Virus record (IMG/VR): IMGVR_UViG_3300044712_000851
Span: 1-32,884 of that record
Origin: a virus
Lineage: Duplodnaviria > Heunggongvirae > Uroviricota > Caudoviricetes
Direction: 5' to 3' (one strand)
Length of the DNA stretch: 32,884 bases
The notes under the pieces were generated by a model. That model was given only the letters and a program-made list of their open reading frames with translations, did not search any database and had not been told where the DNA came from. The translations under genes were made by a program, and so were the position numbers. Shown piece by piece: positions 1-32,884 of the stretch (position 1 is its first letter; each line of letters begins with the position of its first letter).

Positions 1-53
1 TGGGGGGGCGGGTACATGGGCGAGGCTAGAAAACCGATCCCGCTCGTGGGGCA

Positions 54-65
54 AGGGGTACCCCT
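54..65. repeat. Perfect 12-bp palindrome AGGGGTACCCCT in a GC-rich patch
   Basis: Self-complementary sequence read directly; lies in GC-rich 1-80, followed by A/T-run-rich DNA. Confidence 0.8.
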
Positions 66-263
66 CACCCGTCGCGGTACTAATATAACACGGCTCAAAT
101 ACCTTTCCCCATTTTTTCATTTTTCCCAATTTAGGCACATCTCAAAATTTTTTTGGGAAATTTTTACACTTTTAGGACTCATAGTATTTTTGCTCTCATG
201 CCTAAAGGCAAAGAAAATCCCGACTTTTATTAAATATCGATTTAACCTATAGCTTTTGCTGAT

Positions 264-292
264 TTGACTTCTTAAGATAGGACCTTTATTAT
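264..292 (+). promoter_or_regulatory. Sigma70-type promoter (leaderless for the 299 ORF)
   Basis: TTGACT(264-269)-17 nt-TATTAT(287-292), then 6 nt, then ATG at 299. Confidence 0.7.
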
Positions 293-298
293 TAAGTA

Positions 299-634
299 AT
301 GAAACTGCCCAGATTCTATTATGTAGCTAGAAACTACTTTAATGATCACAAACACATCCCTTTTAAGATAGCAAGGCATATTTGGAATGAAGTCCGCTCT
401 CTCTTCAACCGTGCAAGGGGTTTATTCCACGAACATCAGTTTCACTACAACAGTTCCATCCTCGGGGTTGACGGTGGGCAAATACAATTGACCTGTGATT
501 ACTCTAAGTATGGGTATTATTGTGGCAAAGCTTTAAGACTTTATTACGGAAACATTAAAGGCGACGTTGAAATAGCTGAGCCTTATGTAATTAGGAGTGA
601 TAAGCCCAGTAAGACTATCTACCAAGCAAAATGA
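299..634 (+). CDS. Hypothetical phage protein
   Basis: 111-aa ORF directly after a promoter; ATGA overlap with the next gene. Confidence 0.75.
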   Translation: MKLPRFYYVARNYFNDHKHIPFKIARHIWNEVRSLFNRARGLFHEHQFHYNSSILGVDGGQIQLTCDYSKYGYYCGKALRLYYGNIKGDVEIAEPYVIRSDKPSKTIYQAK

Positions 635-828
635 TCGAAGAGCTAGAGCTATTAGTATTAGAGAAAATAGAGGGATATGTTGTTCAATGTCTCATCTCTG
701 ATTGTCCCCACTGTGGAAAAGAAAACTATTTCCCTAACTGGACTAAAAAAGATATCTTTGGTGATGGGGAAAAAGAAGTTCATTGTCAGTTCTGTAAGAA
801 AGAATACGTTATTTTAATTGAAAGATGA
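631..828 (+). CDS. Small zinc-ribbon protein
   Basis: CPHC...CQFC; ATGA overlaps at both ends. Confidence 0.75.
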   Translation: MIEELELLVLEKIEGYVVQCLISDCPHCGKENYFPNWTKKDIFGDGEKEVHCQFCKKEYVILIER

Positions 829-1058
829 CAAACCGCAAAGCCTTTACCAAACTTTTAGAAGAAACCCGAGACTATATAGATCTGAGTTACTTAAACATGT
901 GGTCTCAATACCCCCTTGGATACCTTAGATGCCAGAGTGCAGGTCACACTGAAGAGTCTGGTGACGTGGTAGTGGAAGAAAATAACCCTACGGGGACAGA
1001 TAACTTGCACGTCTGCCACACATGTCGGTTACGTTGGCATGTTGATAGTAGCGATTAA
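825..1058 (+). CDS. Hypothetical protein with Cys/His motif
   Basis: RCQSAGH...VCHTC; coupled to its neighbours. Confidence 0.7.
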   Translation: MTNRKAFTKLLEETRDYIDLSYLNMWSQYPLGYLRCQSAGHTEESGDVVVEENNPTGTDNLHVCHTCRLRWHVDSSD

Positions 1059-1059
1059 T

Positions 1060-1416
1060 ATGAAAATAACTTTTGACATAGATGGAGTTTTGAGTCATTA
1101 CCCTGATATTTTGTTTCCTTTGATAGCTTTATTGAGGGCTTCTAAGCATGAAGTCGGTATTTGTACTGGTAGGGCGTTGTCTGGCATTCCTCAAGACCTT
1201 AGGGATCAGTTTGATTTTGTTATAAGTGCTGATGGAGAAGATGACGAAATGACCGTCTTAGGACATTTAGCCAAGGACGATGAAGAAAAAATGTGTGTCT
1301 GGAAACCAATAGTTATGCGTAAGCACGGCATTGACTTACACTTCGATGATTGGGCTGATAAGATGGACGACTTTGGAGGAATCGCTGTAAGGATAGGACT
1401 CCCTAAGAGTGATTAA
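1060..1416 (+). CDS. HAD-superfamily phosphatase-like protein
   Basis: Motif I FDIDGVL, motif II CTGR, motif IV HFDD; ATG 1060 just after the upstream stop. Confidence 0.75.
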   Translation: MKITFDIDGVLSHYPDILFPLIALLRASKHEVGICTGRALSGIPQDLRDQFDFVISADGEDDEMTVLGHLAKDDEEKMCVWKPIVMRKHGIDLHFDDWADKMDDFGGIAVRIGLPKSD

Positions 1417-1424
1417 AATGAAAA

Positions 1425-2597
1425 ATGAATATACGCTTTATAGATCTTTTTGCAGGAATAGGAGGGTTCAGGTATGGACTTGAAAAGACAAAAGGCTATG
1501 AATGTGTCTATTCCAATGAATGGGATAAATATGCAACACAAATCTACGATAGCCATTTCAAGCACCCAAGCACACTCGACGAAAATGGTGGAGATGAGTC
1601 CGACTCTTCCAGAAGCGATGGGGAAAGGTGGGGGTCACGTACCGATGGTGTTGACACAAGAGACATTCGAACAGTCCCCAGCTCGGAAATCCCCGACTTC
1701 GACCTCCTTGTTGGAGGCTTCCCTTGCCAAGCGTTTAGCATCGCTGGAAAGCGTGCAGGATTTAATGACACCAGAGGGACGCTCTTTTTTGAAATCGCTA
1801 GGATTCTCCGAGACAAAAGACCCAGATATTTTATTCTTGAAAACGTCAAAGGTCTACTTAGTCATGACGAAGGAAAAACTCTCCAGACAATCTTTGGGGT
1901 TCTCTCCGACTTGGGGTATGAGTTTCAATGGCAAGTTCTTAACAGCAAAAATTTCGGAGTCCCCCAGAATAGGGAAAGAATCTTCATTGTCGGAAATCTT
2001 AGAGGAGAACGTAGACCAAAAGTATTTCCTGTCTCAGGAACAAGTGAAGAAGATAACCGCAACACAGGGGAAGATTTGTCTTACGCCTTAGATGCAAACT
2101 ATCACAAAGGAACAAACACTTTAAGCAAGGGGAGAAGACAGCTTATCCAAAAGATAGGCGGATCTCAGGGAATGAGGGTTTACGACCCAGAAGGTCTCTC
2201 TACTACAATTGCAGGTTTGGCTGGAGGATGGGGAGCAAAGACTGGTCTTTATGCCATGCAATGGCGTAGGACTGAAAAAGGAAAAGCCGAAAGACGAAAG
2301 AATCAGGCTAACGGACGAGACTACACACCTTTTTCAGACGGAGCTAGGGAAGTTGTTCCTAATCCAGATAAAAAGGTTATTGGAACAATTACCTCTCAGG
2401 CGGTAGCAAAAGACTCATTGGTGGGGAACGAAACCCAAATTCGAAGGCTTACGCCTGTGGAGTGTGAAAGATTGCAAGGATTTCCTGATGGGTGGACTGA
2501 AGGGATCAGTGATACACAGCGTTATAAGTGTTTGGGTAACGCGGTTACTACGAATGTTGTTGAGTGGATTGGAAGACAATTAATTAAAAGCATATGA
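1425..2597 (+). CDS. dcm: DNA (cytosine-5)-methyltransferase
   Basis: DLFAGIGG (I), GGFPCQAFS (IV), ENV (VI), QNRERIFIVG (VIII), RRLTPVECERLQGFPD (IX), YKCLGNAV (X). Confidence 0.95.
   Translation: MNIRFIDLFAGIGGFRYGLEKTKGYECVYSNEWDKYATQIYDSHFKHPSTLDENGGDESDSSRSDGERWGSRTDGVDTRDIRTVPSSEIPDFDLLVGGFPCQAFSIAGKRAGFNDTRGTLFFEIARILRDKRPRYFILENVKGLLSHDEGKTLQTIFGVLSDLGYEFQWQVLNSKNFGVPQNRERIFIVGNLRGERRPKVFPVSGTSEEDNRNTGEDLSYALDANYHKGTNTLSKGRRQLIQKIGGSQGMRVYDPEGLSTTIAGLAGGWGAKTGLYAMQWRRTEKGKAERRKNQANGRDYTPFSDGAREVVPNPDKKVIGTITSQAVAKDSLVGNETQIRRLTPVECERLQGFPDGWTEGISDTQRYKCLGNAVTTNVVEWIGRQLIKSI
1645..2091 (+). CDS. Alternative-frame ORF nested in the methyltransferase (candidate second subunit)
   Basis: +1 frame is open 1474-2091 and encodes SLSEILEENVDQKYFLS, resembling the post-motif-VIII segment of C5 MTases; start uncertain (several in-frame ATGs from 1474; 1645 preferred). 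Confidence 0.55.
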   Translation: MVLTQETFEQSPARKSPTSTSLLEASLAKRLASLESVQDLMTPEGRSFLKSLGFSETKDPDILFLKTSKVYLVMTKEKLSRQSLGFSPTWGMSFNGKFLTAKISESPRIGKESSLSEILEENVDQKYFLSQEQVKKITATQGKICLTP

Positions 2598-2704
2598 GTA
2601 TTTCTATTTGTCCTTACTGCGGAAAAATGATTGATGAGGATTATGATGTTGAACACTACGAGGAGTGTAGGCTGGAGCATGAAGAAAATGACGAGGGGAA
2701 CTAG
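2594..2704 (+). CDS. 36-aa putative zinc-binding peptide
   Basis: MSISICPYCGKMIDEDYDVEHYEECRLEHEENDEGN; ATGA overlap with the dcm stop; below the ORF-track cutoff. Confidence 0.6.
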   Translation: MSISICPYCGKMIDEDYDVEHYEECRLEHEENDEGN

Positions 2705-3338
2705 ACATCTTTTTGGAGACGAAGCTTTAGACTTTCAAAAGGTTACTGAGAGTTTGATTAAAACCGTCACCACTTGGGGATATAAACCTTTCTATCCCTC
2801 AACACTTGCGGATCAGAAGCTCTTTGTAGACAAAGCTGGAGACGAAGTCTTAAACCAAATGTACACCTTTAAGGACAAAGGAGATAGAGACTTATGCCTT
2901 ATTCCCGAAGTAACTGCCGTTGTTCAGAATTTGTATAATGAACACTGGTCTAAAACCCTACCAAAGCCGATTAAGCTCTATTATCTTACTAAATGTTATC
3001 GATATGAACGCCCTCAGGAAGGTAGATATAGAGAGTTCTGGCAGTTCGGAATTGAACTACTTGGCGGAGAGGAAGATATCCTTGTCAGGGATGTTCTTGT
3101 AAATGCTCTTTATAACGTCAATCCACAAGCTTTTGAAAACAATATATATAAATTTAATGGCAAAGTTAAACGGGGTCTGAACTATTATGTCGAAGATGGG
3201 TTTGAAGTAGAAGTTCCCTCTCTTGGTGCACAAAAACAAATTGCTGGAGGCGGAAGATACAAAGAGGGTATCGGATGGGCTATTGGGGTTGATCGGTTAT
3301 TATTGGCTCTAAAAAACCCACTTGACAAAGCGGAATAA
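2679..3338 (+). CDS. hisS: Histidyl-tRNA synthetase-like protein, catalytic core only
   Basis: RGTRHL, MYTFKDKGDRDLCLIPEVT, motif 2 YRYERPQEGRYREFWQFGIE, RGLNYY, GGGRY, motif 3 GWAIGVDRL; about 219 aa; start 2679 or 2688. Confidence 0.85.
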   Translation: MKKMTRGTRHLFGDEALDFQKVTESLIKTVTTWGYKPFYPSTLADQKLFVDKAGDEVLNQMYTFKDKGDRDLCLIPEVTAVVQNLYNEHWSKTLPKPIKLYYLTKCYRYERPQEGRYREFWQFGIELLGGEEDILVRDVLVNALYNVNPQAFENNIYKFNGKVKRGLNYYVEDGFEVEVPSLGAQKQIAGGGRYKEGIGWAIGVDRLLLALKNPLDKAE

Positions 3339-3350
3339 ACGTTTAATAAT
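3322..3350 (+). promoter_or_regulatory. Sigma70-type promoter (leaderless for the 3356 ORF)
   Basis: TTGACA(3322-3327)-17 nt-AATAAT(3345-3350), then 5 nt, then ATG 3356. Confidence 0.6.
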
Positions 3351-3355
3351 AAATC

Positions 3356-3517
3356 ATGCCAAAATACAAACATTCTTCTTTTGTAATCGATTTCTTTCTC
3401 TTTTTGGGACTCAGTTTCTCCATAGGTCAGGCATTTATATTTTATCCTCGTTTAGGTCTTGGTCTTGTCTTGGTAACAATTGCATTTTTGATTTGGAGGT
3501 CGGAACAATTATTCTAA
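3356..3517 (+). CDS. 53-aa membrane protein
   Basis: MPKYKHSSFVIDFFLFLGLSFSIGQAFIFYPRLGLGLVLVTIAFLIWRSEQLF; two hydrophobic stretches; ends 1 nt before the next ATG. Confidence 0.65.
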   Translation: MPKYKHSSFVIDFFLFLGLSFSIGQAFIFYPRLGLGLVLVTIAFLIWRSEQLF

Positions 3518-3518
3518 T

Positions 3519-3905
3519 ATGAAATTTAAAATTGGAGACAGAGTCAAGGTTGTGGGTAATTGCTGTAACCACAATTATAGAATTGGGAGTGTTAAAACAA
3601 TTAACAAGCTTTATCGCAGTGGTTCAATCCAAGGGTATCATTTGGGCGGAGACAATTATGTTGAAGACGAAGATATTGTCTTGGCTGGAAAGGAGATAAA
3701 AATGAAAGACACAAAATGGGGAGTTAAATATGAGATGGGTTCTGATCCAGTAGAATTCTTTAAGACTCGTAAAAAAGCTGAAGAAAGAATATTTGAATTG
3801 ATGGACGACAAAGAAGTTGTAAAATCAAGTATATACTTATTCGAAGTTGCAAAGATTTATAAAGCCAAAAGACCAATAGCTTTTATATTGGAGGAGGAAA
3901 AATAA
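3519..3905 (+). CDS. Hypothetical protein, N-terminal SH3/KOW-like FKIGDRVKV motif
   Basis: 128-aa ORF; motif common at the start of small phage proteins. Confidence 0.7.
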   Translation: MKFKIGDRVKVVGNCCNHNYRIGSVKTINKLYRSGSIQGYHLGGDNYVEDEDIVLAGKEIKMKDTKWGVKYEMGSDPVEFFKTRKKAEERIFELMDDKEVVKSSIYLFEVAKIYKAKRPIAFILEEEK

Positions 3906-3906
3906 C

Positions 3907-4179
3907 ATGAGTCACACTTATAAATTTGATATTAGAATAAAACTGTCTCATTTTGACGGTATCAAAAAAATCTTTGATAGCGTTAATAAGTCTATGGAAG
4001 AATTTACTGGGGAGAAGCATAAACTAGATGCAACCAGTTCTCTGGGGACTTTTAGTGTAACATCCGAAAAAGAACTTAGTTATAAGGATCGGATCACTAT
4101 CGCCAATCTAGCTGAGAAAGATTTTCAGGAAAAAACAAAGAATATGGATTTAACAGTAGAGGAGGTGCAAGATGAGTAG
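3907..4179 (+). CDS. Hypothetical protein
   Basis: 90-aa ORF in a tightly packed run. Confidence 0.7.
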   Translation: MSHTYKFDIRIKLSHFDGIKKIFDSVNKSMEEFTGEKHKLDATSSLGTFSVTSEKELSYKDRITIANLAEKDFQEKTKNMDLTVEEVQDE

Positions 4180-4390
4180 AGAAATTTGGTCAGGGGAAGA
4201 TGAACTAGGTTTTCAGATCGGAGATATGCATGGTGAGTGGCAAACCGAGGAAAGTAAAGAAGCCAGTGGCGGTGGTCAGGGTAAAGGAAAAAAGCCTGTA
4301 ACAAAGATTCAGGGTACTCAACATCGACAAAAAGTAGAAAAACAAGTTGTCAAAGTTAGGATTCAACAAAATCCGCCCAATAAACACTAA
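4172..4390 (+). CDS. Hypothetical protein
   Basis: 72-aa ORF, GGAGG upstream, TAATG overlap with the next gene. Confidence 0.6.
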   Translation: MSREIWSGEDELGFQIGDMHGEWQTEESKEASGGGQGKGKKPVTKIQGTQHRQKVEKQVVKVRIQQNPPNKH

Positions 4391-4701
4391 TGGAAGACAT
4401 AGAAGTTAAAAATGCAAAGATTGACAGTACAACGCTTGGTTTTGAAGACCACGGAATCTTTACTGCCTTTTTACATCTCAACTATGGCGGATCGGCACAG
4501 GGTTTTGGTGGCTATTCATATCAAGGTCTAATGTCTTACAAGTTTTTAGATGGAGTTTTAAAGACTGTTGGAGTAGATAATTGGGAAGATTTGCCTGGAA
4601 AATACATTAGGGTTAAGTGTACGAGAACGAAAGTAGTTGAAATCGGGAACATTATAGAGGATAAATGGTTTAATCCAGAGGAGGGTGAAGATGTTATCTA
4701 G
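4390..4701 (+). CDS. Hypothetical phage protein
   Basis: 103-aa ORF coupled to its neighbours. Confidence 0.75.
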   Translation: MEDIEVKNAKIDSTTLGFEDHGIFTAFLHLNYGGSAQGFGGYSYQGLMSYKFLDGVLKTVGVDNWEDLPGKYIRVKCTRTKVVEIGNIIEDKWFNPEEGEDVI

Positions 4702-4885
4702 TTTGGCTTGGTGGCATTGGGTACTTATTGTTTATTTTACTATTAGCCTTTTGGTAATTTTTGCTGTAAGAGCTGAAAGCAAAAAAGATAAAAAGGAATA
4801 CAGGATGAGTTTAGGCGAGTGGTTATTTTATCTACTTGCAATTCCTTTAATAGTTATTATAACAATCTTGGGAGGAGATAAATAA
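4691..4885 (+). CDS. Small membrane protein (2 predicted TM segments)
   Basis: Hydrophobic WWHWVLIVYFTISLLVIFAV and WLFYLLAIPLIVIITILG; GGAGG 4679-4683 favours ATG 4691. Confidence 0.7.
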   Translation: MLSSLAWWHWVLIVYFTISLLVIFAVRAESKKDKKEYRMSLGEWLFYLLAIPLIVIITILGGDK

Positions 4886-5037
4886 TGAAAATTATACAAG
4901 TAATATCTGAACACAAAAAGAACAAGGCTAACCAACAAAAGCCTGGTAGATTTCACACTAAACGTGGATGGGGTGAGGTAACTGTGGAGGAAAATGGTCA
5001 AATTGTTACCAGACACAGACCTCTGGAACAAACATGA
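4885..5037 (+). CDS. 50-aa hypothetical protein
   Basis: MKIIQVISEHKKNKANQQKPGRFHTKRGWGEVTVEENGQIVTRHRPLEQT; fills the gap exactly (TAATG and ATGA overlaps). Confidence 0.6.
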   Translation: MKIIQVISEHKKNKANQQKPGRFHTKRGWGEVTVEENGQIVTRHRPLEQT

Positions 5038-5834
5038 AGACAATTGTAGGAATAAGACCCACAGGAAAATTACATATTGGACACTACTTTAGTGTTATTA
5101 AACCAGCATTAGAAGATGATAATGTCGATGTTTTGGTAGCGACTTACCACATGTCCCCTCCAAGCAGGAAAGCGACAAATGAAGTGTGTGTTGAATTAAA
5201 CAGTTTAGGAATACTACCTAAAATGCAAGAGGTGGATGTAGATTTATATTTTAAATTATTATCTGCTTCTAGGGTGGGAGAGCTTGAGAGAATGATTCAG
5301 TACAAGTCTGTAAAAGTCAAAACTCCTCATCTCCTCGTCTACCCAGTTTTGATGGCACACGATTTGGTTGGATATGACAGGGTAATTGTTGGCGAAGACC
5401 AAAAGCAACACGTCGAATATGCCAACACTCTTTTTAAGCGTCTTGGTATGCCTACCATAAAGGGAGACTTTAGGGGTGGAAGAATAATGAGTCTTACTGA
5501 TCCGACTAAAAAGATGAGCAAGTCCGAGCCAAAGGGTTGTTTGTTTTTAGACGACAACTTTGAAGAAAAACTTAAAGGGGCAGTCACCACCCCAGCAGGA
5601 GTTAAAAACCTTAGTTACATAGCCAGTCAGTTTGGAATGAAGTGGCTTCCAAATGACAACAAGGCTTGTAAAGAACATTTGGCAACTGTATTGGAAAAGA
5701 AGTTTGGTAAAATTGGAGAAGAAAACTGTAATATATATTCTGACAACCTATCAACAGTAGTGTCACCAAAGAAGTTTCAAGAGATACTCAAGTTTATAGG
5801 AGTTCCAAAAAGCCAATGGGAAAAATTTACGTAA
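5034..5834 (+). CDS. trpS: Compact tryptophanyl-tRNA synthetase
   Basis: GIRPTGKLHIGHY (HIGH), GELERMIQYK, YPVLMAHD, GEDQKQH, RIMSLTDPTKKMSKS (KMSKS); 266 aa. Confidence 0.88.
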   Translation: MKTIVGIRPTGKLHIGHYFSVIKPALEDDNVDVLVATYHMSPPSRKATNEVCVELNSLGILPKMQEVDVDLYFKLLSASRVGELERMIQYKSVKVKTPHLLVYPVLMAHDLVGYDRVIVGEDQKQHVEYANTLFKRLGMPTIKGDFRGGRIMSLTDPTKKMSKSEPKGCLFLDDNFEEKLKGAVTTPAGVKNLSYIASQFGMKWLPNDNKACKEHLATVLEKKFGKIGEENCNIYSDNLSTVVSPKKFQEILKFIGVPKSQWEKFT

Positions 5835-6355
5835 TAACAGACACACATTTTAATCACCAAAAGATCATTGAATATGGTCGTCCTCCAGATTTTGAGGACA
5901 GAATATTCGAAGGTCTTAAGATACTTAAACCCGATGATATGCTAATACATCTTGGGGACTTTTGTATTGGCAAAGACGAAGAGTGTCATAAGAAGTTTAT
6001 GGATGCAGTCCCCTGTAAGAAGATTCTGGTTTTAGGGAATCACGACAAGAAATCTTACAACTGGTATATGGAGCATGGCTGGGATTTTGTTTGTGAAATG
6101 TTTTACCTTAAAAAGTTTGGTGAGCATATTCTCTTCTCCCACACACCTAAATCTAAAAGAAGTATTAATTTCTGGAGCATGAATGTACACGGACATTTAC
6201 ACGACAATCTACACAGGTTTCCCGAATACATAAAAATACTCACACCTAAGCACTATCTACTGTCTATGGAAAAAACAGACTACAAACCAGTAGAGCTTGA
6301 GAGCTTTATAAAAAAGAAAAGTATAGTAGAAACAGACCTTCTCAGCACATTATAG
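5816..6355 (+). CDS. Calcineurin-like metallophosphoesterase
   Basis: DTHFNH, HLGDF, LGNHD, FSHTP, NVHGHLH. Confidence 0.85.
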   Translation: MGKIYVITDTHFNHQKIIEYGRPPDFEDRIFEGLKILKPDDMLIHLGDFCIGKDEECHKKFMDAVPCKKILVLGNHDKKSYNWYMEHGWDFVCEMFYLKKFGEHILFSHTPKSKRSINFWSMNVHGHLHDNLHRFPEYIKILTPKHYLLSMEKTDYKPVELESFIKKKSIVETDLLSTL

Positions 6356-6362
6356 GGTTTAT

Positions 6363-6411
6363 TTGACTTCTTGATATTTAAAGATATACACTGATCTAGT
6401 TTGTACTAGAT
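6363..6411 (+). promoter_or_regulatory. Promoter plus operator-like inverted repeat
   Basis: TTGACT(6363-6368)-18 nt-TACACT(6387-6392); ATCTAGT-N4-ACTAGAT at 6394-6411 abuts ATG 6412. Confidence 0.55.
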
Positions 6412-6756
6412 ATGAATATTCCTGCCCAGGATTTTAAAGTGAAAGTTGGTGAGTTTTGGATAGATGTTATCTACAAAGAGACATCTAAGGTTTCTGGTCG
6501 TGCAAACTTCGGTCACTATAACCATATCAATCTTCGAATCGTCATCTCCAGAAAGTATAATAAAAATCAGCAACAGCTAGAGAACACCCTTATCCACGAG
6601 ATCTTTCATGCCATTTGGGAAATATTCGGTGTTCATGATGTGTCTGGGTATGCTTCAGATGAGAGTGCCGAGGAAACATTTGTTTCGAGATTAACTTCAG
6701 GTTGGCAAAGCTTTATGGTTGATAATCCCCAACTCTTCAATGAAGAAAAAAAATAA
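6412..6756 (+). CDS. HExxH zinc metallopeptidase-like protein (SprT/ImmA-like)
   Basis: ENTLIHEIFHAIW followed by downstream EE. Confidence 0.7.
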   Translation: MNIPAQDFKVKVGEFWIDVIYKETSKVSGRANFGHYNHINLRIVISRKYNKNQQQLENTLIHEIFHAIWEIFGVHDVSGYASDESAEETFVSRLTSGWQSFMVDNPQLFNEEKK

Positions 6757-7108
6757 GAGAGACTGGATAAGTCACTGGCTTAAAAAGGCTTATGGTCTCA
6801 CAAAAGAAGAAAAGAAAAAACTTTGGGAATACCAAAAAGGAAGATGTGCTATTTGTGGTATTAAACTGAGATTAGATTCTGATTGTAATATTGATCACGA
6901 CCACGGTAAAAATGATTTTAGGGCTAATGGTGTGAAAGGGGTTAGTTATAAAGATAGGCGTGATGCTGTCAATGGTATCGTTTGTTGGCAATGCAATACT
7001 CTGATGGGAAAGTTGGCAAGGCTAGATCCAGATCCACTCATTGCAGCCCAGAAGATTTCACAATACCTGCTTCATCCTCCTGCCCAAGAGGTTTTGACAA
7101 TGGGGTAG
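6740..7108 (+). CDS. Endonuclease VII-like nuclease
   Basis: YQKGRCAICG, IDHDH, GIVCWQCNTLMG. Confidence 0.8.
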   Translation: MKKKNKRDWISHWLKKAYGLTKEEKKKLWEYQKGRCAICGIKLRLDSDCNIDHDHGKNDFRANGVKGVSYKDRRDAVNGIVCWQCNTLMGKLARLDPDPLIAAQKISQYLLHPPAQEVLTMG

Positions 7109-7127
7109 CAAAGGTACATACTAAATT

Positions 7128-7442
7128 ATGAATCAACAAGAGTTTTTCAAGTATTTAGAAGAGACCTATAAGGAGGCTCTCGAAATAGTCAGAAAGAAAA
7201 ATGCTGATTATGCAGAAGAAGTTGATCCGTTTAAGAACTTCAAGTTTTCAACCCTCATAAACACTCCCCCAGAACAAGCTATACTTGTCAGGGTTTGTGA
7301 CAAAATGGCTCGGGTTGCCAATCTACTTCAGCCTGGCAAAGAAGCTAAAGTTAAAGACGAAACGATACAAGATACAATTCTTGACATGATCAATTACCTT
7401 GCCATTCTCCGTGCTTACATCTCCGATAAAAAGTCCTCTTGA
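7128..7442 (+). CDS. Helical nucleotide-modification-associated protein (Nmad1/DUF6378/MazG-like)
   Basis: KKNADYA..DPFKNF, RVCDKMARVANL, DTILDMINYLAIL. Confidence 0.6.
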   Translation: MNQQEFFKYLEETYKEALEIVRKKNADYAEEVDPFKNFKFSTLINTPPEQAILVRVCDKMARVANLLQPGKEAKVKDETIQDTILDMINYLAILRAYISDKKSS

Positions 7443-7466
7443 CAAATTAAATAAAGATGTTATATT
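7439..7466 (+). promoter_or_regulatory. Extended -10 promoter (leaderless for the 7472 ORF)
   Basis: TTGACA(7439-7444)-16 nt-TG.TATATT(7461-7466), then 5 nt, then ATG 7472. Confidence 0.65.
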
Positions 7467-7471
7467 GAGGT

Positions 7472-7684
7472 ATGACATCAGCAGAACAAAATCTTCTTAA
7501 GAAATACGGCAAGATCTTTTTAGTGGGTTGGATACTCGTTATTTTAATAATTGGACTGACTGGGTTTGGTATTTGGTTTAACGACTCGAAGTCCGCCAAT
7601 GCCCAAGTTGGCTATTGGAACAAGCTCCGTGATCAGGTAGGAAAAGAGACCGTAATTAGACAGATAAACGAATATAATAGGTAG
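7472..7684 (+). CDS. Single-pass membrane protein
   Basis: IFLVGWILVILIIGLTGFGIWF. Confidence 0.75.
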   Translation: MTSAEQNLLKKYGKIFLVGWILVILIIGLTGFGIWFNDSKSANAQVGYWNKLRDQVGKETVIRQINEYNR

Positions 7685-7721
7685 ACTGTGTTTTTCCTCT
7701 TCATTTAGCCTCACCCAAACT

Positions 7722-7750
7722 TTTACAATTTCTGACAAAGTCTTTATGAT
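7722..7750 (+). promoter_or_regulatory. Promoter (leaderless for the 7757 ORF)
   Basis: TTTACA(7722-7727)-17 nt-TATGAT(7745-7750), then 6 nt, then ATG 7757. Confidence 0.6.
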
Positions 7751-7756
7751 GAATAT

Positions 7757-7939
7757 ATGGCTATTGAAATCTACTCCTCATCTCCAACTAAGGACGACTT
7801 AATCGAATGGTTTCATGAGTTTGTTGCCGAGGGTAGAAACAAGTTAGCTGATAGGGCTTTTAAAGAAGCCACAGAAATTTCACACAGAGAAGATCAATCC
7901 CGTCTTTCGTCCCTTCGTAGAGAACTTTCGTCTTATTAA
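7757..7939 (+). CDS. Hypothetical protein
   Basis: 60-aa ORF after a promoter. Confidence 0.65.
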   Translation: MAIEIYSSSPTKDDLIEWFHEFVAEGRNKLADRAFKEATEISHREDQSRLSSLRRELSSY

Positions 7940-7943
7940 TTAA

Positions 7944-8429
7944 ATGAGAAAAGAAATATACATCGCCATGGCTGTTGGAGGAGCCCTCTTGTCTACAGCA
8001 GCATTTACTCAAAAACAAAGAGCTGCTATTATTGAAAGAGATGAGGGTAAATGCCAAGCTACTGTCCCCCATCAACACAGCACTGCTAAGTACCCGCTCG
8101 AAGTAGACCACGTTATTCCTCAGCGTTATGCAGAAAAAATCGGACTCCCAGATGTTGATATTCCAGAGAACGCTTTAACCAAATGTCGCAATGCTCATGA
8201 TCTCAAACACAGGGATAGAATAGCCGCTAGGGAGAAGTGGGCGGAGAGTCATAATGGGTCTTTTGAGTCCATGTTTAAAGAAAGAAATGAAAAACTTGAA
8301 AATGGTGAAGTTTATTGGGATACTACATATGATAGGCAAGATATGGTTCAAGCATTAAAAAGGACTCAAATTGCCAAAAAGAAAGGGTGGATATTTCCAG
8401 CCAAGAGGAAAACAAAGAATGAAGAATAA
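7944..8429 (+). CDS. HNH endonuclease-like protein
   Basis: IIERDEGKCQ, EVDHVIP, ENALTKCRNAHDLKH. Confidence 0.65.
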   Translation: MRKEIYIAMAVGGALLSTAAFTQKQRAAIIERDEGKCQATVPHQHSTAKYPLEVDHVIPQRYAEKIGLPDVDIPENALTKCRNAHDLKHRDRIAAREKWAESHNGSFESMFKERNEKLENGEVYWDTTYDRQDMVQALKRTQIAKKKGWIFPAKRKTKNEE

Positions 8430-9183
8430 AGTTTTTGCTATAGCTGACATTCATGGGTGTTATAAGACACTTATGGCTTTAATGGAAAAATTACCAATAG
8501 ACTTAGAAAATGATCAGGTTGTTTTTGTTGGTGACTATACAGATCGCGGACCAAGATCCAAACAGGTTATTACCCAACTAATGAAATGGGAGAAAGAACA
8601 CCCTACTTGGAAGTTTTTATATGGCAATCACGAAGATCTACTTCTCGATGCTTTAGTTTACAAGGGTAGGCAATACCACATGTATGATCTTTGGTGGGGA
8701 CAGGGCGGTAAAGAAACTGCTATGAGCTATGTTCCAAAAGGTCGCACAGCTTACGAAAAAGCTATCACTCCAGTTAAAGACTCCATTCCATACACCCATC
8801 TTAAATGGCTTATGGATCGTCCTTACTATGCCGAGTTTGGAGATTACTTTTTTGTTCACGGGGCGGTTATTCCTGGAACATCTCTGGAAGATTTGAAAGA
8901 AAAGCTTGACTCTCCTCTTCCAAACGATGAAAAACAATCTGTCATATGGGGACGAGACCTTTTTATATTTTCCAAGTATAACTGGGGAAAGAAAATAGTA
9001 TTTGGTCATACAGCCGACTACGACGGTAGATACCATGCCCCTCCAGGTGGAGATCCATTTCAACCCATCGTCAGGAAGAATAAAATAGGAATTGACTGTG
9101 CTGTTTGTCCTCCAGCTTGTAACAAACTATGTGCTGTTGAACTGCCTTCTGAAACTTTTTACTTTCAGGACTACGTGGACTGA
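8419..9183 (+). CDS. Ser/Thr protein phosphatase (lambda PP/PrpA-like metallophosphoesterase)
   Basis: DIHGC, GDYTDRGP, GNHE, FVHG, VFGHT, IGIDC; ATG 8419 preferred over the TTG at 8371. Confidence 0.85.
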   Translation: MKNKVFAIADIHGCYKTLMALMEKLPIDLENDQVVFVGDYTDRGPRSKQVITQLMKWEKEHPTWKFLYGNHEDLLLDALVYKGRQYHMYDLWWGQGGKETAMSYVPKGRTAYEKAITPVKDSIPYTHLKWLMDRPYYAEFGDYFFVHGAVIPGTSLEDLKEKLDSPLPNDEKQSVIWGRDLFIFSKYNWGKKIVFGHTADYDGRYHAPPGGDPFQPIVRKNKIGIDCAVCPPACNKLCAVELPSETFYFQDYVD

Positions 9184-9197
9184 AAATTGCTCCAAGA

Positions 9198-9217
9198 TAG
9201 GCTTATAAAAAAGCCTA
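9198..9217. terminator. Stem-loop, possible terminator
   Basis: TAGGCTT-ATAAAA-AAGCCTA after the phosphatase stop; no immediate U-tract. Confidence 0.4.
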
Positions 9218-9266
9218 GTATCTATTGTGTTTTTATCTCTTTCTTGATAGATTATATATACCGCTC

Positions 9267-11288
9267 ATGAATACAAATACAAGAGGTTCTGTCGTCCCTG
9301 AAAAAATTAAGTCGTCTTTTAAAGAGTCAGAAAAGTACTTCCCTACACAATTACAACAATTCCAGTTTTTTGATAAATATTCCCGCTTCGATTGGGATAA
9401 AGGACATCGAGAAACTTGGATGGAAACAGTTGACCGAAGTGTAGACTTTCTAAAAGAACTCAGTCTCAACAAACTTTCTCCAGAAGAATACAGTGAAATC
9501 CGTCAGTACATCCTCGAAATGAAGGCTACTCCTTCTATGCGTCTTCTTGCTATGGCTGGTAAGGCGGCGCGTAGGCAAAACGTCTGTATCTACAATTGTT
9601 CCTTTATGCCTGTCGACAGTATTGATGCATGGGTTGAAGCACTTATTATTTCCATGTCTGGATGTGGTGTTGGATTTTCAGTCGAGAAACAATTTGTAGA
9701 TAAACTCCCCTTTGTCATTTCACAGACAAATACCGATCCAATTAATCATGTTATCGAAGATACTACAGAGGGCTGGGCAAAGGCGGTTAAGACTGGGTTG
9801 GAATCTTGGTTTGATGGTCATGATATTGCTTTTGATTACTCACAGATTCGTCCAGCAGGTGCGGTACTTAAAGTTAAGGGTGGTAGGGCTTCAGGTCCAG
9901 AGCCACTCAAAAAAATGCTCGACTTTGCACGTAAAGTCATTCTTAATGCTCAAGGAAGAAAACTCACCTCCCTCGAAGCTCATGACATTATGTGCGAGGT
10001 CGGCAATGCAGCTGTATCAGGCGGAATGAGACGCACTGCAATGATTTCCCTTTTTGACTTTGATGATGATGAAATGAGGAACTGTAAGAATGGAGATCTT
10101 ACGGGTAATGAACAAAGATGGAATGCAAATAACTCAGCTGTTTGGCCTGCAACGATTACAGATACCGACATTAAAAGACAGTTTAAGGAAATGGATGAGG
10201 GTCAACGTGGAGAACCTGGAATCTTTAGTCGCGATGCAGCAAGATCCACAATGCCAACTCGAAGACTGGCTTTGGGTGAAGAGGCTTGGGGTACTAATCC
10301 TTGTGGAGAGATAGTTCTACGTCCTTATGAGTTTTGTAACCTCACAATCGCTGTAGCGAGACCAGACGACACGATAGAAACCCTTAAGGATAAAGTTAGG
10401 GTTGCATCTATAATTGGAACTATTCAATCAATGGGAACAGACTTTCCAGGATTACGGCCTCAGTGGAAGAAAAATTGTGAAGAAGAAAGGTTGTTAGGAG
10501 TCGATATTACTGGGCAGTTGGATTGTCCCATCTTTAATCAAATGTTACAAGATGACGAAGGATATCGAAAGGCATCAGAAGCATTCAAGATTTTAAGAGA
10601 CGTTGCGGTTGAGACAAACAGAGTCTACGCGCAGAGACTAGGAATCAATCAATCCGCGTCAGTTACTTGTGTTAAACCATCAGGAAATTCATCTCAATTA
10701 TTTGGATGCTCTTCAGGTCTTCATGCAAGACATTTCCCTTATTACATCCGCAATGTCAGAGTTTCCGCTCACAGTCCAATCTTCAGCGTCCTCAAGGATG
10801 CAGGAGTTCCAATGGACCCAGAGAACGGTCAGAAAGCAGAAACAGCCGAAACATGGGTTATACACTTCCCAGCCAAGTCTCCAGATGGCGGAAAGATTCA
10901 AGATGATATGACAGTTGAAGATCAGTGCAATGTTTGGCTTAACAACAAACTCAATTGGACAGAACACAATCCGTCATGCACGATTACCTATAAACCAGAT
11001 GAACTAGAGGCATTGACTAATTGGGTAATTAAAAACAAGGATAATGTTGGAGGTCTTTCTTTCTTGCCTCGTTTGGATGCTAAATACGACCAGATGCCAT
11101 ATGAACCCATTTCAGAAAAGCAGTATAATGTGCTCTTATCTGAATTCCCTGCTATAGATTTCAGCCGACTTTACATTTATGAACTAGAAGATTACACTAA
11201 AGCTGCACAGGAACTTGCTTGTATGAGCGGGGCTTGTGAAATTGATTACCAGCCTAATGCGAACGCATCGACTGGGCAGAGTAAGTAG
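9267..11288 (+). CDS. nrdJ: Class II (adenosylcobalamin-dependent) ribonucleotide reductase, monomeric type
   Basis: IYNCSF, GGMRRTA, TNPCGEI, FCNL, TCVKPSGNSSQL, C-terminal ACMSGACEI redox pair; ATG 9267. Confidence 0.9.
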   Translation: MNTNTRGSVVPEKIKSSFKESEKYFPTQLQQFQFFDKYSRFDWDKGHRETWMETVDRSVDFLKELSLNKLSPEEYSEIRQYILEMKATPSMRLLAMAGKAARRQNVCIYNCSFMPVDSIDAWVEALIISMSGCGVGFSVEKQFVDKLPFVISQTNTDPINHVIEDTTEGWAKAVKTGLESWFDGHDIAFDYSQIRPAGAVLKVKGGRASGPEPLKKMLDFARKVILNAQGRKLTSLEAHDIMCEVGNAAVSGGMRRTAMISLFDFDDDEMRNCKNGDLTGNEQRWNANNSAVWPATITDTDIKRQFKEMDEGQRGEPGIFSRDAARSTMPTRRLALGEEAWGTNPCGEIVLRPYEFCNLTIAVARPDDTIETLKDKVRVASIIGTIQSMGTDFPGLRPQWKKNCEEERLLGVDITGQLDCPIFNQMLQDDEGYRKASEAFKILRDVAVETNRVYAQRLGINQSASVTCVKPSGNSSQLFGCSSGLHARHFPYYIRNVRVSAHSPIFSVLKDAGVPMDPENGQKAETAETWVIHFPAKSPDGGKIQDDMTVEDQCNVWLNNKLNWTEHNPSCTITYKPDELEALTNWVIKNKDNVGGLSFLPRLDAKYDQMPYEPISEKQYNVLLSEFPAIDFSRLYIYELEDYTKAAQELACMSGACEIDYQPNANASTGQSK

Positions 11289-11643
11289 ACTACAGCAACA
11301 GTGTGATTTAGAATTCTCCAAGTTAATTAGAGCAAAAGGTGTTTGTGAGAAGTGTGGAACAAAAAACACAGCTTTCGATACTGCCCATATAATTGGCCGA
11401 AAAAACCTAACACTCCGTTGGGATATAATGAATGCCCTCTGTCTATGTAGGGGATGTCATTTGTATGCCCACCAAAACCCCAAGAACTTCATGAAATGGT
11501 TTGAATCTTCATTTAAGGAAAGATTTGACTATCTTGAGAGGGCAAAAAATATTATATCGTTTAGGTCTGAGGAGGATTACGAGAAGTTGTTAGAGAATCT
11601 CAAAGGGAGAGAGTTCTGGGGGCTTATTCAAATTATTGAGTAA
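11257..11643 (+). CDS. NinG/Rap-like HNH-type recombination nuclease
   Basis: CEKCG, TAHIIGRKNLTLRWDIMNALCLCRGCH; start uncertain. Confidence 0.7.
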   Translation: MRTHRLGRVSRLQQQCDLEFSKLIRAKGVCEKCGTKNTAFDTAHIIGRKNLTLRWDIMNALCLCRGCHLYAHQNPKNFMKWFESSFKERFDYLERAKNIISFRSEEDYEKLLENLKGREFWGLIQIIE

Positions 11644-12072
11644 TCTAGTTGAGTGGTCCTTAGTTCTACGTCTCTGGTCTTGCATTTGCTGTAACTTTTT
11701 GTGTTCTGGGCAACAATATTTGATTCTTCTATCTCCACTGGGTAAAGGAAACTCTGTATGACACCACTTACACACGCCACTTCTATCCACTTTTTGTTTA
11801 AGTTTTTCTTCTGATCTAGCCTTTTTGATTGAGGCATAGTCGACGTTATTTCTATTAAGAATTAGTCTGATAGCCTCACGACTTAGATTGAATTTTCGAG
11901 CAACATCTGCGGCGGATTTATGTTGATTAAGTATCATATCGACAATAGAGACATCCCTATCGTTTCGGTTTAATATGTAGCTTTTTCTTAGTTGTTCTCG
12001 GTAGCAGTTTTTACACCTTTGTGTCTTAGGTGTCGAGGTTATTCCACCGCACGAAATACATATTCCGTGCAT
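11590..12072 (-). CDS. HTH transcriptional regulator with flanking Zn fingers
   Basis: CISCG..CKNC; HTH SAADVARKFNLSREAIRLIL; CKWC..YCC; the only well-supported minus-strand gene, with its own promoter; ATG 12072 lies next to the predicted TSS. Confidence 0.75.
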   Translation of the reverse strand: MHGICISCGGITSTPKTQRCKNCYREQLRKSYILNRNDRDVSIVDMILNQHKSAADVARKFNLSREAIRLILNRNNVDYASIKKARSEEKLKQKVDRSGVCKWCHTEFPLPSGDRRIKYCCPEHKKLQQMQDQRRRTKDHSTRLLNNLNKPPELSPFEIL

Positions 12073-12080
12073 ATAGGCAT

Positions 12081-12123
12081 ATACTAACACTGATTTGCAA
12101 AACTGTCAAGTAATATTTAAAAT
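12081..12123. promoter_or_regulatory. Overlapping divergent promoters
   Basis: Minus: TTGACA(12109-12104)-17-TG.TAGTAT(12086-12081). Plus: TTGCAA(12095-12100)-17-TAAAAT(12118-12123). Confidence 0.7.
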
Positions 12124-12294
12124 GGTATCAGAAGACATCAGAGTGGATCATGGTTGCCCTATCGGCAATCGTTTCCCGAATAAAGGTAAGTGGGTGATTT
12201 AAGTAGGTGCCCACGGGCATCTTCTATAAAACCTCCCTATAAGAGTGTTGGTCAGGAAACATCACCAATAGGGCTAATTAATAATAATAACAAT

Positions 12295-12741
12295 ATGGCA
12301 AAAAAGCAAACTGACTATAGTCGCGGGTACAGATTAGTTGAACACCTAGAGGGTGGAGGAAACTTGGTTCAATTTGCCAAGTCTGAGGGTATTAGTAAAC
12401 AAAGGGTGTCTCAAATGATCGATGAATTGAATATAAGGGACTTCTATAAAGATATTCTCAAAAAGAGAAAGTCACGCAAGACTAATAAACTTAAAGCCTT
12501 TTTAAGACATTTTGATCGTCGATATTGTAACTATTGTGGAAAACAATACTCCCATGCTCTGAGACCTTTATCTGTTTATTGTTCTCCCTACTGTCACGAT
12601 ATGGCAATTAAGTACAGGGAACGGATTAGATTGAGAAAATATTACAATGAAACCTTTAACGGTCAAATGTACAGACAAGCCCTCTATGCACTACGAAAAG
12701 AGAAGAGACGTGAGGCTAAACTTGACAAACTACAAAAATAG
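12295..12741 (+). CDS. HTH regulator with Zn finger
   Basis: NLVQFAKSEGISKQRVSQMIDEL (HTH); YCNYCGK..YCSPYC; ATG 12295. Confidence 0.7.
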   Translation: MAKKQTDYSRGYRLVEHLEGGGNLVQFAKSEGISKQRVSQMIDELNIRDFYKDILKKRKSRKTNKLKAFLRHFDRRYCNYCGKQYSHALRPLSVYCSPYCHDMAIKYRERIRLRKYYNETFNGQMYRQALYALRKEKRREAKLDKLQK

Positions 12742-12751
12742 GTGTTATCTT
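12722..12751 (+). promoter_or_regulatory. Extended -10 promoter (leaderless for the 12758 ORF)
   Basis: TTGACA(12722-12727)-18 nt-TG.TATCTT(12746-12751), then 6 nt, then ATG 12758. Confidence 0.65.
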
Positions 12752-12757
12752 TAAAAA

Positions 12758-13159
12758 ATGAACTTTCTTGCCCGATTGTTTAACAAAACCAAAAACTGGC
12801 AACTCATTGGAGCAACAACTACAGATCCACAGCCAGTAACTCCAGAAATATTGGGAAAGGTATCTGATGATACCATCCAAAAAATGTTATTCGGAACAAC
12901 TTCTTATGTTTGGGAAGATCAGGATACTCACGATATTAGAAAGCAAGAAGTCCTTGGTTCTGAAGAAACATCTCTCAGGCAAGTCTTGTCTCGTGTGGAT
13001 ATGTGGGGTAGGTTTGAAGTTCAGTTAGACGGCAAAAAATATATAGTAGTTAAGGTTCAATCTCCAGTTCTTCCAGTCGTATCAGAAAATCCTGCACCAA
13101 TTCTCCCTTCTTTACCTCCAATCTCTTTGGATGACGTGGGGAAATTACCAGTGAGATAA
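12758..13159 (+). CDS. Hypothetical protein
   Basis: 133-aa ORF with a Pro-rich C-terminus; first gene of the chaperonin unit. Confidence 0.75.
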   Translation: MNFLARLFNKTKNWQLIGATTTDPQPVTPEILGKVSDDTIQKMLFGTTSYVWEDQDTHDIRKQEVLGSEETSLRQVLSRVDMWGRFEVQLDGKKYIVVKVQSPVLPVVSENPAPILPSLPPISLDDVGKLPVR

Positions 13160-13162
13160 AGT

Positions 13163-13429
13163 ATGGCTGCCATAGTACCACTAAATAATTACGTCGTTGT
13201 TGTTGAAGCTATTACAGACCCGATTAAAAAGGGTAGGTTTTATTCGACTGATGAAGTACATGAAATCAAAAGAGGATCTGTTGTGGGTGACAAATCTCAG
13301 GGAAAAGAGTCCCTTTTGGATAAAGAAGTTTTCTACAAGACAGAGGATGCGATTAGTTTGAAGTTTAATGATGAAAATTTAGTCATAATCGATAAGTCTA
13401 AATTATTAGCTTTTACATATAATGCCTAA
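13163..13429 (+). CDS. groES: Divergent GroES-like co-chaperonin
   Basis: IVPLNNYVVV, RGSVVG, EVFY, LVIIDKSKLLA; directly upstream of groEL. Confidence 0.75.
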   Translation: MAAIVPLNNYVVVVEAITDPIKKGRFYSTDEVHEIKRGSVVGDKSQGKESLLDKEVFYKTEDAISLKFNDENLVIIDKSKLLAFTYNA

Positions 13430-15044
13430 AGTAAAGAAAAAGATTTTATTTAACAAAGATGCCAGACAAGCTCTGATTAGAGGAGTCTCTGTTTTGGCTA
13501 AAGCAGTTACGACTACGCTTGGTCCACGCGGAAGGAACGTTGGTTTGGGGAGAAAATGGAATGCTCCTAAGGTTGTTCACGACGGTGTCTCTGTTGCCAA
13601 AGAAGTAGAAGTCGATGATCCATTTGAACAGATGGGTGTGGACATGGTTAGAGAAGCAGCAGAAAAAACCAATACTCAAGCTGGTGATGGAACAACCACT
13701 TCAATTCTATTAGCCGAACAAATAGCCTTAGCTGGAGACAAAGAAGTTGAAACACATGGAGCAAACCCAATGGCTATTCAACGAGGTCTTCAAACCGCTG
13801 GTGAGATAGTCTCCAAAAAACTTCTAGAGATGACTTCTTCAATTGATAGTTCAGAACAAATTACCCAAGTCGCCACTGTCTCTTCAGCTGACCCCGAGGT
13901 TGGTAAAAAGATTGCTGAAGCAGTTGAACGTGTCGGTAAAAAAGGAGTCATTTATGTAGAAGAGGGTAAGGGATTGGATACTTCGATAGAATACAAAGAA
14001 GGTATGGAATTTGACCGAGGTTATGCTTCACCTTACTTTGTCACAGATAATGAACGAGAGGAAACTGAAGTTTCTAATCCATACATCTTTATGACTGCCG
14101 AAAGGATAGTTACCAACAAGCAAATTATGCCTATCCTTAATGCAATTGGAAACATTGAAAAGTCAGATGGTTTTAATGTAGTTATTATTGCTGACAAAGT
14201 AGATTATGAAGCTTTGGGTACTTTATTTGTCAATCACTCAAAAGGAGTCTTGGGTGCTATCCCTATAGAAGCTCCAGGATTCGGAGATAAGCGCGAGGAA
14301 ATACTTGAAGACATCGCGGTTCTTACTGGTGGTCAAGTCTTTTCACCTAAAAAAGGAATGTCTTTTGATCAAATAGACCCGTCAATCTTTGGTAGGGCTG
14401 ATAAAGTTTGGTCTGGCAAGAGTTCCTCAAAAATAATTGGAGGAAAGGGAGACACAGAAGTTATTTCTCTTCGTGTTAAACAACTTGAGAATCAGTTGTC
14501 AAAAGAAACCTCTGAATTTGAAAGAGAAAAAATTGAAGAAAGAATTGCGAGACTTGTGGGAAGTGTTGCGATAATCAATGTTGGGGCTGCAACAGAGACA
14601 GAACTTCACGACAGGAAAGAAAGAATGGTTGATGCTGTTGCTGCTACTAAGGCAGCTGTAGCCGAGGGTATTTTGCCTGGAGGTGGAATAGCCTTACTTC
14701 GTGCGAGAGAAGAACTTAAAAAGACCACCGTTGAAAATCCAGAGGAGCAAATAGGAATCAACATCTTATATGAAGTATTAGGAAGACCAGTTGAGAGACT
14801 TCTTGAACTTGCCAATATTAAAGACTCAAAGACAGCCCTAAAGGAAATAATGAGTTCTAAAGATCCTAACTATGGATGCAATGTTTCTACTGGTGAAATG
14901 GGAGATCTTATAAAATTGGGAATTATCGATCCGACAAAAGTTATCCGCACCGCTCTTCAAAATGCCATATCAGTTGCTGGAATTGTCATTACCACAGAGG
15001 TTTTGATCGCTGTTACGGATATTGTGGAAGGAGGCGAGTCTTAA
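13422..15044 (+). CDS. groEL: Chaperonin GroEL
   Basis: TLGPRGRNV, AGDGTTT, EGMEFDRGYASPYF, APGFGDKR, EGILPGGG, GIIDPTKVIRTALQNA. Confidence 0.97.
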   Translation: MPKVKKKILFNKDARQALIRGVSVLAKAVTTTLGPRGRNVGLGRKWNAPKVVHDGVSVAKEVEVDDPFEQMGVDMVREAAEKTNTQAGDGTTTSILLAEQIALAGDKEVETHGANPMAIQRGLQTAGEIVSKKLLEMTSSIDSSEQITQVATVSSADPEVGKKIAEAVERVGKKGVIYVEEGKGLDTSIEYKEGMEFDRGYASPYFVTDNEREETEVSNPYIFMTAERIVTNKQIMPILNAIGNIEKSDGFNVVIIADKVDYEALGTLFVNHSKGVLGAIPIEAPGFGDKREEILEDIAVLTGGQVFSPKKGMSFDQIDPSIFGRADKVWSGKSSSKIIGGKGDTEVISLRVKQLENQLSKETSEFEREKIEERIARLVGSVAIINVGAATETELHDRKERMVDAVAATKAAVAEGILPGGGIALLRAREELKKTTVENPEEQIGINILYEVLGRPVERLLELANIKDSKTALKEIMSSKDPNYGCNVSTGEMGDLIKLGIIDPTKVIRTALQNAISVAGIVITTEVLIAVTDIVEGGES

Positions 15045-15148
15045 TGAGATTTGGTGAAGTTTTAGCTCTTCTTATTTTGAGGCTTTTTGGTCTTATAGAT
15101 AACAAGATGATTGCTCGTTATTTACGACAGGTTCATAGCTTATGGTAA
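15044..15148 (+). CDS. 34-aa hypothetical peptide
   Basis: MRFGEVLALLILRLFGLIDNKMIARYLRQVHSLW; TAATG overlap with groEL; ends inside the next gene start. Confidence 0.45.
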   Translation: MRFGEVLALLILRLFGLIDNKMIARYLRQVHSLW

Positions 15149-15684
15149 AGATCACAGAAAAAGACGGTAAACAGTTTGCCAATATTGATGAATTGTTTCG
15201 TTGGGAAAAAAACCCAAAGATTGTTCTTCGGGAAGACTTTGACAGACTTAAGAAACATATTCAGAAGTTTGGTCAGTTCAAACCTATTATCATTACTCCA
15301 GATGGAGAGGTTATAGGTGGAAATTCACGTCTTGAAGCACTTCGAGATTTGGGAATTAAAGAAATATGGGTATCTGTTGTAGAACCAAAGGACGAAGCCG
15401 AAAAAATTGAGATAGCCCTAGCCGATAACGATGAAGTGGGTAAATATGTTGAGGAAGATCTAGCAATGCTCATTACTGATTTGGATGAGCCTTTTCCAAT
15501 GGAAGATTACAAAGTTAATGTAGGAAAGGATATCGATCTAAACGAGTTACTTAAAAAGCTTGGACCTACGGATGACAAAGATATTGAAGGGGAAAAAGAT
15601 GAAGATTTAGACGATTTACAGACGATTACCTGCCCAAAGTGTGGACACGAATTTACGGTTTTAAAAGAAAAGAAAGGTAAGTAG
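15142..15684 (+). CDS. ParB/Srx-like N-terminal domain protein with C-terminal Zn ribbon
   Basis: KNPK, IQKFGQFKPIII, IGGNSRLEAL, LADN; CPKCGHEF. Confidence 0.8.
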   Translation: MVKITEKDGKQFANIDELFRWEKNPKIVLREDFDRLKKHIQKFGQFKPIIITPDGEVIGGNSRLEALRDLGIKEIWVSVVEPKDEAEKIEIALADNDEVGKYVEEDLAMLITDLDEPFPMEDYKVNVGKDIDLNELLKKLGPTDDKDIEGEKDEDLDDLQTITCPKCGHEFTVLKEKKGK

Positions 15685-15686
15685 GT

Positions 15687-15771
15687 TTTGGGTTGGGTAT
15701 GGGGAAGATGAGGTATAACCCAAGCGAGCGTAAATCTCGATAAGTCTCTCCCGAACGTACCCAACACCAAA
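15687..15771 (+). ncRNA. Candidate structured RNA or DNA element
   Basis: About 20-bp interrupted stem (15687-15708 with 15747-15771) enclosing small hairpins; paired by eye. Confidence 0.35.
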
Positions 15772-15784
15772 GTTTATTTATCAA

Positions 15785-16306
15785 ATGTCAGAAAAATCCA
15801 CCACAGTAATTGGTGGAGCCACACACATCGGCAAGAGAAAGACTAGCTCCTCAAAGTTTAATTGGCTCGCCATCAAGAGAGAATATATTACGGACCCTAC
15901 TGCGTCCTATCCTGTGTTGGCTAAAAAATATGGAGTATCTATCGGATCTATAACAGCAAAAGGTGCTACTGAAAAGTGGGGACTTCTCAGAGAAGAGATT
16001 CAAAGGAAAGCAGAACTTGCTTTAACCGATGATGCTGAGAACGAAATACTTGAGGTTAAGAAGCGTCACGTTCGAATAGCTCGTTTGATGCAGAAAGTTG
16101 GATTGGAAGCACTTGAGAAGAGTAAGTATGTTCCACGTAGCTCTAAAGAAGCTCGTGAATTTATCATCGAGGGGGTAAAGATGGAAAAGGAATCAATGGG
16201 TCTTGATAAACAGCAAAAAGTTCCAGCGATAGTAAACATTGTCAATCAAGAAAAAGCCATAGTTGATAAATACGCAAATATTCAAGAGGCTGAGATTATC
16301 TCGTAA
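15785..16306 (+). CDS. Putative terminase small subunit
   Basis: N-terminal HTH-like NWLAIKREYI..YPVLAKKYGVS, helical middle; position upstream of TerL. Confidence 0.6.
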   Translation: MSEKSTTVIGGATHIGKRKTSSSKFNWLAIKREYITDPTASYPVLAKKYGVSIGSITAKGATEKWGLLREEIQRKAELALTDDAENEILEVKKRHVRIARLMQKVGLEALEKSKYVPRSSKEAREFIIEGVKMEKESMGLDKQQKVPAIVNIVNQEKAIVDKYANIQEAEIIS

Positions 16307-16608
16307 TGAGAAGCATATATGAAAGAAAAGCACAAAAAGAACTTGAAGCAGAAGGATATAAGGTCGATTGGAAGACCCGACCCTTTCGCGTCCCCAAAGG
16401 GTATCAAGTTGATTTTCTTGGTGTTTTTGATTTACTTGCAGTTAAGCGTGGAACTCCTATTCGCTGGATTAGTATCAAAGGTAAAGCAGGTATTCCTTCG
16501 TGGCACCGCAAAGAAGTAGAGGAGATGTGGCTTCCCCCAGAAACGAACATCAAAGAGATCTGGTACTGGAAAGGTAAATCAGGATGGACAAAACAACTAA
16601 TAAAATAA
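16306..16608 (+). CDS. PD-(D/E)XK nuclease, Hjc resolvase-like
   Basis: ERKAQKELEAEGYKV, GVFDLLAVK, WISIK. Confidence 0.65.
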   Translation: MRSIYERKAQKELEAEGYKVDWKTRPFRVPKGYQVDFLGVFDLLAVKRGTPIRWISIKGKAGIPSWHRKEVEEMWLPPETNIKEIWYWKGKSGWTKQLIK

Positions 16609-16763
16609 AAATATATAAATTAGAAAAAACACCTTTTCCTAATGTTTATGGAATAAGGGTAGAGTCTCATAAATATTTAGACAATCCGATTATCACTTAT
16701 GTCCCTACCCCAAAGATAGGTGATGCGTGGTATGCAGATATTTTTATAGAAGAAAGAAAATAG
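16584..16763 (+). CDS. 59-aa hypothetical protein
   Basis: MDKTTNKIKIYKLEKTPFPNVYGIRVESHKYLDNPIITYVPTPKIGDAWYADIFIEERK; its TAG abuts the TerL ATG. Confidence 0.6.
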   Translation: MDKTTNKIKIYKLEKTPFPNVYGIRVESHKYLDNPIITYVPTPKIGDAWYADIFIEERK

Positions 16764-17642
16764 ATGACATCAGCAGGTTACAAAGCATTTATAGAAAACG
16801 AGTTTGATATCCTTGATAGGGACAGTAATATAGTGCCTTTCAAACTCTTCGATGTCCAAGCAAAGTATCTCAAACTCATGGGAGAAGACTACCGCGACAT
16901 GGAGGGTGTTAGGGAAATTATACTTAAAGCCCGACAGGAGGGAATGTCTAGTTTTGTCCTTGCACTTTTCACTGTTGATTTTATCACCCATCCAAATTCA
17001 ATCAGTATTTGTATAGCTCACAAAAAGGACGCTACCCAGAAGCTTTTCAAAAAGGTTAAATTTTATATTGATAGCTATTGTAAAAAGCACGGCTTTGATA
17101 CCGACAGCTATCTTTTGTCAGATAACAAAAACGAAATTGAATCAAGAGCTAACGGTTCTTACTTCTATCTGGGTACAGCTGGATCTAAAGTTGGAGGTCG
17201 CGGAGGCACAGCACAAAATATTCTTTTTTCAGAGGCGGCATTCTATCAAGATACAGACCTTATTACCGCCCAAGAAATCATTGAAGGTTCAGCTCAACAG
17301 GTTTCACAAGGAGCTGGAAAAATTTTTATAGAATCTACGGCTAATGGTTTTGGAAATTACTATCAAGTTGAATGGGAACGTGCAGTTAAACAGCAGAGTG
17401 CTTATCACCCTAGATTTTTTAGCTGGGAAGAGTTTTATTCCGATGAGTGGGTAAAGGAAAAGATTAAGGCTTTCCAAAGTGAGGATAAATTTAAACAGGA
17501 ATATCCAAGAACACCAGAGGAAGCTTTTATTAGATCAGGTACTCCTTTCTTTGACATGCAAAAAGTTGATGAACAATTAAGAACCAATGCCATAGAGCCA
17601 TTAAGACAAGGAAGACTTGCTACAGATGGTGAGTGGATTTAA
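16764..17642 (+). CDS. terL: Terminase large subunit, ATPase domain
   Basis: Walker A-like ILKARQEGMS, Walker B FSEAAFY, coupling motif IESTANG. Confidence 0.85.
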   Translation: MTSAGYKAFIENEFDILDRDSNIVPFKLFDVQAKYLKLMGEDYRDMEGVREIILKARQEGMSSFVLALFTVDFITHPNSISICIAHKKDATQKLFKKVKFYIDSYCKKHGFDTDSYLLSDNKNEIESRANGSYFYLGTAGSKVGGRGGTAQNILFSEAAFYQDTDLITAQEIIEGSAQQVSQGAGKIFIESTANGFGNYYQVEWERAVKQQSAYHPRFFSWEEFYSDEWVKEKIKAFQSEDKFKQEYPRTPEEAFIRSGTPFFDMQKVDEQLRTNAIEPLRQGRLATDGEWI

Positions 17643-17644
17643 AA

Positions 17645-18325
17645 ATGACAGATCAAAAAACATTTAGACCAGACATTGCAGGACTACAAGCATATCGTCT
17701 TTATAGGGAACTTGAAAAAGACGAACAGACCTGCATCTTTGCCGACCCTTCAGAGGGGAGAGATTTCTGTGCTGCTGTGGTTGTAAGTAAAAAGTATGCA
17801 GATTATCCCTTTGTCTATAACCAGCATACCGAAAGTAGTCAGTTTGGTTATGATCTGCATAAAATTGCCAAATATATCCACCACATGACGGGTATGTGGC
17901 CTACAATAGCAATCGAACGAAATACTGGACAAGCAACAATCCACGTTTTACAAGAGCTTAACTATCCAAATCTGTTTAGAATGAGGATCTTTGACCATAC
18001 CAGCGTCCAAGAAAGCTCAAAGATAGGATGGTTGACCAACATGGCTACCAGAAAAAAGATGTTGGATGACTTAGCAATGGCTATCAGACAAGGAATATTA
18101 AAAATTTATGACAGAGAAATTCTTTATCAGATGGGTAGTTTTGTTATTAAACAGAAAAAAGGATCAACGGGAAGAGCTGAGGCAGAATCTGGAAAGAATG
18201 ACGATTTAGTTATCGCAACCGCAGGAGCTTGGCAGTTATATTCCCTCGTGCCATCTTTTGATTATGAAGATTACGAAACCCCAGAAGTGAGAAAAGAGGA
18301 ACGGGAAAAATGGAGATTTAGATAA
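17645..18325 (+). CDS. terL: Terminase large subunit, RNase H-like nuclease domain
   Basis: IFADPSEGRD, IAIERN, GWLTN, AESGKNDDLVIA. Confidence 0.85.
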   Translation: MTDQKTFRPDIAGLQAYRLYRELEKDEQTCIFADPSEGRDFCAAVVVSKKYADYPFVYNQHTESSQFGYDLHKIAKYIHHMTGMWPTIAIERNTGQATIHVLQELNYPNLFRMRIFDHTSVQESSKIGWLTNMATRKKMLDDLAMAIRQGILKIYDREILYQMGSFVIKQKKGSTGRAEAESGKNDDLVIATAGAWQLYSLVPSFDYEDYETPEVRKEEREKWRFR

Positions 18326-18326
18326 C

Positions 18327-18494
18327 ATGCATATAGGTGATTACGATGTCTATTTTGGTGGCGAATGGAAATTTGATTTGATGACCGATTGTTATAAGTG
18401 TTGTTCTGATTGTGGCAGTTTATTGGAGTGGAGGATGCATATAGGTCCAATAGGAATTCAAAAATATAGAAAATGGTTAAAAAGAAAGATATAA
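18327..18494 (+). CDS. 55-aa Cys-rich hypothetical protein
   Basis: MHIGDYDVYFGGEWKFDLMTDCYKCCSDCGSLLEWRMHIGPIGIQKYRKWLKRKI; fills the gap. Confidence 0.5.
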   Translation: MHIGDYDVYFGGEWKFDLMTDCYKCCSDCGSLLEWRMHIGPIGIQKYRKWLKRKI

Positions 18495-18796
18495 TACAAG
18501 AAGCAGCAACTTCTCTATACGACCGCGAAGAAAATAATAATAAAAAAATCTTCTCTGAGATGGTTCAAAGGGTTAGACCTGATATTTGGGTTTTAATGGA
18601 TTTATTAGACCAAACTGGGGTTGATCCTTTTATTCTTTTGAAGATCATTAGACAGGTCAATAACATTGCCATAGGCTCGAAATATGGTCAGGTTGTAGTA
18701 GCAATTGAGAAGGGAGTAGTCCGTTATGTCCGAGGAGAAGACGTTGACAAAATCGAATTACCTATATTAAAAGCTCGAGGTCAACTTGACAAATGA
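18473..18796 (+). CDS. Hypothetical protein with DUF2292/YezD-like C-terminus
   Basis: KYGQVVVAIEKGVVRYVRGE resembles that family (from recall). Confidence 0.55.
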   Translation: MVKKKDIIQEAATSLYDREENNNKKIFSEMVQRVRPDIWVLMDLLDQTGVDPFILLKIIRQVNNIAIGSKYGQVVVAIEKGVVRYVRGEDVDKIELPILKARGQLDK

Positions 18797-18815
18797 TAGA
18801 TAGGTAAAATATCAT
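18786..18815 (+). promoter_or_regulatory. Candidate late promoter
   Basis: TTGACA(18786-18791)-18 nt-TATCAT(18810-18815). Confidence 0.55.
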
Positions 18816-18850
18816 CTTATTACATAGGCACTTAGGCGTCACACGCAGAG

Positions 18851-18904
18851 AGCCGTCCAAAATTAGTTACCCTGATAGGGTTACTTGTTGTGGACGGTTT
18901 TTTT
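18851..18904 (+). terminator. Intrinsic terminator upstream of the portal gene
   Basis: AGCCGTCCA/TGGACGGTT stem with inner TTACCCT/AGGGTTA hairpin, followed by T7. Confidence 0.65.
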
Positions 18905-18916
18905 ATTGCAAAAAAT

Positions 18917-21025
18917 ATGGCTAAATTTAGCACCACAACTACAGATACAGCAAACAGTCCCGATCAATTATTTTCCGATCTTAAGAGACATTATGACTGG
19001 GCTTCTAGAGATACCGATAGGAGACGAACTGGGCGAGGAAGGATTGGATCTATTTCATTTGACGAAGCTGATGAGCTTTTCCGATCTTGGATAGACGAAA
19101 CCAAATGGCCCTACGACGCACTTCTTTTCGATCCACGAGTTTTCACTTTCATTTTTGAAAAGACTTCACGATTACTCAGTAGCAAACTTAAAGGACGATT
19201 AATTCCCCGAGAAGGTTCAGATGTTTTAGCAGCTCACATTAACAACGAGCTACTAGATTTTCAGTGGGATCAAGCCAACCATGGCGGAACAATGCTTTCA
19301 AAATGGGCATTGATGGATCTTAATACCCGAAAATATGGAGCATCTTTCGCAGTTTGTAAGTGGCGTTATGAAAAAGATAAAAAGGGTAGAGTTCTTTTTG
19401 ACGGTCCAGAAATGAGAGTTCTCAATAACCGCGACTGTCTACCTGATCCAACAGCAACCAGCATTGAGAATGCAAATTGGTTTCAGGTTAGGGAATATAT
19501 CACTATTCAGGAACTCCAAAGCGTCAATGATGCAGCAGGAACAGCTCCTATATACAAAAATCTTTCTGAATTGAAAGACAAAATGGAACAAGGTGGAGTA
19601 GCTGGTGGTGATAGTAGGGACACTAATTGGATTTCAAGAAACAGAACTATTTCAGGATTGTCATCTGATCCAGTTGGTCAAGATCAGGTTTTCAGAAATA
19701 TTGAAATTGTCACCGAATACCGAAGAGATAGATGGATTACCTTTTCACCTAAGCATGGTGTTATTTTGAGAGACATTCCAAATCCTTACGACAACAACGA
19801 GCTACCAATTGTTATGTTGAGATATTACCAGATTGACGATGACATTTATGGTATGAGTGAAATTGAGCCAGTTAAGGGTCTACAAAAAGCTATTAATGCT
19901 CTTTTGTCACAATATGTTGATGAAATAAATCAGAAACTTTATTCACCAATTGCTATCGGACCTGGAGTAAGAGAACACACACTACATTGGGGTAAGGGTG
20001 CTAGATGGAGAATGTCAAACCCAATGACAGACTTTAGACTTGTTGAGTCACGATCAAATGCGGCACAGTTCTTTAACTCAACCTATTCCGCTCTTGTTGC
20101 AGCATTAATGAACGCTGTTGGAAGTCAGTCTATTGGTGTTTCGAATATCAACAGATATAACCCAGAAAAGACCGCTCAGGAAGTTAAAGCCATGAGTCAA
20201 CAGCAAAATGCTCGAGACAACTTTAACCAAAATTTCTTAGCAGAAGCTCTTGAACGACAGATGAGCCTCTGGTATTCAATGAATCAAAAGATGTTGTTTA
20301 GCGATCCTAAAAAGATTTACAAAATTATAAGAATTGTAGGAAGAGATGCTATTGCTTATTTCCAAGAGAGAGGTCTTGATCAAATGACGATGGACCCAGA
20401 AGCGGCGATGAATGCTGTTACCGATCCTACTATTCCGAGAGGAGAACCATATCCAGCAGTTGGTGTTATGGTTCCAAAGAACCCAGTTAATGTTGGTAGT
20501 GCTGATAAGCCTAGTTATATGCCTAAGTTGCACATGGAATCAAATGGACAATCAGGATTCTTGTACTTAGAGCCATCAGACTTAATGGGAACATTCGACT
20601 TTATAGCCGATGTTCAGTCAATGTCTTTGGGATCTGAGGACGAGGGAGCACAAGGTAGAAAAGTTGCAGTTCAAACGATGTTGGCAAGTCCAGTTGCTGT
20701 TCAGCTATTGGCACAAGAAGGTGTTAAGCCAAAGTTTAAAGATTTATTTGTTGCTTGGTTGGAAGACTCAGGCTTTAAGAATGCAGATAAATTCTTTGAA
20801 ACTTCTCAAGCCCCAGCTGCCCCAGGACAGGGTGGTGTACAGACTGGCCCAGGACAGGAGCAAAAATTATCACAACCAGAAGCAACAGCAATTGATCAGG
20901 GGGGAAATCCATTGGAGGCTTTAATGCAAAAGATGCAGGGAGCTCAAGGTGGAGGTATGGCAACACCACCTCCCCAGATGCCAAACATGGGAGGACAACC
21001 TCCAATGCCAGGAATGATGGGTTAA
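18917..21025 (+). CDS. Portal protein
   Basis: About 700 aa after TerL and before scaffold/capsid; YGMSEIEPVKGLQKAINALLSQYVDEI typical of podoviral-type portals; Q/G/P/M-rich tail. Confidence 0.8.
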   Translation: MAKFSTTTTDTANSPDQLFSDLKRHYDWASRDTDRRRTGRGRIGSISFDEADELFRSWIDETKWPYDALLFDPRVFTFIFEKTSRLLSSKLKGRLIPREGSDVLAAHINNELLDFQWDQANHGGTMLSKWALMDLNTRKYGASFAVCKWRYEKDKKGRVLFDGPEMRVLNNRDCLPDPTATSIENANWFQVREYITIQELQSVNDAAGTAPIYKNLSELKDKMEQGGVAGGDSRDTNWISRNRTISGLSSDPVGQDQVFRNIEIVTEYRRDRWITFSPKHGVILRDIPNPYDNNELPIVMLRYYQIDDDIYGMSEIEPVKGLQKAINALLSQYVDEINQKLYSPIAIGPGVREHTLHWGKGARWRMSNPMTDFRLVESRSNAAQFFNSTYSALVAALMNAVGSQSIGVSNINRYNPEKTAQEVKAMSQQQNARDNFNQNFLAEALERQMSLWYSMNQKMLFSDPKKIYKIIRIVGRDAIAYFQERGLDQMTMDPEAAMNAVTDPTIPRGEPYPAVGVMVPKNPVNVGSADKPSYMPKLHMESNGQSGFLYLEPSDLMGTFDFIADVQSMSLGSEDEGAQGRKVAVQTMLASPVAVQLLAQEGVKPKFKDLFVAWLEDSGFKNADKFFETSQAPAAPGQGGVQTGPGQEQKLSQPEATAIDQGGNPLEALMQKMQGAQGGGMATPPPQMPNMGGQPPMPGMMG

Positions 21026-21029
21026 AAAT

Positions 21030-21368
21030 ATGGAACCAACTAATACAGAAGAAACAAAGTTAATTCCTCAAGAATTAACAGAAGACGAAGAAAAGGCTTT
21101 AAAGATTGGAATGGACGTTCAAGCTATTCTAACTATGCCAGGGTGGAAGACCATTCAAGATGGACTAGAAGACAGAATGATTCACTCATGGGTAGATCCT
21201 AGAGAAACAAAGTCTAAGGAAGATTGGGAGTGGAGAGAATTAAATGCTTTTCATTCACATGATGTAGCAAGACAAATAATTGAGGATATTAATGAAATAG
21301 TCAGATCTGCCAACGAATTACAAGACATTAAACTCGGAAAGAAAAAGAGAGCGTCTATAAAAATATAA
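21030..21368 (+). CDS. Hypothetical head-module protein
   Basis: 112-aa helical protein immediately after the portal. Confidence 0.75.
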   Translation: MEPTNTEETKLIPQELTEDEEKALKIGMDVQAILTMPGWKTIQDGLEDRMIHSWVDPRETKSKEDWEWRELNAFHSHDVARQIIEDINEIVRSANELQDIKLGKKKRASIKI

Positions 21369-21370
21369 AA

Positions 21371-21553
21371 ATGGTAGCTAAAACGGTTTTAAAAAAGCTT
21401 CCAAAAACAACCGAAAAGTTTTTAAGGAACTTGGCAAAGAAGATAGACAAAAAGAAAGTTGCTTTAATTAGAAAATTAATGAAACAGGGAGTCTCGTTTA
21501 GAAAGTCGATTACTCTTTCAAAGAGTAAACATCTACTAAGGGAGGTGAAATAA
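21371..21553 (+). CDS. Small basic protein
   Basis: 60 aa, very Lys-rich. Confidence 0.6.
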   Translation: MVAKTVLKKLPKTTEKFLRNLAKKIDKKKVALIRKLMKQGVSFRKSITLSKSKHLLREVK

Positions 21554-21558
21554 GAAAC

Positions 21559-21747
21559 ATGGCAAAAGGAATGAAACCAAAAGGAAAAAAAGGAATGGCA
21601 ATGGTAAAGAAACTTGGAAGAACTAAAAAGACAGGTGGATTTGCAAAGATTGCCAAAAAAGCCGCTGCAGAATACGGTTCAACCGCTGTAGGTAAGAAAG
21701 TCGCAGGATCAATTTTTTGGAAAATGGCTAAAAAGCGAGGGAAATAA
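21559..21747 (+). CDS. Small Lys/Gly/Ala-rich basic protein
   Basis: GGAGGTGA RBS upstream; 62 aa. Confidence 0.75.
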   Translation: MAKGMKPKGKKGMAMVKKLGRTKKTGGFAKIAKKAAAEYGSTAVGKKVAGSIFWKMAKKRGK

Positions 21748-21776
21748 GATCTGTGTCTAGCAGAGGTGATAACAAT

Positions 21777-22052
21777 ATGGAAAATAATAAGGTAGATTTA
21801 CCACCACTGCCAGGCTCAGATGAAGAAACTCTTCGTAGGAATTCTTACGATAGTTTCTATAAGAAGAGACCTAGCGATTTATGGGTAGGGAAAGTCAATC
21901 AGACTTACCTCGAAGAGCCTAAACCTTGTGATCATTTTTTCGTTAGAACCCAAAATGGGGTTGAATGTAAAAAATGTCATATGGGTCTTATAGGTAATGA
22001 ACTCAAAGTGACAGACGGACATATATATTTTGGAAAACAGAAGTTACTTTAA
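21777..22052 (+). CDS. Hypothetical protein with C-H..C-x2-C motif
   Basis: GAGGTGA RBS before ATG 21777; PCDHFF..VECKKC. Confidence 0.7.
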   Translation: MENNKVDLPPLPGSDEETLRRNSYDSFYKKRPSDLWVGKVNQTYLEEPKPCDHFFVRTQNGVECKKCHMGLIGNELKVTDGHIYFGKQKLL

Positions 22053-22058
22053 TTTCTG

Positions 22059-22112
22059 TCCTCCGTGGTGATGCTCACCACATTAAATAATCGAGCATGA
22101 TGGAGGAGGTGA
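22059..22112 (+). promoter_or_regulatory. Structured leader sequestering the scaffold RBS
   Basis: TCCTCC(22059-64) pairs with GGAGGA(22102-07); hairpin GTGGTGA/TCACCAC; ATGCTC/GAGCAT. Confidence 0.5.
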
Positions 22113-22119
22113 ATAATAA

Positions 22120-23151
22120 TTGGAAACTAATAATAACACTAGCACTGCACCAGCAGTAACGACGACTCCTGTAGCTCAGGCACCAGCCCCAGCTCCAGTT
22201 GTCCCAACGGTAGCACAACCTGCACCTGTTGTTCCACAACCAGTGGTTCCACAGCCAGTTGTACCTGCCCCTGAAATTCAACAGTTAGCTCAACAGCTTA
22301 CGCAAGTAGCTCCACAGCCAACCGCTCCGAGTTTCGAGTTACCACAGGGTGTAAGTGATAGAACAAAGGAAAATTTCGATAAGTTAACCGAAAGTAATCG
22401 AAAGCTTTTGGAAGCTAATCAGATCTTGGAATCAGAGTTGAGTAAAAGAACAGTTGCCGAAACGCAAATGGCACCTATTACACAACCTGCTCCAACTCAA
22501 CAGCCAGACGTAAGTCAGTTTGTTGATGTAGATCCATTAACTGGGGAAAGATTTGTCAATGAAGTAAAACTTCAACAGGCAATTGCCCAAGCTAATGACA
22601 GAGCTCTCAAAGCGGAACAACAGATTCGTACATACATCGATACTCAGCAACAAAAAGAGGTTAGGAGACAGGAGGAGGAGGCCTATCAGGCTTACCCACA
22701 ACTCAAGCCTAACGATCTTGCAAATTTCGATAGAGATTTAAGCAAGATGACTCAAATGTATGCTTTGGACTCAATGATGAATCCATCTGATTATGGCAAC
22801 AGAACTCTTTCATTCAAAGAGGCTGCAGATTTAGCTTATAAGAGATTGCATGGAGAGCAGATAGCTGCTCCAAGTGCCCAAGCACAACAGATGACAGTAC
22901 AACCTACTGTAAATACAACCAATGTTAATACTCAACCAACACAAGACAATTCAGCTCAGTCTGGTATTCCAGAACAAGGTGGCATGGCAGCCGAAGGTCG
23001 ACCAGTAAACGTCAACCCTCAGGATCTAACCAGTGACCTACGAGTTCTACAGGATAAAACCAGAAAAGGGGATATGTGGGCTCTCGCTAAGAGGCTTACA
23101 CAGGTCCCGCACACTGGAACACCTACACACGGAGGTGAGGGAGGTGAGTAA
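22120..23151 (+). CDS. Putative capsid scaffolding protein
   Basis: TTG start after GGAGGAGGTGA; P/V/Q-rich N-terminus, coiled-coil middle; directly before the MCP. Confidence 0.75.
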   Translation: METNNNTSTAPAVTTTPVAQAPAPAPVVPTVAQPAPVVPQPVVPQPVVPAPEIQQLAQQLTQVAPQPTAPSFELPQGVSDRTKENFDKLTESNRKLLEANQILESELSKRTVAETQMAPITQPAPTQQPDVSQFVDVDPLTGERFVNEVKLQQAIAQANDRALKAEQQIRTYIDTQQQKEVRRQEEEAYQAYPQLKPNDLANFDRDLSKMTQMYALDSMMNPSDYGNRTLSFKEAADLAYKRLHGEQIAAPSAQAQQMTVQPTVNTTNVNTQPTQDNSAQSGIPEQGGMAAEGRPVNVNPQDLTSDLRVLQDKTRKGDMWALAKRLTQVPHTGTPTHGGEGGE

Positions 23152-23153
23152 AA

Positions 23154-23231
23154 ACAGGAAGGGTTCGCGGCTTCCTGTCTAATCTAAAACGCAGGAAGGA
23201 GGTGAAAAAGGGAAAATTTATTCCGTAAAAT
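23154..23231 (+). promoter_or_regulatory. Structured translation-initiation region of the MCP
   Basis: ACAGGAAG/CTTCCTGT hairpin; second CAGGAAG overlapping AAGGAGGTGA; RBS is 26 nt from the ATG. Confidence 0.45.
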
Positions 23232-24140
23232 ATGGCTTGGGGTTTACAAACTTACGACGACACTGCACGAAGAGAAGACTTATTGGATATCATCGGTGAT
23301 GTTTCACCAGATGAAACTCCTCTATTGACTTTGTTCGGAAACTCAAACGTTTCTGGAACTCTTCATGAGTGGCTTAAGCACAATGTCTCACGACCAACTT
23401 CAGTTCAGGCTGACGTTGAAGGTGCAGACACAGTTTTCAATGACTTAACACAACCTACCAGAGCTAACAACTTTACTCAAATAATCAAGGAACCCGTAAG
23501 AGTTTCAAGAACTGAGAGAAAAGTTAACGTAGCTGCAATGGGCGATCCTTATGCTTATCAAAAAGCTGACAGGATGAGAGTATTGAAGATGAAGATGGAG
23601 TATGCACTTTTGAACGCTGTTAAGGCTTCAGGTGCGTCAGGAGCTGCTCGTCAGATGGACGGTATCGATGCATTTATCACGACTAACGTAACGGCTAGAA
23701 ATTCAGGAACATCATTCTCAGAAGCTGAGCTTAATGATATTGTTGCTGATGTTTGGGCAGTTGCTGATCCAGATAAGATCTTCGATATGGTTCTATGTAC
23801 CTTTAAGATAAAACAGGCAATAGCAGGTTTTGGTGGAAATTCAACTCGATTTATCGACGCTACAGAGCGAAGATTGGTCAAGGAAGTTCTTGTTTACGAT
23901 TCATCAGGTGGTTCACACAGGATATTCGCACACAAAGACGTCAGAAATTCAGCAGGATCAACTACTGTCTACGGTTTGAGAGAAGACTTATTTAGAACTG
24001 GTTATTTGGACAAACCAATGTTCGAAGAACTAGCTAAGCTTGGTGATTCCGACAGGGGTCACTGGGTAACTGAGTTCACTCTTGAATCTCTTGAGGAACG
24101 TGCAAGTGCTAAAAGAACAGGATACAACCAGAACGGTTAA
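23232..24140 (+). CDS. Major capsid protein (HK97 fold, SU10/DUF5309-like)
   Basis: REDLLDII..ISP.ETPLL, HEW, EGAD, NFTQI, ME.ALL, R.MDGI, GD..RG..VTEFTLE. Confidence 0.85.
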   Translation: MAWGLQTYDDTARREDLLDIIGDVSPDETPLLTLFGNSNVSGTLHEWLKHNVSRPTSVQADVEGADTVFNDLTQPTRANNFTQIIKEPVRVSRTERKVNVAAMGDPYAYQKADRMRVLKMKMEYALLNAVKASGASGAARQMDGIDAFITTNVTARNSGTSFSEAELNDIVADVWAVADPDKIFDMVLCTFKIKQAIAGFGGNSTRFIDATERRLVKEVLVYDSSGGSHRIFAHKDVRNSAGSTTVYGLREDLFRTGYLDKPMFEELAKLGDSDRGHWVTEFTLESLEERASAKRTGYNQNG

Positions 24141-24271
24141 TAACCGCTGGTCTAATAGTTCTATGGCTACAAGGGAGATTAAGACGCATGGCATTTTCAC
24201 CATGCTACTCTTGAAAATTGAAAACGCAAGCGGTGGCTTGCCAAAAGTTGCACCGCTTACACAAAAACATT

Positions 24272-24658
24272 ATGTCTATTTTGGCTTACGACGCTCAAAC
24301 TAAAAAGATTACAAGTTCGTCAGCAATTGATACTGTGGATAAGATCCTTGATATGAAAAAGGACAAAAATCCATGGGAAGTTATCGATTATCTGGTTACT
24401 TTGTGGTATGACACTTCTCCCGAGGATGCTCAGGGAACGATGATCAGTGTTAGAGACCTAAAGGAAACCCGAAAAGATCAACAATTTGGTCAGACTGACG
24501 ATAAGAATATGAGTAGGAGACTTATTATGATTTTTCCTACAGAGCTTCAGCGCTTGATTAGAAAGGTTTATTCGACGACAGAGATGCCATTTGATAAACA
24601 ATTTTTTCTTGATTTTGCTAATAGATATAAAGCATTTCAGATACCAGAACAATTATAA
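24272..24658 (+). CDS. Hypothetical head-associated protein
   Basis: ATG 24272 preferred over TTG 24218; follows the MCP. Confidence 0.7.
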   Translation: MSILAYDAQTKKITSSSAIDTVDKILDMKKDKNPWEVIDYLVTLWYDTSPEDAQGTMISVRDLKETRKDQQFGQTDDKNMSRRLIMIFPTELQRLIRKVYSTTEMPFDKQFFLDFANRYKAFQIPEQL

Positions 24659-24660
24659 AA

Positions 24661-24972
24661 ATGGCTGTAAATTTAGGAGCACTACAAAGACAGTGGTTTG
24701 CCAGACATCTATCTGGTGTAACCGCACAGACTCCGCTTAACGATCTTAAGAGGAGATATTTTGTGTCTCAAATTGGTGGAGCTTCAGCTAATGTTCAGGA
24801 TTTGAATGATATGGAGGTTCAGTGGTTTAGAAAACTAATTAATGATAATGGAGGAACTCCTAGTGGAATGTACCCACCAGATCTTCTTAAACAAGCTCTT
24901 GCAGCTCTCGGTTTTACGGTTACTAAATATGACAATCAAAACAGAATTAACTTATTTCAAAACTTAGCATAA
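24661..24972 (+). CDS. Hypothetical structural protein
   Basis: 103-aa ORF in the structural operon. Confidence 0.75.
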   Translation: MAVNLGALQRQWFARHLSGVTAQTPLNDLKRRYFVSQIGGASANVQDLNDMEVQWFRKLINDNGGTPSGMYPPDLLKQALAALGFTVTKYDNQNRINLFQNLA

Positions 24973-24973
24973 A

Positions 24974-26848
24974 ATGGCACTACCTACCAATCTAGATCAA
25001 CTCAATAGAACAAGCTTCTCAGAAGTTAACAGTAAACCTGCAAAAAGGGTTGATGTTGTATCTACGGCCACATTATTTGCAGTAGTTAACACAGGAAATC
25101 CTGGTCAGGCTTCAGTTGTTATTGATACGGGTACAAACTTCATAGGTCTAGCGACAGTTACAGTAGGTAATTTGGTCAATTCACTTTCAACAATTAACAG
25201 CCCTGTTACAGTAATTCAAGGAACAACTCCTTGGAGTTCTCTCGGTACGATGACTGTTGGTGCATCTCTTCCAGTTGGAACAAATTACATTGGTTTAGCA
25301 TCAGTCAATGTGGGAGGAACTCTTCCAGCATTGACGGTTGGTACAGCTACAATTGGTATCGTAAGGGTCGCAAATCAAAATGCTTTGATTGCTGGTTCTG
25401 CTTATGTAGGTTTGGCATCAGTAAACATTGGTGGAACTCTACCCGCACTTACCGCGGGAACTGCTTATATAGGATTAGCTTCTGTTAATATTGGTGGTAC
25501 CCTTCCAGCTCTATCAGCGGGATCAGCTTTCATAGGACTAACCACAACTGTTGTTGGCTCTGCCGCTACTTTATTCGCCGTTGTCAATACGGGAGCATCT
25601 AATTCAAATATAACCTTAAATCCATCACCTAACTTTATAGGTCTTGCTACGGTTGTTATAGGATCAGGAGCAACTATCTTTGCTGTAGTCAACACCGCCG
25701 CCGCTGGTGAAGCTTCTATAGCTTTTGATCCAACCCCAATCCTTAATACAAGTGCAAAGAATGCCGCGTGGGTATCTACCGCTACGGGTTCTTTGTTAAA
25801 TGTAAATTTAACTGGTAGAGATGGTAGTGTTGCAAAAGTTGAAACAACTGGAGCATTAGATGTTTTAGGTTTAGCTGGTACTAACTATATAGGACTAGCC
25901 TCTGTCAACATTGGAGGAACACTTCCTGCATTGACAGCTGGTTCAGCTTTTATAGGTTTAACTACCGCTGTTATTGGTTCGGCAGCTACAATATTTGCAG
26001 TTGTTAACACGGCTGCGGCAGGAGAGGCTTCAATCGCTCTTGACCCTTCTCCAATTTTGAATACATCACTTAAGACAGCTGCTTGGGTTTCAACCGCAAC
26101 GGGATCAATGCTTAATACAGCTCTTATGGGTCGTGGAGGAACTGTTGCTAATATAGAAACCTCTGGGGCTTTGGATGTTCTTAATGTCGCGGGAACGAGT
26201 TATATTGGTCTTGCATCAGTTAATATCGGAGGCACACTCCCTGCTTTAGTAGCGGGAACGGCGTATGTCGGTCTTGCTTCTGTAAATATTGGAGGTACTC
26301 TACCAGCCTTAACAGTTGGAACTGCTACTATTGGAATAGTTCGCGTTGCCAACCAAAATGCCCTTGTTGCTGGAACAGCATACGTTGGACTTGCTTCCGT
26401 TAATATTGGAGGAACTTTACCAGCTCTTACTACAGGCACAGCGTTTATTGGTCTTGCAACGGTGGTTAATGGAGCAGGATCTGCATTTATAGGTCTAGCT
26501 ACTGTTGTTGTTGGAAGCAATGTAACAACTTACCAAGTTCCTATCTCAACTTATACAGCAATAAACAGCATTTATTCAGCTTCGGGGGCAGCAACACTTT
26601 TTCTTCCTCCTTCTGGTCAAAGATGGGTACTTAAAGATGTTATTGTGGGTTCTCTTGGAAAATCTGAGGTTAATATTTCTTCTGCTACAAATGTGGTCAT
26701 TCCTTACATGTCTCTTGCAACCCAGAGTGGATATATCGGCAACTTTGGTGATTCTGGTGTAAGGGCTAAAGCCGTAGACCAAGCTTTGGTTATAAATCTT
26801 AACGGAGCGGCAACTATATCAGTTATGACTAATGTTAGATTTGAATAA
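24974..26848 (+). CDS. Repeat-rich, Ala/Gly/Thr/Val-rich putative virion fibre or surface protein
   Basis: 624 aa of mosaic repeats with very few charged residues; non-repetitive C-terminal domain. Confidence 0.7.
   Translation: MALPTNLDQLNRTSFSEVNSKPAKRVDVVSTATLFAVVNTGNPGQASVVIDTGTNFIGLATVTVGNLVNSLSTINSPVTVIQGTTPWSSLGTMTVGASLPVGTNYIGLASVNVGGTLPALTVGTATIGIVRVANQNALIAGSAYVGLASVNIGGTLPALTAGTAYIGLASVNIGGTLPALSAGSAFIGLTTTVVGSAATLFAVVNTGASNSNITLNPSPNFIGLATVVIGSGATIFAVVNTAAAGEASIAFDPTPILNTSAKNAAWVSTATGSLLNVNLTGRDGSVAKVETTGALDVLGLAGTNYIGLASVNIGGTLPALTAGSAFIGLTTAVIGSAATIFAVVNTAAAGEASIALDPSPILNTSLKTAAWVSTATGSMLNTALMGRGGTVANIETSGALDVLNVAGTSYIGLASVNIGGTLPALVAGTAYVGLASVNIGGTLPALTVGTATIGIVRVANQNALVAGTAYVGLASVNIGGTLPALTTGTAFIGLATVVNGAGSAFIGLATVVVGSNVTTYQVPISTYTAINSIYSASGAATLFLPPSGQRWVLKDVIVGSLGKSEVNISSATNVVIPYMSLATQSGYIGNFGDSGVRAKAVDQALVINLNGAATISVMTNVRFE
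25277..26430 (+). repeat. Coding repeat array: 7 x GLASVN(I/V)GGTLPAL plus other modules
   Basis: Copies begin at 25292, 25409, 25472, 25892, 26207, 26270, 26387. Confidence 0.9.
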
Positions 26849-26851
26849 AAG

Positions 26852-28351
26852 ATGTCAACATTTACAAAACAAATAACATCGTCTTCTGATGATGCAGAGG
26901 AAAACGTCTCTACTGGTGGAGTTACTTTAGATAGTTCTGACTTAGAATTTTTGTATGATGGGGTGCAACAGGTAATTGGTCTGAGATTTCCTAGTGTAAC
27001 AATTTCTAAAAATGCAACGATTAGTGCTGCTTATGTAACTTTTACCATTAAAGATGCTAATAGTGGAACGATCACTGTAGATATTCACGGACAAGCCGCT
27101 GATAATGCTTCAACTTTTACGACTTCTACAAATGATGTTTCTGGTAGGACAAAAACCACAGCTTCGGTTACTGGGTGGTCTATAGGAGGAAGTGGTTCGG
27201 GAACTGGGGTTACAGTGGATACTGATGATATCAGTAGCATAATAACAGAGATAACAGCCAGAACAAATTGGACTTCTGGAAATGCTTTAGCTTTGATTTT
27301 TGATAATCCATCAACCACCGCCAATATTAGAAGATTTTGGACAGTCGATGGTTCCAGTGGTGGTGCCCCCACTCTTCATGTTACATACACAGATAATGCT
27401 TCTCCTACCGTTACCCTAAATTCACCAGCAGATGCTGCAACAGGGGTTTCAACTACTCCAGATCTTACTTTTACAGGAACTGATGGAGAAAGTAATGATA
27501 TTAGATATGAAGTAGAAGTGGATACGGTAAATACTTTTGATAGTACCTCAAGTGGAACAACAGAATATTTAGATCAGCATCAAGATAGTACGGGGACAAA
27601 TTTTGGTTTTGGACAATTTGCCGCTGTGCGTTATAGAGGGCAGGTTTTTACTTGTGGAATATCGGGAACTCTTACTACAATTGGTTTTGACAGAGTGAAA
27701 GGAAGCCAAGGCGTAAAAGTTTATATTGATACTGTAGATGGAAGCAATTTTCCCGCTCATGCAGTGGGTTCAGAACTTTATTCTTTTACAATTAGTAATG
27801 CCAATATAGTTAATGGTTATTCTACCTATGCCGTTCCAACCCCTCCGACATTAACATCTGGAACAAAATATTGTATGTATTTAGCTCCTTGGAATACTGG
27901 TACCGATGCTTATGCGGACGATTATCAAGATCTTCATGGTACAAATAGTACTACGGGTGGAGTTACTGAAATTACCTATAACGGAGGCTGGTCAACGGAA
28001 AATTTATGTTTTCACTATGCAACATATATTACAGCGACAGCATATGGTCCTTTGTTAGATAAGATAAGCGGAACTGACACAGGATTTACAGATGTTACAA
28101 ACGGTGCAGATACAGACCCATTTGCAAGTGGTGATCAAATTAAATTTACAGTCCAAGCAGGAGATACTTTGTCGGTTTCAACAGTTTACTATTGGAGAGT
28201 AAGAGGAATAGACCCATCAGGTTCTAATACTTATGGTGCGTGGGCAACTACAAGGAGTTTTACGACGGGAACTGGTGGCGGGGGAACAGCTCTTAATCTC
28301 AGGGGAGTGATAAATGGTCACGGATTTATTCCTACTTTTAGGGACTTTTAA
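26852..28351 (+). CDS. Ser/Thr-rich beta-sandwich (Ig/FnIII-like) putative virion protein
   Basis: PTVTLNSPAD..GVSTTPDLTFTGTD..Y.VEVD and YYWRVRG..S..YGAW FnIII-like patterns. Confidence 0.65.
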   Translation: MSTFTKQITSSSDDAEENVSTGGVTLDSSDLEFLYDGVQQVIGLRFPSVTISKNATISAAYVTFTIKDANSGTITVDIHGQAADNASTFTTSTNDVSGRTKTTASVTGWSIGGSGSGTGVTVDTDDISSIITEITARTNWTSGNALALIFDNPSTTANIRRFWTVDGSSGGAPTLHVTYTDNASPTVTLNSPADAATGVSTTPDLTFTGTDGESNDIRYEVEVDTVNTFDSTSSGTTEYLDQHQDSTGTNFGFGQFAAVRYRGQVFTCGISGTLTTIGFDRVKGSQGVKVYIDTVDGSNFPAHAVGSELYSFTISNANIVNGYSTYAVPTPPTLTSGTKYCMYLAPWNTGTDAYADDYQDLHGTNSTTGGVTEITYNGGWSTENLCFHYATYITATAYGPLLDKISGTDTGFTDVTNGADTDPFASGDQIKFTVQAGDTLSVSTVYYWRVRGIDPSGSNTYGAWATTRSFTTGTGGGGTALNLRGVINGHGFIPTFRDF

Positions 28352-28364
28352 GGAGGTGTTTTAT

Positions 28365-28499
28365 ATGGCAAAAAAATCACAAACAACAGAATCAGAAACA
28401 ATGAATGAAAACGAAGCAGACGATGTTAAAATGCAAATTCCTGCTAAACCAAGCAAGGTAAGCAAATTTGGTCAGTTTTTAAAATCTTTGAAGAAATAA
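28365..28499 (+). CDS. 44-aa hypothetical protein
   Basis: AAGGAGGTG RBS before ATG 28365. Confidence 0.6.
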   Translation: MAKKSQTTESETMNENEADDVKMQIPAKPSKVSKFGQFLKSLKK

Positions 28500-28500
28500 A

Positions 28501-29064
28501 ATGAGTAACCTCGATCAAATACAAAAAAACGTTCAAGCGGTCAATGATCAAATCTCGGCTATTGGTGCTGAGATTCAATCTGCTGTGGATTCTGGAAACT
28601 CTGCCAAATTAAAAGAAGTAGCCAATCAAGTAAAAATGATGAAGAGTCAGTTGCTTGGTCTTAAGAAAGAACAAGCTAAAAAAATGATTGAAGCTAAGAT
28701 GCCAGACCAAAAGGTTGGGGCAGAGGAAGATTATTCTTTAACAAAAATGTGGGGAGACCAGAGGTACAATCCTTACTGGCTTAAAGTAGCTGAATACTTC
28801 GGCGTCAAAGAAAAGGAGTTTTCATTAGCCCAAAATAAAATAAGCGATATTTTAGACTGGGCAGCTAATACCGCGAAATCTAGGAAGATGTCGGATATTA
28901 TCGCCACGATAGGCAAGACTGCACGTAAATTGTCATCTCCAGGTTATACCGAAAGACCATACGCAATTTTGTATAGGTATATTAAACTCGAAGCAGAAAA
29001 ACAGATGGCAAATCCTCAGGCTAAAAAAGATATAGAAAAAGAGATGTCAGCCTATAAAAAATAG
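28501..29064 (+). CDS. Coiled-coil hypothetical protein
   Basis: 187 aa, heptad-like N-terminal half. Confidence 0.75.
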   Translation: MSNLDQIQKNVQAVNDQISAIGAEIQSAVDSGNSAKLKEVANQVKMMKSQLLGLKKEQAKKMIEAKMPDQKVGAEEDYSLTKMWGDQRYNPYWLKVAEYFGVKEKEFSLAQNKISDILDWAANTAKSRKMSDIIATIGKTARKLSSPGYTERPYAILYRYIKLEAEKQMANPQAKKDIEKEMSAYKK

Positions 29065-29069
29065 CTGAC

Positions 29070-29099
29070 TTGACAAATACTAAAAAGATGTTTTATGAT
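29070..29099 (+). promoter_or_regulatory. Promoter for the glycosyltransferase unit
   Basis: TTGACA(29070-29075)-18 nt-TATGAT(29094-29099). Confidence 0.65.
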
Positions 29100-29206
29100 G
29101 TATTATCTTCGTGAATTTAGATTCTTCTAGTGATTAGATTTAGTATTACCTTCTAGACCGTTCTGGGGAAAGGTCTTGTGAAAATCTGTACTAACATCCA
29201 AAAATT

Positions 29207-31711
29207 ATGCAAAAAGATCCTGCCGAGAAGATTGCTTTTACACTACTAGCTAAATATAATGAACCTGCGGATATTATTCGTAGGTGTATTTCTTCTGTCG
29301 CTCCATTTGTCGATGGCGTTTTCCTCACGATTACTAAAGACTCTCCAGAAAGTGATACCTCAGAACTTGAAAAAGTTGCGAGTGAATTCAATGCCAAGGT
29401 TTCCTATTATGATTGGGTTGATGACTTTTCAATGGCTCGTAACTATGCCCTAGAACAAATTCCAAAAGAGGAGTATGGGTGGTTTTATTGGCAAGACGCA
29501 GACGATATTCTTCAGAATGCAGACAAGCTTCCAGAAATTCTTCATGAAGCAATTCTTAATAGTTGGTCAGCAGTGTTTTTCTCATATTGGTATGCAGTAG
29601 ATCTTGACAAAAATGGAAATGTCAGAGAGGTTGTTATCGAACACAAGCGCGAGAGAATTCTTCGACACGATGGAACTTACAAATGGGTGGGTAAAATTCA
29701 CGAAACCTTAATAGAACAAAAACCCTCAACTAAAGTTTTAAAGAATGAATGTATTGTTGTTCATTTAAGTGATAATAAAAGACTGGAAGTTAGCTTAGAT
29801 CGAAATATCAGAATCCTCGAAAAAGCTCTTAAACTTGAAAATAGAAAAGATCCTCGTACTGTCATGTATCTAGCTAAAGCTTATTTCGATCGTGCCAAAT
29901 TTAGAGAGACCGAAAACGATAAAAAGATAGATTTTGGTTTAGCTAAAGCTTTATTCCTTGAATATCTCCAAGGTGCGGGAACGCCAGGTCAGGAGGGATA
30001 TCAAGAGTCTTCAGGTTGGGAAGAGGAAAGGTCTTCAGCATGGGCTTATCTTGCAGATACTTTTAGATTGGAAGGACAATACAACCAATCAATTAAATGT
30101 TCTCTGAATGCTATTGCAGAATCTAATCAGTTCCCTGGATATTATCTCGATCTTGCCATGACCTATGTTTTGATGAATAAATTTGATAAAGCTGACATAT
30201 GGCTCAGAATTGGTTTAAACATTCCTCTACCACAAACCACCCTTATTACTAACCCACGAGATTTGAAAGCTAGAGCTCTTGAAGTCGATTACCACATTGC
30301 TATTGCCAAACAAGATCTAGATAGGGCATTTAAGGCTTCTGAGGGGCTTAAAAAGGTCCTTCCTGATATAGAAGCGGTTGAAGAGAGGTTAAAGGTTGTT
30401 GGTAAGCTTAGAGAGGCAAACCATGCAGCTCAATCACTTGTTTATTTGTCTCGTTATCTTGAAGCCTCTGGTGAACCACAAAAGATATCTGATCTTATAA
30501 AGGCTATTCCTACAAACCTAGAACAAGAAAGATTTTATTCAGAAATGAAAAACAAATATCTTCCTCCAAGAATTTGGGATAAGGATGAAGTTGCTATTTT
30601 CTGTGGACCTGGATTTGAGAAATGGTCACCTAAAAATATTAAAGACGGAATAGGTGGTTCAGAAGAGGCAGTTATTTATCTATCAAAAGAACTCCATAAA
30701 CTTGGATATAAGGTTACAGTTTTTGCAGATCCACGCGATGATAGGGGGGTTTATGAGGGAGTTACTTATGTACCTTTCCATGAAATAAATATTAAAGATA
30801 ACTTCAATATAATGATTTTCTGGAGACAGATTGCTTCTGTTGATGCCAATATTACAGCAAACAAAACTTACGTGTGGTTGCATGATGTACCTACTAATCC
30901 AGAGTTTACCGAAGAGAGAGTTGCTAAAGTTGATAAAATATTTGTTTTATCTGACTATCACAAGAGTTTACTTAGAATGAATCGAAAAGGTGAAATGATT
31001 CCAATGCCAGAAGACAAGGTATTTGTCACCTCAAATGGAATTAACAAACCAGCTATCAATAAAAAGTGGGCAAGGAAGAAACACTCAATGATTTGGACTT
31101 CAAGCTATGACCGTGGTCTTCCGTATTTACTCAACATGTGGCCAGATATCAAAAAAGAAATTCCTGATGCAACTCTTGATATTTATTACGGTTGGAATTT
31201 ATACGACGTTGTCCATGCCAACAATCCAGCCAGAGCTCAATGGAAAAATCAAGTCGAACAAATGATGAAACAGGATGGTGTTACCCATCACGGCAGAGTC
31301 GGACATTCTGAGTTGGCTAAGGCATTATCTCAAGCAGAGGTATGGACATATCCAACCGACTTCCAAGAAATAAGTTGTATTTCTGCGATGAAGGCACAAG
31401 GTCATGGAGCTTTTCCAGTTGTCACCAACTATGCTGCTCTCAAAGAAACTGTACAGTCTGGTAAGAAAATTGATGTTGATATGACAACTAAGGATGGTCA
31501 AGAGACCTACAAACAGGAATTAATTAAATTCTTAAAAGAAGACTCTGAAAACGAAGAAAAGAGAAAAGAAATGATGAAAAATGCTGAAGATAAGTTTTTG
31601 TGGTCAGTTGTCGCAAGACAATGGGAAAAACTATTTTCAGAAAAAGTCAGCACAACTTCACCAACAGTGATAGATGCGGGAAAGGAGATGATTAAAGATG
31701 GCACAGTTTAG
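29207..31711 (+). CDS. GT2-TPR-GT4 fusion glycosyltransferase
   Basis: GT-A: WVDDFSMARN, WQDADD, WVGKIHE; TPR-like helices (YLAKAYF, YLADTF, YLDLA); GT-B: GIGGSEEA, WLHD, SSYDRGL, YPTDFQEISCISAMKAQ. Confidence 0.85.
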   Translation: MQKDPAEKIAFTLLAKYNEPADIIRRCISSVAPFVDGVFLTITKDSPESDTSELEKVASEFNAKVSYYDWVDDFSMARNYALEQIPKEEYGWFYWQDADDILQNADKLPEILHEAILNSWSAVFFSYWYAVDLDKNGNVREVVIEHKRERILRHDGTYKWVGKIHETLIEQKPSTKVLKNECIVVHLSDNKRLEVSLDRNIRILEKALKLENRKDPRTVMYLAKAYFDRAKFRETENDKKIDFGLAKALFLEYLQGAGTPGQEGYQESSGWEEERSSAWAYLADTFRLEGQYNQSIKCSLNAIAESNQFPGYYLDLAMTYVLMNKFDKADIWLRIGLNIPLPQTTLITNPRDLKARALEVDYHIAIAKQDLDRAFKASEGLKKVLPDIEAVEERLKVVGKLREANHAAQSLVYLSRYLEASGEPQKISDLIKAIPTNLEQERFYSEMKNKYLPPRIWDKDEVAIFCGPGFEKWSPKNIKDGIGGSEEAVIYLSKELHKLGYKVTVFADPRDDRGVYEGVTYVPFHEINIKDNFNIMIFWRQIASVDANITANKTYVWLHDVPTNPEFTEERVAKVDKIFVLSDYHKSLLRMNRKGEMIPMPEDKVFVTSNGINKPAINKKWARKKHSMIWTSSYDRGLPYLLNMWPDIKKEIPDATLDIYYGWNLYDVVHANNPARAQWKNQVEQMMKQDGVTHHGRVGHSELAKALSQAEVWTYPTDFQEISCISAMKAQGHGAFPVVTNYAALKETVQSGKKIDVDMTTKDGQETYKQELIKFLKEDSENEEKRKEMMKNAEDKFLWSVVARQWEKLFSEKVSTTSPTVIDAGKEMIKDGTV

Positions 31712-31889
31712 TCAAGAAATGCACAGTGTCCCTTGTCTAGTTTGTGGTAAATCAACATATGTTCGTTCTACCAAAGACAAGCCTTTTTGTTCCCGCATTT
31801 GTAAATCAGAATATATGAATAAAGTGAAGTATCACGGAATGAGATCTGAAAGATATGATGGTCCAACAAGACCAACAGGTTCTTTATAA
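31698..31889 (+). CDS. Small FCS-type zinc-finger protein
   Basis: CLVCGK..PFCSRIC. Confidence 0.65.
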   Translation: MAQFSQEMHSVPCLVCGKSTYVRSTKDKPFCSRICKSEYMNKVKYHGMRSERYDGPTRPTGSL

Positions 31890-31890
31890 A

Positions 31891-32319
31891 ATGAATTCAA
31901 TTAGAGAGAATTACAAAAAGTATTTAGATTATCCTAGTAGAGATACCAAGGATAATTATATTTGGTCTATTGCGGAAGCTTTACAAAAAGTCGACCACTC
32001 GGGGAGAAAACCAAAAGAAAAATGGTATGTCAGATTCTTTAATAAGATTAAAGGTCGTCTAGTAAAAGAGAAACCTTATAAGGATACATACTTTGCGATT
32101 AAGATGCCTTTTGACAAAGATGATTTTGCAGATTTGCAAATAGTCGACTTTAGTCCTAAAGCACTTACTGGAGATATAACTTCTGCTTTATATCCATCAC
32201 CAGCTAAGAAATTTGTTATTTTTGCCAAGGTTGTAGGTTTTTCGGATTCTAATGATATCGAGTTTAATTGGGGCATGAATTATAAAGATTATCTTAAAGA
32301 TAAATTTAAAAAGAAATGA
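31891..32319 (+). CDS. Hypothetical protein
   Basis: ATG 31891 just after the upstream stop; ATGA overlap with the next gene. Confidence 0.65.
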   Translation: MNSIRENYKKYLDYPSRDTKDNYIWSIAEALQKVDHSGRKPKEKWYVRFFNKIKGRLVKEKPYKDTYFAIKMPFDKDDFADLQIVDFSPKALTGDITSALYPSPAKKFVIFAKVVGFSDSNDIEFNWGMNYKDYLKDKFKKK

Positions 32320-32884
32320 ATATAGCTTTTATTTGTGATAGTCCACCAGTTCACGCTGTTTATTGGAATGATGGACTAAAAGCCGCTCTAGGAGTATTGG
32401 TTAATCAATACAAGTGGGAGGTAGATATTTTTAATGTTCAGACAGATGATCTTAGAGATATTAAAAAAGATATTTATGATATAGGGTTGTTTTGGGGATC
32501 ACTCATAGATCCAGCTTTTCAGTATAAGTATTTTAAAAAACAGGCACTTTGTTTTGGAGGAGGACCAACATTTAGTCCCGCTCTACACAATTTTGATTTG
32601 ATTTTCGCGGAGTCAAAAACAGATTTTCTAGATTTCAAAAGGTTTGGAAAGAAAGTGATACAGGCTTTTGGTACAAATACTAAACTCTTTAAACCGATGC
32701 CTGATCAGCCAAAATCTTTTTCTTATTTATATCCAGCCGCTTTTGCCAAATGGAAACATCACGAAAAGTTCGTTGAGTTTATAAAAGAAAAAGAAAGCAA
32801 GTACGCAATAGAGCTCCCTCCTTTGGCTGTGGGACATATACAAGAAAATGGAGTAGAAAAAGAGTGTTATGAAATTTGCCAGAA
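32316..32884 (+). CDS. GT4-like glycosyltransferase, truncated by the window end
   Basis: MNIAFICD..WNDGLKAAL..AFGTNTKLFKP..YPAAFAKWKHH; frame is open to the edge and absent from the ORF track. Confidence 0.65.
   Translation, partial: MNIAFICDSPPVHAVYWNDGLKAALGVLVNQYKWEVDIFNVQTDDLRDIKKDIYDIGLFWGSLIDPAFQYKYFKKQALCFGGGPTFSPALHNFDLIFAESKTDFLDFKRFGKKVIQAFGTNTKLFKPMPDQPKSFSYLYPAAFAKWKHHEKFVEFIKEKESKYAIELPPLAVGHIQENGVEKECYEICQ

Follow-up and report, generated by a model that had tools for sequence, protein, structure and literature searches.

The C5 cytosine DNA methyltransferase (MTase) gene of a Caudoviricetes virus (IMG/VR record IMGVR_UViG_3300044712_000851; the window referred to below is the whole 32,884-nucleotide stretch of this record that was analysed) contains a second gene, overprinted in the +1 frame. 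This second gene is real, under selection and unannotated. We infer, partly from modelling, that its product (β) is translated, binds the main-frame protein (α) and is needed for activity. In the reading that we favour, to which we give a probability of about 0.65, β is a real second protein that completes the fold of α in trans, and the working enzyme is an αβ heterodimer.

The main frame encodes a complete C5 methyltransferase

The α protein matches the Pfam profile PF00145 with E = 1.4e-88 and 297.9 bits (curated cut-off 22), and its best solved relative is M.HhaI (6e-64). The main frame contains F.G.GG (motif I), PCQ (IV), ENV (VI), Q.R.R (VIII), R.LT..E (IX) and GN (X), all of which are invariant in the α alignment (A1). 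A GCGC-like target is plausible for α because its recognition loops (GSQGMRVY... and ...GGWGAKTGLY) align with those of M.HhaI. Compared with M.HhaI, α has two inserts, at residues 47–79 and 280–337. The first (1563–1661) is acidic and Ser-rich, lengthens the β frame and contains several ATGs in the +1 frame; the second (2262–2435) lies between the recognition loops and motif IX. An antisense ORF of 101 codons (1544–1849, minus strand) is also found within the MTase gene. The features of both frames are collected in Table 1.

Table 1. Positions in the window of the α gene, the nested β frame and their parts.
Feature	Position	Strand	Basis or remark
α, complete C5 cytosine DNA MTase gene, 390 aa, motifs I–X, M.HhaI-like recognition domain	1425..2597	+	Pfam, M.HhaI match
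β, +1-frame ORF, 205 codons and stop, ATG 1474 to TAG 2089–2091	1474..2091	+	ORF list, homologues
GGAGG, Shine–Dalgarno-like site, 8 nt before ATG 1474	1461..1465	+	formed by the Gly-Gly codons of motif I
Family-conserved part of β, residues 58–205	1645..2088	+	alignment A2; database matches start at β residue ~60
α motif IV, Pro-Cys-Gln, catalytic Cys101	1722..1730	+	P100, C101 and Q102 invariant
β TWGMSF; the same DNA encodes α EFQWQV	1909..1926	+	modelled strand pairing; wobble entropy 0.12 at the Gly of LGY
α motif VIII, QNRER, residues 181–185	1965..1979	+	Q181, R183 and R185 invariant
β C-terminal element SSLSEILEENVDQKYFLSQEQVKKI	1981..2055	+	more conserved than the main frame; wobble entropy 0–0.2 at several columns
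α linker GNLRGERRPKVFPVSG	1992..2039	+	main-frame entropy exceeds +1-frame entropy
α motif IX RRLTPVECERLQGFPD, residues 340–355	2442..2489	+	outside the overlap; non-overlap control
α motif X, GNAV, residues 371–374	2535..2546	+	non-overlap control

The nested +1 frame and its start codon

The β ORF lies wholly inside the α gene (390 codons) and measures 209 codons from stop to stop. An earlier note on this DNA had reported a +1 frame open for 205 codons inside the dcm gene, and both its coordinates and its translation (...TWGMSFNGKFLTAKISESPRIGKESSLSEILEENVDQKYFLSQEQVKKI...) hold on re-examination. The protein ends in SLSEILEENVDQKYFLS. Translation probably begins at ATG 1474, ATG 1645 being a possible internal alternative; the start codon is uncertain because the first 57 residues of β are conserved in close relatives only. 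Use of the long form from ATG 1474 in the lineage of the window is suggested because silent differences from the nearest relative, L004, are low (0.136 per identical codon, p = 2e-4) over codons 17–73 of the overlap. An ATG just after motif I, preceded by a Shine–Dalgarno site, is also the layout of L001, L004, L011, L028, L037 and others, and in most loci an ATG, often with such a site, stands either just past motif I or ~21–25 codons before motif IV.

The position of the start codon differs among relatives, as it could if ribosomes entered the +1 frame by frameshifting from the α frame and made a fusion of the α N-terminus with the β C-terminus. We consider this very unlikely: the frame is open for 100–240 codons upstream of its conserved end, an ATG is present in most loci, and in the split relatives described below gene callers find free-standing β ORFs. 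Independent initiation of β is the reading adopted here.

Neither β nor a profile built from it gives a meaningful match to Pfam or to PDB sequences. An exhaustive HMMER search matches β to 964 cluster representatives at E ≤ 1e-3, nearly all of them unnamed metagenomic calls, and a word-indexed search for longer proteins bearing the β C-terminus returned a single split-type β.

The +1 frame is kept open in relatives

Judged from the window alone, the length of the +1 ORF is marginally unusual; a run at least this long arises in 2.5% of synonymous-codon shuffles of the gene (P = 0.025). Across homologues, which are kin and whose counts are not fully independent, the openness of the frame is assessed as far beyond chance. 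Stops were counted over a stretch of 111 codons, which begins 5 codons ahead of motif IV and ends 25 codons past the start of motif VIII, in a viral sample of 80 loci with relatives fetched (37–82% identity) and three annotated phage loci, and in loci from cellular genomes. The earlier note had named stops in close homologues as the observation that would speak against dual coding; the frame is open, with zero stops, in 76 of 77 viral homologues (shuffles expect ~5 per gene) and in 51 of 76 genomic loci, as it is in the window itself. Summed over the viral loci, 14 stops are seen against 407 expected, all 14 of them in one locus, and the +2 frame, taken as a control, has 719 stops against 664 expected. 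The other 25 genomic loci are canonical, having FIVGFRKD..F.FP.P after motif VIII, and contain +1 stops at the expected rate. The HhaI-like genomic relatives L143, L153 and L158 lack the open frame, with 1, 5 and 9 stops respectively.

Two simpler accounts were rejected. Openness is not a by-product of the conserved α motifs, since canonical relatives share these motifs and yet contain +1 stops in the expected number, and it is not a simple frameshift or sequencing error, as motif VIII with the FIVG strand in one reading and the element in the other lie on the same nucleotides and both readings are conserved.

Members of the dual-coded clade are recognized by a lack of +1 stops from upstream of motif IV to ~35 codons beyond motif VIII, by W.GM..NG..LTAK.SESP..G..SLSDILE..V..KYFLS at the end of the +1 frame and by G(H/N)LRG....VFP in the main frame. 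The window carries this signature, with no such stop and with TWGMSFNGKFLTAKISESPRIGKESSLSEILEENVDQKYFLS (+1 frame) and GNLRGERRPKVFP (main frame). Among the members are Streptococcus phages, many uncultured phages, Methanobacterium virus Drs3 and a Methanolobus MAG. A tree was built from the catalytic core (138 rows and a small number of columns, 98); on it 2 changes account for the dual-coded state, whereas shuffled labels take 24, and this fits an essentially single origin of dual coding. The nested chain is under purifying selection in 112 of the 138 distinct core sequences.

The one viral homologue without the nested frame, L043 (IMGVR_UViG_3300028886_000003, 14 +1 stops), has neither GHLRG..VFP nor the canonical FRKD..F.FP.P in the main frame after motif VIII. 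A subclade from gut Clostridia genomes (L087–L093, L099, L105 and L108) keeps the nested frame with an altered element; its main frame reads QSR(K/R)RVFLICYLD and its +1 frame SLSAILIPDAPEKYFLS. The motif IX/X pattern is unmatched in the main frame of nine of these ten loci and matched in L089.

Silent sites are constrained by the +1 protein

Conservation in the two frames was compared by entropy in an ungapped codon alignment of 64 distinct loci. Over motifs IV–VII the main frame is the more conserved (0.6–1.3 bits versus 1.5–2.0 in the +1 frame), and after motif VIII the order flips, with values of 1.11 and 1.81 in the +1 frame and 1.21 and 2.19 in the main frame. Judged by this reversal, the conserved letters of the α linker that follows motif VIII are dictated by the β frame. 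The family consensus of the selected part of β is RWMNWGMMWNGKCLTAKISESPKTGKECSLSDILEENVDEKYFLSEE, and its counterpart in the window is TWGMSFNGKFLTAKISESPRIGKESSLSEILEENVDQKYFLSQE.

The wobble base of a main-frame codon falls in the middle of a +1 codon, and its entropy was taken at conserved four-fold columns. It is 1.69 bits in motif IX and 1.91 bits in motif X, both free of overlap, 1.36 bits in the overlap across motifs IV–VIII and 0.69 bits in the overlap after motif VIII, where several columns are invariant. With L004 as reference, silent differences amount to 0.43 per identical codon outside the overlap and to 0.185 in its core (p = 4e-6). The pattern at silent sites shows purifying selection on the protein sequence of β. 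A check of synonymous sites had been proposed in the earlier note, and its outcome agrees with dual coding: constraint on main-frame silent sites coincides with conservation of the +1 protein (0.69 versus 1.69–1.91 bits).

These data bear on the view that the open frame is untranslated, either a relic or a side effect, be it of constraint acting on the nucleic acid or of α sequence conservation. The window ORF, taken by itself, is unusual at P = 0.025 only, as such a view would have it. We give it hardly any credence, as +1 stops occur at the expected level in canonical relatives that share the motifs, stops in the +2 frame are near expectation, the silent sites are frozen so as to preserve the +1 amino acids and saturated outside the overlap, and a clade that counts bacterial and archaeal viruses among its members retains the trait, only 2 state changes being needed in 138 rows. 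Translation of β remains our working assumption below.

Between 1704 and 2033 the window and L001 (Methanobacterium virus Drs3) are 80% identical in nucleotide sequence over 330 nt, their proteins being 43% identical overall. Part of this identity is probably due to the constraint that dual coding puts on silent sites; exchange of the core module is another possible explanation.

β carries an element that α lacks

Canonical single-chain relatives have L.DILE..V..KYYLS in the main frame, 20–30 residues after motif VIII. The longer pattern FIVGFRKD..F.FP.P..L.DILE..V..KYYLS is present in ~20 of 26 canonical relatives when counted by eye (a strict pattern matched 5). The main frame of the window is without an L.DILE..V..KYFLS element after motif VIII. 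The likeness of the β element to single-chain enzymes was read directly in these canonical relatives and not from a profile score; on this likeness, the C-terminal element of β is the counterpart of the single-chain element after motif VIII that is absent from α. The resemblance of LSxILExxVDxKYFLS to the segment following motif VIII had been noticed before, and is borne out by its presence in canonical main frames and its absence from that of the window.

Relatives also differ in which chain the remainder of the enzyme is attached to. In P0007, P0027, P0064, P0021, P0150 and P0157 β continues without a change of frame through a recognition domain and motifs IX and X. The split relative L084 (on the contig of P0007) has an α of 194 aa (920–1504) with motifs I–VIII and a β of 271 aa (1017–1832) with the recognition domain and motifs IX–X, the two overlapping by ~490 nt. 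P0157 is a close relative of the window gene (63% identical to the β of the window), and its HhaI-like recognition domain and C-terminus nearly match those of the window's α but lie in the β frame. The recognition domain and motifs IX–X are on α in the window, in the pneumococcal Streptococcus phage MM1 and in Drs3, and on β in some other members.

A predicted complex of α and β

Folded alone, β has a pLDDT of 50 and is predicted to be mostly disordered; residues 112–140 of the conserved piece are the exception to this low confidence. For α alone, the large domain is confident and the small domain is poorly modelled, with low confidence. The complex was modelled from α (alignment A1) and β residues 58–205 (alignment A2), both alignments being of our own making. 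Three runs give ipSAE values of 0.81–0.82, the best of three controls scoring 0.00; in a benchmark the ipSAE mark is reached by 58 of 80 solved complexes and by 2 of 110 mismatched pairs. At least 60% of the contacts are common to the runs and the pLDDT of the partner is at least 66. The contacts with least error are formed by β TWGMSF (residues 89–93 of the piece) with α EFQWQV (166–171), the expected error being 0.4–0.8 Å, and by β ILE and YFL with α residues 340–350 of motif IX. About 75 N-terminal residues of the conserved part of β make no confident contact with α in the model. Binding of β to α is thus supported at the level of prediction, and co-folding of the two chains, which the earlier note had put forward as a check, comes out in its favour (0.82 versus 0.00 for the best control). 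The model may, however, place the β element by recall of the single-chain fold.

β could also be translated and have another job, regulating α (inhibiting, timing or targeting it) or acting elsewhere. Selection on β is silent as to which function is selected, the ~75 contact-free residues could bind another partner, and α retains all ten motifs and might be active alone. We nevertheless think such a role unlikely. The most strongly selected part of β is the structural element that α lacks and that single-chain relatives have in cis; the model places this element alongside motif IX and the strand of motif VII in α; and it is on this chain that split relatives have their recognition domain. A β that completes the enzyme remains the preferred reading.

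Comparison with known two-chain methyltransferases

The accessible review text counts only two C5 MTases made of two polypeptides (PMC3404938), and the closest known case is M.EcoHK31I (E. coli HK31, YGGCCR; Lee, Kam & Shaw 1995). As described in two papers (PMC2836561, PMC3404938), its α has motifs I–VIII, the recognition domain and motif X, its β lies in another frame wholly within α, is needed and carries motif IX, and the N-terminal part of β matters for association with α. Compared with this published description, the β ORF of the window is likewise nested in the α gene in another frame. Unlike M.EcoHK31I, the window has motifs IX (RRLTPVECERLQGFPD) and X on α; its β is devoid of motif IX and has the post-motif VIII element alone. 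M.EcoHK31I is part of a restriction-modification system, whereas the window gene comes from a phage and no endonuclease was seen next to it. The suggestion in the earlier note of a two-polypeptide MTase akin to M.EcoHK31I is supported, and its remark that the two may be distinct, the main frame here keeping motifs IX and X, holds.

M.AquI (CYCGRG; Karreman & de Waard 1990) is a two-subunit C5 MTase split in the variable region (PMC3404938). L084 and P0157 have this subunit content, with motifs I–VIII on α and the recognition domain and motifs IX–X on β; the window differs in that the recognition domain and motifs IX–X are on α and β is nested. The overprinted β head of ~130 codons is not described for M.AquI in the accessible text of PMC3404938. 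M.HhaI (GCGC; PDB 1MHT and others) is a monomer that has the element after motif VIII in cis, which the α of the window has not. As read from the genes, the motif distribution of the window differs from both characterized two-chain enzymes.

The layout of the window is shared by orf13/orf14 of Streptococcus phage MM1-1998 (GenBank DQ113772), a pair with homology in each of the two frames; its annotation is ‘C5 methyltransferase alpha subunit / beta subunit’. The MM1 α also keeps motifs IX and X, and the nested +1 ORF is 48% identical to the β of the window over 115 residues and ends in SLSDILEEEVDERYFLS. MM1 β starts later than that of the window, ~24 codons before motif IV, and the recognition domain of MM1 α is different. 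DQ113772 annotates a homologous nested ORF as a β subunit, and the layout had therefore already been recognized. The accessible literature yielded no functional study of orf13/orf14, which are known from annotation.

A model for the enzyme and its history

In the model that we propose, one stretch of DNA would give two proteins, an α of 390 aa from the main frame and a β of up to 205 aa from the +1 frame. α lacks an element that its single-chain relatives have at the start of the small domain. β would be started independently, probably at ATG 1474 behind GGAGG and possibly at ATG 1645. Most of β, overprinted and predicted to be disordered by itself, precedes the last ~60 residues, which hold the missing element. 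TWGMSF of β would add a strand beside the motif VII strand of α, and ILE...YFL would pack on the motif IX strand; the fold would in this way be completed in trans and the enzyme would be an αβ heterodimer.

Such an arrangement may have arisen in steps. A deletion that broke the frame of a canonical gene past motif VIII would have produced a split enzyme, which could be viable because fragments of monomeric C5 MTases complement in trans (PMC3404938). The split form, in which α has motifs I–VIII and β starts with an overprinted head and goes on to the element, the recognition domain and motifs IX–X, persists in close relatives; its head would have been acquired by β in reaching an upstream start. 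A second frame change would then have re-attached the recognition domain and motifs IX–X to α, leaving β nested and still required.

More tentatively, and at somewhat less than even odds, the same may apply to a whole clade of phage and prophage ‘orphan’ C5 MTases from bacterial and archaeal viruses. These would be obligate heterodimers with the second chain overprinted on motifs IV–VIII. A frame change of one base would be enough to join the recognition domain and motifs IX–X to either chain, giving a modular, frame-switchable architecture for the exchange of target specificity that annotation pipelines have missed entirely.

If β is required, phage MTases produced from just the annotated ORF may have no activity or behave abnormally, and prediction of escape from restriction by methylation must include β. 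Among gene pairs of prokaryotic viruses that overlap on the same strand, this one would then rank with the longest and the most widely conserved, and it would offer a natural, ready-made system for the engineering of split MTases.

Genome context

The surroundings of the gene are those of a phage, the window also encoding a ribonucleotide reductase, a GroEL-like chaperonin and a portal protein. The phage-encoded chaperonin (13422–15044) matches phrog_5725 at 6e-142 and the ribonucleotide reductase (9225–11288) matches phrog_367 at 1e-141. Two shortened aminoacyl-tRNA synthetase-like genes are located in the early region of the phage, at 2631–3338 and 5034–5834. One of the proteins is a HisRS core of 235 aa (PF13393, 6.5e-18; PF00587, 3.4e-13) and the other is a class I protein of the Trp/Tyr type with 266 aa (PF00579, 1.3e-24).

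Follow-up and report, generated by a model that had tools for sequence, protein, structure and literature searches.

A gene near the start of a rhizosphere phage genome encodes what, as judged from profile matches and alignments, is an intact catalytic core of histidyl-tRNA synthetase (HisRS). This protein, here called mini-HisRS, is a member of a large family of half-size HisRS, mostly viral, that is apparently undescribed in the literature searched; within that literature, whose coverage was incomplete, no published description of a half-size phage HisRS family was found. On the basis of conserved residues and gene context, we consider it rather probable that mini-HisRS is a dimeric HisRS that recognizes its substrate by the acceptor stem only and charges the tRNA-His of the phage and perhaps that of the host as well.

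The window, that is, the whole stretch of 32,884 nucleotides that was analyzed, covers the initial 32.9 kb of a complete genome of 96.9 kb from a rhizosphere (soil) metagenome, which possesses direct terminal repeats and has a CheckV completeness of 100%. Its genes include those for terminase, portal, a capsid protein, GroEL, ribonucleotide reductase, and a C5 DNA methylase, and the portal protein gave only one weak match to cultured phages. No tRNA genes were found within the window, while the part of the genome from 68 to 77 kb contains 36 tRNA genes and a tmRNA (ARAGORN), including one tRNA-His(GTG) and one tRNA-Trp. Two rhizosphere DNA runs contain the stretch, and no RNA runs are listed as containing it.

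Gene layout, domain make-up, and predicted structure

The mini-HisRS gene is an uninterrupted open reading frame on the plus strand, as the sequence-only reading had described it (about 219 aa at 2679–3338). Translation probably begins at the ATG at 2688, for a product of 216 aa, because 82 of 103 relatives start at the position equivalent to Met4; GGAG is located 10 nt upstream of this ATG. A short Cys-rich ORF of 36 codons overlaps the DNA methylase gene at its stop (ATGA) and mini-HisRS at its start, and since it overlaps both neighbors, the arrangement suggests that the methylase, the Cys-rich ORF, and mini-HisRS may form one translationally coupled early operon. No PHROG match was found for the Cys-rich ORF, and a promoter and terminator scan of window positions 1–7000 gave counts no higher than those of shuffled controls. 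The features are as follows.

2594..2704, plus strand: Cys-rich ORF of 36 codons, read from the sequence; translates without stops
2679..3338, plus strand: mini-HisRS gene, uninterrupted ORF of 219 codons plus stop (ORF list, translation, Pfam and NCBIfam matches)
2694..2705, plus strand: N-terminal RGTR segment (residues 6–9); Arg6 at the position of T. thermophilus Arg7
2784..2819, plus strand: motif 1 region (residues 36–47), putative dimer interface; predicted interface 36–45, strand 43–45 in the model
2856..2915, plus strand: residues 60–79, containing Gln60, KGDR, and LIPEVT (alignment to T. thermophilus HisRS, family counts)
2991..3065, plus strand: motif 2 and its loop (residues 105–129), with invariant or nearly invariant residues in 103 relatives
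3066..3164, plus strand: two-helix linker (residues 130–162) replacing the insertion region of about 105 residues (alignments; model helices 133–147 and 149–153)
3171..3188, plus strand: HisA motif RGLNYY (residues 165–170); R165, G166, L167, Y169, and Y170 invariant
3246..3260, plus strand: HisB motif GGGRY (residues 190–194); G190–192 and Y194 invariant, R193 in 95 of 103 relatives
3267..3311, plus strand: motif 3 (residues 197–211), with the ATP-binding Arg206; G197, G199, G203, and R206 invariant

The protein matches the Pfam profile PF13393 (tRNA-synt_His) with E 4.8e-18 and 65.9 bits against a cut-off of 25, and PF00587 (tRNA-synt_2b) with E 4.5e-13, which is above the cut-off. The NCBIfam model TIGR00442 (hisS) gave 170.2 bits in two stretches, which is below the equivalog cut-off of 286.75, and this score exceeds that for hisZ (89.7 bits). 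A HisZ-like regulator was rejected as a candidate, its 89.7 bits standing against a cut-off of 271.65 (TIGR00443) with hisS scoring higher, and HisG (PF01634) was not found in the complete phage genome by a search that matched 14 of 14 control genomes.

In a phmmer search against the PDB, residues 4–141 aligned with residues 5–145 of T. thermophilus HisRS and residues 157–211 with residues 251–316; because the alignment jumps from 145 to 251, about 105 residues in the middle are missing. Multiple alignment with full-length HisRS places three deletions: one takes out the insertion domain within a stretch of about 105 residues, another shortens the segment from GGGRY to motif 3 by an 11-residue loop, and the last removes the C-terminal anticodon-binding domain of about 100 aa in its entirety. 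The distance from the motif 2 Glu to the HisA Arg is 38 residues in mini-HisRS versus about 128 in T. thermophilus HisRS, and the segment between motif 2 and RGLNYY is therefore much shorter than in cellular HisRS, as had been noticed from the sequence. The stop likewise follows soon after motif 3, 8 residues past its end at about residue 211. The class II core, motifs 1–3, HisA, HisB, and the TXE-type loop are all present, and the earlier finding that motifs 2 and 3, a motif-1-like segment, RGLNYY, and GGGRY are retained is borne out by the profile matches, the family alignment, and the fold. The anticodon-binding domain HGTP_anticodon (PF03129) was not found anywhere in the complete phage genome, in which its supply in trans was also looked for, nor was a second class IIa core or a full-length HisRS found there.

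An AlphaFold2 model built from the family alignment (pLDDT 92.8, pTM 0.89) contains all strands of the class II sheet. Comparison with Foldseek and VIA-align matched the model to HisRS catalytic domains, the best structural match being 4rdx_A (Z 26.3, rmsd 2.2 Å, 204 residues, chain residues 2–322), and the structure prediction gives a confident model with the HisRS catalytic fold. The homodimer prediction scored 0.86 versus 0.00 for the best control. Of proteins with solved structures, 20 of 30 one-chain pairs and 1 of 23 single chains attain this mark; because HisRS dimers have already been solved, the pass may stem from the predictor's prior exposure to them and speaks for likeness, not binding. 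The contacts agree at a level of at least 94% between runs with a partner pLDDT of at least 82, and the predicted interface consists of the N-terminus, motif 1, and residues 62–72. According to the model, mini-HisRS would be a homodimer in the cell.

Active-site and tRNA-contact residues

Conservation was counted in an alignment of 103 relatives with 50–69% identity. The invariant residues up to the end of motif 2 are E77, R108, P112, Q113, G115, R116, Y117, R118, E119, F120, Q122, G124, and E126, and those from HisA onward are R165, G166, L167, Y169, Y170, G190–192, Y194, G197, G199, G203, and R206. By alignment, this invariant set is that of the ATP and histidine ligands of HisRS. LIPEVT represents the TXE-type, histidine-binding loop (Glu77 and Thr79, PEVT being residues 76–79), and the replacement of the usual LRPE by LIPE, first seen in this one protein, proved to be family-wide, with Ile in 95 of 103 members. 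In motif 2, the key residues are Arg108, Glu110, Arg111, Gln113, Arg116, Arg118, Gln122, and Glu126, for which the alignment gives R112, E114, R115, Q117, R120, R122, and E130 as counterparts in T. thermophilus.

The roles of residues contacting the acceptor end were taken from the structure of the T. thermophilus HisRS–tRNA complex (PMC4357726). Arg7 of that enzyme, which contacts the C68 phosphate in the acceptor-stem backbone, corresponds to R6 here and is Arg or Lys in 98 of 103 members; Glu114, which contacts A76, corresponds to E110 (Glu or Asp in 103 of 103), and Arg115, which contacts the G-1 phosphate and G1, to R111 (Arg or Lys in 98 of 103). Gln117 (backbone of 71–72), Arg120 (C74), Arg122 (G-1 phosphate), and Gly260 and Tyr264 (acceptor end) correspond to Q113, R116, R118, and G166 and Y170, respectively, all of which are invariant. 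The insertion-domain tRNA contacts of T. thermophilus HisRS are absent from mini-HisRS; two of these contacts were found largely dispensable when mutated singly (R197A and K209A) in T. thermophilus (PMC4357726).

The semi-conserved Glu64 of T. thermophilus HisRS was reported to be essential for aminoacylation (PMC4357726), and the Gln60 that takes its position in mini-HisRS is shared by 99 of 103 family members. KGDR occupies the place of the T. thermophilus 71'RGGR74' pocket for G-1, the cross-subunit Gly72'–Gly73' pair of which is replaced by Gly-Asp; across the family, the first position is G or K and the second D, G, E, or N. These two substitutions, at Glu64 and in the Gly-Gly pocket, call for caution on activity. 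Counted over the core columns common to both groups, the minis exceed full-length enzymes by about 5 positive charges, and this excess may faintly hint at compensation.

The half-size family and its links to tRNA-His

When the search was limited to proteins of 120–384 aa, 1,760 homologues were obtained, and the top 120 are nearly all 195–225 aa long, show 52–69% identity, lie on contigs of up to 669 kb, and have the same three deletions in common. With mini-HisRS as the query, the minis score 236–305 bits versus 175 bits or less for the best full-length HisRS. When 1.84 billion cluster representatives were searched exhaustively without a profile, about 35 clusters proved to have this one-stretch architecture, the most distant at about 32% identity. 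Among the 103 relatives, the family linker from the motif 2 Glu to the HisA Arg is 32–43 residues long, and the tail past the motif 3 Arg is 3–19 residues long. The orthologues are thus uniformly about 195–225 aa rather than full length, with every catalytic residue conserved, and the sequence-only proposal of a natural minimal HisRS stands. Truncation or assembly artefact was rejected, because the family length is uniform and the genome is complete.

Phylogeny gives the same separation from HisRS of normal size, a single branch with SH-aLRT 100 splitting 31 minis from 59 full-length sequences in a tree that came from a quick search, contains several long branches, and has a full-length sample biased towards the query. 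The window protein falls in a starred mini clade of 7 members. The tree gives no donor host lineage, and the best full-length matches are mostly archaeal in this query-biased sample.

In prokaryotes, for which one genome was searched for each of 185,579 species, at least 587 matches were obtained, and among the best 80 loci, 6 have a mini-type match (Telmatospirillum, a Burkholderiales MAG, two Paraburkholderia, and two Pseudomonas), the rest being normal hisS. The carriers of mini-HisRS are mostly huge phages. In five complete huge-phage genomes, the mini form is the only hisS and no full-length HisRS was found; LR745206 and LR756502, which are genomes of Al-Shayeb et al. 2020 (PMC7162821), also carry mini-HisRS. 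No PHROGs family matches mini-HisRS, and automatic annotation labels the family members merely as “histidyl-tRNA synthetase”. No conserved protein partner was found beside the gene in any of three different contexts, and because the surroundings of the closest homologues differ, no partner protein emerges.

Gene neighborhoods were compared among 56 related IMG/VR loci, which are mostly from phages of 250–600 kb and in which the gene usually lies within tRNA islands. In 34 loci a tRNA gene lies no more than 1.5 kb away, and in 12 of them the closest one encodes tRNA-His, whereas tRNA-His accounts for just 5.3% of the 693 tRNAs counted across the 56 loci; the binomial P for the de-duplicated 10 of 30 is about 2e-6, a value that overstates independence because the loci are related. 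The tRNA-His gene is located upstream in some loci and downstream in others, at a distance of 3 to 674 nt, and in the cultured Sinorhizobium phage Phosso (469 kb) it ends 275 bp upstream of mini-HisRS. In the window phage, the two genes are not adjacent: tRNA-His lies outside the window at 76227–76298 of the genome on the minus strand, about 73 kb from mini-HisRS, or about 23 kb when counted through the ends of the genome. This tRNA-His possesses G-1, G1:C72, and C73. The same elements are encoded by 22 of 35 distinct tRNA-His genes, a set made up of those around related mini-HisRS loci and the non-adjacent one of the window phage, and G occurs at -1 in only 9 of 647 non-His tRNAs.

In Rhizobiales, Caulobacterales, and related alpha-proteobacteria, tRNA-His is without G-1 and has G1:U72 and A73, and the HisRS of Caulobacter does not charge E. 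coli tRNA-His (PMC3064791). Phosso, which infects S. meliloti, has a tRNA-His of the G-1:C73 type beside mini-HisRS. In four of the related loci from huge phages, a host-like tRNA-His (no G-1, G1:U72, A73 or U73) occurs together with one of the G-1:C73 type, and a fifth locus (L035) has only host-like tRNA-His within the 20 kb read. As far as gene content can tell, Phosso and the huge-phage loci with two types fit a self-contained phage synthetase–tRNA pair.

A further link to histidine is found in relatives, in which a +1 shift at an RF2-like site is required for reading the gene in about 22 of the 56 loci and also in Phosso. At this site, an SD-like GGGGG or GGAGG precedes a CTT or GTT and the His codon (CAT or CAC) next to it, after which a stop follows at once or within 3 codons in most of the frameshifted relatives. 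These open with a short ORF of about 28–33 codons (up to 38), and the remainder is in the +1 frame. The arrangement is similar to the +1 frameshift of prfB (release factor 2), with a His codon at the position of the prfB stop, and would fit a feedback by the supply of charged tRNA-His. In contrast to prfB, the gene in the window is read straight through as one uninterrupted ORF in which no RF2-like +1 site was found, the site being a feature of a subclade and not of the whole family.

Proposed function, known systems, and significance

In the mechanism proposed for mini-HisRS, histidine would be activated with ATP by the unchanged site formed from motif 2, motif 3, HisA, and HisB, and then passed to tRNA-His, which would be recognized solely via its acceptor end. 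The recognition elements may be the G-1 phosphate and base, G1, C73–C74, and A76, with the contacts supplied by the motif 2 loop and the N-terminal Arg, whereas the anticodon would be unread and no insertion-domain clamp would take part. The substrate would be the phage's own tRNA-His and perhaps also that of the host, and the benefit could be that His-tRNA stays charged independently of the host enzyme in a phage that brings its own 36–37 tRNAs. We infer catalysis, a tRNA substrate, and this benefit to the phage. The sequence-only reading had left the acceptor open among tRNA-His, cleaved tRNA halves or minihelices, and a non-tRNA acceptor; of these, ordinary tRNA-His is favored because the acceptor-end contacts are kept, tRNA-His genes are neighbors, the frameshift involves a His codon, and the phage has its own G-1/C73 tRNA-His, and nothing supports cleaved halves or a non-tRNA acceptor. 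That mini-HisRS also histidylates tRNA-like RNAs is less likely. The fuller proposal, according to which mini-HisRS is the smallest natural aminoacyl-tRNA synthetase (about 205–219 aa), selects its substrate by the acceptor stem alone, and forms a self-contained pair with the phage G-1/C73 tRNA-His, is put forward only tentatively from the gene and residue comparisons, and we hold it to be rather doubtful as a whole.

Some observations count against. The hisS score lies under the equivalog cut-off, and the gene is not beside tRNA-His in the window phage. Furthermore, Ncat, an E. coli HisRS minus only the C-terminal domain, has an activity about 2000-fold lower (PMC3060492), and this loss counts against activity of mini-HisRS, which is without the insertion domain as well.

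With an intact adenylate-forming site and every anticodon-reading part gone, mini-HisRS could instead make histidyl-adenylate and pass histidine to a non-canonical acceptor, such as a carrier protein or small molecule or a tRNA-like RNA, or yield a dinucleotide polyphosphate by-product. YadB, aa:CP ligases, and HisZ are truncated synthetase paralogues with non-tRNA or non-canonical acceptors (PMC9437257), among which the SerRS-like amino acid:carrier-protein ligases offer a parallel, and Gln at the Glu64 equivalent would also suit such a role. However, the residues touching C74, A76, and the G-1 phosphate are conserved, the neighboring genes point to tRNA-His, no conserved protein partner adjoins the gene in three contexts, and the His-codon frameshift of relatives fits His-tRNA feedback, all of which make a non-canonical acceptor unlikely.

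The retained dimer interface, predicted with high confidence, raises the question of binding rather than catalysis, in which mini-HisRS would pair with host HisRS via motif 1 to alter or block it, or would serve as a decoy or sensor of tRNA-His or histidine. HisZ and GCN2 show that the fold has been reused for regulation (PMC11363354), and the gene lies in an apparent early, host-takeover region. Nevertheless, the ATP and histidine ligands are invariant over deep divergence, whereas regulatory paralogues normally lose catalytic residues; together with the hisS score of 170 versus 90 bits for hisZ and the absence of HisG from the genome, this renders a purely binding role improbable. Finally, a truncated or decaying captured host hisS, or an assembly artefact, is hardly credible despite the half-normal length and the score under the equivalog cut-off, in view of the hundreds of relatives with the same length and three clean deletions, the single branch (SH-aLRT 100) apart from 59 full-length sequences, the uninterrupted ORF inside a complete genome, and the presence of 26% of the sampled words of window positions 2000–6000 in the second rhizosphere run, which belongs to another study.

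Several known systems can be set beside mini-HisRS. Canonical HisRS (T. thermophilus 4RDX and 1ADJ, E. coli 1KMM and 2EL9) resembles it with Z of 24–26 and rmsd of 2.2 Å over 204–212 residues and with 29–37% identity over the aligned residues, and shares motifs 1–3, HisA and HisB, the acceptor-holding motif 2 loop, and a dimer predicted to form through motif 1. Unlike the canonical enzymes, mini-HisRS is without the insertion region, the 11-aa loop, and the anticodon-binding domain, has LIPE for LRPE, Gln for Glu64, and Gly-Asp for Gly-Gly, and stands on a separate branch of the tree. The PylRS of Methanomethylophilus alvus is active on its own. This enzyme (275 aa; 8DQG, 7U0R) is similar to mini-HisRS in being a stand-alone class II catalytic domain for which the anticodon is ignored (Z 21), but it belongs to another family, uses another amino acid, is about 55 residues longer, and has a tRNA specialized to fit.

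Among engineered proteins, Ncat (E. coli residues 1–320; Augustine and Francklyn 1997) is likewise a HisRS without the anticodon-binding domain, and the HisRS urzymes (119–145 aa) are likewise without the insertion domain (PMC3060492). Such fragments keep histidine activation, although with a loss of activity that reaches 4–9 million-fold in the urzymes (PMC3060492). These are laboratory constructs, whereas mini-HisRS is natural and maintained by selection; it is far shorter than Ncat, and it possesses HisA, HisB, and motif 3, which most urzymes are without. HisZ also has a HisRS-like core without the anticodon-binding domain (Z 21–23); in contrast to mini-HisRS, whose catalytic residues are intact, HisZ is about 310–390 aa long, retains the insertion region, and partners with HisG. 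The synthetases of huge phages occur alongside large phage tRNA sets, as in the present case, and are treated as relatives of host enzymes in the searched passages of Al-Shayeb et al. 2020 (PMC7162821), in which a half-size HisRS family is not mentioned.

If active, mini-HisRS may be the smallest enzyme of this type in nature, and it would mean that nature uses a class II synthetase of about 210 residues without an anticodon reader or an insertion clamp, a possibility suggested until now only by engineered fragments and urzymes, at a large cost in activity. It would then provide a natural, evolved test of tRNA selection by the acceptor stem alone, and it would be part of a very small synthetase–tRNA pair, which may be orthogonal, for genetic-code engineering. 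At least one carrier, Sinorhizobium phage Phosso, is in culture. For the phages themselves, an active mini-HisRS would help to explain the translation independence of those with full tRNA sets. If the proposal is true, the phage charges its own tRNA-His regardless of the host enzyme, and the pair would matter most in hosts of the Rhizobiales type, whose HisRS uses tRNA-His without G-1.

tRNA-His genes of a second kind

In addition to the tRNA-His with G at −1 and C73 (the type that the window phage encodes), a second kind of tRNA-His(GTG) gene was found in five related loci carrying mini-HisRS, the half-size histidyl-tRNA synthetase core:
L008, 9252-9327, tRNA-His(GTG)
L011, 8979-9054, tRNA-His(GTG)
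L015, 9275-9348, tRNA-His(GTG)
L020, 10692-10764, tRNA-His(GTG)
L035, 9351-9426, tRNA-His(GTG)

The second kind possesses G1:U72 and A73 (U73 in one of the five) without G at −1, a pattern that hosts among the Rhizobiales and Caulobacter also show. Both kinds are encoded together near the mini-HisRS gene at four of these loci.

Frameshift sites, fusions and neighbours in the relatives

An RF2-like +1 frameshift site is located approximately 80-115 nt inside the mini-HisRS gene of each carrier locus (L006-L022, L028, L029, L032, L035, L036, L041 and L001, the cultured Sinorhizobium phage Phosso). The site consists of an SD-like GGGGG or GGAGG followed by CTT or GTT and then a His codon, with a stop directly after the His codon or within three codons in most of these loci; the window's mini-HisRS gene has no such site. 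Among the homologous proteins, P0009 (358 aa) carries an N-terminal HNH_3-type endonuclease domain and P0121 (385 aa) a C-terminal P-domain-like region, and these fusions may be real or may be products of gene calling. Gene neighbours vary between the closest homologues, being a ThiF-like E1, a RuvB-like AAA protein, an integrase and a Mom-family protein on the P0003 contig and including the following at locus L160:
L160, 4650-5585, polynucleotide kinase-phosphatase-like protein

No conserved protein partner of mini-HisRS was found among the neighbours on these two contigs.

Sequence surrounding the window's mini-HisRS gene

Two features overlap the gene:
2594-2704, +, Cys-rich ORF (CPYC ... 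EEC) of 36 codons
3322-3350, +, sigma-70-like match (TTGACA, 17 nt, AATAAT; 11/12)

The Cys-rich ORF, for which no PHROG match was found, overlaps both the methylase stop (ATGA) and the mini-HisRS gene start. The sigma-70-like match, the best in the window's first 7 kb, lies within the last codons of mini-HisRS and points to the downstream genes; promoter counts overall in this 7-kb scan were not above those of shuffled controls.

The TrpRS-like protein

Three further genes lie downstream, the latter two described from ORF translation only:
5034-5834, +, TrpRS-like class I protein (266 aa) with HIGH and KMSKS signatures
9225-11288, +, large ribonucleotide reductase-like protein
13422-15044, +, full-length GroEL-type chaperonin

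The TrpRS-like protein has a trpS score of 77 bits against a cut-off of 176.75. Its homologues are found in the same huge phages as mini-HisRS, and in the huge-phage genome LR756502 (Al-Shayeb et al. 2020) the two genes are approximately 4 kb apart. The window phage's own genome also encodes a tRNA-Trp gene. Judged by its sequence, the TrpRS-like protein is a second compact synthetase of this phage, in addition to mini-HisRS.

What the first reader, a model, noticed from the sequence alone, without database searches (positions are those of the whole stretch)
2679..5834. Two streamlined synthetases (one class I, one class II) in one phage early region with no tRNA nearby: candidate novel system
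Seen: HisRS-core and compact TrpRS genes lie about 1.7 kb apart among small early genes, flanked by phosphatases. Both have intact active-site motifs and trimmed RNA-binding or connecting parts. I found no tRNA gene in the window. Inference, as competing hypotheses: (a) maintaining His/Trp charging when host defences attack tRNAs or synthetases; (b) making aminoacyl-adenylates or Ap4A-type signals; (c) aminoacylating proteins, DNA or metabolites. His and Trp are both costly amino acids, which could matter in an auxotrophic host.
Basis: inference. Interest (0 to 1): 0.85.

Follow-up and report, generated by a model that had tools for sequence, protein, structure and literature searches.

The report
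Two minimal phage tRNA synthetases
This uncultured soil phage carries a half-size histidyl-tRNA synthetase and a compact tryptophanyl-tRNA synthetase that most likely still charge tRNAs, but they are two independent accessory genes from widespread phage families, not one new two-gene system, and the same genome holds a full tRNA set including tRNA-His and tRNA-Trp.

Summary
Both genes are real. The first (2679/2688-3338) is a 216-219 aa HisRS catalytic core. It has no insertion domain and no anticodon-binding domain. The second (5034-5834) is a 266 aa compact bacterial-type TrpRS. The catalytic residues are intact and invariant across both families. Residues that read the tRNA are also kept: the HisRS motif-2 loop, and TrpRS Q152, E155, T225 and K274. 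Family dN/dS is 0.04-0.28.

The premise of "no tRNA nearby" holds only for the window. The complete 96.9 kb genome has 36 tRNA genes, including a canonical G-1:C73 tRNA-His and a tRNA-Trp.

The "one system" reading is not supported:
- Only 3 of 50 phage records with the mini-HisRS also have a mini-TrpRS.
- Only 5 of 33 mini-TrpRS loci have a mini-HisRS within 10 kb.
- The nearest relatives of each gene lack the other gene.

The mini-HisRS forms a single clade. It is linked to co-oriented tRNA-His genes (odds ratio 5.6). The mini-TrpRS shows no such link to tRNA-Trp.

Best reading: two independent minimal synthetases that keep His- and Trp-tRNA charged during infection. Most family members contain none of their own amino acid, although this window's copies have two each.

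This scan has already reported the mini-HisRS family several times on other DNA. The published papers I searched do not describe these minimal forms.

The parts
2679..3338 (+). Mini-HisRS: class II histidyl-tRNA synthetase catalytic core of 219 aa from the ATG at 2679, or 216 aa from the ATG at 2688, which matches the family's consensus start. It has motifs 1-3, HisA and HisB. It lacks the insertion domain, a loop equivalent to E. coli 290-300, and the anticodon-binding domain.
   Evidence: Pfam and NCBIfam hits. PDB alignment. Residue mapping to an enterobacterial HisRS. AF2 model with pLDDT 87; best Foldseek matches are HisRS 1kmn and 1adj, TMq 0.8. Family alignment A1. Tree. Homodimer prediction: score 0.86 against a best control of 0.09.
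5034..5834 (+). Compact bacterial-type TrpRS of 266 aa with HIGH, GEDQ and KMSKS motifs and the Trp-pocket Met and Asp. CP1 and the C-terminal domain are shortened. It carries about 40 extra C-terminal residues that most relatives (220-235 aa) lack. Its last 19 nt overlap the next gene.
   Evidence: AF2 model pLDDT 92.7. VIA-align Z 23 to 5dk4 and 1i6k over model residues 1-238. Residue mapping read against PMC12135181.
4885..5037 (+). 50-aa ORF whose stop codon overlaps the TrpRS start codon (ATGA). This suggests translational coupling within a co-directional early gene block.
   Evidence: No Pfam hit.
3322..3350 (+). Promoter-like site (TTGACA, 17 nt, AATAAT; 11 of 12 matches) at the end of the HisRS gene. 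The two synthetase genes may therefore lie in different transcription units.
   Evidence: This is a consensus match only. The total number of such sites in the region is not above the shuffled expectation.
5816..6355 (+). Metallophosphoesterase gene that overlaps the TrpRS 3' end. Listed as context; no functional link is shown.
   Evidence: Pfam Metallophos, 1.8e-8.
1425..2597 (+). C5 cytosine DNA methyltransferase, the upstream neighbour of the HisRS gene. Listed as context; it is not a phosphatase.
   Evidence: Pfam DNA_methylase, 1.4e-88.

Best explanation
The two genes are independent accessory translation genes. Each belongs to a large, conserved, mostly phage-borne family of minimal aminoacyl-tRNA synthetases.

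The mini-HisRS is probably a homodimer of bare class II cores. It would make His-AMP and transfer histidine to tRNA-His by reading only the acceptor end: the extra G-1 paired with C73. This is why it can do without an anticodon-binding domain.

The compact TrpRS would charge tRNA-Trp in the usual bacterial way, reading G73 and part of the anticodon.

Both genes sit in a block of small genes read as early. Together they would keep His-tRNA and Trp-tRNA charged for the phage's own 36-tRNA set and probably for host tRNAs.

Shown here: gene integrity, fold, conserved residues, purifying selection, family distribution and tRNA-His linkage. Inferred: catalytic activity, the tRNA substrates, the early timing of expression, and the benefit to the phage.
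For: 1. Every HisRS residue I know to be needed for histidine activation is invariant in 46 family members that share about 55% identity. The equivalents are E83, T85, R113, Q127, E131, R259, Y263/Y264, the GGG-x-Y HisB motif and R311. The motif-2 loop ERPQxGRYRxF that contacts G-1 and C73 is also invariant.
2. Standard HisRS depends mainly on G-1 and C73 and can histidylate minihelices (PMC3064791). E. coli fragments without the insertion domain still activate histidine (PMC3060492).
3. The phage tRNA-His encodes G-1 and C73.
4. In 51 distinct IMG/VR loci, 40 have tRNAs within 10 kb. tRNA-His is the commonest nearest tRNA and lies within 1.5 kb in 18 loci. All 34 tRNA-His genes are co-oriented with the synthetase. 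Enrichment is an odds ratio of 5.6 (Fisher p = 2e-6; the loci are not phylogenetically independent). In the cultured Sinorhizobium phage Phosso, a G-1:C73 tRNA-His lies 276 nt upstream of its 196-aa HisRS.
5. For the TrpRS, HIGH, GEDQ, KMSKS and the Met and Asp of the Trp pocket are invariant. The window's copy keeps Q152 and E155, which read G73, and T225 and K274, which read C35; K274 is invariant and Q152 nearly invariant in the family, while E155 and T225 are consensus residues only.
6. dN/dS is 0.04-0.28 (median 0.13) for HisRS pairs and 0.085 and 0.17 for TrpRS pairs.
7. 55 of 88 mini-HisRS contain no His and 27 of 47 mini-TrpRS contain no Trp. His is the most depleted of the 20 residues relative to full-length cores, at a ratio of 0.32. 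This fits enzymes that must be made when their own charged tRNA is scarce.
8. Other phage TrpRS enzymes have been shown by experiment to charge phage tRNA-Trp (PMC12636597).
9. Homodimer prediction: score 0.86, best of 3 controls 0.09; the runs agree in at least 88% of contacts; partner pLDDT at least 84. The mark was reached by 20 of 30 proteins solved as pairs of one chain and by 1 of 23 solved as single chains. The pass may rest on likeness to solved HisRS dimers.
Against: - No activity data exist for either minimal family.
- Both proteins score far below NCBIfam's equivalog cut-offs: 169.7 against 286.75 for hisS, and 77 against 176.75 for trpS.
- The mini-TrpRS shows no enrichment next to tRNA-Trp (odds ratio 1.2). 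Half of its loci have no tRNA within 10 kb.
- Two anticodon-loop residues differ from E. coli (D226 to T, S227 to P), and the stretch holding Y270 and G271 is missing.
- Members of the mini-HisRS clade occur in Paraburkholderia and Pseudomonas isolate genomes. In the one context examined (Paraburkholderia aspalathi) the neighbours look chromosomal rather than phage-like, and none of these loci has a tRNA-His gene within 6 kb, which leaves room for a non-translational role.
- The window's own copies contain 2 His and 2 Trp, so the starvation-proof argument does not apply to them.
- The host is unknown, so the benefit cannot be assessed.
Confidence: 0.6

Rival explanations
1. One reading: the HisRS-like and TrpRS-like genes form one dedicated two-component system that acts jointly, for example against a tRNA-targeting or synthetase-targeting defence.
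For: - Both genes lie in one co-directional early block 1.7 kb apart.
- A few other phages also have both genes close together. They are adjacent in L195. In L029 only a tRNA-Trp gene separates them. They are 3-4 kb apart in L191 and LR756502, and 10 kb apart in L028.
Against: - Only 3 of 50 mini-HisRS records carry a mini-TrpRS, and 7 carry a full-length TrpRS. Among the 23 records at least 90% complete, 1 has the mini form.
- 0 of 3 mini-TrpRS records searched whole carry a mini-HisRS, two of them at least 97% complete.
- 28 of 33 mini-TrpRS loci have no mini-HisRS within 10 kb.
- The nearest relatives of each window gene (65-72% identity) lack the other gene within 10 kb.
- The cases of co-occurrence are mostly translation-gene islands of huge phages, where many such genes cluster.
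Confidence: 0.07
2. The proteins activate His and Trp but do not charge tRNA for translation. They would make aminoacyl-adenylates or Ap4A-type nucleotides, or aminoacylate another acceptor such as a carrier protein, a metabolite, or DNA through a transferase.
For: - The HisRS has lost its anticodon-binding domain.
- Cellular clade members in Paraburkholderia and Pseudomonas lack tRNA-His neighbours; the one context examined (P. aspalathi) lies among oxidoreductase and regulator genes.
- One relative's contig has a Mom-family gene 3 kb from its mini-HisRS. Mom modifies DNA using charged tRNA (PMC13219725).
- Non-translational synthetase paralogs are well known (PMC9437257).
Against: - The residues that contact the tRNA acceptor end and anticodon are conserved. 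This would be unnecessary for a tRNA-independent role.
- The mini-HisRS is linked to co-oriented tRNA-His genes.
- The search found no carrier-protein gene, transferase or Mom gene in this genome. The Mom search also rang in none of the control genomes, so it is inconclusive.
Confidence: 0.15
3. The proteins are regulatory or sequestering factors. They could be HisZ-like allosteric subunits, or decoys that bind uncharged tRNA, histidine or tryptophan to damp host starvation signalling.
For: - HisZ is a known HisRS paralog without an anticodon-binding domain (PMC9437257). HisZ models match weakly (89 bits).
Against: - HisZ has no adenylation activity (PMC9437257), whereas here every catalytic residue is invariant.
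- The HisZ equivalog score of 89 is far below its cut-off of 271.65.
- The genome has no HisG gene, and the controls for that search worked.
- In the tree the minis form their own clade next to full-length HisRS.
Confidence: 0.05
4. The genes are decaying remnants of captured host synthetase genes and have no function.
For: - Both are truncated compared with cellular enzymes and score below the equivalog cut-offs.
- The TrpRS has an unusual 40-residue tail that overlaps the next gene.
Against: - At least 120 clusters per family have the same short architecture.
- The mini-HisRS architecture has a single origin: 88 of 90 rows form one clade with support 100.
- Omega is 0.04-0.28.
- The structure models are confident.
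Confidence: 0.03

Closest known systems
Bacterial histidyl-tRNA synthetase (class IIa; E. coli 1KMM/1KMN, T. thermophilus 1ADJ/4RDX), and its engineered fragments (the Ncat catalytic domain and HisRS urzymes, PMC3060492)
   Same: - Same fold: TMq about 0.8 to the catalytic domain.
- Motifs 1-3, HisA and HisB are present, and all histidine- and ATP-binding residues are kept.
- The motif-2 loop is of the canonical G-1/C73-reading type.
- A predicted dimer forms through the N-terminus and motif 1.
- Like the engineered fragments, it lacks the anticodon-binding domain.
   Different: - It is a natural protein of about 205-219 aa.
- About 100 residues of the insertion domain are replaced by roughly 15 residues, and an 11-residue loop after HisB is deleted.
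- The HisA loop is retained, which the urzymes lack.
- It forms its own clade and scores below the hisS equivalog cut-off.
- Its activity is untested.
Bacterial tryptophanyl-tRNA synthetase (E. coli 9LPC/5V0I, B. stearothermophilus 1I6K/5DK4)
   Same: - Rossmann core with HIGH, GEDQ and KMSKS motifs.
- An Asp reads the indole nitrogen.
- Equivalents of Q152 and E155, which read the bacterial discriminator G73, are kept.
- Equivalents of T225 and K274, which read C35, are kept.
- Z is 20-23 over about 238 residues.
   Different: - It is 60-100 residues shorter than cellular enzymes. There are deletions in CP1, a 13-residue deletion after the anticodon loop, and loss of the distal C-terminal helices.
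- D226 and S227 are replaced, and the Y270/G271 stretch is missing.
- This copy carries an extra tail of about 40 residues.
Synthetases of huge phages (Al-Shayeb et al. [quoted passage not shown]
   Same: - They are phage-encoded synthetases in tRNA-rich genomes, proposed or shown to charge phage tRNAs.
- LR756502, one of the huge-phage-sized records (642 kb), carries both mini forms inside a tRNA array.
   Different: - Neither the parts of the huge-phage paper that I read, nor any paper found in my searches, describes a minimal architecture.
- AP1 TrpRS has E. coli-like residue numbering up to position 145, so it is not of the compact type.
- AP1 and HF2 serve UGA recoding. This phage uses the standard code and a CCA anticodon.
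HisZ, the regulatory subunit of ATP phosphoribosyltransferase
   Same: It is a HisRS paralog without an anticodon-binding domain.
   Different: - HisZ has no adenylation activity and works with HisG.
- Here every catalytic residue is invariant, the genome has no HisG, and the HisZ models score far below their cut-off.
[quoted passage not shown]
   Same: - A G-1:C73 tRNA-His is paired with a HisRS that has a standard motif-2 loop, inside a host whose own system is said to lack G-1.
- This may apply to Phosso on Sinorhizobium, and to huge phages that carry both tRNA-His types.
   Different: - In the phages the pair would be natural, not engineered.
- This window's phage has an unknown host and only the canonical tRNA-His.
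- Orthogonality has not been tested.

Membership tests
Histidine--tRNA ligase (HisRS; TIGR00442, PF13393) | Class II motifs 1, 2 and 3, with the motif-2 and motif-3 arginines | tested here: met
   Alignments to T. thermophilus and enterobacterial HisRS. The R113 and R311 equivalents are invariant in 46 sequences.
Histidine--tRNA ligase (HisRS; TIGR00442, PF13393) | Histidine-specific HisA (RGLDYY) and HisB (GGGRYD) motifs, plus the E83, T85, Q127 and E131 equivalents | tested here: met
   RGLNYY and GGGRY are present, and all named residues are invariant in the family.
Histidine--tRNA ligase (HisRS; TIGR00442, PF13393) | Helical insertion domain between motifs 2 and 3 | tested here: not met
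   The equivalent of E. coli residues about 148-240 is absent and replaced by about 15 residues.
Histidine--tRNA ligase (HisRS; TIGR00442, PF13393) | C-terminal class IIa anticodon-binding domain | tested here: not met
   The protein ends about 12 residues after motif 3. The structure model has no such domain.
Histidine--tRNA ligase (HisRS; TIGR00442, PF13393) | Score above NCBIfam's equivalog cut-off | tested here: not met
   169.7 bits against a cut-off of 286.75.
Histidine--tRNA ligase (HisRS; TIGR00442, PF13393) | Histidylation of tRNA-His | not testable with these tools
   Needs a biochemical assay. Supported only indirectly by linkage to tRNA-His genes.
Mini-HisRS clade (about 205-220 aa, mostly phage; not described in the papers I searched) | Groups with the short forms, apart from full-length HisRS, in a tree of shared core columns | tested here: met
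   88 of 90 short rows form one side of a branch (SH-like support 100) with no full-length row inside. The two exceptions appear to be genes cut off at contig ends. The window's protein sits in an 18-row sub-clade with support 96. The tree was built with FastTree only.
HisZ (TIGR00443) | Score above the equivalog cut-off, no adenylation activity, and a HisG partner | tested here: not met
   89.3 bits against a cut-off of 271.65. The catalytic residues are intact. No HisG in the genome, with all 14 control genomes positive.
Bacterial tryptophan--tRNA ligase (TIGR00233, PF00579) | HIGH and KMSKS signatures, the GEDQ motif and the Trp-pocket Asp | tested here: met
   HIGH, KMSKS, GEDQKQH and LMAHD are present. 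H14, G16, H17, D110, D122, Q123, K160, M161 and S162 are invariant.
Bacterial tryptophan--tRNA ligase (TIGR00233, PF00579) | tRNA-reading residues of E. coli TrpRS: Q152 and E155 for G73; T225, D226, S227 and K274 for C35 and A36; Y270 and G271 for C34 | tested here: inconclusive
   The Q152, E155, T225 and K274 equivalents are kept. D226 becomes T and S227 becomes P. The Y270/G271 stretch is deleted or not alignable (read against PMC12135181).
Bacterial tryptophan--tRNA ligase (TIGR00233, PF00579) | Score above NCBIfam's equivalog cut-off and a full-length architecture of about 330 aa | tested here: not met
   77 bits against a cut-off of 176.75. Relatives are 220-260 aa. The structural alignment covers chain residues 2-295 with about 57 of them missing.
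   3 of 50, 0 of 3 and 5 of 33. The nearest relatives carry only one of the two genes within 10 kb.

The most novel reading that the evidence does not exclude
The mini-HisRS and a G-1:C73 tRNA-His may form a portable histidine-charging module that does not depend on the host and reads only the acceptor end. In phages of alphaproteobacteria whose own tRNA-His lacks G-1, the pair would be naturally orthogonal to the host. Candidates are Phosso on Sinorhizobium, and several 0.4-0.6 Mb phages that carry a G1:U72/A73 tRNA-His without G-1 next to a canonical tRNA-His and a mini-HisRS. More generally, both mini-synthetase families, which mostly lack their own amino acid, would be emergency enzymes that can still be translated when their own charged tRNA has run out.
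Probability: 0.3. Interest if true: 0.75.

Novelty: new variant of a known kind. Interest (0 to 1): 0.5.

Why it matters
Phage-encoded synthetases are known, but their function is mostly assumed. These two families would be among the smallest natural synthetases for their amino acids.

A roughly 210-residue HisRS with neither tRNA-gripping appendage would show in nature what engineered Ncat and urzyme fragments show in the test tube: that acceptor-stem identity alone (G-1:C73) can support specific charging.

This matters for three fields:
- Models of early synthetase evolution.
- Understanding how tRNA-rich phages make translation independent of the host.
- Finding compact, possibly orthogonal synthetase/tRNA pairs for genetic-code engineering.

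For this particular finding, the practical result is a correction. It is two separate, recurrent accessory genes in a phage that has a full tRNA set, not a new two-gene system.

Tried and rejected
- Near-identical DNA in GenBank phages: none for 2000-7000. The portal-like protein has no INPHARED match, and GroEL is only about 44% identical to many unrelated phages and bacteria. The host could therefore not be inferred. The only habitat clue is a rhizosphere metagenome that may be the source sample.
- No sequencing run that holds the stretch is on record as RNA, so expression could not be examined.
- PHROGs: no family for the HisRS, and one unnamed family for the TrpRS.
- Rfam found no T-box or other leader in the window. 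The promoter and terminator scans are at chance level overall.
- The Mom family search in this genome was empty, but the controls were also empty, so it is uninformative.
- A Phosso tRNA-His of the type without G-1 was not found by BLAST with a huge-phage copy. This is uninformative for tRNAs that have diverged.
- I tried to anchor the no-G-1 tRNA-His type to real alphaproteobacterial genomes or replicons by BLAST. Only weak hits to canonical tRNA-His genes came back. The assignment of those huge phages to hosts that lack G-1 therefore rests only on published acceptor-stem features (PMC3064791).
- I could not retrieve Wang et al. 2007 or Ardell and Andersson 2006.
- Other synthetase families in this genome: PF00152, PF00133 and PF00749 are absent, with working controls. 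PF00587 hits only the mini-HisRS. The ArgRS, CysRS, AlaRS, PheRS and MetRS families were not searched.
- The first dN/dS script timed out and was rerun.

Full report
WHAT IS THERE

The window is the first 32,884 bp of a complete 96,884-bp phage genome with a 127-nt direct terminal repeat. The + strand from 16 to about 9,200 is one co-directional block of mostly small genes.

Two ORFs in this block are synthetase-like.

- ORF 2631/2679/2688-3338 matches Pfam tRNA-synt_His (6.5e-18) and tRNA-synt_2b (3.4e-13). It scores 169.7 bits on NCBIfam hisS, far below the cut-off of 286.75. The family consensus starts at the Met of 2688.
- ORF 5034-5834 matches tRNA-synt_1b (1.3e-24). It scores 77 bits on trpS against a cut-off of 176.75.

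Eight small ORFs without Pfam hits lie between the two genes. The upstream neighbour is a C5 DNA methyltransferase. Two metallophosphoesterases (5816-6355 and 8371-9183) both lie downstream. The phrase "flanked by phosphatases" is therefore only half right.

THE HisRS-LIKE PROTEIN

I aligned it to T. thermophilus HisRS and to an enterobacterial HisRS with E. coli numbering.

- It keeps motif 1 and LIPEVT (E83, T85).
- It keeps the whole motif-2 segment RYERPQEGRYREFWQ (R113, Q118, R121, R123, Q127, then E131).
- It keeps RGLNYY (R259, Y263/Y264), GGGRY (HisB) and motif 3 (R311).
- It lacks the insertion domain (about residues 148-240), a loop at 290-300, and the entire anticodon-binding domain.

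All the named residues are invariant in 46 relatives that share about 55% identity. The AlphaFold model (pLDDT 87) matches HisRS catalytic domains with TMq about 0.8.

A homodimer is predicted through the N-terminus and motif 1. The score is 0.86 against a best of 3 controls of 0.09. The runs agree in at least 88% of contacts, and partner pLDDT is at least 84. The mark was reached by 20 of 30 proteins solved as pairs of one chain and by 1 of 23 solved as single chains. The pass may simply reflect likeness to solved HisRS dimers.

THE TrpRS-LIKE PROTEIN

It has HIGH, GEDQKQH and KMSKS motifs and the Met and Asp of the tryptophan pocket. The model (pLDDT 92.7) aligns over residues 1-238 with B. 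stearothermophilus TrpRS residues 2-295 (Z 23, rmsd 2.5) and with the E. coli TrpRS-tRNA complex (Z 20). It is therefore shortened, not stripped down.

I read the alignment against the E. coli complex paper (PMC12135181).

- Kept: the Q152 and E155 equivalents, which read G73, and the T225 and K274 equivalents, which read C35. K274 is invariant and Q152 nearly invariant in the family; E155 and T225 are consensus residues only.
- Changed: D226 and S227 are replaced, 13 residues after that loop are deleted, and the stretch holding Y270 and G271 is missing.
- Most relatives are 220-235 aa. This copy has an extra tail of about 40 residues that overlaps the next gene.

THE "NO tRNA" PREMISE

ARAGORN and Rfam find nothing in the window. 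The whole genome, however, has 36 tRNA genes for all 20 amino acids plus a tmRNA call at 68.3-77.1 kb. These include tRNA-His(GTG) and tRNA-Trp(CCA).

The tRNA-His gene encodes G at position -1 and C73, the canonical bacterial identity set. The tRNA-Trp has A1:U72 and G73.

Searches for class IIb (D/K/N), class Ia and Glu/Gln synthetase families in the genome were negative, with working controls. Five other synthetase families were not searched.

BOTH GENES BELONG TO LARGE FAMILIES

The protein database returns at least 120 clusters of 195-220 aa proteins that are 50-69% identical to the HisRS. It returns at least 120 clusters of 220-270 aa proteins that are 44-73% identical to the TrpRS. Many sit on contigs of 40-670 kb.

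In a FastTree of core columns, 88 of 90 short HisRS rows form one side of a branch (SH-like support 100), and no full-length HisRS lies inside. The two exceptions appear to be genes cut off at contig ends. The short architecture therefore arose once.

The clade also contains proteins from isolate genomes (Paraburkholderia aspalathi and P. caffeinilytica) and a Telmatospirillum MAG; short-form matches in Pseudomonas and a Burkholderiales MAG were not placed on the tree. The one context examined (P. aspalathi) looks chromosomal rather than phage-like, and no tRNA-His gene lies within 6 kb of any of them.

Pairwise dN/dS is 0.04-0.28 (median 0.13, 38 pairs) for the HisRS family, and 0.085 and 0.17 for two TrpRS pairs. 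No relative is close enough to the window's own copies for an unsaturated estimate.

ARE THE TWO GENES A SYSTEM?

No.

- Of 50 IMG/VR records with the mini-HisRS, 3 have a mini-TrpRS and 7 have a full-length TrpRS. Among the 23 records at least 90% complete, 1 has the mini form.
- Three records with the mini-TrpRS, two of them at least 97% complete, have no mini-HisRS.
- Of 33 distinct mini-TrpRS loci, 5 have a mini-HisRS within 10 kb. The genes are adjacent in L195, separated by a tRNA-Trp gene in L029, and 3-10 kb apart in L191, L002 (LR756502) and L028.
- The closest relatives of each window gene carry only that gene within 10 kb. One is a 79-kb contig with a HisRS 65% identical. The others are 40.6-kb and 119-kb contigs with TrpRS 72% and 66% identical.

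The occasional proximity is what one expects from translation-gene islands in large phages. A strong promoter-like site at 3322-3350 even suggests that the two genes lie in separate transcription units here, although such sites are not enriched overall.

LINK TO tRNAs

In 51 distinct mini-HisRS loci, 40 have tRNAs within 10 kb.

- tRNA-His is the most frequent nearest tRNA (10 loci) and lies within 1.5 kb in 18 loci.
- All 34 tRNA-His genes are co-oriented with the synthetase.
- tRNA-His makes up 11.9% of tRNAs within 1.5 kb, against 5.1% of all tRNAs in the loci (2.4% of those beyond 1.5 kb). The odds ratio is 5.6 (Fisher p = 2e-6). The loci are not phylogenetically independent.

In the cultured Sinorhizobium phage Phosso, a G-1:C73 tRNA-His lies 276 nt upstream of its 196-aa "histidyl-tRNA synthetase".

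The mini-TrpRS shows no such link. The odds ratio is 1.2, and 17 of 33 loci have no tRNA within 10 kb. Many of those are contigs of about 30-56 kb. This enzyme would often have to act on host tRNA-Trp.

MECHANISM

Standard HisRS relies mainly on G-1 and C73 and can charge minihelices that lack the anticodon arm (PMC3064791). E. coli fragments without the insertion domain still activate histidine (PMC3060492). From my own recollection, not checked here, the E. coli Ncat domain still aminoacylates.

A dimeric core that keeps the arginine cluster and the Q118 equivalent of the motif-2 loop can therefore plausibly charge any tRNA with G-1:C73, which in practice means only tRNA-His. The compact TrpRS keeps its readers of G73 and C35.

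Phage TrpRS enzymes of normal size have been shown to charge phage tRNA-Trp (PMC12636597). Al-Shayeb et al. proposed that huge-phage synthetases charge phage tRNA variants (PMC7162821).

I therefore read both proteins as working synthetases (confidence 0.6). Their activity and substrates remain inferred.

TWO FURTHER OBSERVATIONS

55 of 88 mini-HisRS have no histidine: 0.34% His, against 1.1% in full-length cores. His is the most depleted of all 20 residues, at a ratio of 0.32. 27 of 47 mini-TrpRS have no tryptophan: 0.24% Trp, against 1.5% in this phage's ORFs. The baseline for full-length TrpRS is a single sequence. This fits enzymes that are built to be made when their own charged tRNA is short. 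The window's copies have 2 His and 2 Trp, so they are exceptions.

Second, five huge-phage loci (L010, L013, L017, L022, L037) carry a tRNA-His with no G at -1, a G1:U72 pair, and A73 (U73 in L013). In four of them a canonical G-1:C73 tRNA-His also lies beside the mini-HisRS. These features match the tRNA-His type without G-1 described for Caulobacterales, Parvularculales, Rhizobiales and Rhodobacterales. The HisRS of that type charges E. coli tRNA-His more than 250-fold worse (PMC3064791), and the E. coli pair is orthogonal in Caulobacter (PMC3875453). Phosso's host belongs to the Rhizobiales. In such hosts the phage's canonical tRNA-His would need the phage enzyme. I could not confirm the hosts or the host tRNA directly.

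For this window's phage the host is unknown. The only habitat clue is a rhizosphere metagenome that may be the source sample, and there is no cultured relative.

COMPARISON AND NOVELTY

The proteins work like HisRS and TrpRS but fail the architectural and score criteria for the equivalog families (see the membership table). HisZ is excluded: the catalytic residues are intact, there is no HisG, and the score is low.

I found no paper that describes minimal phage HisRS or TrpRS forms. A 2024 paper on natural minimal GlyRS (PMC11602164) shows that the field is interested in such forms.

This scan has already described the mini-HisRS family on several other genomes, including versions gated by a frameshift. 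The window's gene has no frameshift.

VERDICT

The "system" reading is not supported. The genes are new variants of a known kind.

Noticed in passing
L010:8339-9330, L013:8979-10620, L017:9275-10650, L022:10534-10770, L037:9351-9430 (IMG/VR huge phages): Five huge-phage loci carry a tRNA-His gene with no G at -1, a G1:U72 pair and A73 (U73 in L013). This is the type published for some alphaproteobacteria. In four of the loci it lies beside a canonical G-1:C73 tRNA-His and a mini-HisRS. This may be a natural orthogonal histidine-charging pair.
   Followed up: partly
Families A1 and A2 (relatives of window 2679-3338 and 5034-5834): 55 of 88 mini-HisRS proteins contain no histidine and 27 of 47 mini-TrpRS contain no tryptophan. 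His is the most depleted residue relative to full-length HisRS cores, while Trp is enriched about 3-fold in the mini-HisRS. The window's copies have two of each.
   Followed up: partly
L096:5893-6522 (Paraburkholderia aspalathi); also L143, L097, L113, L094: 209-aa members of the mini-HisRS clade, with catalytic motifs intact, occur in isolate genomes of Paraburkholderia and Pseudomonas. In the one context examined (L096) the neighbours are chromosomal-looking genes (F420-type oxidoreductase, pirin, LysR, FAD oxidase). No tRNA-His lies nearby in any of these loci.
   Followed up: partly
window 2594-2704: A 36-codon ORF with a CxxC...C pattern lies between the methyltransferase and the HisRS gene and overlaps the HisRS start codons.
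   Followed up: no
window 3322-3350: A near-consensus sigma-70-like promoter (TTGACA, 17 nt, AATAAT) sits at the HisRS stop codon. The ATG at 3356 would then be leaderless, as another first-stage note on this window proposes for the early genes.
   Followed up: no
L028:20159-20602, L029:9104-9826, L085:10001-10729: The mini-TrpRS genes of these phage contigs contain in-frame stop codons (TAG in L028 and L029; the codon in L085 was not identified). These phages may read a stop codon as an amino acid.
   Followed up: no
Contig holding P0007 (79 kb, Logan SRR31712300; no DNA was served): A related phage has a Mom-family gene about 3 kb downstream of its mini-HisRS. Mom modifies DNA adenine using charged tRNA. 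A ThiF-like E1 gene and an integrase gene are also nearby.
   Followed up: no
P0013 (358 aa, 66% identical to the window's HisRS): A mini-HisRS is fused to an HNH endonuclease domain (PF13392). This is probably a homing-endonuclease insertion or fusion.
   Followed up: no
window 13422-15044, and L092:12270-14131: The phage encodes a GroEL. The relative with the closest TrpRS (72% identity) has GroES and GroEL a similar distance downstream, so the two phages share this part of the early region.
   Followed up: partly
window 5720-5834: The last 40 or so residues of the TrpRS are absent from most relatives and overlap the metallophosphoesterase gene by 19 nt. This may be a recent extension caused by loss of a stop codon.
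   Followed up: no
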